In this document: one piece after another, positions 1 through 64,000 of the stretch
Numbering within the stretch: the stretch's first letter is position 1
Layout: each line of letters opens with the position of its first letter
Assembly: GCA_963705305.1 (NCBI GenBank)
Contig: OY970067.1
Coordinates: 3,136,001-3,200,000 of the forward strand
From: an uncultured Methylomirabilota bacterium
Lineage (GTDB): Bacteria; Methylomirabilota; Methylomirabilia; Methylomirabilales; 2-02-FULL-66-22
Direction of reading: 5' to 3'
DNA length: 64,000 nt
Position numbers and translations under genes: made by a program
Notes under the pieces: generated by a model
Database searches by the model: none
What the model was told of the DNA's origin: nothing
Seen by the model: only the letters and a program-made list of their open reading frames with translations

Positions 1-726
1 CCCACCGTGCGGGATCGGGGCTACCGGTCGTTCGTGGCCGTGCCGCTGGTCGTCCAGGACCGGCCGGTGGGCTGCCTGAACCTGTATATGGCCGAGCCGC
101 GCCAGCTGGGCGAGGATGAGATGCAGTTGCTCTTGACCTTCGCCAGCCAGGCGGCCATCTCCATCGAGAATGCGCGGCTGTTCGAGGAGGCCCGGCAGCT
201 GGCGATCACCGATCCGCTGACCGGGCTGGTCAATCACCGCCAGTTCTACCATCAGCTTGGACTGGAAGTTCGGCGCGCCCAGCGGTATAATCGCGACCTG
301 ACAATGCTCATGCTCGACCTGGATCATTTCAAGCAGTTCAACGACCGCTACGGACACCTGGCGGGTGACCAGGCGCTGCGGGAAGTGGCAGAGGTCCTGC
401 GGCAGAACGCGCGATCCGTGGACATCCTGGCCCGCTACGGCGGTGAGGAGTTCGCCATCGTCCTGCCGGAGACCGACCTGCGGCGGGCCGCCTTCCAGGC
501 CGAGCGTATCCGCGCTGCCGTGGCGGCCCACGTTTTCCTGCGGGACCGAGGGGCCGAAGGCAAGACTCTGACGGTGAGTGTCGGTGTGGCCGGTTTGACC
601 CCCCGACACCAGAAGATCGAGGATCTGGTGCACGACGCCGACCAGGCGCTCTACCGCGCCAAGGCGGCCGGCCGCAATCGACTGGAGCTTTCCCCGGCTC
701 TCGAGGAGACGGCGGGCTCCTCGTAG
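1..726 (+). CDS. GAF-GGDEF diguanylate cyclase (5' end outside window)
   Basis: GAF C-terminus (AAISIENARLFE), then TDPLTGL, DLDHFKQFND and ARYGGEEF motifs. Confidence 0.92.
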   Translation, partial: PTVRDRGYRSFVAVPLVVQDRPVGCLNLYMAEPRQLGEDEMQLLLTFASQAAISIENARLFEEARQLAITDPLTGLVNHRQFYHQLGLEVRRAQRYNRDLTMLMLDLDHFKQFNDRYGHLAGDQALREVAEVLRQNARSVDILARYGGEEFAIVLPETDLRRAAFQAERIRAAVAAHVFLRDRGAEGKTLTVSVGVAGLTPRHQKIEDLVHDADQALYRAKAAGRNRLELSPALEETAGSS

Positions 727-859
727 ACCGGTCGGTCCGCGGCAGCCGCCTCCCTGTCGTTCTCGACGCCTTCTCCCGGACAGTCCAGGTGACCGACGCG
801 CAGGGGAATCTGTGCCGACGCGTGCGGACCCGGCGGCCCGCATCGAGTGACGGTGAACC

Positions 860-2233
860 ATGGGGCGTGACGGTAATCAGGCCGAGCGGCCGACCTCGGT
901 CAGTGTGGTGAATCTCGGCTGTCCGAAAAATCAGGTGGACGCCGAAGTCATGCTGGGCCGGCTGGCGGCGGCGGGTTATCGCATTGCGGACGAGCCGCAA
1001 CAGGCGGACCTCGTCGTCGTCAACACCTGCAGCTTCATCCGGGAGGCGAAGGAAGAGTCCATCCAGAGCATCCTGCAGGCTGCGGCCCTGAAGCGGACGG
1101 GCCGTTGCCGGGCCGTGGTGGTGAGCGGCTGCCTCCCCCAGCGGTATGCCGAGGAGCTGCCGGGGCTGCTTCCCGAGGTGGACGCCTTCGTCGGCACGGG
1201 GGAGTTCCCCCGCATCGTCGAGGTCGCCGCGGCCGCGCTGGGACGGACGGGCAACGCCGCGCAGTGGATCACCGGCCACACTGCGCTGATGCATGCGGCC
1301 ATGCCGCGGCGGCGACTGAGCGCCCCCCATATGGCCTACCTGAAGATCGCCGAGGGATGCGATCATGCCTGCCGGTTCTGCGCCATTCCCGCCATCCGAG
1401 GCCGGCTGCAGAGCCGGCCCCGCGCGGATATCCTCGCGGAGGCCCGGCAGCTGGCGACCGAGGGTGTGCGCGAGCTGGCAGTGGTCTCGCAGGATACGAC
1501 CAGCTACGGGATGGATCGGGGCGGGCGGCCCGCGCTCGCGGCGCTGCTCCGGGACCTTCTGACGATCCGGTCGCTCGCGTGGATCCGCTTGCTCTACCTG
1601 TATCCGACGCGCATCACCCCCGAGCTGGTGGCCCTCATGAGGACGGAGCCGCGCCTGTGCCGCTATCTCGACCTCCCGCTGCAGCATAGCGATGGGACGA
1701 TCCTCAAGGCCATGGGCCGCGGCGGGGATACCGCCGGCCTGCGGCGGCTGGTCCAGCGGCTGCGCGCCGCCATCCCGGGTCTGGTGGTTCGGACGTCGTT
1801 CATCACCGGCTTTCCCGGCGAGACGGCGGCGCAGTTCGCCGGCCTGCTCCGCTTCGTCCGGGAGATGCGGTTCGACCGGGTGGGGGCCTTCTGCTACTCG
1901 GAGGAGGAAGGGACGCCGGCGGCGCGGCTCGTCCCGAAGGTGCCCCGGCGGGTCGCCGAGGCGCGGCGGGCCCGCCTCATGGCCGCCCAGGCACGAATCG
2001 CCGAGACGCAGGGGCGCGCCTTGATCGGAAGCGTGCAGGAGGCCATGGTGGACGGTCCGGCGGTAGAATTCCCCGGCCTGCAATGCGGGCGGACGGCCGG
2101 ACAGGCGCCCGATGTGGACGGGCGGATCTTCCTGCAGGGGCCCCGCACGGCTCCGGGGACGCTGGTTCGAGTGCGGATCCGGGAGGCGTTCGAGCACGAC
2201 CTCGCCGGGGACATCCTGGAGTGTGTGGGGTAG
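860..2233 (+). CDS. rimO: Ribosomal protein S12 methylthiotransferase RimO
   Basis: N-terminal LGCPKNQVDAE and VNTCSFI, radical SAM CxxxCxxC (CDHACRFC), C-terminal TRAM domain with APDVDG. Confidence 0.95.
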   Translation: MGRDGNQAERPTSVSVVNLGCPKNQVDAEVMLGRLAAAGYRIADEPQQADLVVVNTCSFIREAKEESIQSILQAAALKRTGRCRAVVVSGCLPQRYAEELPGLLPEVDAFVGTGEFPRIVEVAAAALGRTGNAAQWITGHTALMHAAMPRRRLSAPHMAYLKIAEGCDHACRFCAIPAIRGRLQSRPRADILAEARQLATEGVRELAVVSQDTTSYGMDRGGRPALAALLRDLLTIRSLAWIRLLYLYPTRITPELVALMRTEPRLCRYLDLPLQHSDGTILKAMGRGGDTAGLRRLVQRLRAAIPGLVVRTSFITGFPGETAAQFAGLLRFVREMRFDRVGAFCYSEEEGTPAARLVPKVPRRVAEARRARLMAAQARIAETQGRALIGSVQEAMVDGPAVEFPGLQCGRTAGQAPDVDGRIFLQGPRTAPGTLVRVRIREAFEHDLAGDILECVG

Positions 2234-2235
2234 CC

Positions 2236-2736
2236 ATGGCCAAGCATTCCTCCTCCCGATCGACACCGCCGCGGCCTCCGATCGGATCGGCGCTCCGCCT
2301 GGTGGCGACGGGTGCCGGGCTCGGGAACCTTCCCGTGGCCCCCGGCACCGCCGGCAGCCTGGCGGGCGCTCTGCTCTGCTATCCCCTGCTGTGGTTGGGA
2401 TGGCCGCTCTACCTGGCGGCCGCCGTCGCGCTGACGGGCGTCGCCGTCTACGCCTCGGACCGGATGGCCGCCGCCCTGAACCAGCCGGATCCCCCGTCCG
2501 TGGTCATCGATGAGATCGCCGGGATGTGGCTGGCCGCCCTGGCGATCCCGCCGGATCTCTACAACCTCACCGCCGTCTTCCTGCTGTTCCGCCTCTTCGA
2601 CGTGGTCAAGCCGGCGCCGATTCCGGCGATCGAGCGACTGCCGGGCGGATGGGGGATCGTGCTGGACGACCTGGCCGCCGGGCTGCTGGCGTGCGCCGCC
2701 TGGTGGCTGCTGAGGACGAACTTCACTTTTTTGTGA
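2236..2736 (+). CDS. pgpA: Phosphatidylglycerophosphatase A
   Basis: APGTAGS, DPPSVVIDEIAG, FRLFDVVKP and GIVLDDLAAG motifs; ATG at 2236. Confidence 0.93.
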   Translation: MAKHSSSRSTPPRPPIGSALRLVATGAGLGNLPVAPGTAGSLAGALLCYPLLWLGWPLYLAAAVALTGVAVYASDRMAAALNQPDPPSVVIDEIAGMWLAALAIPPDLYNLTAVFLLFRLFDVVKPAPIPAIERLPGGWGIVLDDLAAGLLACAAWWLLRTNFTFL

Positions 2737-2843
2737 TTCCTGCATTCATGAGGGGAGGCAGGGAGGCCCGCCGACAGCCGGCCCGCCAGCGCATCCGGCG
2801 GGATGCTTCGGCCGGTCTCCCGTCGCCGTCCACGGGTGAGACA

Positions 2844-4100
2844 ATGGGGGCAGAGATCCTGACGGTGGGCACGGAGCTTCTCCTCGGCCAGATCGTGGAC
2901 ACCAACGCGAGCTGGATCTCCCAGCGGCTGGCCGAGGCGGGCATCGATGTCTTCTACCAGAGCACAGTGGGGGACAACTGGGGCCGGATTGAGGAAGCCA
3001 TCCGCCTGGCCATGGCCCGCGCCGATGTTCTGATCATCACGGGAGGCCTGGGGCCGACCGAGGACGATCTGACGCGGGACGTCCTGGCGGGCGTCCTGGG
3101 ACGCCCGCTCCGGCTGGACCCGGAGGTTCTGCAGCACATCCAGCGGCGCTTCGCCCACCGCCGGACTCCCATGGCGGAGAACAACCGCAAGCAGGCCATG
3201 GTGCCCGAAGGGTTTGAGGTGCTGCCCAACCCGCGGGGGACCGCTCCGGGACTCTTCGTCCGGCATCCGGGCGGCGTCATCACATGCATGCCGGGCGTGC
3301 CCGCCGAGATGAAGCCCATGCTGCTCGAACAGGTGATCCCGCGCATCCGGGAGGCCTTCGGCATCCGGGGGCGGATCGTCTCTCGCGTCCTGAAGACCTG
3401 CGGGGTCAGTGAGTCCACGGTGGATCATCGCATCGGCGACTACTTCCGCGACATGCGGAACCCGACCATCGGCGTCCTGGCCCACGCCGGCGAGATCCAT
3501 ATCCGGCTGACCTGCAAAGGGGACGACCCGGCCATCATCGCCGGTCAGCTGGACGACCTGGAGGCAAAGATCCGCGAGCGGCTGGGCCACCTGATCTTCG
3601 GCCGGGACGACGAGCGGCTGGAGGCGCTGGTGGGCGGCCTGCTCCGGGCGCGCCAGGCCTCCCTGGCGGTGGCCGAATCATGCACCGGCGGCCTGGTGGC
3701 CAACCGCCTCACCGACATCCCGGGGAGCTCGGACTACTTCGAGCGGGGGGTGGTGGCCTACAGTCCGGCGGCCAAAGAGAGCGTCCTGGGGGTTCCGCCG
3801 GCGCTGATCCGGGAGCACGGCACAGTCAGCCTGGAGACGGCCCGCGCCATGGCCGAGGGCGTTCAACGTTTGGCCGGGAGCACCTTCGGGCTGTCCACGA
3901 CCGGGATCGCCGGACCGACCGGCGGGACGGCCGAGAAACCGGTGGGCCTCGTCTGCCTGGCCCTGACCTGGGAGGGCGGCGCGGAATGCCGCGAGACCCG
4001 GCTCCTGGGCGATCGAGAGATCGTCAAGTACCGGGCCGCCCAGATGGCCCTGGAACTTCTGCGGCGGCATCTCCTTGGCGTCCCGGTCGAGGAGAGCTGA
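2844..4100 (+). CDS. cinA: Competence/damage-inducible protein CinA (MoCF domain + NMN deamidase PncC)
   Basis: EILTVGTELLLGQIVDTN, GGLGPTEDD, AESCTGG and TGIAGP; ATG at 2844. Confidence 0.95.
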   Translation: MGAEILTVGTELLLGQIVDTNASWISQRLAEAGIDVFYQSTVGDNWGRIEEAIRLAMARADVLIITGGLGPTEDDLTRDVLAGVLGRPLRLDPEVLQHIQRRFAHRRTPMAENNRKQAMVPEGFEVLPNPRGTAPGLFVRHPGGVITCMPGVPAEMKPMLLEQVIPRIREAFGIRGRIVSRVLKTCGVSESTVDHRIGDYFRDMRNPTIGVLAHAGEIHIRLTCKGDDPAIIAGQLDDLEAKIRERLGHLIFGRDDERLEALVGGLLRARQASLAVAESCTGGLVANRLTDIPGSSDYFERGVVAYSPAAKESVLGVPPALIREHGTVSLETARAMAEGVQRLAGSTFGLSTTGIAGPTGGTAEKPVGLVCLALTWEGGAECRETRLLGDREIVKYRAAQMALELLRRHLLGVPVEES

Positions 4101-4115
4101 GAAGGGGCGCGGGCC

Positions 4116-4745
4116 GTGGGCCGGACGGGGACGACCGCGAGCAGCCTGCGACTGTTCGTCGCGGTGACGCTGCCGGCGGAAATCCGGGACCAGCTCGCCG
4201 AGGTGCAGGGGCGGCTCCGCGCGGCCCAGGCGGACGTGGGCTGGGTGCGTCCGGAGAACATCCACCTCACCCTGAAATTCCTAGGGGAGATCGACCGCAA
4301 GCGGGTCGACCGAATCCGGGCTGCTCTGGCGGAGGCGGCCGCATCCGCAGCCCCGTTTGTCCTGACGCTGTCGGGGGTGGGGACATTCGGCGGATCGCTT
4401 CCGCGGGTGGTGTGGGTCGGTGTCACGGAAGGTGCTCCGCGCCTGGCGGACCTGGCCCGGCGCGTGGAGGTCGGCCTGGGCCGGGCGGGCGTCCCCAAGG
4501 AGCGGCGGGAATTCTCGGGCCATCTCACCCTGGGTCGGGTGCGGTCTCCGCGAAACGTGGAAAGGCTTCGGGCGGCGCTGGCAGCCGAGCCGGCGACGCC
4601 GATCGGAACGGTACGCGTCGGCGAGTTCGTGCTGATGCAAAGCCAGCTTCAACCCGGCGGCTCGATCTATACGGCCCTGCAGCGCTATGGGCTGCGCGAG
4701 CCTTCGGAGGGAGGGCTCCTGAATGGCGAGACCAACGGACACTGA
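4116..4745 (+). CDS. thpR: RNA 2',3'-cyclic phosphodiesterase (2'-5' RNA ligase family)
   Basis: RLFVAV and two HxT motifs (HLTLKFLG, HLTLGR); follows cinA. Confidence 0.92.
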   Translation: MGRTGTTASSLRLFVAVTLPAEIRDQLAEVQGRLRAAQADVGWVRPENIHLTLKFLGEIDRKRVDRIRAALAEAAASAAPFVLTLSGVGTFGGSLPRVVWVGVTEGAPRLADLARRVEVGLGRAGVPKERREFSGHLTLGRVRSPRNVERLRAALAAEPATPIGTVRVGEFVLMQSQLQPGGSIYTALQRYGLREPSEGGLLNGETNGH

Positions 4746-6063
4746 CCAGCTGCGGCAGGCCGCCCGGCAGATCTTCGCCGCGGCCGTGCGCGCGGTGGAT
4801 CCGGCGGAGGCGATCCGCCGCCATCTCGTGCGCGAGGGGCACCGGCTGCGCGCGGGAACAGAGGAGGTGGATCTGACCCAGGTGGGTCGGGTCGTGGTCG
4901 TGGGATTGGGCAAGGCGGGGGCCCCCATGGCGGCGGCCGTGGAGGAGATCCTGGGCGAGCGGATCAGCCGGGGGGTGGTCGTGACGAAATACGGTCACGT
5001 GCTGCCGACAAAGTTGATCCGCATCCACGAGGCCGGCCACCCCGTGCCCGACCAGAACGGCGTGGCCGGCGCGCGGGCGATCCTGGAGCATGTGCAGGGC
5101 CTGGCCCCGGAGGATCTCGTCCTGGTCCTCATCTCGGGTGGCGGGTCCGCCCTGACGCCGGCGCCGACGGCGGGCATCCGGCTGGAGGAGAAGCAGGCCC
5201 TGACCAAGACGCTCCTCGCCTGCGGCGCGGACATCCGGGAGATAAATACGCTCCGCAAGCATATCTCGGAGATCAAAGGGGGGCAGCTGGGCCGGGCGGC
5301 GGCCCCCGCCTGTGTGATTACCCTGATCCTCTCGGACATCGTGGGCGATCCGCTGGACGCCATCGCGTCGGGCCCCACCGTGCCCGACCCCACCAGCTAC
5401 GCGGATGCCCTGGCCATCCTGGACAAATACCGCATTCGTGCAGAGATCCCCGCTGCGATTCGATCCCACCTGGAGGCGGGCGCCCGTGGGGAGATCCCCG
5501 AGACACCCAAGCCCGATGATCCCCTGTTCCGACGGATCAGGAGCGTGATGGTGGGGAGCAACATCCAGGCCCTGACGGCGGCGTCCGCCGAGGCCGAGCG
5601 TCTGGGGCTGACGCCCCTGATCCTGTCCTCCTTCATCGAGGGAGAGACACGCGACGTGGCCCGGATGCATGCGGCCCTGGCCCGGGAGGTCCGGAGCAGC
5701 GGCCATCCGCTGCCGCCGCCCTGCTGTCTCATCTCCGGCGGCGAGACCACCGTGACCCTGCGCGGCCAGGGGAAAGGCGGACGCAATCAGGAGTTCTCCG
5801 TGGCCGCCGCCCTGGACATCGCCGGGTTGCGGGATGTGGTGATTCTCAGCGCGGGGACCGACGGGACGGACGGCCCCACGGATGCGGCGGGAGCCCTGGC
5901 CGACGGACAGACGTGCGCGCGGGCGGCCGCCCTGGGGCTGAATCCCCGCGCGGCCCTGGACGACAACGACGCCTACCCGTTTTTCGAGCGGGTGGGGGAT
6001 TTGATCCTGACCGGTCCGACCAACACCAACGTGATGGATGTGCGGCTGGTGCTGGTCGGATAG
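4723..6063 (+). CDS. Glycerate 2-kinase (MOFRL/TtuD family)
   Basis: GKA, EAGHPVPD, ISGGGSAL, GGETTV, GGRNQE, GTDGTDG and TNTNVMD motifs. Confidence 0.92.
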   Translation: MARPTDTDQLRQAARQIFAAAVRAVDPAEAIRRHLVREGHRLRAGTEEVDLTQVGRVVVVGLGKAGAPMAAAVEEILGERISRGVVVTKYGHVLPTKLIRIHEAGHPVPDQNGVAGARAILEHVQGLAPEDLVLVLISGGGSALTPAPTAGIRLEEKQALTKTLLACGADIREINTLRKHISEIKGGQLGRAAAPACVITLILSDIVGDPLDAIASGPTVPDPTSYADALAILDKYRIRAEIPAAIRSHLEAGARGEIPETPKPDDPLFRRIRSVMVGSNIQALTAASAEAERLGLTPLILSSFIEGETRDVARMHAALAREVRSSGHPLPPPCCLISGGETTVTLRGQGKGGRNQEFSVAAALDIAGLRDVVILSAGTDGTDGPTDAAGALADGQTCARAAALGLNPRAALDDNDAYPFFERVGDLILTGPTNTNVMDVRLVLVG

Positions 6064-6119
6064 GCGGCGGCGCGCGGGAGTATGTGGTCGGCGAGATGAG
6101 GCCAGAAAGGCAGGAGCAT

Positions 6120-6344
6120 ATGGCCCAGAGTCGAGAACTCCGGCTGCGGGTGACCGGCATGACCTGCGGGGGCTGCGAGCGGGGGGTGACACAGGCACTG
6201 CAGGGGCTTGCCGGCGTGACCGTGCTGTCGGTGGATCGGACCAAGGACGAGGCGCACGTCCGGGTGGAGGGGGCGGCCACCTCGACGGAGGCGATGATCG
6301 CCGCCGTTGAGGCGGCGGGACGCTTCCACGCCACGCTCGCCTAA
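6120..6344 (+). CDS. Heavy-metal-associated (HMA) metallochaperone, CopZ/MerP-like
   Basis: GMTCGGC motif; RBS AGGAG before ATG 6120. Confidence 0.88.
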   Translation: MAQSRELRLRVTGMTCGGCERGVTQALQGLAGVTVLSVDRTKDEAHVRVEGAATSTEAMIAAVEAAGRFHATLA

Positions 6345-6371
6345 AGCCGGGCCGGCATCTCCGGAGCTTGC

Positions 6372-7113
6372 TCAGATAGCGAGGAACGGGAGGATCTCGG
6401 GGGGGACGGAGATCGGCCACCGGATCGCCTCGCCGGAGGCGGGTCCGCACCTCTGTGGCGGAGATCGCCGCGATATGGTCCGGGAGCCGGACCTGCCGGA
6501 TGCGGCCGGCGTATGGCGTGACCTCCGGGCGAACCAAGAAGCGCTCGACCGCCTCGGGCCCCTCCGGCGCCCGATTGGCGACCACCAGCTCGCAGGCAGC
6601 GAACAGTTGAGACAGGGCCGTCTCCCGCTCGGTGTAGTACTTCGGATCGAAGAGCCGCACGAGGGTGTCGAGCCCCAGCAGGAACACCACACGGGTTCCC
6701 TCCGGGTACTGCCGCCGAATCACCCCCAGCTTGTCCACGAACCGGCCATGGCTGCAGGCGGCGACCGAGAAGGTCGGACGGGAGGCGACGAAGCGGCAGA
6801 GCAGGTCCAGGCGCCGCGCCAGGGACAGGCCGGTGGCGGCCTTGTCCACGTTGGCCTTGGCCAGCACCAGGAGCACTTCGTCCGGGGGATGGATGCGGCC
6901 GCCCTCCTGGATCAGCCAGAGGTGGGCGGCCGTCAACGGGTTGAAGGAGGCCGAGAGGCACAGGAGGGTTCCGCCGGTGTTCGACAGCCCCGCCGGGGCG
7001 CGGCGCAGGAATGCCAGGCGGGGCTCCGCCTGGGGGTCGAGCCCCGCTAGTACATCGAACACATTCTTCATCTCCCGCGATTGGCGTGACGTCACCGGCC
7101 TCTTCGAGCCCAT
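6372..7113 (-). CDS. Nicotinamide/nicotinate-nucleotide adenylyltransferase-like (cytidylyltransferase fold, Pof1-type); one extra base near 6409
   Basis: SASFNPLTAAH, ANVDK, FVDK, GLDTLVRLFDPKYY, ISATEVR; removing one base restores the C-terminus DLVPPEILPFLAI-stop at 6372. Confidence 0.75.
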
Positions 7114-7913
7114 GCAGACCTTTCCCGCGCCGGGACGGGCCCGGGCGGCGCCTCCGGAGGAGAGGTGGCGCACAGTGGACTCGTGTCCAGGAACCGGAGG
7201 CAGAATACCCGGGCCCGGCGGGATGGTCAAGCGCACCGGATTGCCGGTGTATCAGCAGGCGGGCGAAGCGTGCCAATATCTCCAATGGCGACGCGGGGTT
7301 GTGGCTTCGCAGGGGGGATTTTCGGGTCCTACGTGTCTGATTCGGGAGGCAGGTCCGGTATTAGTCCTGAAGGCGATACCGCGCCATTTCTCTACTGAAA
7401 TCAGAACTCATCGAGGGGACCAGACCCCTCGACACCGTAGAGTCGCTCGACCTCCCAATTCACAGCCAGTTCAAGGATACAGAGGCAGTCTGCGGCGGTG
7501 GTCACCCTATCCCATTCGGTTGGTGGTCCCCCATACTGACCGCCAGCTCCCCCCTCCCTCTTCGGTCTCCGTGCCTCACGTTTGCTCGGAGGGCCACTTT
7601 GCGGTAGATTGCGGCCCTCCCCAGGGGCCTCGATCAACGGAGCTCAGCGCCGGGATGGACGTGGTGTCTCGTAGGCACGCGGGAATCCAGCTTTCTCATC
7701 TTGGAAGTCCGGCAGGTCACCGCCGCTGCCGAGGTCTTCGGCGGTACCGAGAGAGCGCGCTGGCCGCGTGACCCCCGATGTCAAGGTCGCCTTTCGCTTA
7801 CTGACCTGAGCTGGTTAGCGATGATTTTGCTCACACAGATTGGGGGTGCAGTCTCCACCACAACCCCACTACCCGCGACATTGCCACCCGGGTGAGATAA
7901 GAGGCACCTCTCT

Positions 7914-8198
7914 TCACCAACCCTCCTGCCCCTCCTTCGCTGTCCTTCCGGTTGAAGGCTTCCGCCGAATCGCTCAGTACGTCCTCATCCGCAGGCTGAG
8001 GGTCTTCCGGGCTTTGGCGCTCATCGGCCTTTGGGTCCGCTTGGGGCGTGCCGCTTCCCGTCTGCTCACCCGCAGACGCCCCGGCCCTTCAGCGGCCAGC
8101 ACCCGTTGGATGGCCGCAATCTGCTGGAGGATCTTTGTCCCCTCCGCCTGGAACTCCGCCAGCGACTTCCGCAAGGTGGTTCCGAGGTCGATGGCCAT
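7914..8198 (-). pseudogene. Small basic coiled-coil/histone-like protein with internal TGA at 7974-7976
   Basis: RBS GGAGG before ATG 8198; MSAKARKTLSLRMRTY*AIRRK continues in frame to a stop at 7914. Confidence 0.5.
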
Positions 8199-8344
8199 GT
8201 GTCCTCCTGTGTGGGGACCTTCGGGTGTTGGGTCGGGCCGCCGACCTGCGGCCTTGCCGGCCGAAGGGATTAGCAACAACCGGGGGCGATCTCCGGTAGT
8301 GTCTCAGTTTGAATCCGGGCCCCCTGTTCGGGTCGGTCGGGACG

Positions 8345-8353
8345 TGCTATACT
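8345..8353 (+). promoter_or_regulatory. Extended -10 promoter (TGcTATACT) for a probably leaderless small ORF
   Basis: TATACT at 8348-8353, ATG at 8360, no Shine-Dalgarno. Confidence 0.55.
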
Positions 8354-8359
8354 CTCAGC

Positions 8360-8593
8360 ATGCCAAGAGGACCGCAAGGCCAAAGACGACCGGCCGACGT
8401 GATCGGAGCCGCCATCAAGGTGGCGAAGATCGCAACCGGGGAGATTGAGGACACCACGGGGCTGGAGGGGAAAGAATACGCCAGCCGAGGAGGAAAAATA
8501 GGGGGGCCAGCGCGGGCGAAGAAACTCTCCGCTAAAAGGCGTATCCTGATTGCACGGAAGGCCGCAAGATCAAGGTGGAGGAAATCTAGATAG
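8360..8593 (+). CDS. Small basic protein at the IS left end (often annotated histone-H1-like or RNA-binding)
   Basis: MPRGPQGQRRPADVIGAAIKVAKIATGE...GGKIGGPARAKKLS...IARKAARSRW. Confidence 0.75.
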   Translation: MPRGPQGQRRPADVIGAAIKVAKIATGEIEDTTGLEGKEYASRGGKIGGPARAKKLSAKRRILIARKAARSRWRKSR

Positions 8594-8900
8594 ACAGAGG
8601 AACTACCTCCTTCGATCCCACCGGTTCTGGAATCGGTCCATATTTTTCTTCGTAGGCTTTTATCAGCCTCTCAATCAAGTGGGAGAATACCTTTGCGTGT
8701 TGGGGTGAAATATAGATGCATATTTCTTCCTGAACCTTCACCTTCTCTGGAGTCGATTCAAGCACTTGACCAAATTGGATCGCGAAATCCCAAGGCGTAA
8801 TCGTAATTGAGGTGTTATTCGCGTAGACAACGGGCCTTGGATCCTTTCGTACGGTATTGATCTTTCTTACTTTCTGCGCCGCCTTCTTTGGAGTTGGCAT
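8586..8900 (-). CDS. DUF3467-like protein
   Basis: VVYANNTSITITPWDFAIQFGQ...IYISPQHAKVFSHLIERLIKAYEEKYGPIP; RBS AGGAG before ATG 8900. Confidence 0.75.
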   Translation of the reverse strand: MPTPKKAAQKVRKINTVRKDPRPVVYANNTSITITPWDFAIQFGQVLESTPEKVKVQEEICIYISPQHAKVFSHLIERLIKAYEEKYGPIPEPVGSKEVVPLSI

Positions 8901-8901
8901 C

Positions 8902-9459
8902 TCAAACTCCTGTAGATTGAGAGAAGGGTGTTGATTCATATGTGTAGGCCATGCTCTTGCCCATCGGACGAATTTGTGCATGGTACCTATGGGTAGGAGT
9001 TGAAAGTCGAGCCTTCGACTGACTTGTTAGAGTCGTATTCGCAGTGATACTGGGTGGTATCGCCGGAGCCGCTGCTACCACCGGAACTCGGATCTCCACG
9101 TTGAGGAACGTCGGATCTTGCTCAAAGGTCGGCTTAATAAGCGCGCGCTTACTAAAGCCCTCTATTTCCGCTAAGGCCTCCCCAAACGATACGAACTTCA
9201 CGGAAAGAACCACTTCCAGGGCTTTTGCGATGGATTTAAGGGTGCTTATGTTCCATTTTGAATAGTTTACGTTTTCGTATTTCGATACACCTGATTGCTT
9301 CGTTCCGATCAGTTTGGCGAGTTGAGCCTGAGTTAAATTTCTCGCGTCTCGCAATGCTTTAATTTGTGCGGCAAGAGCCGAGTCCAAGAACTCCTCTACG
9401 TAAGCATTCCGGTATTCCTCGTCTCGAAATTCTTTAATTAGATCACGCCGGCCGGGCAT
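8902..9459 (-). CDS. XRE/HTH antitoxin (HigA-like) with long C-terminal extension
   Basis: QIKALRDARNLTQAQLAKLIGTKQSGVSKYEN HTH; RBS GGAGG before ATG 9459; overlaps the toxin stop. Confidence 0.85.
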   Translation of the reverse strand: MPGRRDLIKEFRDEEYRNAYVEEFLDSALAAQIKALRDARNLTQAQLAKLIGTKQSGVSKYENVNYSKWNISTLKSIAKALEVVLSVKFVSFGEALAEIEGFSKRALIKPTFEQDPTFLNVEIRVPVVAAAPAIPPSITANTTLTSQSKARLSTPTHRYHAQIRPMGKSMAYTYESTPFSQSTGV

Positions 9460-9829
9460 ATACCCTCCTTCTGTTTGGATCGGCCGCGATTTGTTGCCTC
9501 CTCTGTTCAGCGAGTAATGGAGCGTTGGACGGGACCAGTTTCCAATTTTCTTCTCTGGCTCGGCACAACACCGTAATCCCGTCAGGCGGGTCAACAGATA
9601 CCATCGGACGAAGACGTATTATTTCTCCAATTTGCAGTTTGAAAATATGCGGCGTTTTATACTTTTTCCCTGCTCCCACGATGATTCCGGGGAGATCGTT
9701 CACATCATCGACCTGGAGTAGCATCCTGGTTTTTGTATCGAGCTGAGCTCGCTGTTTCTTCTGGAGATGGTCCCTCCAATCGGTTAGCTCCCATGTCCCA
9801 TTATCGTGTACGAATTCGAAAATTATCAC
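9443..9829 (-). CDS. RelE/HigB (phage gp49-like) toxin; start approximate
   Basis: IFEF..NG...DW..LQKKQRAQLD...IFKLQI...RLRP pattern; lies directly upstream of the HTH gene (toxin-first order). Confidence 0.65.
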   Translation of the reverse strand: MIIFEFVHDNGTWELTDWRDHLQKKQRAQLDTKTRMLLQVDDVNDLPGIIVGAGKKYKTPHIFKLQIGEIIRLRPMVSVDPPDGITVLCRAREENWKLVPSNAPLLAEQRRQQIAADPNRRRVYARPA

Positions 9830-9975
9830 TTTTTTTCTATACTGGCTACATAATTTTTTTGTTATAATCGTTGTTCGGACATAACCATTGAGTATTGAAG
9901 GGGATTTTGTTATCGACCGTGACAATATCACCAAACGTAGAGCAGACGCGAAAAAATCTTGTTTAAATGAAATTA

Positions 9976-10008
9976 ATGCTTGATACTCAAGCATAATGTT
10001 CATATACT
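9976..10008 (+). promoter_or_regulatory. Transposase promoter with palindromic operator
   Basis: TTGATA (9980-9985)-17 bp-TATACT (10003-10008); palindrome ATGCTTGA-tac-TCAAGCAT (9976-9994) covers the -35. Confidence 0.65.
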
Positions 10009-10014
10009 ATGATC

Positions 10015-10866
10015 ATGAACAAGCTGCCGACAGAGAAGCGAATACAGATCCTCCAGATGCTCTGCGAAGGGTCTTCAATGCGCAGCATCGCCCGAATTGT
10101 CGGGGTGTCGATCAACACCGTAACCAAGCTCTTGGAGGATGCGGGGGCCGCGTGCGCGGCTTATCATGACAAGGCCGTGCGGAACCTTAAGACCGCTCGC
10201 GTTCAGTGCGATGAGATTTGGTCATTCTGCTACGCCAAGGAAAAGAACGTTCCCCAGGAGAAGCGCGGCCAGGTGGGATATGGGGACGTGTGGACCTGGA
10301 CGGCCATTGACGCGGATAACAAGCTGATGATGTCCTGGCTGGTCGGGGATCGGGACGCGGGCACGGCGACAGATTTTATCGCCGATGTGAAGGACCGCCT
10401 TGCTAGCCGCGTTCAACTCACGACGGACGGACTCAAGGCGTATTTGACCGCTGTCGAGGATGCGTTCGGAGCAGACATCGATTACGCCCAACTCGTGAAG
10501 CTCTACGGCGAAGCGCCAGAAGCGGAGAAGCGGTACAGCCCGCCCGTTTGCACGGGCACACACAAGACCCGCGTTGAGGGTCATCCCGATCCGCGCCATG
10601 TCTCTACGTCCTACGTGGAGCGCCAAAACCTAAATATGCGGATGGGGATGCGCCGATTTACTCGCCTGACCAATGCGTTTTCAAAGAAGATCGAAAACCA
10701 CTGCCACGCCCTGGCGCTGTACTTCACGTTCTACAATTTCGTGCGGATTCACAAGACGCTGAGAGTCAGCCCGGCGATGGCGGCCGGAATCGAAACCCGG
10801 CTGTGGGAGATGGCGGATATCGTGCGGCTGATCGATGAGCACGAAGCGGAAAGAAAATCAAACTGA
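10015..10866 (+). CDS. IS1-family DDE transposase (single ORF with N-terminal HTH)
   Basis: [31 protein letters not shown] and [11 protein letters not shown] motifs; alternative start 10009. Confidence 0.93.
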
Positions 10867-10953
10867 GACACTACCGATTTTCCGATTGACAGGAGCGTTT
10901 TACAGGAAGTACGTTAACATCGCCTAAAAGAGAGCAAGAAGGGGTCCCAGAGC

Positions 10954-11517
10954 GTGCCCGACGAGAAGCCGCTCAGCACCGGCGAGATCGCCCGGCTTCT
11001 GCACGTCACCCGGGTCGCGGTCTTCGGTTGGATTCGCGCGGGGAAGCTCCAGGCCTACCGAATCCCAGGGGGGCATTACCGGGTTACCCGGGCGGAGTTC
11101 CGCCGGCTCGTCGCCGAATATCACATCCCCCTGGCGCTCGAACCTCCCGCTCTGCCAAGGCGCATCCTCGTGGTGGATGATGAGGCCGTGGTGCGCGAAG
11201 CGTTCGAAGCGGCCCTCACCGCGCAGGGATACCAGGTGGCTGTAGCGGCCGACGGCCGGCAAGCCCTCCGGGTGCTCCGGCGGGACCACTTCGACCTGAT
11301 CTTCCTCGATATCCTCTTGCCTGGCATCAGCGGCGCCTTCCTCCTCAAGGCTGTGAAGCGACGGGACCCCAACGCGCTCGTCGTCTTGATCACCGGCTTC
11401 CCCGATCACGACAAGACCCTGGCCGCCCTGGACTACGGGCCGGCTATGCTTTTGCGGAAGCCGATCAAGCTCGCGGACATCCAGGCAGTTCTGGAGATCG
11501 TGTTCAAGGAGTCCTAG
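10954..11517 (+). CDS. Excisionase-type HTH + receiver domain response regulator
   Basis: LSTGEIARLLHV...YRIPGGHYRV HTH; ILVVDD, FLDILLPG and KP receiver motifs. Confidence 0.88.
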   Translation: MPDEKPLSTGEIARLLHVTRVAVFGWIRAGKLQAYRIPGGHYRVTRAEFRRLVAEYHIPLALEPPALPRRILVVDDEAVVREAFEAALTAQGYQVAVAADGRQALRVLRRDHFDLIFLDILLPGISGAFLLKAVKRRDPNALVVLITGFPDHDKTLAALDYGPAMLLRKPIKLADIQAVLEIVFKES

Positions 11518-11574
11518 CCCGGCCAGGCGTGCGGCGATCCCCATCGTGCCCGGCCGTCAGCGAGAAGGAGGTGG

Positions 11575-14500
11575 GTGAGGACGGAAGAAACCAGGGTCTC
11601 TCCTGCGCCTGCCGCCGAGCCCGCCCGGCCCGATGAGCGCATGGAGAAACGCGTGAGGCGCCACTGGCTCTCGCGGCTGCGCATCCGCTTGCTCGTTCTC
11701 GTCCTCCTCGCCGTGGTGCCGGCCGCGGGCGTGATCCTCTACGCGGGGTGGGAGGGGCGCGACCAGGCCACCCTCCGGGCCCAGGCGGATCTCCAGCGGC
11801 AGGCGCGCCTGGCGGCCAGCCAGGGCGGGCCCCTGCTCGAGGGGGCCCGGGAGCTGCTCCACGCCCTCGTCGTGCTCCCCCCGGTGCAGCAGGGGGACGC
11901 CCAGGCCTGCAGCGCCCTGTTCAACACCCTCCTCGCGCAGTACCCCCAGTACGCCAATCTCGGCGTGAGCCGGGCCAACGGCAACGTCTTCTGCAGCGCC
12001 CTCGCACTGCCGGGCCCGGTGAGCCTCGCCGATCGCGGCTACTTCCGCCGGGCCCGGGCCGACCGCACCTTCGCCGTGGGCAGGTACCAAGTGGGCCGCA
12101 TCACCGGCCGGCCCGGCCTCAACTTCGGCCTCCCCGTGGTCGCGCCGGCCGGGACGGTCGCGGGGGTGGCCTTCGCGGCCCTGGACCTCGCGTGGCTCAA
12201 CGCGCTCGTGGCGCGACTGGAGCTGCCGCCGGGGACCACCCTCACCATCCTGGACCGGCAGGGAGTGCTCCTGGCCCGCGGCGAGGGGGCCGGCGCCGCC
12301 ACCGACCTGGACGGCACGCCGAGCCTCGTGGCCTTCGCGCCCCTGGGCGCGCCGGCCGCGCCCAGGGGGGTCTTCGTGAGTATCGGCGTCCCCCAGGCGC
12401 TGGTGGTGGCGGCGGCCAACCGGCTCCTCCGCCGCAGCCTCATCTGGCTGGGGGTCGTCGCCGTCCTGGCGCTCGCCGTGGCCTGGACGGGGGGCGACCT
12501 CTTCCTCCTGCGCCAGATCCAGGCGCTCCTCGCCGCCGCCCGGCGCCTGGCCGCGGGGGACCTCCGCGCCCGGAGCGGGCTGCCGGCGGGGCCGGGGGAG
12601 CTGTACCAGTTGGCCCGCGCCTTTGACGAGATGGCCGCGGCCCTGGAGGACCGGATCACCGCGCACGAACGGGCCCTGGCCGACATCGAGAGCCTGGCGC
12701 GGTTCCCCGGCGAGGACCCCAATCCCGTCCTGCGGATCCGGGAAGACGGGGCCCTGCTGTACGCCAACGAGCCCAGCGGCCCGCTCCTCCGGCTGTGGGG
12801 GATCGCCCCCGGCGGGCCGGTCCCGGCGGAGTGGGGGGTGAAAGTCCGGCAGGCCCTGGAGACAGGCGGCCAAGAGACCATAGAGCTCCTCTGCGGCGAT
12901 CGGATCTATTCGATCGACCTAACGCCCGTCTCGGCGACCCGGTACGTGAACCTCTACGGCCGGGACGTCACCGATCGCAGGCTGGCGGAGGAGACGCTGC
13001 AGCTGCGGACCCGGCAGCTCGAGACGGTCCGGGCGGTGACTGCGGAGATCACCCGCGAGCTGGACCTGACGGCGGTGCTCCTGCTCATCAGCCAACGGGC
13101 CGCGGAGCTGGCGGGGGTGGGCTTGACCACCGTCTGGTTGTGGGACGAGGCCAGCCAGACCCTGGCCCCGGGGGCGTCGTACGGCATGGGGGACTGGATG
13201 GGGAACCGGCGCCTCCGGCTAGGAGAGGGGGTCTCGGGTATCGCCGCCCAGCGGCGCGAGGGGCTCATCGTCAACGACTACCGGACTTGGCCGGCCCGCG
13301 ACCCACGGGTGATCGACCACAGCGGGGTCACCGCCATGCTCGCCGAGCCCCTGCTCTACCGGGACCAGCTCTTGGGCGTCATCCGCCTCGCCGACCAGGG
13401 GACCGGGCGGCAGTTCACAGCCGAGGACCAGGCGATGCTCCGGCTCTTCGCCGCCCAGGCCGCCATTGCCATCGAGAACGCCCGGCTGTTCCAGGGAGAG
13501 CTGAGGCGGTGGAGCCAGCTCGAGGCCATGCGCGCGGCGGGGCTGGAACTCATCCGGGAATTAGATCTTTCCGTTCTCCTCGACCTGATCCTGCACCGCG
13601 CCATGGAGCCATTGGGAAGCCAGAGCGGAACAGTATTCTTGTGGGATGAGGAGGCCCAGGTCCTTGTGCCGGCGACCTGGGTGGGGTTTGATGAGCGGCG
13701 GCACGCAGATCGCCTCCGCCTCGGCGAGGGGGTGGCCGGGACGGTGGCGCAGCGGCGGGCAGGGATGATCGTCAACGACTTCCGCACCTCTCCCTACGCG
13801 CGCTCGACCATCTTGGCGCGGACCCAGATCGCCTCCGTTCTCGCTGAGCCGCTCCTGTACCGAGAGCGGCTGGTGGGTGTGATCATCGTCAACCGTGAGA
13901 CGGGCCAGCCAGCCTTTGTGGAAGAGGAGCTGAAACTGCTCACCCTCTTTGCCCCGCTTGCCGCCACGGCCATTGAGAACGCACAGCTGTACGAGGACAC
14001 CCGTCGTCACGCCGCTGACCTCGAGGAGCGGGTGGCTGCCCGCACGGCGGAGCTCGCGGCGGCCAACGAGGAGCTCGCCGCCGCCTCCCGGCACAAGTCC
14101 GAGTTCCTCGCGAACATGTCCCACGAGCTCCGGACCCCCCTGAACGGGATCCTCGGCTTCGCCCAGATCCTCCAGGAGCAGGCGGGGCCCGCCCTGTCGG
14201 AGAAGCAGCGCCGCTACCTGGGCCACATCTACGGGAGCGGCCAGCACCTCCTCACCCTCATCAACGACATCCTCGACCTCGCGAAGGTGGAGGCGGGGAA
14301 GATCGCCCTCCAGCCCGAGCCCCTCCCGGTGGCCCAGACTCTGGAGGACCTCCTCGTCATCGCCCGGGGCCTGGCCAGCGAGAAGGGGCAGGTCCTCACG
14401 GCCGCCATTGCCCCCGACCTCCCCCCCCTCACGGCCGACCCCGTCCGGGTCAAGCAGATCCTGTTCAACCTCCTCTCGAACGCCGTGAAGTTCACCCCCG

Positions 14501-14871
14501 AGCAGGGCACCATCACCCTCACCGCCCGCGCGCTCGCAGAGGCGCCAGGGCGCGGAGACGCCGAGACAGCGGGTGATACGCGAGACACCTCACCCCAGCT
14601 CCCCGGCACCCCAGCTCCCCGGCAGTTCCTCGAACTCGCCGTGACCGACACCGGGGTCGGCATCAAGGCGGGGGACCTCCCCAAGCTCTTCCACGAGTTC
14701 ACCCAGCTCGAGACCACCCGTACGCAGGCGCACGAGGGCACCGGCCTTGGCCTCGCCCTCACCAAGCGCCTGGTCGAGCTCCACGGCGGCCGGATCTGGG
14801 CCGCCTCCCCGGGCGAGGGCCAGGGGAGCACCTTCACGGTGGTCCTGCCCCTGGGAGGGTTTCCCGCATGA
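11575..14871 (+). CDS. Membrane sensor histidine kinase (Cache-HAMP-PAS-2xGAF-HisKA-HATPase)
   Basis: Two TM segments, HAMP, FPGEDPNP PAS-like region, GAFs, FLANMSHELRTPL H-box, NLLSNAVKFT, DTGVG and GTGLGL boxes; start uncertain (alternative ATG 11641). Confidence 0.92.
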   Translation: MRTEETRVSPAPAAEPARPDERMEKRVRRHWLSRLRIRLLVLVLLAVVPAAGVILYAGWEGRDQATLRAQADLQRQARLAASQGGPLLEGARELLHALVVLPPVQQGDAQACSALFNTLLAQYPQYANLGVSRANGNVFCSALALPGPVSLADRGYFRRARADRTFAVGRYQVGRITGRPGLNFGLPVVAPAGTVAGVAFAALDLAWLNALVARLELPPGTTLTILDRQGVLLARGEGAGAATDLDGTPSLVAFAPLGAPAAPRGVFVSIGVPQALVVAAANRLLRRSLIWLGVVAVLALAVAWTGGDLFLLRQIQALLAAARRLAAGDLRARSGLPAGPGELYQLARAFDEMAAALEDRITAHERALADIESLARFPGEDPNPVLRIREDGALLYANEPSGPLLRLWGIAPGGPVPAEWGVKVRQALETGGQETIELLCGDRIYSIDLTPVSATRYVNLYGRDVTDRRLAEETLQLRTRQLETVRAVTAEITRELDLTAVLLLISQRAAELAGVGLTTVWLWDEASQTLAPGASYGMGDWMGNRRLRLGEGVSGIAAQRREGLIVNDYRTWPARDPRVIDHSGVTAMLAEPLLYRDQLLGVIRLADQGTGRQFTAEDQAMLRLFAAQAAIAIENARLFQGELRRWSQLEAMRAAGLELIRELDLSVLLDLILHRAMEPLGSQSGTVFLWDEEAQVLVPATWVGFDERRHADRLRLGEGVAGTVAQRRAGMIVNDFRTSPYARSTILARTQIASVLAEPLLYRERLVGVIIVNRETGQPAFVEEELKLLTLFAPLAATAIENAQLYEDTRRHAADLEERVAARTAELAAANEELAAASRHKSEFLANMSHELRTPLNGILGFAQILQEQAGPALSEKQRRYLGHIYGSGQHLLTLINDILDLAKVEAGKIALQPEPLPVAQTLEDLLVIARGLASEKGQVLTAAIAPDLPPLTADPVRVKQILFNLLSNAVKFTPEQGTITLTARALAEAPGRGDAETAGDTRDTSPQLPGTPAPRQFLELAVTDTGVGIKAGDLPKLFHEFTQLETTRTQAHEGTGLGLALTKRLVELHGGRIWAASPGEGQGSTFTVVLPLGGFPA
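14591..14624 (+). repeat. Octamer repeat (CACCCCAG/CTCCCCGG) inside a HATPase loop
   Basis: CACCCCAGCTCCCCGG twice; near-identical copy at 17591-17622. Confidence 0.7.
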
Positions 14872-17800
14872 GCCGCCAGCGCAACCGGGACGACCGCCTT
14901 GCTGCCTTCTTGCAGGCCAGCCAGGCCATGGCGTCGTCTCTGGACCTGGATCAAGTCCTGCGGACGGTCGTCGAGGCCGCCGCCGCCATTTCGGGTGCCC
15001 CCTTCGTCCGTCTATTTCTCCTGGAGGGCGCCCCCCCGATGCTGCACTGGCGGGTGGGAGTGGGCCTCTCTCCGGAGGGGGAGCCCAACCGCCCGATCCG
15101 GATCGGCGAGAGCTTCTCGGGGCAGGTGGCGGTCACCGGGCAGCCCCTGGCCGTGGCCGATTGCCGGGAGGACCCCCGCCTCCGGTTCCCCGAGCACATC
15201 CAGCGATACAGCCTCATCTCGTACCTGGGCCTGCCGGTGAAGACGGGCGACCGCCTTCTGGGTGTCCTCTGCTTCAATACGAATGCTCCCCATGTATACA
15301 CGGAGGAGGAGATCTCCTTCCTAAACGCCTTCGCGCAGCAGGCGGCCGTGGCCATCCAGAACGCCCAGCTTCACCGGGAAGAGCAGCGTCGCCGGCAGCA
15401 GCTCGAGGCCGTACGGGCGGTGGCCGCCGAGATTACGCGGGAGCTGGATCTCACCCTGCTCCTCCAGCTCATCATCCGCCGGGCGGTGGACCTGACGGGG
15501 GCCCAGGCGGGGTCGCTCTCCCTCTGGGACGAGGGGGCGCAGATCCTCCGGCACCGGGCGTGGGTCGGATACGACGACTGGCTGGCGAACGTCACACTCC
15601 GCCCTGGCGAGGGCGTGAAGGGGGCGGTGGCGCAGCGCCGCGCCGGAATGATCGTCAACGACTACCCCGCCTCGCCCGTCGCCTACCCCCCCTTCGTGGA
15701 GCGCCTGGGCACCACGGCGGTCCTGGCGGAGCCGCTGCTCTACCAAAATCGCCTCCTGGGGGTGGTCTCGGTGGACATGCGAGAGCCGGGGCGCAGGTTC
15801 AGCGGGGAAGACCGGAAAGTCCTGGCCCTCTTCGCCGACCAAGCGGCCGTCGCGATCGAGAACGCCCGATTGCACGAGGCGACCCAACAGGAGTTGGCCG
15901 ATCGGATCCGGGCCGAGGAGGGTCTCCGGCACAGCGAGGAGCAGGCGAGACGCCTGGCCCAGGAAAACGCGACCATGGCGGAGCTGGGCCGCCTCATCAG
16001 CTCGACGCCGAATATCGAAGACGTCTACGAGAACTTTGCCGCGGAAGTCCGGAAGATCCTGCCCTTTGACCGCATTGTCATCAACCACATCGATGCGGAA
16101 AAGAATATCGTCCGGAATCTGTTCATCGCGGGTGAAGCGCTTCCAGGTCGAACCACCTCCGACCCCTACCCCCTGGAGGGATCCAGCAACGTCGAGATGA
16201 TCCGCACCCGGGCCAGTCTCCTCATTCAGACGGACGACTTCGGCCCATATACAGCGCGGTTCCCGGGCCTCGTCTCGACGTTTAAAGCGGGCTTCCGGTC
16301 GATCCTGAATGTGCCCCTGTTCGCCAAGGGGCAGGTCATCGGGGGGCTGCTCTTGCGGTCGCGGCAGCCCAATGCCTATACCGATGGGGACGTGCGCTTG
16401 GCCGAGCGCATTGCCTCGCAGATCGCCGGAGCCGTGACCAACGCCCAGCTCTACCTGGAGAATGTCCATCTTTACGAGGCCGCCCAGCGGGAGATCGCAG
16501 AGCGCCGGCAGGCCGAGGAGATCCTAGCGGTCCGCACCCGGCACCTGGAAGCCATCCGGAGCATCAGCGAGGAGATTACCCGCGAGTTGGACCTCGCTGT
16601 AGTGCTCGACCTCATTGTTCAGCGGGCCGTGGTCCTCGTGGGTGCGACGTTCCGGCAGTATCCGGCTCTGGGACGAAGGGCAGCAACTGCTCACTCCAGT
16701 GGCGTGGACGGGGAGCGACAGGCACGCGCCTACGGTTCCCCTGCGGCTCGGCGAAGGGGTGGCGGGGGCCGCCGCCCAGCAGCGCCGAGGGCTCATCGTC
16801 AATGACTTCCGCACCTCGGTGTATGCGATTCCCAAACTTCTCCAGGGCACCACGCATACCGCTGTGATGGCCACGCCGCTGCTGTATGGCGAGCACCTCG
16901 TGGGGGTGCTGGTGATCAGCAGGGAGGAAACTGGGCCGCCCTTCGCGGAGGCAGATCTCGAAGCCCTCAACCTCTTCACCGCCCACGCCGCCATCGCCAT
17001 CGAGAACGCCCGGCTGTACGAGCAGATTCAACAGCACGCCAGCGACCTCGAAACTCGAGTGAAAGAGCGAACCGTCAAGCTGGAGCACGCCCTGCGCGTG
17101 AAGGCGGAGTTCCTGGACCGGATGTCCCACGAACTACGCACCCCGCTGAATTTTGTCCTCGGCTTCTCCGAACTGCTGAAAGAGCAGCTTGCCGGACCTC
17201 TCACTGCCAAGCAGGAGCGGTTCGTGGATCGGATCCAGCTCGGCGGGCGCCACCTGCTGGCTCTTGTGAGCGACCTCCTGGAATTGTCCCAGGCCGAAAC
17301 CGGCCAGGACGAATTACGCCTGGAGCGCGTCCTGCTGACCCCTCTCATCCGGGAGATCGTGGATGTCTATGCGGCGCAGGCGGTCCAGAAACGGCTGCAG
17401 ATCGAGACGGAGTGTCCCCCGGCCCTCAGTGTCGTGGCCGACCGTCGGCGGCTCAGCCAGATCCTCGGCAACCTCGTGAGCAACGCCGTGAGGTTCACCC
17501 GGGAGGGCGCCGCAATCAGAGTTACCGCCAAACAAGCTGAATATCTCCGGAGCGAGGATGGAGATGAGCGGGGGGGCGCGGGAGATCACTCACCCCAGCT
17601 CCCCGGCACCCCTGCCCCCCAGCAGAGCGTTGAGATTGCCATCGAGGACACAGGCATTGGGCTGGCGCCGGGGGATGTGGAGCGGATCTTCCTGGGCTTT
17701 GAGCAGGTGGATGGATCCTCGACGCGACGGCATGAGGGTGCGGGAATCGGCTTGGCGCTCGTTCGGACCCTGGTCGCTCTCCACGGCGGGCGAGTGTGGG

Positions 17801-18315
17801 CCGAGAGCCCCGGCCTGGGACGAGGGTCCCGCTTCGTCGTCCGGCTCCCGGTGCTGACGATCCCCCCTGCGCAGCGCGTCCTGGTGGTGGAGGACGAGCT
17901 GGCGGTGGCGCGGCCGGTCGCGATCCTCCTCCGTGACGCCGGCTTTGCCGTCGAGGTGGCGGCGACGGGGGCCGAGGCCCTCGCGAGTCTGGCCGCCCAG
18001 CGCCCGGACCTCCTGGTCCTGGACCTCGGCCTTCCGGATGTGGACGGCTGGGAGGTCCTGAAAACCGTGCGGGCGGGCGCGCAGACCCGCACTCTCCCGG
18101 TGGTGGTCCTCACCGGGCTCGGCGCGGAGCAGGTCGACCAAGCCGCCGCCCGGGGTGCCGATGAGTTCCTGACGAAGCCGATCTCGCCGAGCGTCCTGGC
18201 CGGGGTGGTGAAATCGCTCCTGACCCGGCCTAGACAGGCCGCCCTCTCGCCTGAGCGCGCAGAGGTGGATGGCGGGCAGGAGGAGATGGGAGAGACGGGA
18301 AGAGCCGAGGGATGA
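14868..18315 (+). CDS. Multi-GAF hybrid histidine kinase with receiver; frameshift near 16650
   Basis: ORFs 14868-16805 and 16615-18315 join inside a GAF (VGAT/SGSIRLWD) if one T is removed at 16650-16651; SHELRTPL, HATPase and C-terminal receiver. Confidence 0.85.
17591..17622 (+). repeat. Second copy of the octamer repeat in a HATPase loop
   Basis: CACCCCAGCTCCCCGGCACCCCTGCCCCCCAG; both copies encode SPQLPGTPAP. Confidence 0.7.
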
Positions 18316-18589
18316 GAACGTGATGCCGCCGTATGGGAGTCCACCATCCCTCGAACGTCCGGCTCAGCCGGATCCTCACCGCGGAGGACGATCCGACGAG
18401 GCGGGAGCTGCAGGCCGCGATGGTGGGAGGCCTGGGGTACACCGTGATCGCGGTGGAGGATGGGTAAACCGCGCTGGAGGCGGGCCCTGCTTCCGATCGA
18501 CGCATTCGAGATCCCGGCAAGCGAGGGGCGGAAGAAGTGGCGCGACCCGGGAATCCTCCGAGCGGCCCATGCAGCCCTGAAAGATTCCG

Positions 18590-19003
18590 GTGACTGAAAG
18601 AGAGTCGAGGACCGCAGTAAGACCGCGCATTCTGGTCGTCGAGGACAATCCGGTGAACCGAGAGTTCATGCTGGCCTTGCTCGAGGGGGAGGGGTACGAG
18701 GTCCTCACGGCGGAGACGGCGGAAGCCGCCATCACCCTGGCCCGGCAGGAGCGGCCCGCCCTCATCCTGATGGACATCCAGCTCCCGGGCAAGACCGGGT
18801 ACGAGGCGACCCGACAGCTCAAGGCGGACGCGGCCACGGCCGCGATCTCGATCGTGGCGGTGACCGCTCAGGCCATGCGGGGCGAAGAGGCCAAGGCCCG
18901 GGCGGCCGGCTGCGACGCCTTCGTGGCTAAACCCGTGAACACCCAGACGCTTCGCGCCACGCTGCGGCGGCTCCTGGCACATCCGGGCGGCGGCCACGAA
19001 TGA
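18590..19003 (+). CDS. Single-domain response regulator (DivK/CheY-like)
   Basis: ILVVEDN, LMDIQLPG, AVTAQAM and KP motifs. Confidence 0.9.
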   Translation: MTERESRTAVRPRILVVEDNPVNREFMLALLEGEGYEVLTAETAEAAITLARQERPALILMDIQLPGKTGYEATRQLKADAATAAISIVAVTAQAMRGEEAKARAAGCDAFVAKPVNTQTLRATLRRLLAHPGGGHE

Positions 19004-19066
19004 GACAGGTGGCGCACTGCCTGCGATGGCCGGCAGGCCGGTCCCACACCACAGAGGAGGCTCCTG

Positions 19067-20002
19067 ATGGCGCACCGCATTCTGGTCGTGGATGACGAGA
19101 TCGTAGTCCGGGAGCTGGTGGAGGCCCTCCTCACGTCGGCGGGCTACGAGGTCAGGCTCGCCCCGGATGGCCCGGCTGCCCTGGCGCTGGCACAGGCGGA
19201 TTCGCCGGACCTCGTCCTGCTCGACCTCCTCATGCCCGGGATGCACGGCCAGGAGGTCTGCGAAATGCTGAAGGCCGAGCCGCGAACCGCCGACCTTCCG
19301 GTGATTGTCGTCACGGCCGCCGGCCAGGTCGCGACCAAGGAGGCCCTGCTGACGAGCGGGGCCGACGACTTCGTCACCAAGCCGTTTCAGCCCGGCGATC
19401 TCCTGGCCCGGGTCGAGGCCCTGCTGAAGGTCCGCAGCATCCGCCGGGAGCTCGACCGCACCCTGGCCTACCTGCACGAGCTCGAGGCGGTTCGCCATAC
19501 CCATCGGCGGGCGGTCCTGAGCGAGGCCGGGGGTGCCCAGACCCTGACGGCTCCGGCGGCCATTCCCGTGCTCCTCGTGGACGATGAAGCTCTCACCCGG
19601 GACTTCTACGGGGACCTCCTGACCTCCCACGGTTTCCAGGTCTTCCTCGCCGCATCCGGCCAGGAAGGCCTGGCCCTGGCCCACCAGCACCGGGTCGAAG
19701 CGGTGATCCTGGACATCATGATGCCCGAGATGTCCGGCCTCGAGGTCCTGGAGCGGCTCCGCACCGCCCAGCCCGATCTCCCCGTCATCATGCTGACCGC
19801 CGTCCCCACCTCCCAGAATGCCATCGCCGCCCTCAAACTGGGGGCCTTCGATTTCATCGTGAAGGGACTGGACCACAGCCTGGTGGTCCTAGCGGTCCAC
19901 CGGGCCGTGCGGCACCGCCGGGAAACGCTCGAGGCCAAGGCAGAGGTTGCGCAGCTCAAGGCCCAAGTCGCTGCATTGATGGAGAGTCAAGCCGGTCGGT
20001 GA
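19067..20002 (+). CDS. Dual receiver-domain response regulator
   Basis: Two receiver domains (ILVVDD..LLDLLMPG..KP; LLVDD..ILDIMMPE); RBS GAGGAGG. Confidence 0.9.
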   Translation: MAHRILVVDDEIVVRELVEALLTSAGYEVRLAPDGPAALALAQADSPDLVLLDLLMPGMHGQEVCEMLKAEPRTADLPVIVVTAAGQVATKEALLTSGADDFVTKPFQPGDLLARVEALLKVRSIRRELDRTLAYLHELEAVRHTHRRAVLSEAGGAQTLTAPAAIPVLLVDDEALTRDFYGDLLTSHGFQVFLAASGQEGLALAHQHRVEAVILDIMMPEMSGLEVLERLRTAQPDLPVIMLTAVPTSQNAIAALKLGAFDFIVKGLDHSLVVLAVHRAVRHRRETLEAKAEVAQLKAQVAALMESQAGR

Positions 20003-20367
20003 GCGATCGTGACCTGCCTCCTCCAGAAAATGGACCCGTTGCTACCTAGTGTTTGCAGTAAATGCAACTAGCCGTTCCATTCCTAACCGGCGTGAACGGT
20101 CTCATCCCCCGTGTCCCCGCAAGTGGGGATCCTCGGTTGGGAGCATCAGGTGAACGCCGAGCGATGCGGCGCCCACCTGCGCTCCCTTGAGTCCGCCTCT
20201 TGGTGTCATGGCTGCCTATGGCAGTGGGCCCCGCCGGAGGGACTCGCACCCTCGTGGGTCTCTCGGGCGGGCACTTCGAGCCACGCTCATGCAGATCGGT
20301 CCGAGGTCACGGACGCCATTGTACGGGTCAAGCAGCGCCAGGAACTCAGCGGTCAAGAGAGAGTGGC

Positions 20368-20890
20368 TCACGAGCTCGCACCAGTGCTGGACAGCCCTCC
20401 GAGACTTCCGGGGCGTCGGAGGGGCCAACTCGCACCAGTTCTCTTCTGTTGCGAGTTGTGGAGGAGCTGGGTGAGGGCGTTGGCCGCCCGCAGCTTGTCC
20501 TCCTTGGTGACCCTGGCGTCGATCGTGGTCGTCTTGATGCTCGCGTGCACCACTTACTCCTGGACGACCGCCAGGTCGTTCCCGCTGGCCCGGTCCAGGT
20601 GCGTCGCATAGGTGTGGCGACACGAATGGGTGGCGTACCGCGGATCCAGCCCCACGGCCGCCATGAGGCCTTTCACCACCCGCCAGACCCCATTCCGGGT
20701 GAGGGGCCCCCGCTGGCCGAGGAAGACCGGGGCCTCCTCGGACACATTCTCCCCAAGGTCCCGCTTCCAGGTCAGGAAGGCTTTCAGGTGCGTCTTGAGG
20801 TCCGGGGGGATGAAGACCTCCCGCTGCTTGTTCCCCTTGCCCTGGCGGACCGCCAGTGAGGCCTGGCCGTAGCCCAGGAGGCAGTCCCGG
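20368..20890 (-). pseudogene. XerC/D-like tyrosine recombinase, C-terminal half, with internal stop
   Basis: RDCLL...VRQGKGNKQREV...HSCRHTYAT...VVQE*VVHASIKTTTIDA. Confidence 0.8.
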
Positions 20891-20893
20891 AGT

Positions 20894-21154
20894 TGTCAAG
20901 GGGACGTGTCAAGGGGACGTTGCATTATCTGTCATATCTTGCCTTCCCCGGACCACTTCTCCCGAGGAGGGGAGGGACTCGGATGGCGCGCACGGCCGGG
21001 TCTAGCCCATCATGCCTGCATCCTGCGGATTTCCCACCCCCCCTCCCTTGCCCTAACCCGCGGGCTTCCCCTATTGCCCCCGCTGGCCAGAAACGCAGAA
21101 GATTATACAAATAATGCTACGTCCCGTATTTCCTTGCTACGTCCCGTATTTCCT
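20894..21154. mobile_element. MITE-like element with inverted ends and tandemly duplicated termini
   Basis: Inverted repeat AAGGGGACGTTGCATTAT (20911-20928) / ATAATGCTACGTCCC (21111-21125); TGTCAAGGGGACG twice (20894-20919); TGCTACGTCCCGTATTTCCT twice (21115-21154). Confidence 0.55.
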
Positions 21155-21298
21155 GCTCCGGAGCCACGCCGTCGCCGGGAGGGGGGCGGTGGCCTGGACG
21201 AGGGCGGCCTCCAGGGTGGCGATCCGCTGCTGCACGGCGGCACATCGGGCGGCGAGGTCCACCACCTCGGCCGCGGGCCCGGGGGCGGCCCCGGCCAG

Positions 21299-21928
21299 TC
21301 ACACGCGCCCCTCTTTCCCCCGGCGCTGCAGGGCACGGTACCCCAGGTACAGCAGGCCCAGCAGGGCCGCCCCGAGCAGGAGGGACTGCTGCGCCTTGGC
21401 CGCCGCGCGCCAGATCGGCTCCACGTAGCCCCCCAGTCCGACCCCCACGGCATAGCCCATCCCGACCATGATCGGCACGTACACCAGCGCGCCGCACGCG
21501 TTGGCCATGAGGAAGGAGTGCCAGCGGAGATCCAAGCTCCCCGCCAGGGGGCCGGCCAGGAAGCGGAACCCGATGACGAACCGCGCCAGAAACACGGCGC
21601 CTGGCCCGTAGCGCTGGACGAAGTGGTGCATCGTGGCGAGGCGGGGTGGCGTGAGGCGCGCCCAGAGTCCGTAGCGCGCGACGACGGGCTGCCCGTACCG
21701 GCGGCCGACCCAGTAGCCGAGACTATCCCCGGCCACGGCGCTCACGATCCCGGCCAGGAGGACCAGCGGGAGCTGGAACCCGCCCTGCCACACCAGGTAG
21801 CCCGCCACCCAGAGCACCGACTCCTCCGGGACGGGGAGCCCGAGGTTGCCGAGCAGGACAAACACCAGCAGCCCGAGGTAGCCCCATTGGCTCATCAGGC
21901 CCTGGAGACTTTCCACGGTAGCATGCAA
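21299..21928 (-). CDS. DedA family membrane protein
   Basis: GLPVPEE, GDSLGYWVGRRYG and FLARFVIGFR motifs. Confidence 0.9.
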   Translation of the reverse strand: MHATVESLQGLMSQWGYLGLLVFVLLGNLGLPVPEESVLWVAGYLVWQGGFQLPLVLLAGIVSAVAGDSLGYWVGRRYGQPVVARYGLWARLTPPRLATMHHFVQRYGPGAVFLARFVIGFRFLAGPLAGSLDLRWHSFLMANACGALVYVPIMVGMGYAVGVGLGGYVEPIWRAAAKAQQSLLLGAALLGLLYLGYRALQRRGKEGRV

Positions 21929-22051
21929 CGGGGAGCCTCACGCAGCCCGCGACAGGGCCGCGGCTCGGGGTACGGGGGCGCACGCAGCGCACACGGACGG
22001 ACTGAGGAGGAGTTTCGCATGCCAGGGGTGAAGATGTAAAGCCCATCGACT

Positions 22052-23577
22052 CCCCCCTAATCTCCGGCTAAGAAGTTGAGGGGGATCGCGAATCACGCAG
22101 CGGCCCGCAGTGCGCGCGGCCCGCGGGGTTGGCATCGGCCTTGCTTGGTTTCACCCAGTGGGTGCAAACACCACAAGGAGGAGAGCGATGCCCGACACCT
22201 CGCCCCGGTTGCCGTTCGAGATCGATGACGCGATCGACCCCACGCTGGTCACGGGCCGGGCCGGGGTCCCGCTCGTGATCGAGCTGTTCCGCCAGCTCGG
22301 GGTGGCCCAGGCCGTCGACACCCACGTTGCGGTCAAGCAGCGGCAGCGCGGATTACCCCCCTCGCAGCTCGTGGAGAGTCTCGTCGCGTTGTGGACGAGC
22401 GGCGGGGACCGCTGCCAGGACCTCACGACGCTCCGGGAGGATCAGGCCCTGGCCACGCTGCTCGGCTACCCCCTGCCGGCCGCGACCACGGTCCGGGACT
22501 TCCTCGAGGCCTTCCACGTGGAGGACGGGCCGCTCTGGGTGGCCGGGCCCGCGGCCACGGTCCCCCTGGAGTCCGCCCCCTTGGCGGGCCTCGGACAGGC
22601 GAACCGGACGCTGGTCGCGGGCGTCCAGCGCGGGGCCCGGGCGGCGACGGCCACCCTGGATGTGGACGCGACGCTCGTCGAGAGCCACAAGGACGCGGCG
22701 ACCGTGGCCTACGACGGGACCCGGGGCTACCAGCCCGTCGTGGTCCTCTGGGCCGAGCACGATGTCATCGTGCACGACCAGTTCCGCGATGGCCAGGTGC
22801 CCGCCGGGTGCGGCAACGTGCGCGTCCTCGAACAGGCGGTGGCCAACTTGCCCCAGGGCGTGGACCGCATCTCCCTGCGGGCCGACAGCGCCCTCTACGA
22901 GACGGAGGTCCTCCGCTGGTGCGAGGAGAAGAAAATCGCCTACGCGATTAGCGCCGATATGTCCGCGCAGCTCCAGGCCGAGATCCGGCGCCTCCCCGCG
23001 GCCGCCTGGCAGCTCGAGCGGGAGGAGCCCGAGGCGATCCGGGCCTGGGCCGAAGTCCCCTACGTCCCCGAGGATGGCGATCACCGGAAGGCGCGGCCGT
23101 GCGTTCGCCGCTACCTCGCGGTGCGTATCCAGCGACGCCAGGGGAGCCTCTTCGCCGACGGGAGTAGCGTGCAGTACTTCGCCGTGGTCACCAATCGGCC
23201 GGAGGATGGGCTCACGATCCTCCGGTGGCACCGGGAGAAAGCAGGGACCATCGAGCACACCCATCACGTCCTCAAGACCGAGCTGGCGGCCGCCGCGCTG
23301 CCCAGTGGGAAGTTCGGGGCGAACGCCGCCTGGTTCCGGCTGAACGTGCTCACCTACAACCTGCTCACCGCGCTCAAGCGGTTGACCTTACCCGGAGATC
23401 TCCGGACCGCCCGGCCGAAGCGTCTCCGGTTCCTGCTGTTCAACACCGTCGGGAAGGTCGTCGCGCATGCCCGACGGACGCTCTTGCGGCTCTCGGGCGC
23501 CCTGCAGCACGCCTTGCTCGTCCGGGCGCGGCGCAAGATCGCCCGGCTGGCCACCGCTTAGCCGGAGATTAGGGGGG
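22052..23577 (+). mobile_element. IS1380-family insertion sequence
   Basis: Perfect 21-bp inverted repeat CCCCCCTAATCTCCGGCTAAG (22052-22072 and 23557-23577); exact ends within the C/G runs are uncertain. Confidence 0.88.
22188..23561 (+). CDS. IS1380-family transposase
   Basis: TLDVDAT, GYQP, LRADSA, IEH..K and PSGKFGANAAW...YNL motifs; RBS AAGGAG. Confidence 0.92.
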   Translation: MPDTSPRLPFEIDDAIDPTLVTGRAGVPLVIELFRQLGVAQAVDTHVAVKQRQRGLPPSQLVESLVALWTSGGDRCQDLTTLREDQALATLLGYPLPAATTVRDFLEAFHVEDGPLWVAGPAATVPLESAPLAGLGQANRTLVAGVQRGARAATATLDVDATLVESHKDAATVAYDGTRGYQPVVVLWAEHDVIVHDQFRDGQVPAGCGNVRVLEQAVANLPQGVDRISLRADSALYETEVLRWCEEKKIAYAISADMSAQLQAEIRRLPAAAWQLEREEPEAIRAWAEVPYVPEDGDHRKARPCVRRYLAVRIQRRQGSLFADGSSVQYFAVVTNRPEDGLTILRWHREKAGTIEHTHHVLKTELAAAALPSGKFGANAAWFRLNVLTYNLLTALKRLTLPGDLRTARPKRLRFLLFNTVGKVVAHARRTLLRLSGALQHALLVRARRKIARLATA

Positions 23578-24169
23578 CCCCTTGGGGGGCGCTCCCCCTT
23601 GCAGGCGAACATCAACTCCTTGGTTCAGTTCGCGCCCGCAGCATGATGTGCACCGGTATGCGAGTTGGTGCCGGGAGAGCGGACTCATAATGGAGCGAGC
23701 CGTCCGGTCCACCACCGGTAGGTACTGGAAGGAGATCGGCATCAGCTAGCCTAATCGGATAGCCTGTGCCTCTTGGCACGTAGGCGAGACCCTTGCGGGG
23801 CACAAGGGGCTGGAGGCGGGCCTACGGCGATCCCTACACGGGCGCGAAGCCGGAACCGGTGGATACGGCCAGAGGGGCGCCTCCGGGAACCGCGCCAGTT
23901 CTCGATCCTACCTGGTTGCGAGGTCCCGCTTGACCCACCACTCCTCGAGTGGTAGCGTCCCCCTCAACGCCGGGTTTCCCGTGCTCGTTGTCCCTGGCTG
24001 GGCCGTCTCGGCGGTCATCTGTTCCCTGGGATCCGCCACTCCCGGCCGCCCTCGGATCGGGTTGATCATCGAGTGATTTTCCAACCAGCGGATTGTGGGG
24101 CTCTGGCCGCTCGTCGCTCAGGTGCCGAACCCGCGTACGACACGCAGGCTGCCGGGCATTCCGTAAGGA

Positions 24170-24381
24170 CTATCGGATACCCGGCGGTCACGTGCACGGT
24201 TCCCGGGACCGCACAAGTCAAGTACGCCGCCTGGACTCTCGGCGCCGCACGCGGTCGATTGCCGAGCGCGGAGATGAGGGCGCGAATGGAACGGGTGATC
24301 CACAGCGTGGAAGAGAGCCTAAGCCCTGAGCCCCTATCCCTGACCCCTGAGTTCCGCGCCTACACGGATTCCCGTCCATGA
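24170..24381 (+). pseudogene. C-terminal remnant of an aldo/keto reductase
   Basis: PAVTCTVPGTAQVKY...LGAARGRLPSAEMRARME resembles an AKR C-terminus; no N-terminal part seen; stop overlaps the next start. Confidence 0.55.
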
Positions 24382-25688
24382 CCCGATCCCATGTGTCGCC
24401 GCTCGCCCGGCTCTTGACGTCCGCCGCCGCCATCGAACCCTACGAGATGAAGGCGGTGGTCCTCTCGTTCATCTATTTCGCCTGCTTGATGGCCAGCTAC
24501 TTCGTCCTGCGGCCGGTGCGGGACGCCATGGGCACCGTCTACGGTATGCGCCATCTGCAGGAGCTGTTCACCGGCACGTTCGTGGTCAGCTTCCTGCTCG
24601 CGCCGGTGTACGCCGGGCTGACCTCGCGGGTCAAGCTGTCGAACTTCCTCCCGTGGGTCTATGGCGTCATCGCGCTCACGATGCTGGTCTTCTACGCGCT
24701 GTTCGCGCGCGTGGCGCACGACCGGTGGGTGGCCGCCGCCTTCTTCGTCTGGGTCAGCACCTTCAACGTCCTGACAATCTCGGTCTTCTGGAGCCTCATG
24801 GCTGACACGTTTTCGCGCACCCAGGCCAAGCGGCTGTTCGGCGTCATCGCGGCGGGAGGCACCCTCGGGACCGTGGCGGGCCCGGCGGTCACGACGCTCT
24901 TCGTGAACCTGGTGGGGACGAACACGCTGCTCGTGATCTCGGCGGCCGGCTTCGTCGTAACGGCGTGGCTGGTGCGCCTGCTCGAGCGAGAAAAGCAGAA
25001 GCTGCGTGCGAGGGGCGATGCGCAGGAGACGACGCTCGATCGCACGCTGGCGGGGAATCCGTTCGACGGCTTCAGCCTGCTGGTCAAATCGCGGTACCTG
25101 CTGCTGCTCTCGCTGTTCCTCCTCTTGATGACCTGGATCTCCACGATCGTCTACTTCCAGCTGGGAGCCTTGATTTCGGACGCGTTCGCCAGCCGCGAGG
25201 CGCGCACCCAGGCCTTTGCGGCCATCGACCTCGTCGTGAACGGCGCCGCCTTTTTCATCCAGCTGTTCGGAACGGGCCGGATCATCCGCCGGTACGGGGT
25301 GACCGCGGGCTTGCTGCTGAACCCGGTCATCATGGTCATCGCGTTCCTGTCCATCGCGTTCTCACCCGTGCTGATGGTGCTCGCGGTGATGCAGGTATCC
25401 CGGCGCGTGGCCGAATACGCGGTCGCGAAGCCGACACGCGAGATGCTGTTCACGGTCGTCGATCAGGAAAGCAAATACAAGGCGAAGAACGTGATCGATA
25501 CGGTCGTCTACCGGTTCGGTGATGTCAGCTCGGCCTGGTTCAGCGCGGCCGTGCTCCCGTACGGCGTGGCCGGGCTCGCCATCTCCGGCATCGTCGTCTC
25601 AGCGATCTGGTTCCCGATCGCCCTGATGCTGGGGAGACAATACGAGCACGTCCGCAGCGGAGAGCTCGTGGGTAGCGCGGCGACGTAG
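24378..25688 (+). CDS. MFS transporter of the Npt/TLC (ATP/ADP translocase-like) family
   Basis: YFVLRPVRDAMG, SVFWSLMAD, QAKRLFG, KPTREMLFTVV and KYKAKNVIDTVVYRFGD; about 12 TM segments. Confidence 0.85.
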   Translation: MTRSHVSPLARLLTSAAAIEPYEMKAVVLSFIYFACLMASYFVLRPVRDAMGTVYGMRHLQELFTGTFVVSFLLAPVYAGLTSRVKLSNFLPWVYGVIALTMLVFYALFARVAHDRWVAAAFFVWVSTFNVLTISVFWSLMADTFSRTQAKRLFGVIAAGGTLGTVAGPAVTTLFVNLVGTNTLLVISAAGFVVTAWLVRLLEREKQKLRARGDAQETTLDRTLAGNPFDGFSLLVKSRYLLLLSLFLLLMTWISTIVYFQLGALISDAFASREARTQAFAAIDLVVNGAAFFIQLFGTGRIIRRYGVTAGLLLNPVIMVIAFLSIAFSPVLMVLAVMQVSRRVAEYAVAKPTREMLFTVVDQESKYKAKNVIDTVVYRFGDVSSAWFSAAVLPYGVAGLAISGIVVSAIWFPIALMLGRQYEHVRSGELVGSAAT

Positions 25689-25883
25689 GAGCGCCACCGG
25701 CACGGCGGAGGTCTTGTGCCGACCGTCGTGGGCGCCAGGCCCGGTCAGTATCTCAGCTTCGGATTTCCCGGCGACTGCATCTTCTCACCCGCGGCGCCGT
25801 GGCATATGCATGGATGGTGCTCCTTGGACGCCGCGTGACCCCCGGGGACCCGCAGGAGCCCAACGCCTGGAGCCCGCAGTCCG

Positions 25884-27032
25884 CTAGTACCCCCGCTCCG
25901 GGTCCACCACCGACAGCATCTTGTCGCCCGCCACGTACCGGCGGACGTTCTCCTTCACCACCGCGTCCAGGCGCTCCCGCGGGACGTTGGCGCGGCCCGC
26001 GACGTGGGGGGTGATGAGGACGTGGGGGGCGCGGAAGAGCGGATGGCCGTCCGGGAGCGGCTCCGGGTCGGTGACGTCGAGGCCGGCGCCCGCCAGTTTC
26101 CTGCTCGTGAGCGCCTCGATCAGGTCGGCCGTGACGACGCTCTTGCCCCGGGCGACATTGATGAAGAGCGCGGTCGGCTTCAGGACGGCGAAGAACGTCG
26201 CGTTGAACAGCCCGGTGGTTTCGGCGGTCAACGGCGTCGCATTCACGATGACGTCCGCGGCCCGCGCGAGCGGCAGCAGCTCGCCGGGCAGCCCGACGTA
26301 GCTCACGAACTCGGGCCCCTCGTGCCCGCTGTGCCGCGTCGCGAGCACCCGCATCCCCAGCGCGTGCGCCCGTTGCGCCACCTCGGTGCCGATCCCGCCC
26401 AACCCGACCACGAGCAGCGTCTTGCCGGCGAGCACTTCCAGGCCGGCGGCCGGCGCGGCGGCCCGCGCCCAGTGCCCCGCCGCCTGCGCGGGCAGCCACA
26501 CGGGGAGGCCCCGGCTGAGCCCGAACATCAGGGCCAGCACGTGCTCGGCGATGATCGGGGCCTGGACATGCTGCGCGTTGGTCAGGAGGATCTTCCGCTG
26601 GCGCAGCTCCGGGCGCGCGACGCACCCCTCGACGCCGGCGCCGCCGGTCTGGAGCCAGAACAGGTGCGGCGCGGCGGCCAGGACGGCCGGATCGCACGCG
26701 CCGATGTAGGCGTCGGCGTCCGCCACCGCGGCGAGCGTCTCCGCGCGATCCTCCGCCAGCACGATCTGGACGCCCGGCGCAGCGGCCCGCAGCTCCGCGA
26801 TGCTGGCCCCGAGCCCCAGGGCGGCGCTGACGACGATCTTTCTCGGCGGCTTCCAGCCCGGCACCTGGCGGACCGGCGTGCTCGCCTCAATGAGCCGCAG
26901 GTCCGACAGCACCGCGTGTTCCGAGGGCGCCGCCGGCTCCGCCGCCTGCGCCACCCCCATCGCGCCCGACACGACAACTATGATCGCAGCCGCGAGCGCC
27001 CACCCTCCAGCCGCCACACGTGATCGATCCAT
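25884..27032 (-). CDS. D-2-hydroxyacid dehydrogenase with N-terminal signal peptide
   Basis: GLGGIG Rossmann motif, INVARG, GAGLDVTDPEP, TPHVAG; hydrophobic leader ending AQA; RBS GGAGG. Confidence 0.88.
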   Translation of the reverse strand: MDRSRVAAGGWALAAAIIVVVSGAMGVAQAAEPAAPSEHAVLSDLRLIEASTPVRQVPGWKPPRKIVVSAALGLGASIAELRAAAPGVQIVLAEDRAETLAAVADADAYIGACDPAVLAAAPHLFWLQTGGAGVEGCVARPELRQRKILLTNAQHVQAPIIAEHVLALMFGLSRGLPVWLPAQAAGHWARAAAPAAGLEVLAGKTLLVVGLGGIGTEVAQRAHALGMRVLATRHSGHEGPEFVSYVGLPGELLPLARAADVIVNATPLTAETTGLFNATFFAVLKPTALFINVARGKSVVTADLIEALTSRKLAGAGLDVTDPEPLPDGHPLFRAPHVLITPHVAGRANVPRERLDAVVKENVRRYVAGDKMLSVVDPERGY

Positions 27033-27224
27033 CGATGTCCTCCAGGCCTTCGGAGACACAAGGCCACGCGGATCCCACCTACGACGACCGGGATGTCTCC
27101 ATTTGCAGGAGAGATGACCCGTCCAAGCGTCGGAGAAACTCCCGGTATATTCATAGAGGCCTCAGCGCGCAACAGATGTTTGACCGGACGCGGACTCGTG
27201 CCTTCCCGAAATGAGGGGTACGGC

Positions 27225-27400
27225 CGCGGCGACCTCGGAGGCGCGTAGGCCGGAGGACAGGAGCGTGTCGAGGAGCGCCCAGGACCGGACCGCCCCCGCA
27301 GTGCCCTTCTGGAGGGCCTGGGCAGCCCTAGATTCGGCGAACAGGCGGAGGCGGGTTTTCCTCCCGCGCGGTGAGGTAGCGGATCTCGTGCTGGACGGTA
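27225..27400 (-). pseudogene. XerC/D-like tyrosine recombinase, N-terminal catalytic piece
   Basis: RSWALLDTLLSSGLRASEVAA (box I Arg motif) ending abruptly; 5' boundary approximate. Confidence 0.7.
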
Positions 27401-27750
27401 GGCATGATCGCATCTCCTTGCATCGCATCTGGCCCAACCGCCGACGGCCGCGGGCCAGGGTGGAGATCATTCCCCGGGACCCCCGAAGTGGCTACGCCTC
27501 TATATAGCCACCCCGGGGGGATCGGTCGTCAGGCCACAGTACCGGCCAGGTGGAGCAGATGTGCGCCTGTCGATCCTGGCGATCGAGCCGGATCGTGATC
27601 TCCATCTCGTCCTGTGAGTTTCCACCGAAGTTCATCCGCTCTCCTTTTCCGGTTGCGCGGGGGTTGCGTCCCGTGCGATGAAATGCCGTCCTTTGCAACC
27701 CCACCCCCCTTAAGTTCTCGTATCTTATGGCCTCGCAAGGCACTTTCATC

Positions 27751-27779
27751 TTGACAAATGGCCACCCCCCGGGTAAGGT
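27751..27779 (+). promoter_or_regulatory. Sigma70 promoter of the ffh operon
   Basis: TTGACA-17 bp-TAAGGT. Confidence 0.65.
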
Positions 27780-27806
27780 CCAGTTTTGCCTTTCGAGGGG
27801 TTTTCG

Positions 27807-29147
27807 ATGTTTCAGGGGCTGAGCGACAGGCTCAACGAGATCTTCAAGCGCCTCCGCGGCTACGGCAGCCTCACCGAGGAGAATATCGGCGAGTCGCTCC
27901 GCGAAGTGCGCCTGGCCCTTCTGGAGGCGGATGTCAACTTCAAGGTTGTCCGCTCCTTCCTGGAGCGCGTGCGAGAGCGGGCCGTCGGGCGCGAGGTTCT
28001 CGAGAGCCTGACCCCCGGCCAGCAAGTTGTGAAGGTCGTCTACGAAGAGATGGCGGCGCTCATGGGCGGGGCGGCCAGCCGCCTGCTCACGGCCGGGGCC
28101 CCGCCGACCGTCATCATGCTGGTCGGGCTGCAGGGGTCGGGCAAGACCACCACGGCCGGCAAGCTGGCCAGGCATCTCCGCGAGCAGGGACAGCGTCCCC
28201 TGCTGGTGGCGGCCGACCTCCAGCGGCCGGCCGCGCAGGAACAGCTGGCGACCCTGGCCAAGACCCTGGGTATCGAGGTCTACCGGGATGCCGGAGCGGG
28301 CTCGCCGATGGCGGTCTGCCGTGAGGCCATGCGGCAGGCGCGGTCCCGGCTCCTGGATCCGGTGATCCTGGACACCGCCGGGCGCCTGCACGTGGACGAA
28401 CCGCTCATGCAGGAACTGGGGGCCGTCAAGGCCGAGGTGAAGCCGACGGAAATCCTGATGGTCGCCGACGCCATGACGGGCCAGGATGCGGTGAACTCCG
28501 CCACGGCCTTCAACCAGGCTCTGGGGATCACCGGCTACATCCTCACCAAGCTGGACGGGGATACGCGCGGCGGGGCGGCTCTCTCCATCCGGGCCGTCAC
28601 GGGGGCCCCCATCAAGTTCATCGGGGTCGGAGAGAAGCTGGACGCCCTGGAGGTGTTCCACCCGGACCGGATGGCCTCCAGGATCCTGGGCATGGGCAAC
28701 GTCCTGAGCCTGGTGGAGCGGGCCGAGCAGGTGGTGGATGCCCGGAAGGCCGCCGACCTCGAGAAGAAGATCAAGGCGCAGAGCTTCACCTTGGAGGACT
28801 TTCGGGACCAGCTTCGCCAGATCCGCGGCATGGGCTCGTTGGAGCAGCTGGTGGGAATGATTCCGGGCCTCTCCCGGATGAAAGGGCTGCCCGACGCCAC
28901 CGCCCAGGAGCGAGAGCTCAAGCGGGTCGAGGCCATCATCGATTCCATGACTCCCGGAGAGCGCCACCGCCCCGAGATCCTGAACGGCGGCCGGCGCAAG
29001 CGAATCGCCGACGGCTCGGGAACCAGCGTGACCGAGGTGAACCGGCTGCTCAAGCAGTTCGGCGAGATGCAGAAAATGATGCGGCAGCTCATGCAGGCGG
29101 GGAAGAAGGGACGCCTGCCGCGCAGCCTGCCGTTCTCCCTTCGTTAA
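27807..29147 (+). CDS. ffh: Signal recognition particle protein
   Basis: GLQGSGKTT, DTAGR, TKLDG and Met-rich M domain. Confidence 0.97.
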   Translation: MFQGLSDRLNEIFKRLRGYGSLTEENIGESLREVRLALLEADVNFKVVRSFLERVRERAVGREVLESLTPGQQVVKVVYEEMAALMGGAASRLLTAGAPPTVIMLVGLQGSGKTTTAGKLARHLREQGQRPLLVAADLQRPAAQEQLATLAKTLGIEVYRDAGAGSPMAVCREAMRQARSRLLDPVILDTAGRLHVDEPLMQELGAVKAEVKPTEILMVADAMTGQDAVNSATAFNQALGITGYILTKLDGDTRGGAALSIRAVTGAPIKFIGVGEKLDALEVFHPDRMASRILGMGNVLSLVERAEQVVDARKAADLEKKIKAQSFTLEDFRDQLRQIRGMGSLEQLVGMIPGLSRMKGLPDATAQERELKRVEAIIDSMTPGERHRPEILNGGRRKRIADGSGTSVTEVNRLLKQFGEMQKMMRQLMQAGKKGRLPRSLPFSLR

Positions 29148-29210
29148 CCCGAGTCCCGTCCCGCTCCCATGCCGGGGGCGGAGGCGTCCGACGATCCGCG
29201 AGGAGGATGC

Positions 29211-29492
29211 ATGGCAGTCAAGATTCGATTGCGGCGCATGGGCACCAAGAAGACGCCCTTCTATCGGGTGGTGGTGGCGGACGAGCGGGCGGCGCGGGAC
29301 GGGCGCTTCCTCGAGAGCCTGGGGACCTACGATCCGCTGAAACGGCCGCATGTGCTGAATATCAATGCCGACAAGGTGCTGCGCTGGCTGGAGAAGGGTG
29401 CGCAGCCCACCGATACGGTGCGGGCCCTGTTGGCCAAGGCCGGTGTCATGCGTCGGCGGGCCGAGGATCGCGCCAAGCCACCGGCGGCCTAG
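29211..29492 (+). CDS. rpsP: 30S ribosomal protein S16
   Basis: [23 protein letters not shown]. Confidence 0.97.
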
Positions 29493-29538
29493 CGGCCCGG
29501 ACCTGTCGGGTCGCCGTCCGAGAAAGCCCGGGGTGCCC

Positions 29539-30087
29539 ATGCCGCGGCCGGAGTTCCTGGTGCTCGGGCGTGTGGTGAAGCCGCATGGGATCCGCGGCCT
29601 TGTGAAGGCGATCCTGTACGCGGAGAGCTGGGATCCTTTCTCCGCCATGGACGGGTGCTGGCTCGGACCTCCCGGGGGTCCCTATCGCCGCTTCGGGTTG
29701 GAGCGGGGAACGGGGCAGGGACAGGCGGTCCTCCTCAAGTTGGCCGGTGTGGACTCGCCCGAGACGGCGGCGGGTTTGGTCGGCTGCGAGATCGCCATCC
29801 CGCGCAGCCAGGCCCCTCCGCCCCCGGAGGGGAGCTTCTATCACTACGACATCCTGGGGCTCGAGGTGGTAGAAGACGGCACCCCGCTCGGATCCGTTCA
29901 GGAGATCATGGAGACGCCGGCCCACGATGTGTACGTGATCCGGGGTCCGCGGGGCGAATGGCTGCTGCCCGGCACGCGGGCGTATATTCGACGAATCGAT
30001 CTGGAGGCCGGTCGCATCGAGGTGGCGGCTGCGGCAGGCCTGTTGGCGGCGTCGGCGGAAGGGGACGAGGACGCTGAGTCAGTTTGA
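29539..30087 (+). CDS. rimM: 16S rRNA processing protein RimM
   Basis: GRVVKPHGIRG, FYHYDILG and AHDVYVI; operon context. Confidence 0.93.
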   Translation: MPRPEFLVLGRVVKPHGIRGLVKAILYAESWDPFSAMDGCWLGPPGGPYRRFGLERGTGQGQAVLLKLAGVDSPETAAGLVGCEIAIPRSQAPPPPEGSFYHYDILGLEVVEDGTPLGSVQEIMETPAHDVYVIRGPRGEWLLPGTRAYIRRIDLEAGRIEVAAAAGLLAASAEGDEDAESV

Positions 30088-30826
30088 TATCCTGACCCTC
30101 TTCCCGGGGATGTTCGAAGGACCGCTCCGGGAGAGCATCCTGCAGCGGGCCCAGGACAAGGGGGCGGTCGCCATCCGGGTGCACGATCTCCGCTCCTGGA
30201 CCTCCGACCGGCACCACGTGGTGGACGATGCGCCTTACGGGGGCGGATCCGGCATGGTCCTGAAGCCGGAGCCCGTCTTCGAGGCGGTGGAGAGCTTGCG
30301 GCGGGGGGCGGAGAGCACGGTCGTCGTGCTCACTCCCCAGGGGATCCCGTTCCGGCAGCGGTTGGCCGTCGAGCTGGCGCGGCAGCCGCACCTGATTCTC
30401 GTCTGCGGCCGCTACGAGGGATTCGACGACCGCATTCCGCATGGGCTCCGTGCGTTGGAGCTGTCCATCGGCGACTATGTCCTGACGGGGGGGGAACTGC
30501 CCGCGCTGGTGGTGCTGGATGCGGTGGTCCGCTTGATCCCGGGGGTGCTGGGCGCCGAGGATTCCGCCCAGGCGGATTCGTTCGCGGCGGGGCTCCTGGA
30601 GTATCCGCACTACACCCGGCCCCTCGTGTACCGCGGGATGGCGGTGCCGTCGGTGCTGCTTTCGGGGGATCACCAGGCCGTCGCCCGCTGGCGGCGCAAG
30701 GAGGCGATCCGGCGGACCAGGGAGCGACGGCCCGATCTGTTGGCGGCGGCCAGCCTCTCCGGAGAAGACCGGGAACTCCTGGCCGAAGTTGAGGCGGAAG
30801 AGTCGGAGCCGGGCCGCACCGCTTGA
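30074..30826 (+). CDS. trmD: tRNA (guanine-N1)-methyltransferase; probable CTG start
   Basis: FDILTLFP lies upstream of the first ATG (30110); DDAPYGGG, CGRYEG and SIGDYVLTGGE motifs. Confidence 0.95.
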   Translation: MSQFDILTLFPGMFEGPLRESILQRAQDKGAVAIRVHDLRSWTSDRHHVVDDAPYGGGSGMVLKPEPVFEAVESLRRGAESTVVVLTPQGIPFRQRLAVELARQPHLILVCGRYEGFDDRIPHGLRALELSIGDYVLTGGELPALVVLDAVVRLIPGVLGAEDSAQADSFAAGLLEYPHYTRPLVYRGMAVPSVLLSGDHQAVARWRRKEAIRRTRERRPDLLAAASLSGEDRELLAEVEAEESEPGRTA

Positions 30827-30918
30827 ACGACAGGGGGTCCGGCCCACGACGGGGTCGTGAACTCATCCTCGCTGGCCCGGGGGACAGGGCCTGAGAAAAA
30901 GTACTGGAGGGCACGCAC

Positions 30919-31269
30919 ATGTCGGCACTGATCCAGGCGGTCGAAGAGAAGCACCTGCGGACTGATCTGCCTCCCTTCAAGCCGGGGGACACGGTGAAGG
31001 TTCAGGTGCGGGTGGTGGAGGGAGACAAGGAGCGCTTGCAGGCCTTCGAGGGCATCTGCATCCGGAAGCGGGGCGGCGGCCTCAGCGCCACCTTCACCGT
31101 CCGCAAGGTGACCTACGGCGTCGGGGTCGAGCGCACCTTCCCTATCCACTCTCCGAGCATCGACCGCATCGAAGTTCTGCGGCACGGCCAGGTGCGGCGG
31201 GCCAAGCTCTACTATCTGCGCGGGCTCCGCGGCAAGGCCGCTCGTCTCAAGGAGCGGCGCATCTCCTAG
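30919..31269 (+). CDS. rplS: 50S ribosomal protein L19
   Basis: [24 protein letters not shown] and [10 protein letters not shown]. Confidence 0.97.
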
Positions 31270-31301
31270 CCGGCCGATGCCGGAGGGTGGGCGCGTTCTG
31301 C

Positions 31302-32000
31302 ATGTCCAATTCCCGCACGGTCCGGCGCTCCCAACGCCGCGGGCTGGCGGTGGGGCTCCCGGTGCTGCCGGGGTCCGACGAGGAGCCGCCGGGCTGCCGC
31401 TCCGGGCATCCCAGGCTTGCCGGCGTGGACGAGGCGGGACGCGGCTGCCTGGCGGGACCGGTCGTTGCCGCGGCGGTCATCTTGCCCCTGCGGTACGCCC
31501 TGCCGGGACTGACGGACAGCAAGCTCCTGACCCCCCGTGGGCGAGAGCGGCTGGCAGAGGCGATCCGGGCGGTGGCCGTGTCCATCGGTGTGGCGTCCGT
31601 GGAGGCGCCCGAGATCGACGCCACCAATATCCTGCGCGCGACGCTCCGGGCCATGACGGCGGCGGTCGAGCGGCTGGATCCCCGCCCCGAGGTGGTCCTG
31701 GTGGATGGGAATGTGGCGCCTCCCCTGTCGATACCGGCCCGTGCGGTGATTCGCGGCGACCTGACCGTCCCGGCGATTTCCGCCGCCTCGATCATCGCCA
31801 AGGTGAACCGGGACCACCTCATGGAGCAGTGGGGGATCCGGTTTCCCGACTACCAGTTCGCACGCCACAAGGGATACGGGACAGCGGTGCACCGTGCGCT
31901 CATCGCCAAGCACGGGCCGTGTCCGATCCACCGCCTGAGCTTCGCCGGCGTAAGAGAGTACGCGACATCCGCCCCGACGCGACAGAGGAGCCTGTGGTGA
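31302..32000 (+). CDS. rnhB: Ribonuclease HII
   Basis: GVDEAGRG, DSK, VDG, AASIIAKV and HKGYGT; start uncertain. Confidence 0.93.
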   Translation: MSNSRTVRRSQRRGLAVGLPVLPGSDEEPPGCRSGHPRLAGVDEAGRGCLAGPVVAAAVILPLRYALPGLTDSKLLTPRGRERLAEAIRAVAVSIGVASVEAPEIDATNILRATLRAMTAAVERLDPRPEVVLVDGNVAPPLSIPARAVIRGDLTVPAISAASIIAKVNRDHLMEQWGIRFPDYQFARHKGYGTAVHRALIAKHGPCPIHRLSFAGVREYATSAPTRQRSLW

Positions 32001-32383
32001 CGGAGGCGCGGCGGGCGCTGGGCCAGCAGGGGGAGGCGGAAGCCCGACGATACCTCGAACGCCGCGGCGTGCGGATTCTGGCCGTCAACTTCAGCTGCAC
32101 GGCCGGCGAGATCGACCTGATCGGGCAGGACGGGGATACCCTCCTCTTCATCGAGGTCAAGACGCGCGTATCGGCGGCCTTCGGTCCGCCGCACCTGGCG
32201 GTGCACCGACGCAAGCAGCGGCAGATCGCTCGGGCCGCGCAATGGTTCTTGGCGGAAAAGCGGTTGGGAGAGGTGGACTGCCGGTTCGACGTGCTGGCCG
32301 TGACGTTCCCCGAAGAAAGGACCAACCCGCACATCGAGTGGGTGCGGGATGCGTTCCCGGCGGAGGGGGAGCAGCTCTTCTGA
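31997..32383 (+). CDS. yraN: YraN family endonuclease-like protein
   Basis: G..GE..A..YL, GEIDLI, FIEVK and RFDV. Confidence 0.9.
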   Translation: MTEARRALGQQGEAEARRYLERRGVRILAVNFSCTAGEIDLIGQDGDTLLFIEVKTRVSAAFGPPHLAVHRRKQRQIARAAQWFLAEKRLGEVDCRFDVLAVTFPEERTNPHIEWVRDAFPAEGEQLF

Positions 32384-32432
32384 GGATCCTCGCCAGAGGT
32401 ATACAGGAAGGCCGTCGCCCCGTCCGGGTATG

Positions 32433-32460
32433 CAATGACCAATTGCCGATGACGAATGCC
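32433..32460. repeat. Degenerate heptamer tandem repeat (CAATGAC-like)
   Basis: CAATGAC CAATTGC CGATGAC GAATGCC. Confidence 0.45.
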
Positions 32461-32527
32461 CGGTGGTGGTAAGGCATGCATTGCACCTGGCCCGCCCCGG
32501 GCGGAGCAACAGGTGGAGGGAACCGCG

Positions 32528-32986
32528 GTGCGCGACATCCTGAGCGGTGTGACATTCTTCAAGGACCTCTCGCCCGAGGAGCTCGACCGTATCATCGCCA
32601 TCGGCCGCGAGGTGACCTACCCCAAGGATATGGCCCTGTTCAAAGAAGGGGACCGGGGAGAGGCCCTGTACATCGTCCTGGAGGGCTCGGTCAAGATCAC
32701 CAAGTCGGTGGGAGAAGCGGGGAAGGAGGCCATGGCCTTCGTGGAGCGGGGGGGATGCTTCGGCGAGATGGCGCTGATCGACGAATTTCCGCGGTCGGCG
32801 ACGGCCATCGCCAACCAGGACTGCAGGATCCTGTTCTTGGACAAGGATGCATTGATCGATCTCCTCGAGCACGACCATGCCATCGCCACCAAGATCCTGT
32901 GGGCCTTCTGTCGGCTGCTCTCCCTGCGCCTGCGTGAGACCAGCGACCGGATCGTTGCCCTCTCCTCCTTCTCGCGGCCGTCCTGA
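32528..32986 (+). CDS. Cyclic nucleotide-binding domain protein
   Basis: LFKEGD, LYIVLEGSV and FGEMALIDEFPRSATA; no C-terminal HTH. Confidence 0.9.
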   Translation: MRDILSGVTFFKDLSPEELDRIIAIGREVTYPKDMALFKEGDRGEALYIVLEGSVKITKSVGEAGKEAMAFVERGGCFGEMALIDEFPRSATAIANQDCRILFLDKDALIDLLEHDHAIATKILWAFCRLLSLRLRETSDRIVALSSFSRPS

Positions 32987-33159
32987 ATCCGTCTTTCCAT
33001 CGGGGGAGGGGGTTCGCGCCTGCCGCGGGGATGGAGCCCGTCCGCCCATGGGATGAGGAGGCTGGCCACGCGCGGCGCGCGTTCGACACCTCCTGGTTCC
33101 TCGAGTAGAGTGAAATGCAGAGTTCAGTTTGGATCCGTCATTCCCAGTGGAGGCGTGGC

Positions 33160-34335
33160 ATGCAGAGCCCTGCATCCCCGATCGGAGATCCCCGGTCCGG
33201 TCGCCATGCCGGCCTCGTCCTCGGCGTTGCCATGGTTGCGGCGATGCTGGCAGCCGTGCCGCCGGCCCGGGCGGCCGATCAGCCGGCGGGTGCCGCCTGC
33301 CAGGAGGCCATCCCGGACCTCTACGACCGGGTGTCCCCCGCGGTGGTGTCCATCACGGCCCGGTCCATCAATCCGTATCAGCCGACCGAGCGGGTCACGC
33401 ACGTGGTGGGCTCGGGGGTGATCATCGATCCGAAAGGACTCATCCTCACCAACGCCCACGTGGTCTTCGGGCGGCAGGCCATCGTGGTGACGCTGGACGA
33501 TGGGACCAATCTGCCAGGACAGCTCGTCGGGGCCGACCCGATCTTCGATATTGCCCTGGTCCGCATCCCCGCCCCCACGTCCGGGACCCTTCCCACCGCC
33601 ACGCCGGGGGACTCGGACCACCTACGCGTGGGCGAGGAGGTCCTGGCCATCGGCAATCCGTTGGGATTGGATCAGACGCTGACGCGCGGGATCGTCTCCG
33701 GGATCAATCGGATCCTGCCCAACACCGCGCTCTCCCTGATGGAGCCGCTGATCCAGACCGATGCCCCCATCAACCCCGGCAACTCGGGGGGGCCGCTGGT
33801 CAACCGGTGCGGGGAGATCGTGGGCATCACCACGGCCATCCTGCCCGAAGCGCAGAACATCGGGTTCGCCATTCCCATCAACCTGGTCAAGAGCATGCTG
33901 CCGGAGTTGCTCCGGAATGGGCGGATCATCCGGCCCTGGCTGGGATTCCAGGCGCAGCTGGTGGGCAGGCCGCTGCGGGAGATCCTGCGCCTCCCTCTGG
34001 TGGACGGCCTCATGGTGGAGGTTGTGGATCCAGGCGGACCGGCGGAAAAGGCGGGCATCCACGGAGGGGAAGCCGAGGTGATGATCGGCGACCACACCTT
34101 CCTCGTCGGCGGCGACATCGTCACCGGCATCAACGAGATCCGGGTGAATGCTCCCGACAACCTGGTGCAAGCGATGCAAGGGCTTAAGGTGGGTATGATC
34201 GTCCGACTGACGGTCTTTAGGGACGGGACCTATCGCGAGGTCTCCTACGAGCTGCCGGAGCGGCCGCTCCTGCCGGCGGACACGCCGGGCAGAGAATCGC
34301 TCCCGATCCTGCGCGGCCTGAACCATCGCCCCTAG
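33160..34335 (+). CDS. HtrA/DegS-like serine protease with one PDZ domain
   Basis: Catalytic triad motifs TNAHVV, DIAL and INPGNSGG; signal peptide; PDZ; start uncertain. Confidence 0.93.
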   Translation: MQSPASPIGDPRSGRHAGLVLGVAMVAAMLAAVPPARAADQPAGAACQEAIPDLYDRVSPAVVSITARSINPYQPTERVTHVVGSGVIIDPKGLILTNAHVVFGRQAIVVTLDDGTNLPGQLVGADPIFDIALVRIPAPTSGTLPTATPGDSDHLRVGEEVLAIGNPLGLDQTLTRGIVSGINRILPNTALSLMEPLIQTDAPINPGNSGGPLVNRCGEIVGITTAILPEAQNIGFAIPINLVKSMLPELLRNGRIIRPWLGFQAQLVGRPLREILRLPLVDGLMVEVVDPGGPAEKAGIHGGEAEVMIGDHTFLVGGDIVTGINEIRVNAPDNLVQAMQGLKVGMIVRLTVFRDGTYREVSYELPERPLLPADTPGRESLPILRGLNHRP

Positions 34336-34526
34336 CAGGCTGCTGAAAAAGGCCCATCTGCCGCGTTGGCGCGCTCGGGCACTCGCTGCGGCGTACCGGA
34401 AGTACGCCTTGACCCGCCTGTGGCGGGTGCCCCGCCCCGGGTACCCATCCCGAGGGATGGGTGACGCCGCCTTGCATCTGGACCTTTTTGAGCAGCCTGG
34501 GCGAAGACGAGTTTTTCAGCGTCCTG
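34336..34526. mobile_element. MITE flanked by CTAG direct repeats
   Basis: Ends CAGGCTGCTGAAAAA / TTTTTCAGCGTCCTG; CTAG at 34332-34335 and 34527-34530; extra internal end TTTTTGAGCAGCCTG. Confidence 0.7.
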
Positions 34527-34783
34527 CTAGGCCGCTGCACCCGCCGCCCACGGGCCCCCCTGCCCGTGCCCCGGTCGCGTCCTGACGGCTGCGGAGCGCC
34601 CCTCGCAAGGCTCTCTGCCGACTCATTGCAGGCCGACCCCGCCCCCTCCCTGAAGGGGGCTCGCCTTTCCCCGCGCAGTCAGGCCATCCACCGGCAGACA
34701 ACAGGGCGCGGCTGTGCTATTCTCTGCGGCCGAGTGCGGCCGTGTGTCGTCGAGGGCCGACGGCCCGGAGGAGCCTGAGGAAA

Positions 34784-36670
34784 ATGATGGTTGAACGAAG
34801 CCTCGCCGAGGTGGATTTTTCCGCCCTCTGCAGCCGGACGTTCTTCCCCTCGCCGTCGGCCTGGGAGGACCAAGTCCTCTATTCCTTGATGCTGGATCGC
34901 TTCTCTGACGGGAGCGAGGCGGGCTACAAGGGCAACTCCGGGCGCACGGTCAGGTCGGGAATGACGCCGCTGTTTGGGGCGCGGGATGCGGGAGGTGCGG
35001 TGCGGCGGCCGCAGGAGGCCGCCCGGTGGCGAGAGGCGGGGGCAGGCTGGGTCGGCGGAACCCTCCGGGGACTGGCAAGCAAGATGGGCTACCTGGCGCG
35101 GCTGGGCGTGACCGCGATTCGAGTGAGCCCGGTTTTCAGACAGGCGGCCTACGAGCGCACCTATCACGGCTATGGCGCCCAGAACTTCCTGGATGTGGAT
35201 CCGCACTTCGGCGGGCGCGAGGACCTGCGGCGTATGGTGGACGCCGCCCACCGGCACGGGATCTACGTGATCCTGGACATCGTACTTCAGCATGCGGGCA
35301 ACGTCTTCGCCTACGATCCCGGCCGGCACTGGACCTGGGACCAGCAGCGGGGAGTGTGGTACCTGGATCCCCGCTGGGACGGACGGCCCTACGCGGTGCA
35401 GGGCTTCAGGGATGCGCAGGGGCTCCCAGCCATTCCGTTTGTCGCGGCCGAGTGCCGGCCGGACGATCCGGCGTGGCCGGACGGCGCGATCTGGCCGATC
35501 GAATTCCGCGACCCCGCCCTGTTCAGCCGGCAGGGGCATCTCGTGAACTGGAATCACCGCCCCGAGTGTCTGGGGGCGGACTTCTTCGACTTCAAGGACC
35601 TTACGCTGGGCGAGGGACCCGACGAGGCGTACCGCCCCTCGCCCGCTCTCAGATTGCTCTGCCGGGTCACCGAGTTCTGGATCGCCTATGCCGATTTGGA
35701 CGGGCTCTGCGTGGGGTCGGTGAGGCATCTGGACCTGGGCGCGGTCCGCTTCCTGGCCTCGACGGTTCGCGAGTTCGCCCGGCGGCTGGGCAAGGAGCGC
35801 TTCTGGCTGATCGGCGAGATCACCGGCGACCGGGAGTCGGCGGTGGCGCTGCTGGAACAGAGCGGGCTGGACGCGGCCTCCGGGGTGGCCGGGATCCCCG
35901 ATGCGCTGGAATCGCTGAGCAAAGGCGCCGGGGATCCGCAGCGGTACTTCGAGACGTTCCGCCATTCCCTGCGGGTGCGGAAGGCCTCTCACACCTGGTT
36001 CCGCGACAAGCTCATTACCCACGTCGACGATTACGATCAGATCCGGAAGGGGCTCTGCAGGGCCCGCTTCTGCGCGGGAAGCGGCGCCTGGAAGAAGCTG
36101 GTCCTGGGCGCGCTGGCGCTCAACGTCACCACGCTGGGCATTCCGTGCATCTACTACGGCACCGAGCAGGGCTTCGACGGGGCGGGCGGCGACGACCGGT
36201 TCGTCCGCGAAGCGATGTTCGGAGGGACCTTTGGTCCCTTCCGGTCCCGCGGGCGTCACTGCTTCGATGAGGAGCATCCGATCTATCGAGCGCTGGCCGC
36301 CATCCTGGCCATCCGAAAGCAGCGGCCGATCCTGCGGCGCGGGCGCCAGTACCTGCGGGAGATCTCGGGCGACGGGGAGACGTTCGGGCTGCCGCAGCCG
36401 CTGGGGGGTGTGATGCGGTCGGTCGTTCCCTGGTCGCGCTTGCTGGACGATCAGGAAATGCTGCTGGCTGTCAACACCGATCCGGCGCGGTCCCAGACCG
36501 CCTGGGTGGTCGTGGACGCCGCTCTGCACCAAGACGGCGACCGGCTGAGGTGTCTCTACTCGACAGCGCCGCGTCAGATCGGCGAGGCGCTCCCCGTCAA
36601 GACGATCCGGCAGGGGCTGAACGCCGTCCGGCTCCGCGTCCCCGCGGCGGGGTTCGTCATCTACGAGTGA
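34784..36670 (+). CDS. GH13 alpha-amylase family protein, catalytic nucleophile apparently lost
   Basis: GGTLRG, YHGY, LDIVLQH and GIPCIYYGTEQ; region II reads DGLCVGSVRH. Confidence 0.85.
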   Translation: MMVERSLAEVDFSALCSRTFFPSPSAWEDQVLYSLMLDRFSDGSEAGYKGNSGRTVRSGMTPLFGARDAGGAVRRPQEAARWREAGAGWVGGTLRGLASKMGYLARLGVTAIRVSPVFRQAAYERTYHGYGAQNFLDVDPHFGGREDLRRMVDAAHRHGIYVILDIVLQHAGNVFAYDPGRHWTWDQQRGVWYLDPRWDGRPYAVQGFRDAQGLPAIPFVAAECRPDDPAWPDGAIWPIEFRDPALFSRQGHLVNWNHRPECLGADFFDFKDLTLGEGPDEAYRPSPALRLLCRVTEFWIAYADLDGLCVGSVRHLDLGAVRFLASTVREFARRLGKERFWLIGEITGDRESAVALLEQSGLDAASGVAGIPDALESLSKGAGDPQRYFETFRHSLRVRKASHTWFRDKLITHVDDYDQIRKGLCRARFCAGSGAWKKLVLGALALNVTTLGIPCIYYGTEQGFDGAGGDDRFVREAMFGGTFGPFRSRGRHCFDEEHPIYRALAAILAIRKQRPILRRGRQYLREISGDGETFGLPQPLGGVMRSVVPWSRLLDDQEMLLAVNTDPARSQTAWVVVDAALHQDGDRLRCLYSTAPRQIGEALPVKTIRQGLNAVRLRVPAAGFVIYE

Positions 36671-36772
36671 CGGCTGACGGCGCCAAGACGCGGCGGCAAG
36701 CGGGAGTGCCCCCGGCTGCTCTGGGCCTGAGGGAGCCTTCCGTGCGACCGGAGGACGGAGGTGGTGAGTGCC

Positions 36773-37775
36773 ATGACCCCCAAGGCGCGCTTCCTGGCGG
36801 GAATCCTGGGCGAGCGGGCGGACCGGACGCCCGTCGGCAGTCCGACCTCGGTGGCCACGCTGGATCAGATGCGGCTCACCGGCTCCGCCTTTCCGGCGGT
36901 CCACCTGGACGGGGCCGGAATGGCCAGACTGGCGATGGGCGCCCACGAGATCCTGGGCTACGACGCCATCATGCCGGTATTCAGCGTCGTTCAGGAGGCT
37001 GCGGCCCTGGGTTGCCAGGTGGACTGGGGGACGATCGACTCGATGCCGGACGTTCCGGACGCATCCCTGGACGGATCCCGAGGAGATCCGCATTCCCGGC
37101 GATTTCCTGGAGCGGCCCCCCATCCGCGCGGTCCTGGAGGCCATTCGGGCTCTCCGGGATGCGTATGGGGATCGGGTGGCCGTCATCGGCAAGGTGATGG
37201 GACCCTGGACGCTGTCGTATCACCTGCACGGCCTCGAAGATTTTCTGGCCGAGACGCTCCTCGAGCCCGACAAGGTGCGGCGCTTTCTGGACGGCCTCAA
37301 GGCCGTGCCCGTCCTGTTCGGGCGGGCACAGCTCGCCGCCGGGGCCGACCTCCTCTGCCTGGCGGATCACGCCACGGGGGACCTCGTGCGAGGCAGCGCG
37401 TACCGCGACTTCCTCCAGCCCATCCACCGGGAGCTGCTGGGGGAGCTGCGCGCGCCGGTCGTGCTCCATATTTGCGGCGACACGCTCGACCGCATCGGAC
37501 ACATCGCCGATGCCGGCTTTCCCGCGTTCCACTTCGACTCGAAAGTGGACACGGCCCGGGCCGTGCGGGCGGCGGGCGGACGCCTGTCGCTGGTCGGCAA
37601 CGTGAACAATCCCGAGGTCCTGTATCGTGGGACGCCGGATAGCGTAGCACGGCAGGCCCGCTCCGCGATGGAAGCCGGTGTTCGGGTGGTGGCGCCGGAG
37701 TGCGCCGTGCCGCTCGGCACGCCGCTCGAGAATCTCCGCGCAATCCTGCAGGCGGTGCGGCCGTCCGCCTCTTGA
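36773..37775 (+). CDS. MtaA/CmuA family methyltransferase (URO-D fold); frameshift near 37055
   Basis: EAAALGC..DWG, GPWTL, LHICG, GNVN and APEC; one extra base at 37053-37056 joins the two ORFs. Confidence 0.82.
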
Positions 37776-38039
37776 CGGCGCGGGTGGTCGGATGGGGCCG
37801 GCTGGTCGAGGGAGACGACCCGGCCGGCGCCCGGCGGATCCGGGCCTATGTCGTTCGACCCGGACCTCGCGGCGTTTGGGGTTGACAGGTTCGGGGGCCT
37901 TGGGTAGCGTCCCAGACCAGAATCCCGGCGTGGCGCCTGCTGTGCGGCCGGAGACCGCCGGGAGGGAGCCGTGTCCGGCAGGGTCAAGCGGTCTTCGAGC
38001 CGGGAAGCCGGCGGTTGCGGCGAAAGGAGACAAATCCAC

Positions 38040-39014
38040 ATGGCACGCGTACCGAGATTCGAGGTGATCGAGAAGTGGGAGAAGCTTCCGGCCGGATACG
38101 TCCATCGGGATGTGGACGGCGTGGCCGTGGATTCCAGGGATCGGGTCTACCTGATGACGCGGGGCGACGCCCGGGTCCTGGTCTATGACCGGGATGGGAA
38201 CTTCGTCATGTCCTGGGGCGAGAATATCTTCACGCCGCGGACCCACGGCATCACCATTGGGCCGGACGACTCCGTCTACACCGTGGACGACGGCGATCAC
38301 ACCGTGCGAAAGTTCACCGCCGACGGCAAGCCGCTCATGATGATCGGCACGCCCGGCGAGGCCTCCGACACCGGCTACGACAAGAAGACCCTGCAGAGCA
38401 TCCAGCGCGGCGGGCCGCCGTTCAACCGGCCCACCACCGTGGGCCTGGCACCGGATGGCGAGCTGTACGTTTCGGACGGGTACGGGAACGCCCGGGTGCA
38501 CCGGTTTTCCCCTGACGGCAAGCTGATCCGATCCTGGGGCGAGCCGGGCACCGGCCCGGGCCAGTTCCACCTGCCGCACTCCGTGCGCGTCGCCCCCGAC
38601 GGCCGCGTTCTGGTGGCCGACCGCGAGAACGATCGGATCCAGATTTTCAGCCGGGATGGACGGTTCCTGGAGGAATGGACCCACGTCCAGCGACCCACCG
38701 ACATCTGCATCGACCGCGACGGCCTGGTATATGTCTCCAATCTGTGGTGGCGAGTGGGCCAGGCCTCTTTCGTCCGCGGCCCGATCCGGTACGACCTGCC
38801 CGGGGGGCTGACCATTCTGGATCTTCAGGGGAACGTGCTGTTCCGCTGGTGCAGTGCCGATCGGTGCGCGCCCGGCGCGTTCATCGCGCCCCATTGCCTG
38901 GCCGTGGACTCGCGGGGCGATCTGTACGTGGGGGAGGTGACCCATACCTTCGCCGTCCAGTTCAATCAGGTCCCGCCCGACGCCCACACCTTCCAGAAGT
39001 TCGTGAGGAAGTAG
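38040..39014 (+). CDS. NHL-repeat beta-propeller (peptidyl-alpha-hydroxyglycine lyase-like)
   Basis: HGI, FNRPT, SDGYGNARVH, PHS and DRENDRIQIF repeats. Confidence 0.88.
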   Translation: MARVPRFEVIEKWEKLPAGYVHRDVDGVAVDSRDRVYLMTRGDARVLVYDRDGNFVMSWGENIFTPRTHGITIGPDDSVYTVDDGDHTVRKFTADGKPLMMIGTPGEASDTGYDKKTLQSIQRGGPPFNRPTTVGLAPDGELYVSDGYGNARVHRFSPDGKLIRSWGEPGTGPGQFHLPHSVRVAPDGRVLVADRENDRIQIFSRDGRFLEEWTHVQRPTDICIDRDGLVYVSNLWWRVGQASFVRGPIRYDLPGGLTILDLQGNVLFRWCSADRCAPGAFIAPHCLAVDSRGDLYVGEVTHTFAVQFNQVPPDAHTFQKFVRK

Positions 39015-39499
39015 CGGCTCGGGGTGCCGGCTGTGCGGCGCGGGCCGGCGCCTTGCGGGAGACTCCACACGGGGAGGGGCGATGACAGGTGGCTCCTCCC
39101 GGTTCCGCTTGGTCGGCCGTCCCCCGACGCCCCGACCGGCGGGGCCGCAAGGGATAACCGTTCCGAAGCTCCCAATCTGTCGATCCGGCCGAACCGCTGC
39201 ACCGGCCCGAATCCCCTTGACCGGAAAGCAAAAAACGGGAGGGGGCTTCCGGCCGGTCGGGCAGGGTCCGGCAACTGGCACGACGCGTGGCGGGGGCTCG
39301 TTCCGGGGGCGGCTTGGCAGATCAGCCTTCGTTCCCGGGAAGGCGAGGGTGGTTCGGGGGGGCCCGTTGGCGCCGGCCTGCGGCGCGCAGGAATCGGCAT
39401 CGAGAGGAAGGTGGCAGGCCCGGAGAGCTAGAAGACGACCGCCTCCCCCCTACCCATCGAGCGGATGGAACAGGAGGACTTCTTCGCCCGGGATGTCTC

Positions 39500-40213
39500 T
39501 CATTCTTCGCCGAGGTAGTACTTGCGGACGCTCTCGTTGTCGATTAGCTCCCTCGCTGTTCCGGTCAGGGTGATCTCCCCATTTACCATCACGTATCCCC
39601 GGTGGGCGACGGTAAGGGCTGCCTTTGAATTCTGCTCGACGAGCAAAATGGTCGTGCCATCCTGATTGATTTTCCTGATGGTGGCGAAGATGTCCTTGAC
39701 GATGAGCGGCGCCAGCCCAAGGGACGGCTCGTCCATCAAAAGGAGCTTGGGGCTAGACATGAGCGCTCTGCCCACTGCGAGCATCTGCTGCTCTCCACCG
39801 CTCAGCGTCCCGGCCTCTTGACCCTGCCGCTCCTTGAGTCGCGGAAAGAGGGCATAGACGTAGTCCAGGCCCCGCTCGAGTTTCCGCTCCTTGCTGAAGG
39901 CACCCAGGAAGAGATTTTCTTTGACCGTAAGCTTCGGGAAGACGTGGCGTCCCTCCAGGACGTGCGTAATGCCGGTGAGGGCAATCCGTTCGGCCCGTTT
40001 GCTGGCAATGCTCTCGTTCTCGAAGAGGATGCGCCCTTTCGTGGGGCGCCGAAGCAGGCCCGAGATGCAGCGGAGCGTGGTCGTTTTTCCTGCGCCATTC
40101 GAGCCGAGGATGGCGACAATCTCTCCGGGCGCCACCGTGAGGTGGATGCCCTTCAGGGCGTGATTGGCCCCGTAATAAAAATGGAGGTTTTCGATGGCGA
40201 GGAGGGCGCTCAT
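39500..40213 (-). CDS. livF: Branched-chain amino acid ABC transporter ATPase, LivF-type
   Basis: GSNGAGKT, LSGGEQQM and DEPSLGLAP. Confidence 0.92.
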   Translation of the reverse strand: MSALLAIENLHFYYGANHALKGIHLTVAPGEIVAILGSNGAGKTTTLRCISGLLRRPTKGRILFENESIASKRAERIALTGITHVLEGRHVFPKLTVKENLFLGAFSKERKLERGLDYVYALFPRLKERQGQEAGTLSGGEQQMLAVGRALMSSPKLLLMDEPSLGLAPLIVKDIFATIRKINQDGTTILLVEQNSKAALTVAHRGYVMVNGEITLTGTARELIDNESVRKYYLGEE

Positions 40214-40217
40214 CGGG

Positions 40218-40970
40218 CTACTCGGTCCCCAGGTACGCTTCGATCACGGCCGGATTCCGCTGCACTTCCTCAGGCGTTCCGACGGCGATACATTTGCCAT
40301 AGTTCATGACATACACGGTTTCCGCCATGCCCATGACGATCTTCATATCGTGCTCGACCAGGAAGATGGTCTTGCCGCGCTCCCGGATCCGCACGATGAC
40401 ATCTCGTAGCTCGGCCTTCTCCCGCGCGTTCATCCCCGCCACCGGTTCGTCCAGCAGGAGGAGGTGCGGATCGCTGGCCAGCGCCCGCGCAATTTCAAGG
40501 CGCTTCTGCTCGCCGTACGGGAGATTCGCCGCACACTCGGAGGCCTTGAGCCCCAGGCCGACGAACTCGAGGATCTCGTGGGCCTTTTGCTCGATCTCCT
40601 GCTCTTCCCGGCGCTGCCGCGGCGTCCGCAGCAGGTTCCGGACAATCCCGCAGGTGGCGCGCGTATGGCGCCCGACGCGCACGTTGTCGAGAACGGTCAT
40701 CCCGCTGAATAGCCGAATGTTCTGATACGTCCTGGCGATTCCGATCGCGTTGATGCGGTGAGGCTTCATCCCGGCGATGTTCCGGTTCCGAAAGCGAATG
40801 GTCCCCGCCATGGGAGCGTAGACCCCACTGATCAAGTTGAAAGCGGTGGTTTTCCCGGCCCCATTTGGTCCGATCAGCGCGATGATGCTCTTCTCTGCGA
40901 CGCGGAGGGACAGCTGATCGACGGCGACAAGCCCCCCGAACCGCAGGACGACGCCTTCAAGGGTCAGCAC
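40218..40970 (-). CDS. livG: Branched-chain amino acid ABC transporter ATPase, LivG-type
   Basis: GPNGAGKT, LPYGEQKRLE and VIEAYLG. Confidence 0.92.
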   Translation of the reverse strand: MLTLEGVVLRFGGLVAVDQLSLRVAEKSIIALIGPNGAGKTTAFNLISGVYAPMAGTIRFRNRNIAGMKPHRINAIGIARTYQNIRLFSGMTVLDNVRVGRHTRATCGIVRNLLRTPRQRREEQEIEQKAHEILEFVGLGLKASECAANLPYGEQKRLEIARALASDPHLLLLDEPVAGMNAREKAELRDVIVRIRERGKTIFLVEHDMKIVMGMAETVYVMNYGKCIAVGTPEEVQRNPAVIEAYLGTE

Positions 40971-41944
40971 GGCTCGCTCCCCTGCCTCCGGAGGCCGGCC
41001 TTGAGGACCCGCAGTACGTCCAGCCCCCGAGAGATACCGCCCGGCACGTAGACAATGATGAGGAGGAGGAACACGCCGTAGGCCAGCGTCTGATAACTCT
41101 CAAGTTTCTGGAGAAACTCGGCGACGACAGAGAGGCCCGTCGCGCCGAGGATAGGGCCCCAGAAATTTCCCATCCCGCCGAAAAGAAGCATGGTGAGGAA
41201 AATGATGGATTGGTTCAGGACAAAGGTCTCCGGACTGATGAATCCGATCAGGTGGGCATAAAGGGCGCCGCCGATGCCCGCGTAGAAAGCGCTGACCGCA
41301 AAGGCCATGGTCTTGTATTTCGTCACGTTCACGCCCATGCCGTCGGCGGCGTGGGCATCCTCCCGGATGGCGATGAAGGCACGGCCGGTCCGGGACCCGA
41401 TCAAGCGTTGCTTGGCTATAAGCAGAAGGACCAAGGCGCCATAGACCAGATAGTAGTAGGCCGTGTTCGACTCGAAGACAAAATCGCCCACCCGAGGCCG
41501 CGGAATGAAATTAATCCCCGAGAAGCCTTCGGTGAGCCCCCGCGCCTGGGCGACGAACAGATATGTGAGCTGCCCGAAGGCGATGGTGACGAGCGCGAGG
41601 AAATGATGGACCAGCTTCACGGCCGGCAAGGCGAGGAGGATGGCCACCAGGGTCGCCAGAAGGCCCCCGACCACGATGGTCAGGAACACCGGCCACGCCA
41701 ATTTGAGCGAGAGGATCGCCGACGTATACGCACCGATACAATAGAACCCCGCATGGCCCAGGGAGATCTGGCCGGAATAGCCGAAGAGAATGTCCAGTCC
41801 CGCCACGACGATGATCGAGATGCCCGTCGTGCAGAGCAGCAGCACAAGATAGGAATCGGAGAGAAACATCAGAGGCAAGAGCGCGCCGAGCACCGTCAGG
41901 ATCGTCATGGCCCACGTGCGGCCGGGAAGGCTCCGACCAATCAT
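40964..41944 (-). CDS. livM: ABC permease, LivM-type
   Basis: GQISLGHAGF and GRAFIAIRED. Confidence 0.9.
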   Translation of the reverse strand: MIGRSLPGRTWAMTILTVLGALLPLMFLSDSYLVLLLCTTGISIIVVAGLDILFGYSGQISLGHAGFYCIGAYTSAILSLKLAWPVFLTIVVGGLLATLVAILLALPAVKLVHHFLALVTIAFGQLTYLFVAQARGLTEGFSGINFIPRPRVGDFVFESNTAYYYLVYGALVLLLIAKQRLIGSRTGRAFIAIREDAHAADGMGVNVTKYKTMAFAVSAFYAGIGGALYAHLIGFISPETFVLNQSIIFLTMLLFGGMGNFWGPILGATGLSVVAEFLQKLESYQTLAYGVFLLLIIVYVPGGISRGLDVLRVLKAGLRRQGSEPC

Positions 41945-41954
41945 GCGGCGGTCC

Positions 41955-42827
41955 TCACTCACCATACACCCCGGCCCTGAACAGACCACGGGGGAGGAAG
42001 ATCAGGAAGAGGATCAGGATGAAGAACGAAATGAAGTCTTTGTACATCGAAGAAATATATGCGGCCGTGAACGTTTCGATCCCGCCGAGGAGCAGCGAGC
42101 CCGCGATGGCGCCGTACATGTTGCCGTACCCTCCGATCACCGCGCCCGCGAACCCCTTCAGTCCGATCATGGTTCCCATCTGCGGACTGACGCCGTAGAT
42201 CGGCCCGATCAGCGTCCCGCCGATTCCCGCGAGCATGGACGCGATTCCCCACGTAATCCCGGTTGTCAGCGACACGTTGATGCTGACCGTCCTGGCCGCC
42301 ATCGGATCCTGCGCCGCCGCCCGCATTGCCGTACCGAGCCGGGTGCGCGTCATGAAAAAGTGGAACAGCAGCATCACGACGATGCCGATGACGATCGCCA
42401 TGATGGCCTCCGGCGGCACCATGAAGGCGCCAATCCGGATCCGATTGACCGCGAAAATCGACGGGAACTGGAAGACATTGCTCCCCCAGACGAGCATGGC
42501 GAAATTCTGGAGGATAATTGACATGGCGATTGTGGCCAGGACAATGAAGATGATGTTTGCCCCGGCCTGCACCAGCTTCCGTATGACAAGCCGCTCGACG
42601 AGGAGGCCGACGAGGTACATGAGCACCATGGTCAGCATCAGAGACACCACGAAGGGCAGCCTCGCATAGCGGTAGAACGTCAGACCCAGGAAGGCGCCGA
42701 GCATCAGGAGCTCGCCCTGCATAAAGGTCATCTGGCCGGACGCACTGTAGATCAGGCTGTACCCGAGCGCAATCAGCCCGTACACACTGCCGATGACGAG
42801 GGCCCCCACGAGCACCTGGAAGAACAC
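41955..42827 (-). CDS. livH: ABC permease, LivH-type
   Basis: YGLIALGYSLIY and GTAMRAAAQD. Confidence 0.9.
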   Translation of the reverse strand: MFFQVLVGALVIGSVYGLIALGYSLIYSASGQMTFMQGELLMLGAFLGLTFYRYARLPFVVSLMLTMVLMYLVGLLVERLVIRKLVQAGANIIFIVLATIAMSIILQNFAMLVWGSNVFQFPSIFAVNRIRIGAFMVPPEAIMAIVIGIVVMLLFHFFMTRTRLGTAMRAAAQDPMAARTVSINVSLTTGITWGIASMLAGIGGTLIGPIYGVSPQMGTMIGLKGFAGAVIGGYGNMYGAIAGSLLLGGIETFTAAYISSMYKDFISFFILILFLIFLPRGLFRAGVYGE

Positions 42828-42846
42828 TGGGCACGCTCCCGGTTCG

Positions 42847-42879
42847 GTCCGGCGGGGGCGGATTCAACCCCCGCCGGAC
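42847..42879. terminator. GC-rich intercistronic hairpin (attenuator or mRNA stabiliser)
   Basis: 12-bp stem GTCCGGCGGGGG / CCCCCGCCGGAC between the binding-protein gene and livH; no U tract. Confidence 0.5.
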
Positions 42880-42908
42880 GGTTCGACGGTTCTCGAGCTG
42901 AACGTCGG

Positions 42909-44060
42909 CTACTTGCCCATCGCTTTCAAATAGTCCGCCAGCAGGATGTCCTTGCCGTTCTTGATCGCGAACATGCGCGCCTCGTGGATGCCTTCGCCGT
43001 TGCCCCCGCGGAAATTGAATGTGCCGGCCAGGCCCTCGAACCCGGAGAGGTTGGCGAGTTGCTCGCGGACCGCCGGGCCGCTCACGGATTTCGCCCGCTT
43101 GAATGCCTCGGCGAACAGCTTGACGGCATCATACGTCCGGAGGGCCGTCTGGCTGTCCGGCATTTTGCCGAACTCGGAGACGAACGCCTTGAAGAAGGCC
43201 CGGTGCATGGGGTTGATAGCCTCTTCTGGTCTCGAAGGGATCACATAGGAGGCGCCGAAGACGGCGCCGTCGGCATCTTTGCCCGCCACCTCCTTCACGG
43301 AGGGGACGCTCAGACTCTCGGGACCGAAGACGAGGCCGGTAAAGCCGTTGAGCCGCGCCTGCTTCATGATCGGCCCCTCATCCGCATCCACCCCGAACGC
43401 GATCAACGCGTCGATCTTGCTGTTGATGAGCTTCGTGAGCTGCCCGGTAAAGTCGGTGTCGCCCGGGTTGAACCATTCGCTCACGAGCTGAATGCCGTAC
43501 TTGTCGAGCTGCTGCTTGATATCGTCCAGCCCGCTCTTTCCATATTCGTCTGCGCGACCCAGCGCCCCGATTTTCGTGTATTTGAGTTCGCTGATCGTCC
43601 TGGCGATCTGGATGTTAATCAGGTTCGTGTTCGCCAGAGGGCGGAAGAGGTAGGTGTACCCCTTCTGCAGCCAGACAGGGCTCGTCCCGATCCCGATCTC
43701 GGGAATCTTCGCCCTCTCGACGACCGGCGCGGAGGCGAGGATGTTCCCCGAGTGGAGCGAGCCAACGATACAGTTGACCTTGTCGGATGTGATCATTCGG
43801 GTGACCGCCTTCACCGCTTCTTCGGGAGACGATTTGTCGTCGTACGCGATCATAGACAGCTTCTGCCCGAGCACTCCGCCCTGCGCGTTGACCTGCTTGA
43901 TTGCCAGATCGGCGCCCTGCTGGGAGGCGATGCCCGAGAGCGACATGGGGCCCGTGAGCGGTCCGTAGAGCCCGACCTTGATCACCTGTTGAGCAGACGC
44001 GGGCGCCGCCGCCAGCATCCCCAGGCACATCCACAAAAGAATGCTTCGCTTCTTGGACAT
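42909..44060 (-). CDS. ABC substrate-binding protein (LivJ/K type I)
   Basis: Signal peptide, IKVGLYGPLTG, DDKS and GDTDFTGQL. Confidence 0.9.
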   Translation of the reverse strand: MSKKRSILLWMCLGMLAAAPASAQQVIKVGLYGPLTGPMSLSGIASQQGADLAIKQVNAQGGVLGQKLSMIAYDDKSSPEEAVKAVTRMITSDKVNCIVGSLHSGNILASAPVVERAKIPEIGIGTSPVWLQKGYTYLFRPLANTNLINIQIARTISELKYTKIGALGRADEYGKSGLDDIKQQLDKYGIQLVSEWFNPGDTDFTGQLTKLINSKIDALIAFGVDADEGPIMKQARLNGFTGLVFGPESLSVPSVKEVAGKDADGAVFGASYVIPSRPEEAINPMHRAFFKAFVSEFGKMPDSQTALRTYDAVKLFAEAFKRAKSVSGPAVREQLANLSGFEGLAGTFNFRGGNGEGIHEARMFAIKNGKDILLADYLKAMGK

Positions 44061-44646
44061 CGCTTCCTCCTCTGTGAGGGCGTGATAAAGAACGGGGCAC
44101 CGCGCACACGGGCATCGGTGCCAAACAATCGGGGCCAACGTATCGCTTGCCCGCTCCGAATGTCAAGGTGCTCCCTAGCGTTGTCGGGGAGACATGATTA
44201 ATTGCGGGAGGGACGAGACCCGTCGTGTTCTCCGGATTTCGGAGGTCCGCGGGACCCTGCTGGACTGGGGGTGGGATTGGCTGCCGCAGAGAATCGGGGC
44301 CGGGCTGCCTCAGCCGCGCACCGCATATCGCAGCGCGGCCGCCCTGACGCCCGGGACTTGGGCCGGCCTGTGCCGGCCGCCGGTAGTGCGCAGAAGCCGA
44401 CAACTGTCCGGGCGTATCTTGCTATTTTCCCCCCGGAGCTATAAGAGTAAGCGCCTGTGAAGGACCGCCCGCAACCATCGGGCGCATTCTCCCCGTTGCA
44501 GAAAGGAGGCAGGGGCGTTCCGGGGAGCCCCGGGGGCGAAGCAGGTCCAGGCCGCGGATTCGAGTGGTTCGCATCGGTCACCGGAGACTCTGTCGGCGGA
44601 AAGAGCTTCTGCCGGTGAAGTACCTGACCCTCATGGAGGATCGATA

Positions 44647-45777
44647 ATGCGTGCGCTACGGTCGCTGGCCATCTTGGCCGCAGTTCTGCTGGTATCATCG
44701 GGTCTTGCGTGGGCGGCAGACAACGAGATCCGGATCGGGATTGGCATCTCGACCACCGGCACCTTCTCCGCGGAGGCCCCCTACTACCAGAATGAAGCTC
44801 GTCTGTTCGAAAAGCAGATCAACCAGAACGGGGGTCTCAACGGGAAGAAGGTGCGGGTCATCATCATCGACAACCAGTCGACCAACCCCGGCGCCCTCAA
44901 CGCCCTGAACAAGGCCGTGGAGCAGGACAAGGTCCTCGCCTTTATCGGGCCGGTGAAGAGCACGCAAATCTTGGCCATGTCCGACGCCGTGAAGGCCTTC
45001 GGTATCCCCATGATGGTTGGGGGGACCAACGTCACGATCACCAAGCAGGGCAACCCGTGGCTCTTCCGCTGCCGGGTGAACGACGGCATCGTGGCGGCCA
45101 TCCTGGTCAAGTACATCCGGGACGAGATGAAGCTGTCCAAGATCGGCGTCGTCTACTCGAATGAGGCGTTCGGGGCGGGCGGGGCTGACGCCATCGACCA
45201 GTACGCCAAGCAGCTCGGCCTCACGCTGGTCGCCCGGGAGCGCTTCAACCTGGGCGACCGGGACTTCACGGCTCAGCTCCTGAGCCTGAAGAAGGCGGGG
45301 GCCCAGGTGATGGTCCCGTACAGCGCGGGCACCGACGAGTTCGCCCGCATCATCGTGCAGTATCGCCAGCTCGGCTCGCCGTACAAGTACATCGGCCCGC
45401 CCGCGATCGCCCAGAAACCGGTCCTGGACCTCGCCCGCGAGGCGGCGGAGGGCCTGATGGGGTTCGTGGACTCGGTGCCTGGGATGAACCCGACCAACCG
45501 GAAGTTCGTCGAGGCCTACCGGCAGGAGTTCCACGCGGAGCCCGACACCCAAGCCCCCTGGACCTACGATGCCTTGAATCTGCTCGCCACGGCCATCCGG
45601 AAGGGCGGGGAAGACCGGGCCAAGATCCGGGAAGCCCTCCTGACGACCAAGGGGGTGGAGGGCGTCCTCGGGACCTACAACTTCACGCCCGATGGCGAAG
45701 GGCTCTATGGGGGGCCAATCGCGATCATCAAAGAGGGCAAGCCTCAGCTCGTGAAGATGGTCAGCGTGAACAACTAG
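44647..45777 (+). CDS. ABC substrate-binding protein (LivJ/K type I), divergently transcribed
   Basis: Signal peptide, INQNGGLNGKK, DRDFTAQL and YDA. Confidence 0.88.
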   Translation: MRALRSLAILAAVLLVSSGLAWAADNEIRIGIGISTTGTFSAEAPYYQNEARLFEKQINQNGGLNGKKVRVIIIDNQSTNPGALNALNKAVEQDKVLAFIGPVKSTQILAMSDAVKAFGIPMMVGGTNVTITKQGNPWLFRCRVNDGIVAAILVKYIRDEMKLSKIGVVYSNEAFGAGGADAIDQYAKQLGLTLVARERFNLGDRDFTAQLLSLKKAGAQVMVPYSAGTDEFARIIVQYRQLGSPYKYIGPPAIAQKPVLDLAREAAEGLMGFVDSVPGMNPTNRKFVEAYRQEFHAEPDTQAPWTYDALNLLATAIRKGGEDRAKIREALLTTKGVEGVLGTYNFTPDGEGLYGGPIAIIKEGKPQLVKMVSVNN

Positions 45778-45888
45778 CCGGCGGCCACCCACCGCCGACC
45801 GGGCGAGGTATTCGGGGACGGTCAGTCGAGGCTGGGGGGGCGGAGGTTCGCGCCCCCAGCCTTCTTCACCCATGCGGAGTGGTCGCCG

Positions 45889-46212
45889 ATGGAACCACCA
45901 CGGTCCCCCTCTTCTCCTTCATGCACGCGCTTGCTTCCTGATGACCTGGAAGGACTCCTGCAAGATCTGTGCAGGCCGTTCTCGCGCGCCCAGCGAAGGG
46001 CGGAAGAGCGCCTCGTCCGCATGGGAGAGGCGGTGGTCGAGCCCGTCGCCGCGCTCCTTTTCTCCGGATCTTCCGACGCGTTCACGCGGGGCGTGGCCCT
46101 CCGGGTGTTGGAGAGGGTCGGCACCCCGCCGGTGATCCCCCATATGCTTCGAGCGGTCCGGGAGGCGCGGGACGGCGCTTTCTCGTTGACGCCGGGCCGC
46201 CGTCCGTGCTAA
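45889..46212 (+). CDS. Short HEAT/PBS-repeat-like protein
   Basis: [16 protein letters not shown]...ALRVLERVG helical repeat pattern. Confidence 0.4.
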
Positions 46213-46264
46213 CAAACAATCCGGGCGCGAATTCCCGCCCTCCCTGGCAGCCGGGAGACGACCC

Positions 46265-47797
46265 ATGCTTGCCAAGGTGCTCTCCAGCGCCGTGCTCGGG
46301 GTGGACGCCTACCTGGTAGGCGTCGAGGTGGACATTGCCCTGGGGCTGCCCACCTTCAACACCGTTGGTCTGCCCGACGTGGCGGTCAAAGAGAGCCGCG
46401 ACCGGGTGAAGGCCGCCATCAAGAACTCCGGCTTCGAATTTCCCGCCAAGCGCATCACGGTCAATCTGGCTCCGGCCGACATCAAGAAGGAGGGGGCGGC
46501 CTTCGATCTGCCCACGGCCGTGGGCATCCTGGCCGCCCAGGACCTGGTGCGGCCGGATCGGCTGGGACGGCTGGCCATCGTGGGGGAGCTTTCCTTGGAT
46601 GGGTCCGTGCGCCCGGTCCGGGGGGTCCTGTCCATCGCGGTTGCCGCCCAGGAGGCGGCCCTGGCGGGTGTCATCGTCCCGGGGGAAAATGCCGAGGAAG
46701 CCGCCGTGGTGGACGGCCTGGAGGTGTACGGGGTCCACAGTCTCCAGCATGCTCTGGCCCTGCTGAACGGCGAGCAGGCGCTGGCCCCCACCTGCATCGA
46801 CCTGGAGGCTGCCTTTTCCCGGTCGGCCGAGTACGATGTGGATTTCAGCGACGTCAAGGGCCAGGAGCACGCCAAGCGCGCCCTGGAAGTGGCGGCGGCC
46901 GGCGGCCACAACATCCTCCTCATCGGGCCGCCGGGGGCCGGGAAGACCATGCTGGCCCGGCGGCTGCCCACCATTCTGCCGAATCTCTCCCTGGAGGAGG
47001 CCATCTCCACCACCAAGGTCCATTCGATCTGCGGCCTGCTCCCGTCCCGCCAGGCGCTCCTCGCCACCCGTCCGTTCCGTGCTCCGCACCACACCATCTC
47101 GGATGCGGGCCTGATCGGCGGCGGGAACATTCCCCGGCCCGGGGAGGTCAGCCTGGCCCACCACGGCGTCCTGTTCCTGGACGAGCTGCCGGAGTTCAAG
47201 CGCCACGTGCTGGAGGTGCTGCGGCAGCCGCTGGAAGACGGCCAGGTCACCATCGCGCGCGCCCTCTCCTCCCTGACCTACCCGGCTCGGTTCATGCTGG
47301 CCGCCGCGATGAATCCATGCCCGTGCGGCTTCGCCACGGATCCCACCAAGGAATGCTCCTGCACCCCGCTCCAGATCCAGCGCTACTTGGCGCGCATCTC
47401 GGGTCCGCTGCTGGATCGTATCGATATCCATATCGACGTGCCGCCGCTCAAGCACCGCGAGCTCGTCGGCGAGCCGGCGGCCGAGCCGTCGGTCCAGATC
47501 CGCGAGCGCGTCCGCCGCGCCCGCCAGATTCAGCAGGAGCGGTTCCGTCGGAGCAAAGTCTTCTGCAACGCCCACATGAGCACCCGCCAGATCCGCAAGA
47601 CCTGCCAGGTGGAGGGGGAGGCGCGGAGCCTCCTGGAGACGGCCATGGACCGGTTGGGCCTGTCGGCCCGGGCCTATGACCGGATCCTCAAAGTGGCACG
47701 GACCGTCGCCGATCTCGAGGCGGCGGAGAATATCCAACCCGAGCACATCGCCGAGGCCATCCAGTATCGATCGCTGGACCGCGGGTCGCGGCGATAG
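46265..47797 (+). CDS. comM: YifB/ComM Mg-chelatase-like AAA ATPase
   Basis: [31 protein letters not shown] and SGPLLDRID. Confidence 0.95.
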
Positions 47798-47863
47798 GGG
47801 AGGGCGGCGGTTGGCTTCCGCGGGCGCGGGGCCACTTGCCGCCACGGAGAGGAGGACCCTCAG

Positions 47864-48256
47864 ATGCCGAAAGTGACGCAGCTCGTTCTGAACCTCCAGA
47901 GCAAACCCGGGGTGCTGGCGACCGTGTGCGGGATCCTCAGCCAGGCGGGGATCAACGTCGAAGGGATGTGGGCGTCGGACACCGGTGCCAGCCGGGGGAA
48001 GATCCGCCTGCTGGTTGCCGACACGGCGGCGGCCGAGGCGGCCCTCCGGGCCGCCAAGTTCCGTTGCGCCCGCGAGGAGGCGGTCTCTCTCGACCTGGAA
48101 AACCGGCCGGGGACACTGGCGGAGGCGGCGCGGCAACTGGCGCAGGCCAAGGTTAACATCAAGTGCGCCTACGCCACGACGGAGGGGGTCGGGAGGGCGC
48201 GAGTCATCCTCACCGTCTCCAACATCCAGAAGGCGATGAGGGCACTGGGCGGATAA
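47864..48256 (+). CDS. Tandem ACT-domain protein
   Basis: KPGVLA..GINV and NRPGTLA..VNI. Confidence 0.85.
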   Translation: MPKVTQLVLNLQSKPGVLATVCGILSQAGINVEGMWASDTGASRGKIRLLVADTAAAEAALRAAKFRCAREEAVSLDLENRPGTLAEAARQLAQAKVNIKCAYATTEGVGRARVILTVSNIQKAMRALGG

Positions 48257-48371
48257 CGCGAGGCGGGTCCGGCGTCGAGGGCTCGTTCGGGCGGTCCGGG
48301 AATTCTTGCGGCAGCCGAAGGGGGGAGTCCGCGCCGGTGCAGGCCGCCAGCGGGGGCACCCGAGGGGAGCG

Positions 48372-48737
48372 ATGATTTCACAGGATCGGGAGAGAGAGCC
48401 GCGTGAGTTTCCCCGCTATCCGGCGATGATCCCGGTCCGCCTGGAGGTGCTCCACGCCTGGGAGGGCACCGCCTTCAGCGTCCTCTCGGGCTCCCTGTTC
48501 AATCTCAGCCGCGGTGGAGCGGGGCTTCGCCTGATGCGGGTATTGCCGCCGCGGACCAAGATTGTTATTTTCGTGCCGGCCGGGCCGGAGGGGCTCCGCC
48601 TGAGGGGGATAATTGTCTGGACCAGCGTGGTTCCCGGCCTGGGTCACGAGCCGGTGAGCTATGGGGTGCGGTGGTTCGAATCCCTCTCGCGTCCAGTGTT
48701 GGATATGCTCTCGCCGTTCTGCGGCGCCTCGGCGTGA
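48372..48737 (+). CDS. PilZ domain protein
   Basis: RxxxR (REFPR) and NLSRGG motifs. Confidence 0.8.
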   Translation: MISQDREREPREFPRYPAMIPVRLEVLHAWEGTAFSVLSGSLFNLSRGGAGLRLMRVLPPRTKIVIFVPAGPEGLRLRGIIVWTSVVPGLGHEPVSYGVRWFESLSRPVLDMLSPFCGASA

Positions 48738-48873
48738 CCCGAGCCGGCGCCGGGTCCCCCCTCGGAGACCGGGTGCGGCCAAGCGGGACAGCGGGCGGAC
48801 AGCCGCAGGCCGACAACCCCGCCGCTGAATTTTCCTTGCAGGCTGGCTCCCCCTCGAATACAGTCGTCTCGCC

Positions 48874-49380
48874 ATGTCCCCATCCACAGGGAAAGACAAG
48901 CGATCGGTCGCGCAGGGCGCGAGGACCCTGGCCGCAAACCGCAAGGCCCGCTACGATTACCACATCGAGGAGACCTACGAGGCGGGAATCGCCCTGCTGG
49001 GCAGCGAGGTAAAGTCCGTCCGGCAGGGTCGGGCCAACCTGCGTGACAGCTATGCCGCCTTCGAGCGGGGCGAGCTGGTCCTCTACAACTGCCACATCAG
49101 CCCGTACGAGTCGGCCGGCCAGTTCAACCCGGATCCGCTGCGCCCCCGCAAGCTCTTGATGCACCGGGAGGAGATTCAGCGGTTGATCGGAAAGGTCGAG
49201 GAGAAGGGCCGGACCCTCGTCCCGCTGAGCCTGTACCTGAGAGGGCCGCACGTGAAAGTGGGGCTGGCCTTAGCCCGTGGGAAGCGAGAATACGACCGCC
49301 GTGAGGATATCAAAGAGCGGGAAGCGGACCGGGAAGTGGCCAGAGCTTCCCGCGGCCGCGCCAACCGGGGCGAGGGCTGA
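48874..49380 (+). CDS. smpB: SsrA-binding protein
   Basis: [26 protein letters not shown] and GKREYD. Confidence 0.97.
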
Positions 49381-49463
49381 CGGCGCCTGACAAAGGCCCG
49401 GCAGTGTGGTAAGATACCTTCACGGATGACCTTTCACTCATGATGTTTTCAAAGGAGGTTCTC

Positions 49464-50363
49464 ATGGCGACACGTGTGCCCTCGATGGCTGGTATCTTCC
49501 CTCCCATCCCGACGCCGTTCGACGAGGCGGGGGAGTTGAACCTGAAAGCCCTGGCGGCGAACTTCGAGAAATGGAACCGGTTCCCGCTGGCCGGATACGT
49601 GGTCCTGGGGAGCAACGGCGAGATGCCGTACCTCAGCGAGACGGAAAAGCTGACCATTTTCGAGGCGGCCCGGAAGCATATCCCCTCGGGGAAGCTGTTC
49701 ATGGCCGGCTGCGGATGCGAGTCCACGCACAGCACGATCGCGCTAACCAAGAAGGCGGCGGGGCTGGGGGCCGACGTGGCGCTGTTCATCAACCCGAGCT
49801 ACTACAAGTCCAAAATGGACAACGCCGGCCTGACCGACTACTACACACGGGTGGCGGATGCCTCACCCATTCCCATCAGCGTGTACAACATGCCGGGCAA
49901 TACCGGCGTGGACATGTCGGCCGAGCTGGTCATCAAGCTGTCCCAGCACCCTAACATCGCCGGGGTGAAGGACAGCAGCGGCAATGTGGCCAAGATGGGC
50001 CAGATCATTCGATCGGCCCGGCCCGGATTCCAGGTGCTGGCGGGCTCGGCCGGATTCCTCTATCCGGCCCTGTGCATCGGGGCGATCGGCGGGGTGCTGG
50101 CGCTGGCCAACATCGCGCCGCAGCAATGCTGCGATATCCTGAACTTCTTCCAGCATGGCAAGCATGAGGACGCCAAAGACTTGCAGCTGCGCATGATCGC
50201 CGCGAACGCCGCCGTGACGGCCCAGTTCGGTGTTCCGGGGCTCAAGGCTGCCATGGAGATGGTGGGGTTCTACGGCGGCAATCCGCGCAGCCCGATGCTC
50301 CCCCTGAATGACGAGCAGAAGGGCAAGCTGCGCGGAATCCTCAAGGAGGCCGGGATCATCTGA
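49464..50363 (+). CDS. DHDPS-family aldolase (4-hydroxy-2-oxoglutarate aldolase-like)
   Basis: GIFPPIPTPF, GSNGE, YNMP and GVKDSSG; RBS AAGGAGG. Confidence 0.85.
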   Translation: MATRVPSMAGIFPPIPTPFDEAGELNLKALAANFEKWNRFPLAGYVVLGSNGEMPYLSETEKLTIFEAARKHIPSGKLFMAGCGCESTHSTIALTKKAAGLGADVALFINPSYYKSKMDNAGLTDYYTRVADASPIPISVYNMPGNTGVDMSAELVIKLSQHPNIAGVKDSSGNVAKMGQIIRSARPGFQVLAGSAGFLYPALCIGAIGGVLALANIAPQQCCDILNFFQHGKHEDAKDLQLRMIAANAAVTAQFGVPGLKAAMEMVGFYGGNPRSPMLPLNDEQKGKLRGILKEAGII

Positions 50364-50371
50364 CACCTGAC

Positions 50372-50443
50372 ATCAGCAGTCAGCGTTCAGCAATCAGCAG
50401 TCAGCGAAGGCAGCTGAGCGCTGACCGCTGAAAGCTGATGGCT
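50372..50443. repeat. Palindromic heptamer repeat array (TCAGCNN ... NNGCTGA)
   Basis: TCAGCAG TCAGCGT TCAGCAA TCAGCAG TCAGC, loop, GCTGA GCGCTGA CCGCTGA AAGCTGA. Confidence 0.7.
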
Positions 50444-50449
50444 CAAGAA

Positions 50450-50800
50450 GGGGGTGCAACGGTTTCGACGGGGACAAGGGGATAAAGGTGGCGTGCCGAG
50501 TCCCCACCGGCTCGTAAAAGGTGGGAAAAAGACAACTGCCAATTCCGAATTGGCCCTCGCTGCCTAACTAGCAGCAACGTCCTCCTCGCTTTGCCTGCCG
50601 GGCGGGATCAGGGCGTCATACAGGTAGGCTAAGCCGGCCGGTCCCGGCCCGGGGCCGGTCGGACGAAAACCAATGGGCTGGCTGTCGAGAACCCCGCCGG
50701 GGGGGTCCCTTGACGGCGAGACACAAACCGCCGGCTACGCACGTAGATGCCTTTATTGACAGGTTCTCGGACGGGGGTTCGACTCCCCCCACCTCCACCA
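50450..50800 (+). ncRNA. ssrA: tmRNA; tag peptide (A)ANSELALAA
   Basis: 5' GGGGGTG pairs with CACCTCC-ACCA; T-arm GGTTCGACTCC; tag ORF at 50538-50567; smpB nearby. Confidence 0.96.
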
Positions 50801-50832
50801 GAAGGCAATCCTAGGACATCCTAGGAAAGATG

Positions 50833-50865
50833 AAACCCGTTGATTCTAGCGGGTTTTTTCTTTTT
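50833..50865 (+). terminator. Rho-independent terminator after ssrA
   Basis: AAACCCGTTG-ATTC-TAGCGGGTTT followed by a T tract. Confidence 0.75.
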
Positions 50866-50902
50866 ATTCGTCCAGGTATGTGCTACAGAGTATAGCAGCA
50901 TC

Positions 50903-50961
50903 TGGGGTACTTTGGGGTACATTTCGGCTAAATGTACCCCCACGGAGATGCTACTACCCCC
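50903..50961. promoter_or_regulatory. Putative integrase arm-type binding sites
   Basis: TGGGGTAC twice in direct orientation plus inverted GTACCCCCA and TACCCCCA upstream of the integrase. Confidence 0.55.
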
Positions 50962-50979
50962 AAAATGGAGGAGAGGCCT

Positions 50980-52194
50980 ATGTTGCTGAGCGATGCGCGG
51001 ATCCGTCGCACGAAGCCCTCCGACAAGCTGCTAAAACTCTTCGACGGCAACGGGCTATTCCTCCTGGTGACTCCACAAGGGGGTAGGGGCTGGCGCTTTA
51101 AGTATCGCTTCGACGGAAAAGAGAAGTTGCTGAGTATGGGCACCTACCCCGAGATCTCCCTTGCCGTTGCCCGCCAGCGGCGCGAGGAGGCCCGAAGGCA
51201 GGTCGCCCAAGGTGTTGACCCTGGGGCCGTGCGGAAGGCCAAGAAGCAGGCAGCAAACGCAGACGTAGAGACCTTTGAGGTGATCGCCCGAGAGTGGCAC
51301 ACACGCTTCACCCCGACCTGGACGCGAGGTCATACCGTTACGATCCTGAGCCGCCTAGAGCGCGACCTGTTCCCGTGGATCGGCAAGCGGCCCATCACAG
51401 AGATCAAGGCGCCGGAACTCCTGGCGGTTCTGCGCCGGGTGGAGAACCGGGGTGCCCTCGAGTCTGCCCATCGTATCCGAACCATCGCGGGTCAGGTCTT
51501 CCGGTACGCCGTAGCCACAGGGCGGGCAGAGCGCGACCCGTCGGGCGACCTCCGCGGCGCGTTGCCGCAACCGGGTGACAAGCACCATGCAGCCATCACT
51601 GACCCGAAAGAGGTGGCGCCCCTCCTGCGGGCCATAGAGGGCTATCAAGGGCATTTCGTGACGAAGTGCGCCCTACGCTTGGCGCCCCTATTCTTTGTCC
51701 GCCCGGGGGAACTGCGACACGCTGAGTGGACGGAGATGGACCTGGACGAAGCCGTGTGGAATATCCCGGCCGACAAGATGAAGACGAAGCAAGCGCATGT
51801 GGTGCCCCTCTGCCACCAGGCGGTGGAGATCCTAAGCGACCTGCGGCAACTGACGGGTGAGAGTCGGTATGTCTTCCCGTCGGGGAGATCCTCATCACGC
51901 CCCATGTCGGAGAATACTGTCCTCGCGGCACTGCGTTCGATGGGGTATGACAAGGACACGATGACCGGTCACGGCTTCCGGGCGATGGCGCGGACGATCC
52001 TGGACGAAGTGCTACAGGTTAAGCTGGAACTGATTGAGCATCAGCTGGCCCATGCCGTGAGAGACCCCCTTGGGAGAGCCTACAATCGCACCACGCACCT
52101 TCAGGAGCGTCGGGAGATGATGCAGATGTGGGCCGATTACCTGGACGGGCTGAAGCAAGGGGCGGTCGTCTTGCCGATGAAGCGGAGAGTGTAA
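50980..52194 (+). CDS. P4-like tyrosine integrase (with arm-binding domain)
   Basis: DGNGLFLLV, GTYPEISL, RPGELR, HGFR, QLAH and AYNR. Confidence 0.95.
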   Translation: MLLSDARIRRTKPSDKLLKLFDGNGLFLLVTPQGGRGWRFKYRFDGKEKLLSMGTYPEISLAVARQRREEARRQVAQGVDPGAVRKAKKQAANADVETFEVIAREWHTRFTPTWTRGHTVTILSRLERDLFPWIGKRPITEIKAPELLAVLRRVENRGALESAHRIRTIAGQVFRYAVATGRAERDPSGDLRGALPQPGDKHHAAITDPKEVAPLLRAIEGYQGHFVTKCALRLAPLFFVRPGELRHAEWTEMDLDEAVWNIPADKMKTKQAHVVPLCHQAVEILSDLRQLTGESRYVFPSGRSSSRPMSENTVLAALRSMGYDKDTMTGHGFRAMARTILDEVLQVKLELIEHQLAHAVRDPLGRAYNRTTHLQERREMMQMWADYLDGLKQGAVVLPMKRRV

Positions 52195-52230
52195 ACGGAA
52201 CCTTTTCTTCGGATTATTATTGACAGGCGT

Positions 52231-52400
52231 CAGCACGATCTGCGGCACGACCTTGCGATCAAACGCTTGCGTGGCGGCGCCAATCCCGTCACGATCTCCT
52301 GTCTCTTACGGCACGCCTCGTGCCACTTCGCTGACCGGTACCTCCATCTCAACCGTGAGGACCTCCACCGGGCGGTCGAAGCTGGATCAAGGGATGCGGA
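52231..52400 (+). pseudogene. C-terminal remnant of a second tyrosine recombinase
   Basis: HDLRHDLA..LRGGANPVTISCLLRHAS..ADRYLHL. Confidence 0.65.
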
Positions 52401-52981
52401 CGCGGAGGAGAGTCCGCCGTCGGCCCCTCCACCCTCCCTACCCAAATCTCCAGCCGGGACCCTCACCGCCTACTCGATCCCCAGCGGCGCGCCTGAGCAG
52501 GATCATCCGATTCCCACCACGGAAGCTTCGGATCGGGGGTGACCCCCCAAATCGCGATACGCCATACCACGATTCGCTCCTCCCTCACGCCGCCTCCCCT
52601 CACCAGTAGAATCCGGCAGGCCAAATAGACATCAGGCCACGTATCTGCCATATGTTCACCTTTCCCGCATCATCGCTGCGCGGGAAGTCTCCTGAGTTTG
52701 TCCTCCGCGGTCCCGCATGAGGCCCATCCCCAATAATCGCATCCCCCCAGGGTCGCATGCGGGTGATCGCAAGAACACTTAGAAAATCTTACAGATTACA
52801 AATTCCTGCGACTGTCATAACCGAAAATCCTGGCAGAATCGTCATTGACGGTCCAATGCGGACCGGGGGCGCACTCCCAGAAGGATGGCTACCCCATAGT
52901 GTAGAAACCTTGGCCCTGACAGTCGGCGTAGATGGGTCAAAGTCCTGGGCGCGTCCGCGTGGCGGCTCTTCCCGGAGGGTG

Positions 52982-53194
52982 ATGACAATGTCTGAGGAGC
53001 CCTTCTTCTTGCGTTTACCGCAAGTCCTGAGGATCATCCCGGTGAGCAAGTCCACCTGGTGGGGAGGGATACGCTGCGGGAAGTTCCCGCGCCAGGTGAA
53101 GCTATCGGAGCGGACCTCCGCATGGCGCCGGAGCGACATCGAGGCGCTCTGTGACCGCCTGTCGGGCGCCAGCGGGAAGGAAAAGGAGCCATGA
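52982..53194 (+). CDS. AlpA family phage regulator/excisionase
   Basis: FLRLPQVL..IPVSKSTWW.GI..GKFP.QVKLSERTSAW. Confidence 0.9.
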   Translation: MTMSEEPFFLRLPQVLRIIPVSKSTWWGGIRCGKFPRQVKLSERTSAWRRSDIEALCDRLSGASGKEKEP

Positions 53195-53433
53195 GCGCGG
53201 CATCCTCCACTCTTGCCGCGCAGGCTGCCACCTCTGTGTTCGGCGCGATGCTCCACAGCCCCGAAGCGACCCGTCAGACGGTCGAAGCGCTGAGTCCGTC
53301 AGACTTTCCGACTGACGACTATCGCATCTGTTTTGTTGCGTTGCGAAATGTACAGCAACGGGGCGAGCACGTTGATTGCTTGACAGTCTCCATGCCGTCA
53401 GGCCAGGTACCACGACCAATGATTTCCCTCTAG
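53191..53433 (+). pseudogene. Truncated DnaB N-terminal-like domain
   Basis: VFGAML...LSPSDF...RICF.AL......VDCLTV, then loss of similarity. Confidence 0.6.
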
Positions 53434-53698
53434 ATCCGTCCCGGGGGAGTCTCGTCGAGTCGGGTGAGCGGCACCGGCCACCCGACAGCGATCCGCTCGA
53501 ACGCGGTCGGTCCTGCCGTTCGGGTCATTGCCCTGGACATCAGCGGGGCAGAGTCATTACTTTTTGGGGTGGTATCACTTGGCCGTATCGGTCTCAATGA
53601 GGCTGTGGGCCGAGGAGGGGGCCAAACGGGTGTTTCCGGTTGCCGCGGTTGCACATTAATTACATGCTAAGTATATAGATATATAGTAAGTAAATAAA

Positions 53699-53730
53699 TA
53701 CTTGACAAGTAATATTCACACGAGCATCAT
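53699..53730 (+). promoter_or_regulatory. Promoter with palindromic operator upstream of the AbiE-like operon
   Basis: AT-rich tract, then TTGACA (53702)-17 bp-CATCAT; palindrome TACTTG-A-CAAGTA over the -35. Confidence 0.55.
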
Positions 53731-53750
53731 TAGCCCAGCACAGGGGCCCA

Positions 53751-55007
53751 ATGGTGCCAGGAACAAAGATCGCCGCCGAACCCGATCAGTCAGCCGTTTC
53801 TGTGGCCCGCGAGGCCATCCTCCACGCCCTCGCGAAGCGCGGGTTCCAGGTTCGCGAGGAGGCAGTGCCCCTCCCAGCAGAAGGCCTGCGGCGCGGCCCC
53901 GTGCTGGATTTCGTCTTGGTACGCCAGCGGCGCCAGTTCGGCGTAGAAATCAAGGCCGCGCGTGAGCTCGCAGATTGGCTCTTCCAGTGGCTGGCCCGGC
54001 CGATCCTCGTGCTCCAAGCGGCGCATCGCCTCGAGGGCTGGGAACCGCTCCTAGCCTTGCATGTGGAGGGTCTCGATCCGCGAGGGGTGCGACGGTTCAA
54101 GGCCCAGGTGGCGCTGTACGCGCCGGGGCTCTGGTGGTTCATCCTGGACAGCCGGGGCAACCTCGCGGCCCATCTCCCCGGGGGCGACGAGCAGGCGATC
54201 GAGGACCGCGCTGAACGCGCTGGCTGGCCGTCTCGTGAATGGCGGTCGCCGCTTGACTTGTCTCGGCCCGGCTACGCCTCCGCCCGCCTCTCGTTCGGCG
54301 ATCTGGATCAGTGGCTCCTCAAGGTCCTGCTCTTCAGTCGCTCGCAGGGGAGCGAGTGGGGCGGGCCCCGAGGGGCCATCCGGAATCTGGCCCAACTCGC
54401 CAGGCTTGCCGCGGTGGCCCCACCCTTAGTGTATCGCTGGGCGGCCGCCGTGGAACGCAGCGGGTATTTAGCGAAGGTCATGGGCCGGATCCCCGTGCTG
54501 GAGGAGGGGGGGCGCCTCCTCACCGAGTGGCGCGGCCGGTATCGCATCAGTGACAACGAGGCCCTCGCCTGCGTCCCAGTCTTCGGCGAGCGGATCGACG
54601 CGAAATACCTCGCGGAGTTCCTGGACCGCCTTCGCCAGCTCCCGGCGGATGCGCCCGCCTTTGCCCTCACGGGCCACCAGGCCTGCCGCTTCTTTCGCCT
54701 GAAGCACTCCGATGCGCGCTCGGTCCACCTGTACGTGTCCGGGGATCCCTCGGCCCTCCTCGAGAAACTACAAGTGGTCCCGAGTTCCAGCGCCAGCGCG
54801 CCGGTCGTCCTCCTCCGGCCCCGGTATCCTCGGGGCGCCTTGGGGGGAGTCTCTCGCATGGACGGCGTCCCGGTCTGCGATGCCCTCCAGGTCTACCTGG
54901 ACCTGTACCACCTCCCGGACCGCGGCCGGGAGCAGGCCGAGGTGGTGCACGAGCGGATCCTGACGGCGGTCTTCCGGCAGGCGGCGGAGGCGCCGCATGA
55001 TCTTTAG
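53751..55007 (+). CDS. Type IV TA antitoxin-like (AbiEi-type) protein with N-terminal PD-(D/E)xK-like domain and HTH
   Basis: LDFVL..FGVEIK; LAQLARLAAVAPPLVYRW HTH; FALTG..A; LQVYLDL...DRGREQAE. Confidence 0.7.
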   Translation: MVPGTKIAAEPDQSAVSVAREAILHALAKRGFQVREEAVPLPAEGLRRGPVLDFVLVRQRRQFGVEIKAARELADWLFQWLARPILVLQAAHRLEGWEPLLALHVEGLDPRGVRRFKAQVALYAPGLWWFILDSRGNLAAHLPGGDEQAIEDRAERAGWPSREWRSPLDLSRPGYASARLSFGDLDQWLLKVLLFSRSQGSEWGGPRGAIRNLAQLARLAAVAPPLVYRWAAAVERSGYLAKVMGRIPVLEEGGRLLTEWRGRYRISDNEALACVPVFGERIDAKYLAEFLDRLRQLPADAPAFALTGHQACRFFRLKHSDARSVHLYVSGDPSALLEKLQVVPSSSASAPVVLLRPRYPRGALGGVSRMDGVPVCDALQVYLDLYHLPDRGREQAEVVHERILTAVFRQAAEAPHDL

Positions 55008-55869
55008 CTCCCCGGAGGCCTTCTTGGTTCACGTGCTGCGGGCGTTCGAACCGTACCTCGACCGGGTCGTCCTCGTCGGCGGGTTCGCTGTCCGCCTCTA
55101 CGAGCAGCACCCGCGGGCCATGCCGGCTGCCACCCGGATCCTCCGGACCTTCGATGCAGACCTCGCGACGCCGGCTCGCCTCCCGGTGCGGGGCCGTCCC
55201 CTGGCCGCGCTGGCCGAAACCGCGGGCCTCCGGCCGGACTTCCGGGGGGATCGCATCCCCCCGGTGATGAAATTCGTGTTCGCCCGTCCGTCCGGTACCG
55301 CAGAGGGCGAGGAGGAGTACAGCGTCGAGTTCCTGACCCCCTTGACAGGCCCGCCGGTCGATCGGAGCGGCCGTGTCACGGTCACGAGTGACGTCCAAAC
55401 CGGCGTGACCGCGCAGCGCCTGCGGTACCTCGACCTGCTCCTCGAGACGCCCTGGCGCGTGTCGCTCAGGGGGGTCGTCGGGCTCGAAACGGACCGGGAG
55501 CCCATGGCCGTCCAGGTCCCCCATCCGGGATGCTTCATGGTGCACAAGCTCCTCATTGCTGGGGAGCGGACGCACGAGGACCGGCGGGCCAAGGACATGG
55601 CCTACCTCTACCAGGTGGCCAGCCTGTTCCGGCGCGAGCTCCCGGCACTTGCGGGGGAGGTCCGGGTCCGAATGGAAGGGCCCGCCGGGTGGCGCACGTG
55701 GCTCGGGCGGGCGCGGCGGCAAGGAGAAGTGCTCTTCGCCACCTCCGCCTCCCCGGGAGTCATGGCAGCCCACCGGGTCCTCGCGGCCGAGCTGGCTGGT
55801 CAAGGGGTCGAGGTCCCCAGCCTGGCGATGACTCACATTGGCGTCCGCCTCTTCCTGAACGGATTGTAA
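54997..55869 (+). CDS. Nucleotidyltransferase (AbiEii/GSU2403-like)
   Basis: VLVGGFAV, RTFDADL, VEFLTP and PHPG.F.VHKL...RRAKD. Confidence 0.75.
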   Translation: MIFSSPEAFLVHVLRAFEPYLDRVVLVGGFAVRLYEQHPRAMPAATRILRTFDADLATPARLPVRGRPLAALAETAGLRPDFRGDRIPPVMKFVFARPSGTAEGEEEYSVEFLTPLTGPPVDRSGRVTVTSDVQTGVTAQRLRYLDLLLETPWRVSLRGVVGLETDREPMAVQVPHPGCFMVHKLLIAGERTHEDRRAKDMAYLYQVASLFRRELPALAGEVRVRMEGPAGWRTWLGRARRQGEVLFATSASPGVMAAHRVLAAELAGQGVEVPSLAMTHIGVRLFLNGL

Positions 55870-55901
55870 CCTCGGACCGAGCGGGTGCCCCGGAGATGAC
55901 C

Positions 55902-57173
55902 ATGGCGTCGTTCACGGTCCTGCACGCAGCCGACATTCACCTGGATAGTCCCCTGCGCGGGCTCGAGCGATACGAGGGCGCGCCGGTGGACCGGATCCGG
56001 GGAGCGACGCGCGAAGCCTTTCGGGCCCTCGTAGATCTGGCAATCGCGGAGGAGGTGCGCTTAGTCCTGCTCGCGGGCGACCTGCATGACGTGGACTGGC
56101 GCGACTACAACACCGGCCTCTTCTTCAATGGGCAGATGTCCCGCCTGCGGGAGCAGGGCATTCCGGTCGTCCTGGTGTCGGGCAATCACGACGCAGCGAG
56201 CGAGATCACCCGCCATCTGGAGCCGCCCGCCAACGTGACCCTGGCCCCCACCCGGCGCCCGGGCCGCGTGGAGTTCCCGGACCTGGACCTGGTGGTCCAC
56301 GCCCAGGGCTTCGCCACCCGCCACTGCGCCGAGAGCGTCCTCGGCGCCTGGCCGCCCGCGGAGCGGGGGGCCCTCAACGTCGGCCTGCTCCACACCAGCG
56401 CGGCGGGCCACCCCGCCCACGAGCCGTACGCCCCCTGCACCCTGGAGGAGCTGGCGGCCCTCGGGTACGACTACTGGGCGCTCGGGCACGTGCACGAGCG
56501 GCGGATCCTCCGCCGCTCGCCCTGGATCGTGTACCCGGGCAATCTCCAAGGACGGCACGTCCGGGAGCCCGGGCCCCGCGGCGCCTACCTCGTGCGGGTC
56601 GACGAGGGCCGGATCGGCGAGCCAGAGTTCCGAGCCCTGGACGTCGTCCGCTGGGCGCGTTGCGAGGTGGCGCTCGGGGACGCGGCCGGCCTCGGCGCGG
56701 CGCTCGACGCCATCCGAACCCGGTTCGAGGCGCTCCTCCCGGAGGCCGAAGACCGCGCGCTCGGCGTCCGGGTCCTCCTCACGGGGGCCACCCCCGCCCA
56801 TGTGGACCTGGTCCGCGAGCCCGAGCGCACCCTCAACGAGATCCGCGGCCTCGCGATCGACCTGGCTGGCGATCAACTCTGGATCGAGTCGGTGCACTGC
56901 CGGACCCGCTCCCCCCTGGCCATCGCCAACCTCGCAGCGCGCGACGACGCGATCGGGGGCCTTCTGCGATCGCTGGACACCCTCAAGGCCGCACCGGAGG
57001 CTGCGTTCGCCGCGATCCGGGCGGCGCTCGGCCCCCTGGACGCGAAGCTTCCGCCCGACCTCCACCGGGGTCCGGACGGGGTCCTTCCGGAAGACCTGGA
57101 CGCGCTCCGCACGCTCCTCGACGAGGTCCAGCAGGCGCTTGCGGCCCACCTGCTCGCCGGGGAGGACGCCTGA
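55902..57173 (+). CDS. Mre11/SbcD-like metallophosphoesterase (YhaO-type)
   Basis: ADIHLD, AGD, GNHD, LLH, LGHVH and YPGNLQG; alternative start 55896. Confidence 0.92.
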   Translation: MASFTVLHAADIHLDSPLRGLERYEGAPVDRIRGATREAFRALVDLAIAEEVRLVLLAGDLHDVDWRDYNTGLFFNGQMSRLREQGIPVVLVSGNHDAASEITRHLEPPANVTLAPTRRPGRVEFPDLDLVVHAQGFATRHCAESVLGAWPPAERGALNVGLLHTSAAGHPAHEPYAPCTLEELAALGYDYWALGHVHERRILRRSPWIVYPGNLQGRHVREPGPRGAYLVRVDEGRIGEPEFRALDVVRWARCEVALGDAAGLGAALDAIRTRFEALLPEAEDRALGVRVLLTGATPAHVDLVREPERTLNEIRGLAIDLAGDQLWIESVHCRTRSPLAIANLAARDDAIGGLLRSLDTLKAAPEAAFAAIRAALGPLDAKLPPDLHRGPDGVLPEDLDALRTLLDEVQQALAAHLLAGEDA

Positions 57174-60100
57174 TGCGCTTCCTGCGCCTGCGGTTCCAGC
57201 AGTTCGCGCACTTCCAGGACGTGACGCTCGATCTCGCCGCTGGCCAGGAGGGGCTGCACCTCGTCTACGGAGCGAACGAGGCCGGGAAGAGCGCCGCCCT
57301 CCGCGCCATCCACGGGTTCCTGTTTGGCATTCCGGTGCAGAGCCCCGACACCTTCCGCCACGGCGGCCCGGCGCTCCGGGTGCACGCCACCCTCCGGACC
57401 ACCGACGGAACGGTCCGTACCCTCGTGCGGCGGAAAGCGGCCAAACAGACCCTCCGTGACGCGGCGGAGCAACCGGTCGGCGACGAGGTCCTCCTGGCCC
57501 TCCTAGAAGGTGTCCCGCCGGAGCGGTTCACGCTCCTCTTCGGGCTCGGGCACGCCGAGTTGGTGGGCGGTGGGCAGCAGCTCCTAAAGAGCGGGGGTGC
57601 GGCCGGGGAGACGCTGTTCGCTGCGGCCGTCGGTGGAGTCCGGCTCCAGCGGCTCCTGGCCGATGTGACAGCCGAGGCCGACCGGCTCTTCAAGCCCCGC
57701 GGGGAGAAGCTGCCCCTCAACAAGCTGCTCGAGGACTACAAGCAGGCCGTCTCGGCGGTCAAGGAATTCAGCACACCGGGCAAGGCCGTGGCCGAGCTCC
57801 GCACCAGGGAGGAGGGCCTCCGGCGGAGGATCGACGAGGTCGAAGGGGAGGTCCGCGCCCATCGCACTGAAAGCGCGCGTCTGGAGCGCCTGCAGAAGGC
57901 CATCCCCTTGCTCGCGGAGCACCAGGGGTACGCGGGCCGGCTGACCGCCCGCGAGCATGCGCCGGACCTCGCGGAGGACTTCCCGGCGCGACGGCAGAAA
58001 GCCCAGGAGGCCTTCGCCCGACATGCTGCCGCGGCCGAGCAGGCGGCGGGAAAGCTGGAGGCCCTCGCCTCCGAGCTGGAGGCCCTCGTCATTCCTGAGG
58101 CTCTGCTGGCTGAGAGCCAGGCGATCACCCAGATCTACGGGGAGCTCGGGCAGTACCAGAGTGCGGTGCGCGACCTGCCCACCCAGGAGCGCCTCCGGGA
58201 CAGCCACACGGAGGCGGCACGGAAGATCCTCGTAGCGCTCCGGCCAGACCTGACCCTTGAGAACGCCGAGGGACTCCGGGTCCCGGCCGCCCTGCGCGAG
58301 CGGATCAGGGAGCGGGGGGAGGCGCTCCACCGGGCCGTGGGGAAGGTCGAACAGCTCGCCACGGCCCCGGCCGACCTCCGGGGCCAGCGCGAGGTGCTCG
58401 AAGGGCGGTTCCAGAAGATGCCTGAGCCGCCGGAGACCGAGCCCCTGCGGCAGGCGCTGCAGCTCGCCCGGGACGCCATCCCTGCGGAACGGGAGCTGGG
58501 GGAATGCGCTCAGGCGCAGCTCGAGATCGAGGGGAGGGCGGCCGTTGAACTGGCTCGCCTCGGCCTCTGGACCGGATCCCTGGACCAGTGTGAGCGCCTC
58601 CCAGTCCCCAGCACGGAGTCCCTCGAGGCCGCCGAGCTGGCCCGGGCGGAGGTCATGGCCGATCTGTTCGATCGACAGCGCCGGCTGCGGGAAGCGAGGG
58701 AGGACCTCGCCCGGGCTCTGGAGGCCCTCCGGGCGCTCGATGGAGCGGGCGCCGTCGCGTCCGAGGACGACCTCGCCGGCGCGCGGGAGGAGCGGGATAC
58801 ACAGTGGGATTCGATCCGGGAGCGCTGGCTGGCTGTGGTGCCTGAGGCGCCGGCCGATCCTGCTGCGCTCGACAACTACGAGTCCTCCGTGGAGGAGGCC
58901 GATGGCGTGGCGGACCGGCTCCGGCGCGAGGCGCAGCGGGTCACCCAGCACGCCCAGTTCACGGCCGAGCGAGAGCGCCAGGCGGAGCTGATCCGAGACC
59001 TGACGGATGAGATCGGCGGCCTTGAGCAGCGCGCGGCGGAGCTCCAGCGGGGATGGGAAGAGACCTGGAGCGCCTGCGCCATCCAACCCCACCCGCCGCG
59101 GGAGATGCGCCCCTGGCTCCAGCGCCGCGAAGCACTGCTGGCCCTGGCGGAGGAGCGGCGTGCGCTCCAGACGCGCCAGCGGACGTTGGGAGAGCAGGTG
59201 GCCCATCGCCGCCAGCACCTCGGGGAGCGCTTTGCCGGGATGGCGGGGGAGCGCGGGGGCCCGGAGGAATCGCTCCAGGAGCTCTGCCCCCGGGTGGACG
59301 CGTGGGTGCAGGGGGCCGAGCGGCAACGGCAGGAGCGCCTGACCTGTGACCGGGACCGGCAGACGCTCGACAACCAGGTGGCACGTGCCGAGGGCGAACT
59401 CGAGGCTGCCAACGCGAAGCTGGATGAGGTCCGGGGAAGTGGAGTGAAACCCTGGCGCCCCTGGGCCTGGACTCGGGGGTGACGCCCGGCGAGGCGCAAG
59501 CAATGCTCGACCAGATCGCCGCGCTCTTCGCCGCCCTCGAACGGGCCCAGGAGCCCGCGGGCCGTGTCCAGGAAATCTCGACCTTCATGGCCGACTACGA
59601 GCGACGCGCCCGGAAGGTGGTGGACGCGCTCGCCCCCGATCTCCTCGATTCCTTGCCGATTGACGATGCGGTGCGCGCCCTCGAGCGGAGGCGGGATGCG
59701 GCCGCGAAGCAGGAAGTGCAGCGGGATGCCCTCCGCAAACAGGCACAGCAACTCGATGGGGACCGCGAGGCGGCGGAGCGCGATCGCGAGGCCGCCGATC
59801 GCCTCCTGGCCGAGCTACTCGCGGAGGCGGGCTGCCAGGGCATCGGCGAGCTCCCGACCGTGGAGGCTGCAGCGGCCGAGAAGCGGGAGTGCCGGAAGCA
59901 GCTCGCCCGGGTGGAGGCCCTCCTCCGGCCGTTTGCCGGGGCGGGGACGCTGGAGACGCTTGCGGCGGAGTCGGCTCTCGTCAATCCGGACACGCTGCCA
60001 GCTCAGCTCGCCGCGCTCGACCGCGAGATCAACGACCTGGACATCACGCTGAAGGCCCTCTACGGCGATGCGGCCGTGGCGCGGAACGAACTGGCGGCCG

Positions 60101-60672
60101 TGGCGGGCGACGACCGGGCGGCCGAGAAAGCGAGCGAGGCGCAAGCCCTGCTCGCCGGGATCCGCACGGAGGCCGGGCGATATCTCCGGGCCCGCCTGGC
60201 GGCCTCGCTGCTCCAGCAGGAAATCGAGCGCTACCGGGAGACCCATGCGGGCGACTTGGTCAAGGCGGCCGGCGCGCTCTTCGCGCGCGTGACCTGCGGG
60301 GCGTTCAGCGGCCTGGGCGAGCGACTGACCGAGAAGGAACAACCGATGCTCGTGGGACTCCGCGCGGACGGCAGCCGGACCGAGGAGGTCACGGTAGAAG
60401 GGATGAGTGCCGGGACCCGGGACCAGCTCTACTTGGCCCTCCGGTTGGCGTACCTGGAGCGGCATCTACAACGGAACCCACCGTTTCCGCTCATCCTCGA
60501 CGACGTCCTCGTGAATTTCGATGACGAGCGGGCCGCAGCCGCCCTGGCCGTGTTCGGCGAGTTCTCGCGGGGCACCCAGGTTATCCTCTTCACACACCAT
60601 CAGCACCTGCGCGAGCTGGCCCGGGCTGCCGTGCCGGCGGAGATCCTGTTTGAGCACGAATTGATTGCGTGA
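57173..60672 (+). CDS. Rad50/SMC-like ATPase (YhaN/AAA_27); frameshift near 59435
   Basis: Walker A GANEAGKS, long coiled coil, MSAGTRDQ signature, LILDD and FTHH; adding one G to the run at 59433-59436 joins the ORFs. Confidence 0.88.
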
Positions 60673-60839
60673 GGCCTGCTGTGGTGGAGCGCACCGCCCC
60701 AAGATGAGTGAGGCTATTCGCGTACTGATAGTCCTGCTGGCCGTAAGCGTGCGGAATCCTGGTGAGAAAGAAAAATGCCGTCCCCCTCGGGGACCGGACT
60801 GGAGTGCAGGCCCGCGCAGAGGGAAGCGGAGGGTTGCAC

Positions 60840-61859
60840 ATGACTGTTATCATTCAGTCGAGCGAGAAATACGGCCTCGTCGCCCTCCCGACGAACTTCG
60901 TGGACTCCACGGTTCCGCCGGCCATGAAGCTTGCCGAGGGCCTCTGGGCCACGCGCGCTTTGCCCACCGAGCTCGCAGATCACTGGAGGACGTGGATTGG
61001 CAGCTTGCAGGCCGACCGGATCGAGAAGGCCGAACTCTTCCTTGTGGCCACTGGTCCCTCAAAGGCGCCGGATATCCTGGATGGGGAAAACGTCGCGCTG
61101 CAACACCGGGTGGGGCACCTCTACTGGGGGCTGTTGGTCGCGGCGAGCATCAGGACGGAGGCGGACCCAGTCCAGATGACCGGGGCCTTCCGCGCTGACG
61201 GCATTGATGTCCGTCAAATGCGCGAGCTGGACAGGCTGCTGTGGGTCCCTGGGGCACCAGCGTGTTGGATTACACGTGCGCTCCTTCAGGAGGCCGCGGA
61301 ACTGGAGCGAGCGATTGCGCGATTTGATCCCCTGCCCAGGAAGCCGCTCATGAATCGCTTCGGTCACGTGGTCGAGGCCTTCTCCTCGGGCGTCAATCAC
61401 CACCACGTGGAAAAGCGCCTCCATCAATTCGTTCGCTGTGTGGAGGGCCTCATCCGTCCGGACATCGGGTCCACCGAAAAACAGTTCAAGTCTCGCACCG
61501 AGCTGTTCCTCGGGCCGAAGCACCATAGCCTGATCGAGCAACTCTACCGGATCCGGAGTGCAGTGGAGCATCTCCATGATCCGCTAACGCCGATCATGGC
61601 GGGATCCGTTCCCGACCAAGTCCGGATCCTGTTCCAGCGGGCATACCAGGCCGAGGCCCTGGCCAGGTACTGTGTGAAACGCCTGCTCCTCACGCCCGAC
61701 CTCTGGCCGCATATCAGGGATGATAAGGCACTCGCCGCCTTCTGGGCGTTATCATCGGAGGAGCGGATGCGCCACTGGGGCCCTCCGTTGAACATGGACT
61801 TGGTCTCGAGCGAATTTGCTCCCGAGCAGATCGACAACGGCATGCTTGGCGTCGCCTAA
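60840..61859 (+). CDS. HEPN-domain protein (ApeA-like layout)
   Basis: Helical C-terminal domain with CVEGL and Rx4H motif (YRIRSAVEH); RBS GGAGG. Confidence 0.6.
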   Translation: MTVIIQSSEKYGLVALPTNFVDSTVPPAMKLAEGLWATRALPTELADHWRTWIGSLQADRIEKAELFLVATGPSKAPDILDGENVALQHRVGHLYWGLLVAASIRTEADPVQMTGAFRADGIDVRQMRELDRLLWVPGAPACWITRALLQEAAELERAIARFDPLPRKPLMNRFGHVVEAFSSGVNHHHVEKRLHQFVRCVEGLIRPDIGSTEKQFKSRTELFLGPKHHSLIEQLYRIRSAVEHLHDPLTPIMAGSVPDQVRILFQRAYQAEALARYCVKRLLLTPDLWPHIRDDKALAAFWALSSEERMRHWGPPLNMDLVSSEFAPEQIDNGMLGVA

Positions 61860-61912
61860 GGATGGGCAGCGGGACTGGGAGCGCCCCGAGGAGTTGAGGC
61901 AGGGCCTTGCGC

Positions 61913-62629
61913 ATGACTCCAGATGACGTATCGTATGCCTACGAACTCCGCGTCAGCTCGCGCGCTCGCCGCGTCCGGCTAGAAATCTCCCAGGAGAAGG
62001 GACTCCTGGTCGTTGTCCCGCAACGATTCAAGCTTGCCGGGGTCCCCAACGTCCTCCAGTGGCATCGGGACTGGATTCGGTCGACCTTCGCGCGCCTGGC
62101 GCACCGACCGTCCCCTTCCCCGAGGGCGCCCTGGCGGATCCCTGCAGAAATCGCGCTTCGCGCAATCGGGACCACCTGGCAGGTCTCAGCGCGTTCCACA
62201 GATGTCCGGTGGGTCGCGGTCCACGAATCCCGAGGGCGCCAGCTAACCCTGGCCGGCCAGACCACCGAGGAGCGAGCGTGCCGGGAGGGCCTCGGGCGTT
62301 GGCTCGTCCGGCAGGCCCGGATGCATCTTCCGCCGCGCCTGGGGGCGCTGAGTCAGCAAACGGGCCTCCGCTATGGGCACGTGTCCGTCCGACGGCAGAA
62401 GACACGGTGGGGGAGCTGTGCGCGGGGCGGCCAGATCTCGCTGAACGCCCGCCTGCTCTTCCTGCCCCCAGAGTTGGTCGACTACGTCTGTGTGCACGAA
62501 TTGTGTCACGGGGTGCACTCGAACCATTCCACGGCATTCTGGACGCTCGTGCACCGACATTGCCCAGAGGCACCCAGCCGGCGTGCGGAGTTGCAGGCAG
62601 CTGGGCCGTTCGTGCCCTACTGGGCGTAA
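61913..62629 (+). CDS. M48/SprT-like zinc metallopeptidase (YgjP family)
   Basis: QKTRWGSC, DYVCVHELCH and NHS..FW. Confidence 0.9.
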   Translation: MTPDDVSYAYELRVSSRARRVRLEISQEKGLLVVVPQRFKLAGVPNVLQWHRDWIRSTFARLAHRPSPSPRAPWRIPAEIALRAIGTTWQVSARSTDVRWVAVHESRGRQLTLAGQTTEERACREGLGRWLVRQARMHLPPRLGALSQQTGLRYGHVSVRRQKTRWGSCARGGQISLNARLLFLPPELVDYVCVHELCHGVHSNHSTAFWTLVHRHCPEAPSRRAELQAAGPFVPYWA

Positions 62630-63742
62630 CCTCGCCTACGCACGCCACAACGCGGATGCCGTCTGGCGGAATTTCGAGGCTAACGCGCTCTTGACCGTGA
62701 CTCGATACTTGGGCAACACGACCATCAAGAAGCTGCTGGCAGACGTAACGATCGGAGCCGAAGCTTGAGGTCGTTCAGGGATGAGTAGTTCGACGACGCG
62801 CCTGTATCGCATCGAGTACATTCCCGTCCAAGGTTCCCGGAACCCTGGTGCTCCCGAGTGCAAGACGTAGCAGCGGAGGGGGCGGTGGGCGAGGCCTTTG
62901 GCCAGAGTCCGGAGGAGCTCTCGCACCAGGGCAAGTCCTTGCGCTTCGGGAAAGACGGTGGAGTAGGGGTCTGGACCGGCAGTCGTGTGCACATACCTGC
63001 CGATTCCCAAGGGTTGGCCGCCTGCGCACAGGAACCGCCCAAGGGTGACGGCTCGATTTGGCAGGTGGGCGTAAATGAAATGCGTGCTCCGGGGGAAGCC
63101 GATCGCGATGGCCGCGACCGTCAGGTACTTTGGCTGCAGCATCCAGGGCATCCAGTGATTCCGCCATGCTCTTGGGCCGTGCATCCGGCAAGTGGCTTGA
63201 CGGCGTCTCCGTTTCGGTGGCCTCGGGTTCGCCAGCAGGGCCAACCGCTGGCGCTGGCCTCCGACCGGGTGGATTTTCCCAAAGAACCAGGAACCAGCAA
63301 TGACAGGTTTCTGCAAGCCCGCCGAGTAACGCTGCAAGAATGCCGGCTGGCTTTGGGCGGGTGTCGACGTTGATGTGGAATTGCGGAGAGACGAAAAAGC
63401 CGCCCTACCGGGAAGTTAGAATGGTATGCAACACGCCGTGTTGTTTTGGCGGTGAGGCAGCAACCCCCTCGGACCTGTTTCTAGGCGCTCGCTGGACTCG
63501 ATGCTAGAAGCGACCCTGCGCCCCAAACATAATACCCACTGGGTGAGCGTGGTTCAGGTTGGAAAGGCCCGTCCGGATCTCGGGCTCAGCTACGGGCAGG
63601 ATCGCCGCAGGACGTGGGCGCGATCGCGAAGTTGGAACGTGGTGTGGACGGTGCCCTCCAAGTTCTCGACAATTCATTCACAGCCTCCAGAGGCGAGCCT
63701 GAGGAGCGCAACAGGAGAGGGGGAATAACCTGCCGGGCATGG

Positions 63743-64000
63743 CTATTTCTCCGAGCGCAGGTCCTGCGGTGCTTGCGGTTCGGGGTCGGGCTGATTGTTC
63801 CAGTAGGGAGTGTGGACGGACAGGGCCCACGGCTCCGCTAACTCGGCGTCCAAGAGTTGCTGGTTGATGACGAGCTCTGGTGATAGCTCCTCCTTGGGGT
63901 TGTGGGCCGCAAAGACCACGACCAGCGGATACCCCTCGGCATCTCTCTCATCGTACTTGTGGACGACGAGGCGCTTCTCCAGACAGCACTTCACGAGGAA
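63743..64000 (-). CDS. C-terminus of an unidentified protein (5' end outside window)
   Basis: Open, protein-like frame running to the window edge; no recognised motif. Confidence 0.35.
   Translation of the reverse strand, partial: FLVKCCLEKRLVVHKYDERDAEGYPLVVVFAAHNPKEELSPELVINQQLLDAELAEPWALSVHTPYWNNQPDPEPQAPQDLRSEK

Follow-up and report, generated by a model that had tools for sequence, protein, structure and literature searches.

Three closely spaced genes in a 64,000-nucleotide stretch of DNA (the window, by which we mean the whole of that stretch) raise the question of whether a toxin-antitoxin-chaperone (TAC) system can be built around a third protein that is unrelated to SecB. Sensing of phage proteins by TAC systems was demonstrated recently, and we know of no tripartite toxin-antitoxin-chaperone system with anything other than a SecB-type chaperone. 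The original prediction for this locus was a HigB-like toxin, an XRE-family antitoxin with a long C-terminal tail, and a DUF3467 protein in the place of SecB. The explanation that we favour, with moderate confidence, is that the three genes form a toxin-antitoxin module carried as cargo by an IS1-like insertion sequence, in which DUF3467 would act through the antitoxin extension as a SecB-independent analogue of the TAC chaperone.

The features of the locus are listed in Table 1. As predicted, the open reading frames and their translations define three tightly coupled genes on the minus strand, and the order of toxin, antitoxin and third gene is that of the TAC systems, including M. tuberculosis HigB1-HigA1-SecB^TA (Rv1955-1957), E. 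coli HigBAC and CmdTAC. The antitoxin gene overlaps the 3′ end of the toxin gene by 17 nt, with its ATG preceded by AGGAGG, and the DUF3467 ATG is found one base past the TGA of the antitoxin gene, as had been noted. The same gene order is repeated at seven other loci, two from metagenomes (L031, L032), one from the same genus (L033), and four from Acidobacteriota (L048, L049, L052, L055), such that the triad is conserved at eight loci including the window, in at least two phyla; because the order is identical at the seven other loci, the arrangement is not due to chance. The toxins of these seven triads fit one family profile together with the window toxin (E 2e-46 to 1e-6). A related transposase adjoins seven of the eight HigB-type triads, and part of the recurrence thus reflects the spread of one family of mobile elements. 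The intergenic region upstream of the toxin gene contains a palindrome, ATGCTTGA-gta-TCAAGCAT, at 9976-9994; since a promoter and terminator scan of 8200-10950 gave counts no higher than those in shuffled sequences, with no convincing minus-strand promoter, this region is a candidate regulatory site only. Among the matches listed in a word search of sequencing runs there was a single DNA run, containing 5% of the words, and there were no RNA runs.

Table 1. Coordinates of the IS1-like element and its genes (positions in the window)
Feature	Position	Strand	Basis or remark
IS1-like insertion sequence (2583 bp) with four passenger genes besides the transposase	8294..10876	.	Terminal repeats, GC profile
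Left terminal inverted repeat, CGGTAGTGTCTCAGTTTGA	8294..8312	.	19 bp, 100% complementary to the right repeat
Small basic ORF, 94 aa as listed	8309..8593	+	Conserved part starts from an internal Met
DUF3467 protein, 104 aa, third operon gene, proposed antitoxin helper	8586..8900	-	PF11950
XRE-family antitoxin, 185 aa	8902..9459	-	HTH_3 and conserved N-terminal segment
Antitoxin C-terminal extension, residues 91-185	8905..9189	-	No counterpart in 10 canonical Gp49-linked antitoxins
HigB/Gp49-like toxin, 128 aa	9443..9829	-	GTG start; predicted fold, family profile
Candidate operator/promoter region	9830..10008	.	AT-rich, divergent intergenic region
IS1-family-like transposase, 285 aa	10009..10866	+	PF03400, NF033558
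Right terminal inverted repeat	10858..10876	.	19 bp, perfect

The assignment of the first gene as a HigB-like toxin stands on its predicted fold only, as searches with the Pfam, NCBIfam, PHROG and PADLOC models gave no match to the protein. Pfam Gp49 (PF05973) gives no match to the window toxin or to the toxins of L031, L033, L049 and L052, and among 100 members of the toxin family (which has 244 representatives) only four match it, weakly (best E 9.8e-5). Searches of the PDB sequences with phmmer and with the toxin profile gave chance-level matches only, a scan of the genome collection with the toxin alignment gave no match, and word-indexed homologue searches found only 2-3 close relatives for each of the proteins; homologues starting at the equivalent residue support the GTG start. 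The AlphaFold2 model (pLDDT 95) is most similar to S. pneumoniae HigB (6af4, Z 14.2, rmsd 1.9 Å over 106 residues; 6af3, Z 13.6), followed by HigB1 itself, the toxin of the M. tuberculosis TAC system (Z 11.7 for 7awk and 11.5 for 7nbu), and by many HigB, RelE, YoeB and ParE chains with Z of 6-8. The product is thus predicted to have the RelE/HigB fold, so that a HigB-fold toxin is common to the window and the TAC systems, and the analogy with these relatives points to a ribosome-dependent mRNA endonuclease as its most likely activity. The window toxin keeps R74, E93 and R121, and has serine in place of C78 and aspartate in place of G80, positions that are 95% and 93% conserved in the family; because both changes depart from nearly invariant positions, this copy may be weakened.

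The antitoxin is composed of a conserved N-terminal segment (residues 1-27), an HTH_3 domain (PF01381, residues 33-83; E 1.3e-11, 44.8 bits against a gathering threshold of 23), a last core strand (residues 84-90), and the long C-terminal extension. The predicted tail is real, is rich in Ala/Pro/Thr/Ser and includes MAYTYESTPF, but it begins at about residue 91 and is about 95 residues long rather than about 70. Two parts can be distinguished within it. Residues 91-122 are conserved and rich in phenylalanine (F92, F102, F112, F118), whereas residues 123-185 are variable, with 51% Ala/Pro/Thr/Ser and aromatic residues at Y159, Y172, Y174 and F179. The aromatic C-terminal end, on which emphasis had been placed, is the least conserved part, and a binding site is more plausibly sought in the conserved residues 91-122. 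The TAC antitoxins are likewise of the XRE type with a long, poorly conserved, aromatic-bearing extension (96 residues in E. coli HigA). In one account, TAC systems comprise HigBA, HicAB or MqsRA together with a SecB-homologue chaperone, and the chaperone addiction (ChAD) sequences are described as disordered C-terminal extensions that lack similarity to one another and in which aromatic residues are essential (PMC5105189).

The presence of a long extension correlates with that of DUF3467, a relation that had been proposed for checking. The eight DUF3467-linked antitoxins have 102, 85, 83, 85, 100, 88, 125 and 117 residues after the HTH domain, compared to 8-28 in ten Gp49 (PF05973)-HTH pairs of the same phylum, in stretches that contain no DUF3467 (long extensions in 8/8 versus 0/10), with these ten controls being more distant Gp49 relatives and not DUF3467-free members of the window toxin's subfamily. 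Canonical pairs such as S. pneumoniae HigBA (6af4) share with the window the toxin fold, the toxin-first order, and an antitoxin with HTH_3 and a conserved N-terminal segment; they differ in that the window toxin falls outside Pfam Gp49, the DUF3467-linked antitoxins have 83-125 extra residues, and a third gene is added. Prediction of a complex between two copies of DUF3467 and antitoxin residues 88-185 scored 0.05, compared to a mark of 0.32, a value that speaks neither for binding nor against it.

The third protein belongs to PF11950 (E 3e-14, 53.3 bits with a cut-off of 25; 52.9 bits in the genome scan, which found it to be the only DUF3467 protein in the host genome). Its separation from SecB, the third protein of the TAC systems, is upheld at the level of sequence comparison, as alignment of the DUF3467 profile to E. 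coli SecB by hhalign has a probability of 0.3%. No SecB chains are among the listed structural matches of its AlphaFold2 model, although the model is of moderate confidence (pLDDT 78) and a distant likeness could still exist. SecB itself (PF02556) was found in none of 121 genomes of the phylum; we considered this absence as an explanation of the system and dropped it, because TAC systems carry their own chaperone. The model contains three strands (residues 29-34, 39-49 and 54-64) and one helix (66-87), with a core of about 60 residues. Its best structural matches are weak, and include the COMM domain (COMMD; Z 5.3, 57 residues, rmsd 3.5 Å), Pur-alpha (Z 4.7) and PC4/Sub1 (Z 4.0-4.2), all with Z-scores in the range that the search tool terms common arrangements; these folds have the same strand-strand-strand-helix order with antiparallel strands and no sequence similarity to DUF3467. 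The available part of a paper on prokaryotic COMMD-like proteins names neither DUF3467 nor an antitoxin. Foldseek searches of the PDB and of viral structure models found nothing similar to it at E <= 0.001, phmmer against PDB sequences gave chance-level matches only, and the PADLOC, PHROGs and NCBIfam collections yielded a single match, to phrog_7919 (function unknown, E 7e-7). We found no paper on the function of the family under DUF3467 or PF11950.

In 24 species genomes, drawn solely by the motif [VI][YRF][MIF]SPQHA[KL][VA], DUF3467 adjoins a two-gene cassette in 19, the cassettes being of at least five kinds; because the loci were chosen by motif, this proportion describes one DUF3467 clade and not the family. 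This association with two-gene cassettes, of a kind that had been proposed for checking, supports a functional tie between DUF3467 and toxin-antitoxin modules. The cassettes are HigB-like plus HTH (four), PBECR2 plus DUF2283 (three), PIN (two), a weak HicA match (one), an unknown gene plus PIN (four, plus one cut by a contig end), and DUF5678/aspartyl-protease pairs (four); these last pairs have no established status as toxin-antitoxin systems. In 14 of the 19 there is a recognised toxin domain, namely HigB-like, PIN, PBECR2 or the weak HicA match. A further type, DUF433 plus DUF5615, lies beside DUF3467 at locus L030. Among five viral contigs, two have PBECR2 plus DUF2283 in a prophage lysogeny module, and one has a HicB-like UPF0150 protein adjoining DUF3467. 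The DUF3467 gene closes the HigB-type operons and opens those of the other cassette types, and in the PBECR2 operons it is the nuclease gene, rather than the presumed antitoxin gene, that adjoins it.

In a tree of the family, 27 rows with the SPQHA motif separate from 14 rows of other contexts on a branch with support of 96/87, and partner types cluster (17 changes, compared to 30.1 in shuffles). The outgroup labels 'GAF' and 'sheath' were given partly by subfamily likeness and are unconfirmed for L007, L013, L018 and L019. The window protein is a member of the SPQHA clade, whose separation is independent of these labels. Most DUF3467 genes of the phylum are in other settings; of 30 loci, 9 have a GAF-protein neighbour and 5 a tail-sheath neighbour. 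The SPQHA clade appears to have been recruited next to two-gene cassettes of five or more types, in no fewer than seven phyla. Because DUF3467 is found beside many unrelated toxin-antitoxin pairs, it probably represents a helper protein of a new kind for these systems. Association of the third component with several unrelated toxin families is likewise a feature of SecB^TA, which accompanies HigBA, HicAB and MqsRA. The non-HigB cassettes depart from the TAC plan in having DUF3467 first, and any extension would there be at the N-terminus of the partner.

It is very improbable that the module is a plain HigBA pair of two genes, with an antitoxin tail that is long by chance and with DUF3467 as an unrelated neighbour. 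The family is large (5099 proteins at E <= 1e-5) and occurs in many other contexts, as such a reading would have it, but the one-base gap and common orientation, the maintenance of the triad, the variety of cassettes adjoined, and the correlation of extension length with the presence of DUF3467 all argue for a functional connection. An alternative in which DUF3467 is a genuine third component that works other than through the tail is unlikely, although less so; its target would be either nucleic acid, such as operator DNA or the RNA on which the toxin acts, or the toxin itself, for which it would be a second neutraliser or an activator. Another activity of this sort is possible because two of the best structural matches of the model, Pur-alpha and PC4/Sub1, are nucleic-acid-binding folds, specifically binders of single strands, and it would fit both the juxtaposition with the nuclease gene in the PBECR2 operons and the Lys/Arg-rich N-terminus of the window protein. 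The Z-scores of these matches are nonetheless unremarkable, the basic N-terminus is not kept across the clade, and the strict link between DUF3467 and long extensions would be left without an explanation.

In the favoured reading, with DUF3467 acting through the extension, the antitoxin core, judging from its family, is likely to neutralise the toxin and to act as a repressor of the operon, and the association of DUF3467 with long extensions suggests that it is a dedicated third component acting through this part of the antitoxin. Most likely it would hold and stabilise the extension, in the manner of SecB-type chaperones with a ChAD tail, such that antitoxin activity would require DUF3467 to be available for binding. 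A wider reading, which we regard as possible but doubtful, is that DUF3467 is a widespread holdase unrelated to SecB, one clade of which has become a portable addiction and sensor module, present on insertion sequences and prophages in seven phyla or more, for many toxin-antitoxin families (HigB-like, PIN, PBECR2, HicA, DUF5615 and the DUF5678/protease pairs). By analogy with SecB^TA in HigBAC and CmdTAC, a phage structural protein could then compete for DUF3467, the antitoxin tail would be freed and degraded, and the toxin would be released; the tail-sheath neighbours of other DUF3467 clades may hint at the kinds of client involved. Our search of the literature on TAC systems and chaperone addiction, to the exclusion of preprint supplements that may list DUF3467 neighbours, returned SecB-type chaperones only, that on tripartite toxin-antitoxin systems and third components returned nothing relevant, and we found no paper describing a toxin-antitoxin-DUF3467 arrangement. 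If DUF3467 does the work of the SecB-type chaperones, a family of thousands of members would gain a first testable function, chaperone addiction would have arisen more than once, and many three-gene modules that are still unexplored, including some carried by prophages and insertion sequences, would become candidate phage-defence systems.

The original prediction did not recognise that the operon genes are the cargo of an insertion sequence. The element is a low-GC island (0.38-0.51, compared to about 0.7 in the flanks) with perfect terminal repeats and no target-site duplication, the flanking 8-9 bases being different. We take it to resemble the IS1 family and the transporter insertion sequences, which are IS elements that carry passenger genes; the common features are a single transposase, short terminal inverted repeats and passenger genes between these repeats. 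It differs in its cargo of a DUF3467 cassette and a small basic ORF, and in the lack of a visible target-site duplication. The IS1 signatures of the transposase are weak, with 25.3 bits to PF03400 (DDE_Tnp_IS1), just above the cut-off of 24.1, and 69.5 bits to NF033558 (transpos_IS1; E 3.5e-19), below the cut-off of 100; its identity to the transposase adjoining the L052 triad is 59%. There is a single full copy of the element in the genome. Related elements with similar ends and the same gene set are present at L031, L032, L033, L050 and L055, and differ in the type of cassette that they carry, which is of the HigB type in the window and a DUF5678/aspartyl-protease pair at L050; this family of IS1-like elements thus swaps DUF3467-containing cassettes as cargo. 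We speculate that the module stabilises the insertion sequence, or provides a selectable benefit such as phage defence.

These same elements bear on an improbable alternative, in which this family of IS1-like elements has DUF3467 and the small basic ORF as its accessory genes, for instance as regulators of transposition, and their nearness to toxin-antitoxin genes is a matter of shared cargo. Related transposases do adjoin not only the seven HigB-type triads but also L050, terminal repeats enclose the whole gene set in the window and at L031, L033, L050 and L055, and the small basic ORF is also present in a second IS1-like region of the host genome (L046). DUF3467 is nevertheless found with a cassette, and without a transposase in the stretch read, at L048, L051, L053, L054, L056-L060, L063-L066 and L071, and in the prophages L072 and L073; moreover the other IS1-like copy in the host genome has just a transposase segment of 71% identity in common with the element, and the sole DUF3467 gene is the one described here. 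The small basic ORF converges on the DUF3467 gene with an overlap of 8 nt and has no match in Pfam or NCBIfam; its C-terminus has the pattern GG..ARA..LS..RR..IA.KAA..RW, and its family profile matches L031, L032, L033, L050, L052, L059, L065 and L046.

The three minus-strand genes of the triad lie in a low-GC island (GC 0.38–0.51, against ~0.7 in the flanks), within an IS1-like element present as a single full copy in this genome. The 3′ end of the toxin gene overlaps the HTH gene by 17 nt. Pfam searches place HTH_3 at residues 33–83 of gene 2 and assign gene 3 to PF11950 (DUF3467; E 3e-14, 53.3 bits against a cut-off of 25), and gene 1 is without a match in Pfam, NCBIfam, PADLOC or PHROGs.

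Features of the IS1-like element and its right flank
Feature	Position	Strand	Remarks
IS1-like element	8294-10876		2583 bp; transposase and four passenger genes
Perfect 19-bp terminal inverted repeats	8294-8312 and 10858-10876		enclose five genes including the triad
Small basic ORF	8309-8593	+	convergent with the DUF3467 gene, overlapping its 3′ end by 8 nt
DUF3467 gene (gene 3)	8586-8900	-	104 aa; one base between the HTH gene stop and its start
HTH protein (gene 2)	8902-9459	-	185 aa; AGGAGG ahead of start
Toxin candidate (gene 1)	9443-9829	-	GTG start, 128 aa
Palindrome	9976-9994		ATGCTTGA-gta-TCAAGCAT; AT-rich divergent region between toxin and transposase genes
IS1-like transposase	10009-10866	+	PF03400 barely above cut-off; NF033558 below its cut-off
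Response-regulator-like ORF and sensor-kinase-like ORF	10954-14871	+	just outside the IS; N-terminal HTH in the former, 1098 aa in the latter

The toxin has a predicted HigB fold. Its AlphaFold2 model (pLDDT 95) aligns with Streptococcus pneumoniae HigB (6af4; Z 14.2, rmsd 1.9 Å over 106 residues) and with Mycobacterium tuberculosis HigB1 (7awk; Z 11.7), the toxin of a classical toxin-antitoxin-chaperone (TAC) system, and further matches include many HigB, RelE, YoeB and ParE chains at Z 6–8. A profile built from four close homologues recovers a family of 244 representative proteins at E <= 0.001, and the Pfam Gp49 model touches only 4 of 100 members, weakly. The window toxin retains the family-invariant R74 and the near-invariant E93 and R121, and has Ser at C78 and Asp at G80, positions conserved in 95% and 93% of the family; we infer that it is active as a HigB-type toxin.

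The antitoxin is extended well beyond its HTH domain. The eight DUF3467-linked antitoxins have 102, 85, 83, 85, 100, 88, 125 and 117 residues after the HTH, compared to 8–28 in ten control Gp49-HTH pairs of the same phylum, so that tail length tracks DUF3467 in this comparison; the controls are more distant relatives and not members of the window's toxin subfamily that lack DUF3467. All nine control toxins scanned pass PF05973, and the control stretches contain no DUF3467. In the alignment the controls stop just past the last core strand, whereas the linked antitoxins run on into a Phe-rich segment (F92, F102, F112 and F118 in the window), conserved in close relatives and recognizable in distant ones, and then into a variable low-complexity tail. 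The originally noted composition of that tail is borne out, with 51% A/P/T/S in residues 123–185 and aromatic residues at Y159, Y172, Y174 and F179. This organization matches the pattern published for the chaperone-addiction (ChAD) elements of TAC antitoxins, which two reports describe as C-terminal, disordered, dissimilar between systems and aromatic-dependent (PMC5105189; bioRxiv 10.1101/2024.02.24.581848), with a ChAD of 96 aa in Escherichia coli HigA (bioRxiv 10.1101/2024.02.24.581848).

TAC systems have a SecB-type chaperone as the third component, whereas the third component here is the non-homologous DUF3467. As originally noted, DUF3467 occupies the position of SecB in the gene order. 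Gene 3 is by sequence not an ordinary SecB: it matches PF11950, and hhalign detects no likeness between its profile and E. coli SecB (probability 0.3%). No SecB chain is among the matches listed in an exhaustive structural alignment of its model. SecB (PF02556) was found in none of the 121 phylum genomes searched, among them the window's own and 89 with a completeness of 90% or more, and DUF3467 occurs in 34 of 251; the DUF3467 family comprises 5099 proteins at E <= 1e-5 within the length range searched. The AlphaFold2 model (71 sequences, pLDDT 78) has antiparallel strands at 29–34, 39–49 and 54–64 and one helix at 66–87. Foldseek found no match to it at E <= 0.001, and the exhaustive alignment gave middling ones to a COMM domain (Z 5.3), Pur-alpha (4.7) and PC4 (4.2); that DUF3467 acts by binding nucleic acid or the toxin seems rather unlikely to us. 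By analogy with SecB^TA, the TAC chaperone, DUF3467 would instead bind the antitoxin extension and, once bound, would keep the antitoxin functional. For the putative binding site, the conserved Phe-rich segment at 91–122 is a stronger candidate than the variable end with its aromatic residues. Full-text literature searches on DUF3467 and PF11950 yielded nothing relevant, and the TAC literature searched, which did not extend to bioRxiv supplements, contains SecB-type chaperones only. As judged by this literature, a TAC-like three-gene module with a third component non-homologous to SecB, carried by an IS1-like element family, would be new.

The order toxin, long HTH protein, DUF3467 recurs at seven further loci. 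Of these, L031 and L032 lie on metagenome contigs, L033 comes from a congeneric genome, and L048, L049, L052 and L055 come from four Acidobacteriota genomes. The toxins of the seven match the family profile at E values from 2e-46 to 1e-6, the weakest being that of L048, which is also the only one of the eight triads without an adjoining, divergently transcribed related transposase (59% identical to the window's in L052). Terminal repeats like those of the window enclose the whole gene set in L031, L033 and L055 (perfect over 25 bp in L055). The small basic ORF, unmatched in Pfam and NCBIfam, has a conserved C-terminus (GG.KGG.ARA..LS...R..IAKKAA..RW); it overlaps the DUF3467 gene by 11–17 nt in L031–L033, and its family is also found in L050, L052, L059, L065 and L046. 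The last of these is a second, diverged IS1-like region ~90 kb off, outside the window (G000:C1:3235213-3237617), with 71% DNA identity to the window's transposase over 342 nt and one repeat-like end (3 mismatches). No target-site duplication was seen at the element flanks. In L055 two TATCGCAAATTTGCGATA palindromes lie 5′ of the toxin gene, at the place of the window palindrome and in a layout typical of an operator; the pair and the window palindrome are both candidates for the operator bound by the HTH antitoxin. The L050 element has like repeats and the same layout around another cassette (DUF3467, DUF5678 and an aspartyl protease). Related elements in other phyla retain the layout and swap the cassette, and the IS1-like family carries and exchanges DUF3467 modules; an accessory function of DUF3467 for the IS itself is improbable. 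The two regulatory ORFs beside the IS look like ordinary host genes.

One DUF3467 clade, carrying the SPQHA motif, is tied to toxin-type cassettes through changing partners. Sampling one genome per species by the motif [VI][YRF][MIF]SPQHA[KL][VA] alone gave 24 loci, whose neighbouring ORFs were scanned against Pfam. A two-gene cassette adjoins DUF3467 at 19 of the 24, 14 of these with a recognized toxin domain; mere adjacency of DUF3467 to a toxin-antitoxin pair is the least probable reading, a very improbable one. The partners are HigB-like and HTH proteins (the four Acidobacteriota triads); a PBECR2 nuclease with DUF2283 (L051, L053 and the near-identical L054); a 93–135-aa protein without Pfam match with PIN (L057, L058, L060, L063, and L062 at a contig edge); a small ORF with PIN (L056, L066); DUF5678-like and retropepsin-like aspartyl protease proteins (L050, L059, L065, L071); and a weak HicA match (E 4e-4; L064). 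L061, L067–L069 and L070, the last a doubtful motif match, have no cassette of these kinds beside DUF3467. L030, from the phylum survey, has DUF433 and DUF5615. The 93–135-aa proteins, located between DUF3467 and a 177–181-aa PIN protein and ending F.(V/P)YYP(E/D)(D/Y)EE, are likely a new antitoxin family. Several partners have 40–90 extra residues before or after the recognized domain (DUF5678 at 73–103 of 126 aa, UPF0150 at 52–112 of 134, DUF433 at 26–78 of 120). Among five viral contigs, two (L072 and L073) have the order DUF3467-PBECR2-DUF2283, flanked by an S24 repressor and a serine integrase, and in one a UPF0150 (HicB-like) protein follows DUF3467. L072 and L073, as well as L053 and L054, are Anoxybacillus-type prophages with this set between an S24/HTH repressor and the serine integrase, an interval that is a usual site of prophage-borne defence genes.

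A maximum-likelihood tree was built from 41 DUF3467 proteins (from the window's phylum, Acidobacteriota, Chloroflexota, Bacillota, Thermodesulfobacteriota, Myxococcota and Actinomycetota). In it a 96/87 branch parts 27 SPQHA rows from 14 of other context, and partner types cluster (17 changes versus a shuffled mean of 30.1), with some outgroup context labels guessed and those of L007, L013, L018 and L019 not confirmed by a later homologue check. A third clade (WDD..SSYANVCNV) is directly followed by a large GAF-domain protein, a homologue of which adjoins DUF3467 in L003, L004, L006, L008–L012 and L014 (L006, from the unpublished genome G217, enters this count only). In L021, L022, L024, L027 and L028, which belong to another order, a DUF3467 gene of a different clade immediately precedes a phage-tail-sheath-like gene (PF04984), a neighbour confirmed by homologue search; these may be contractile-injection-type loci with a DUF3467 helper. 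A papain-type peptidase (PF00112) adjoins DUF3467 in L018, L021 and L022.
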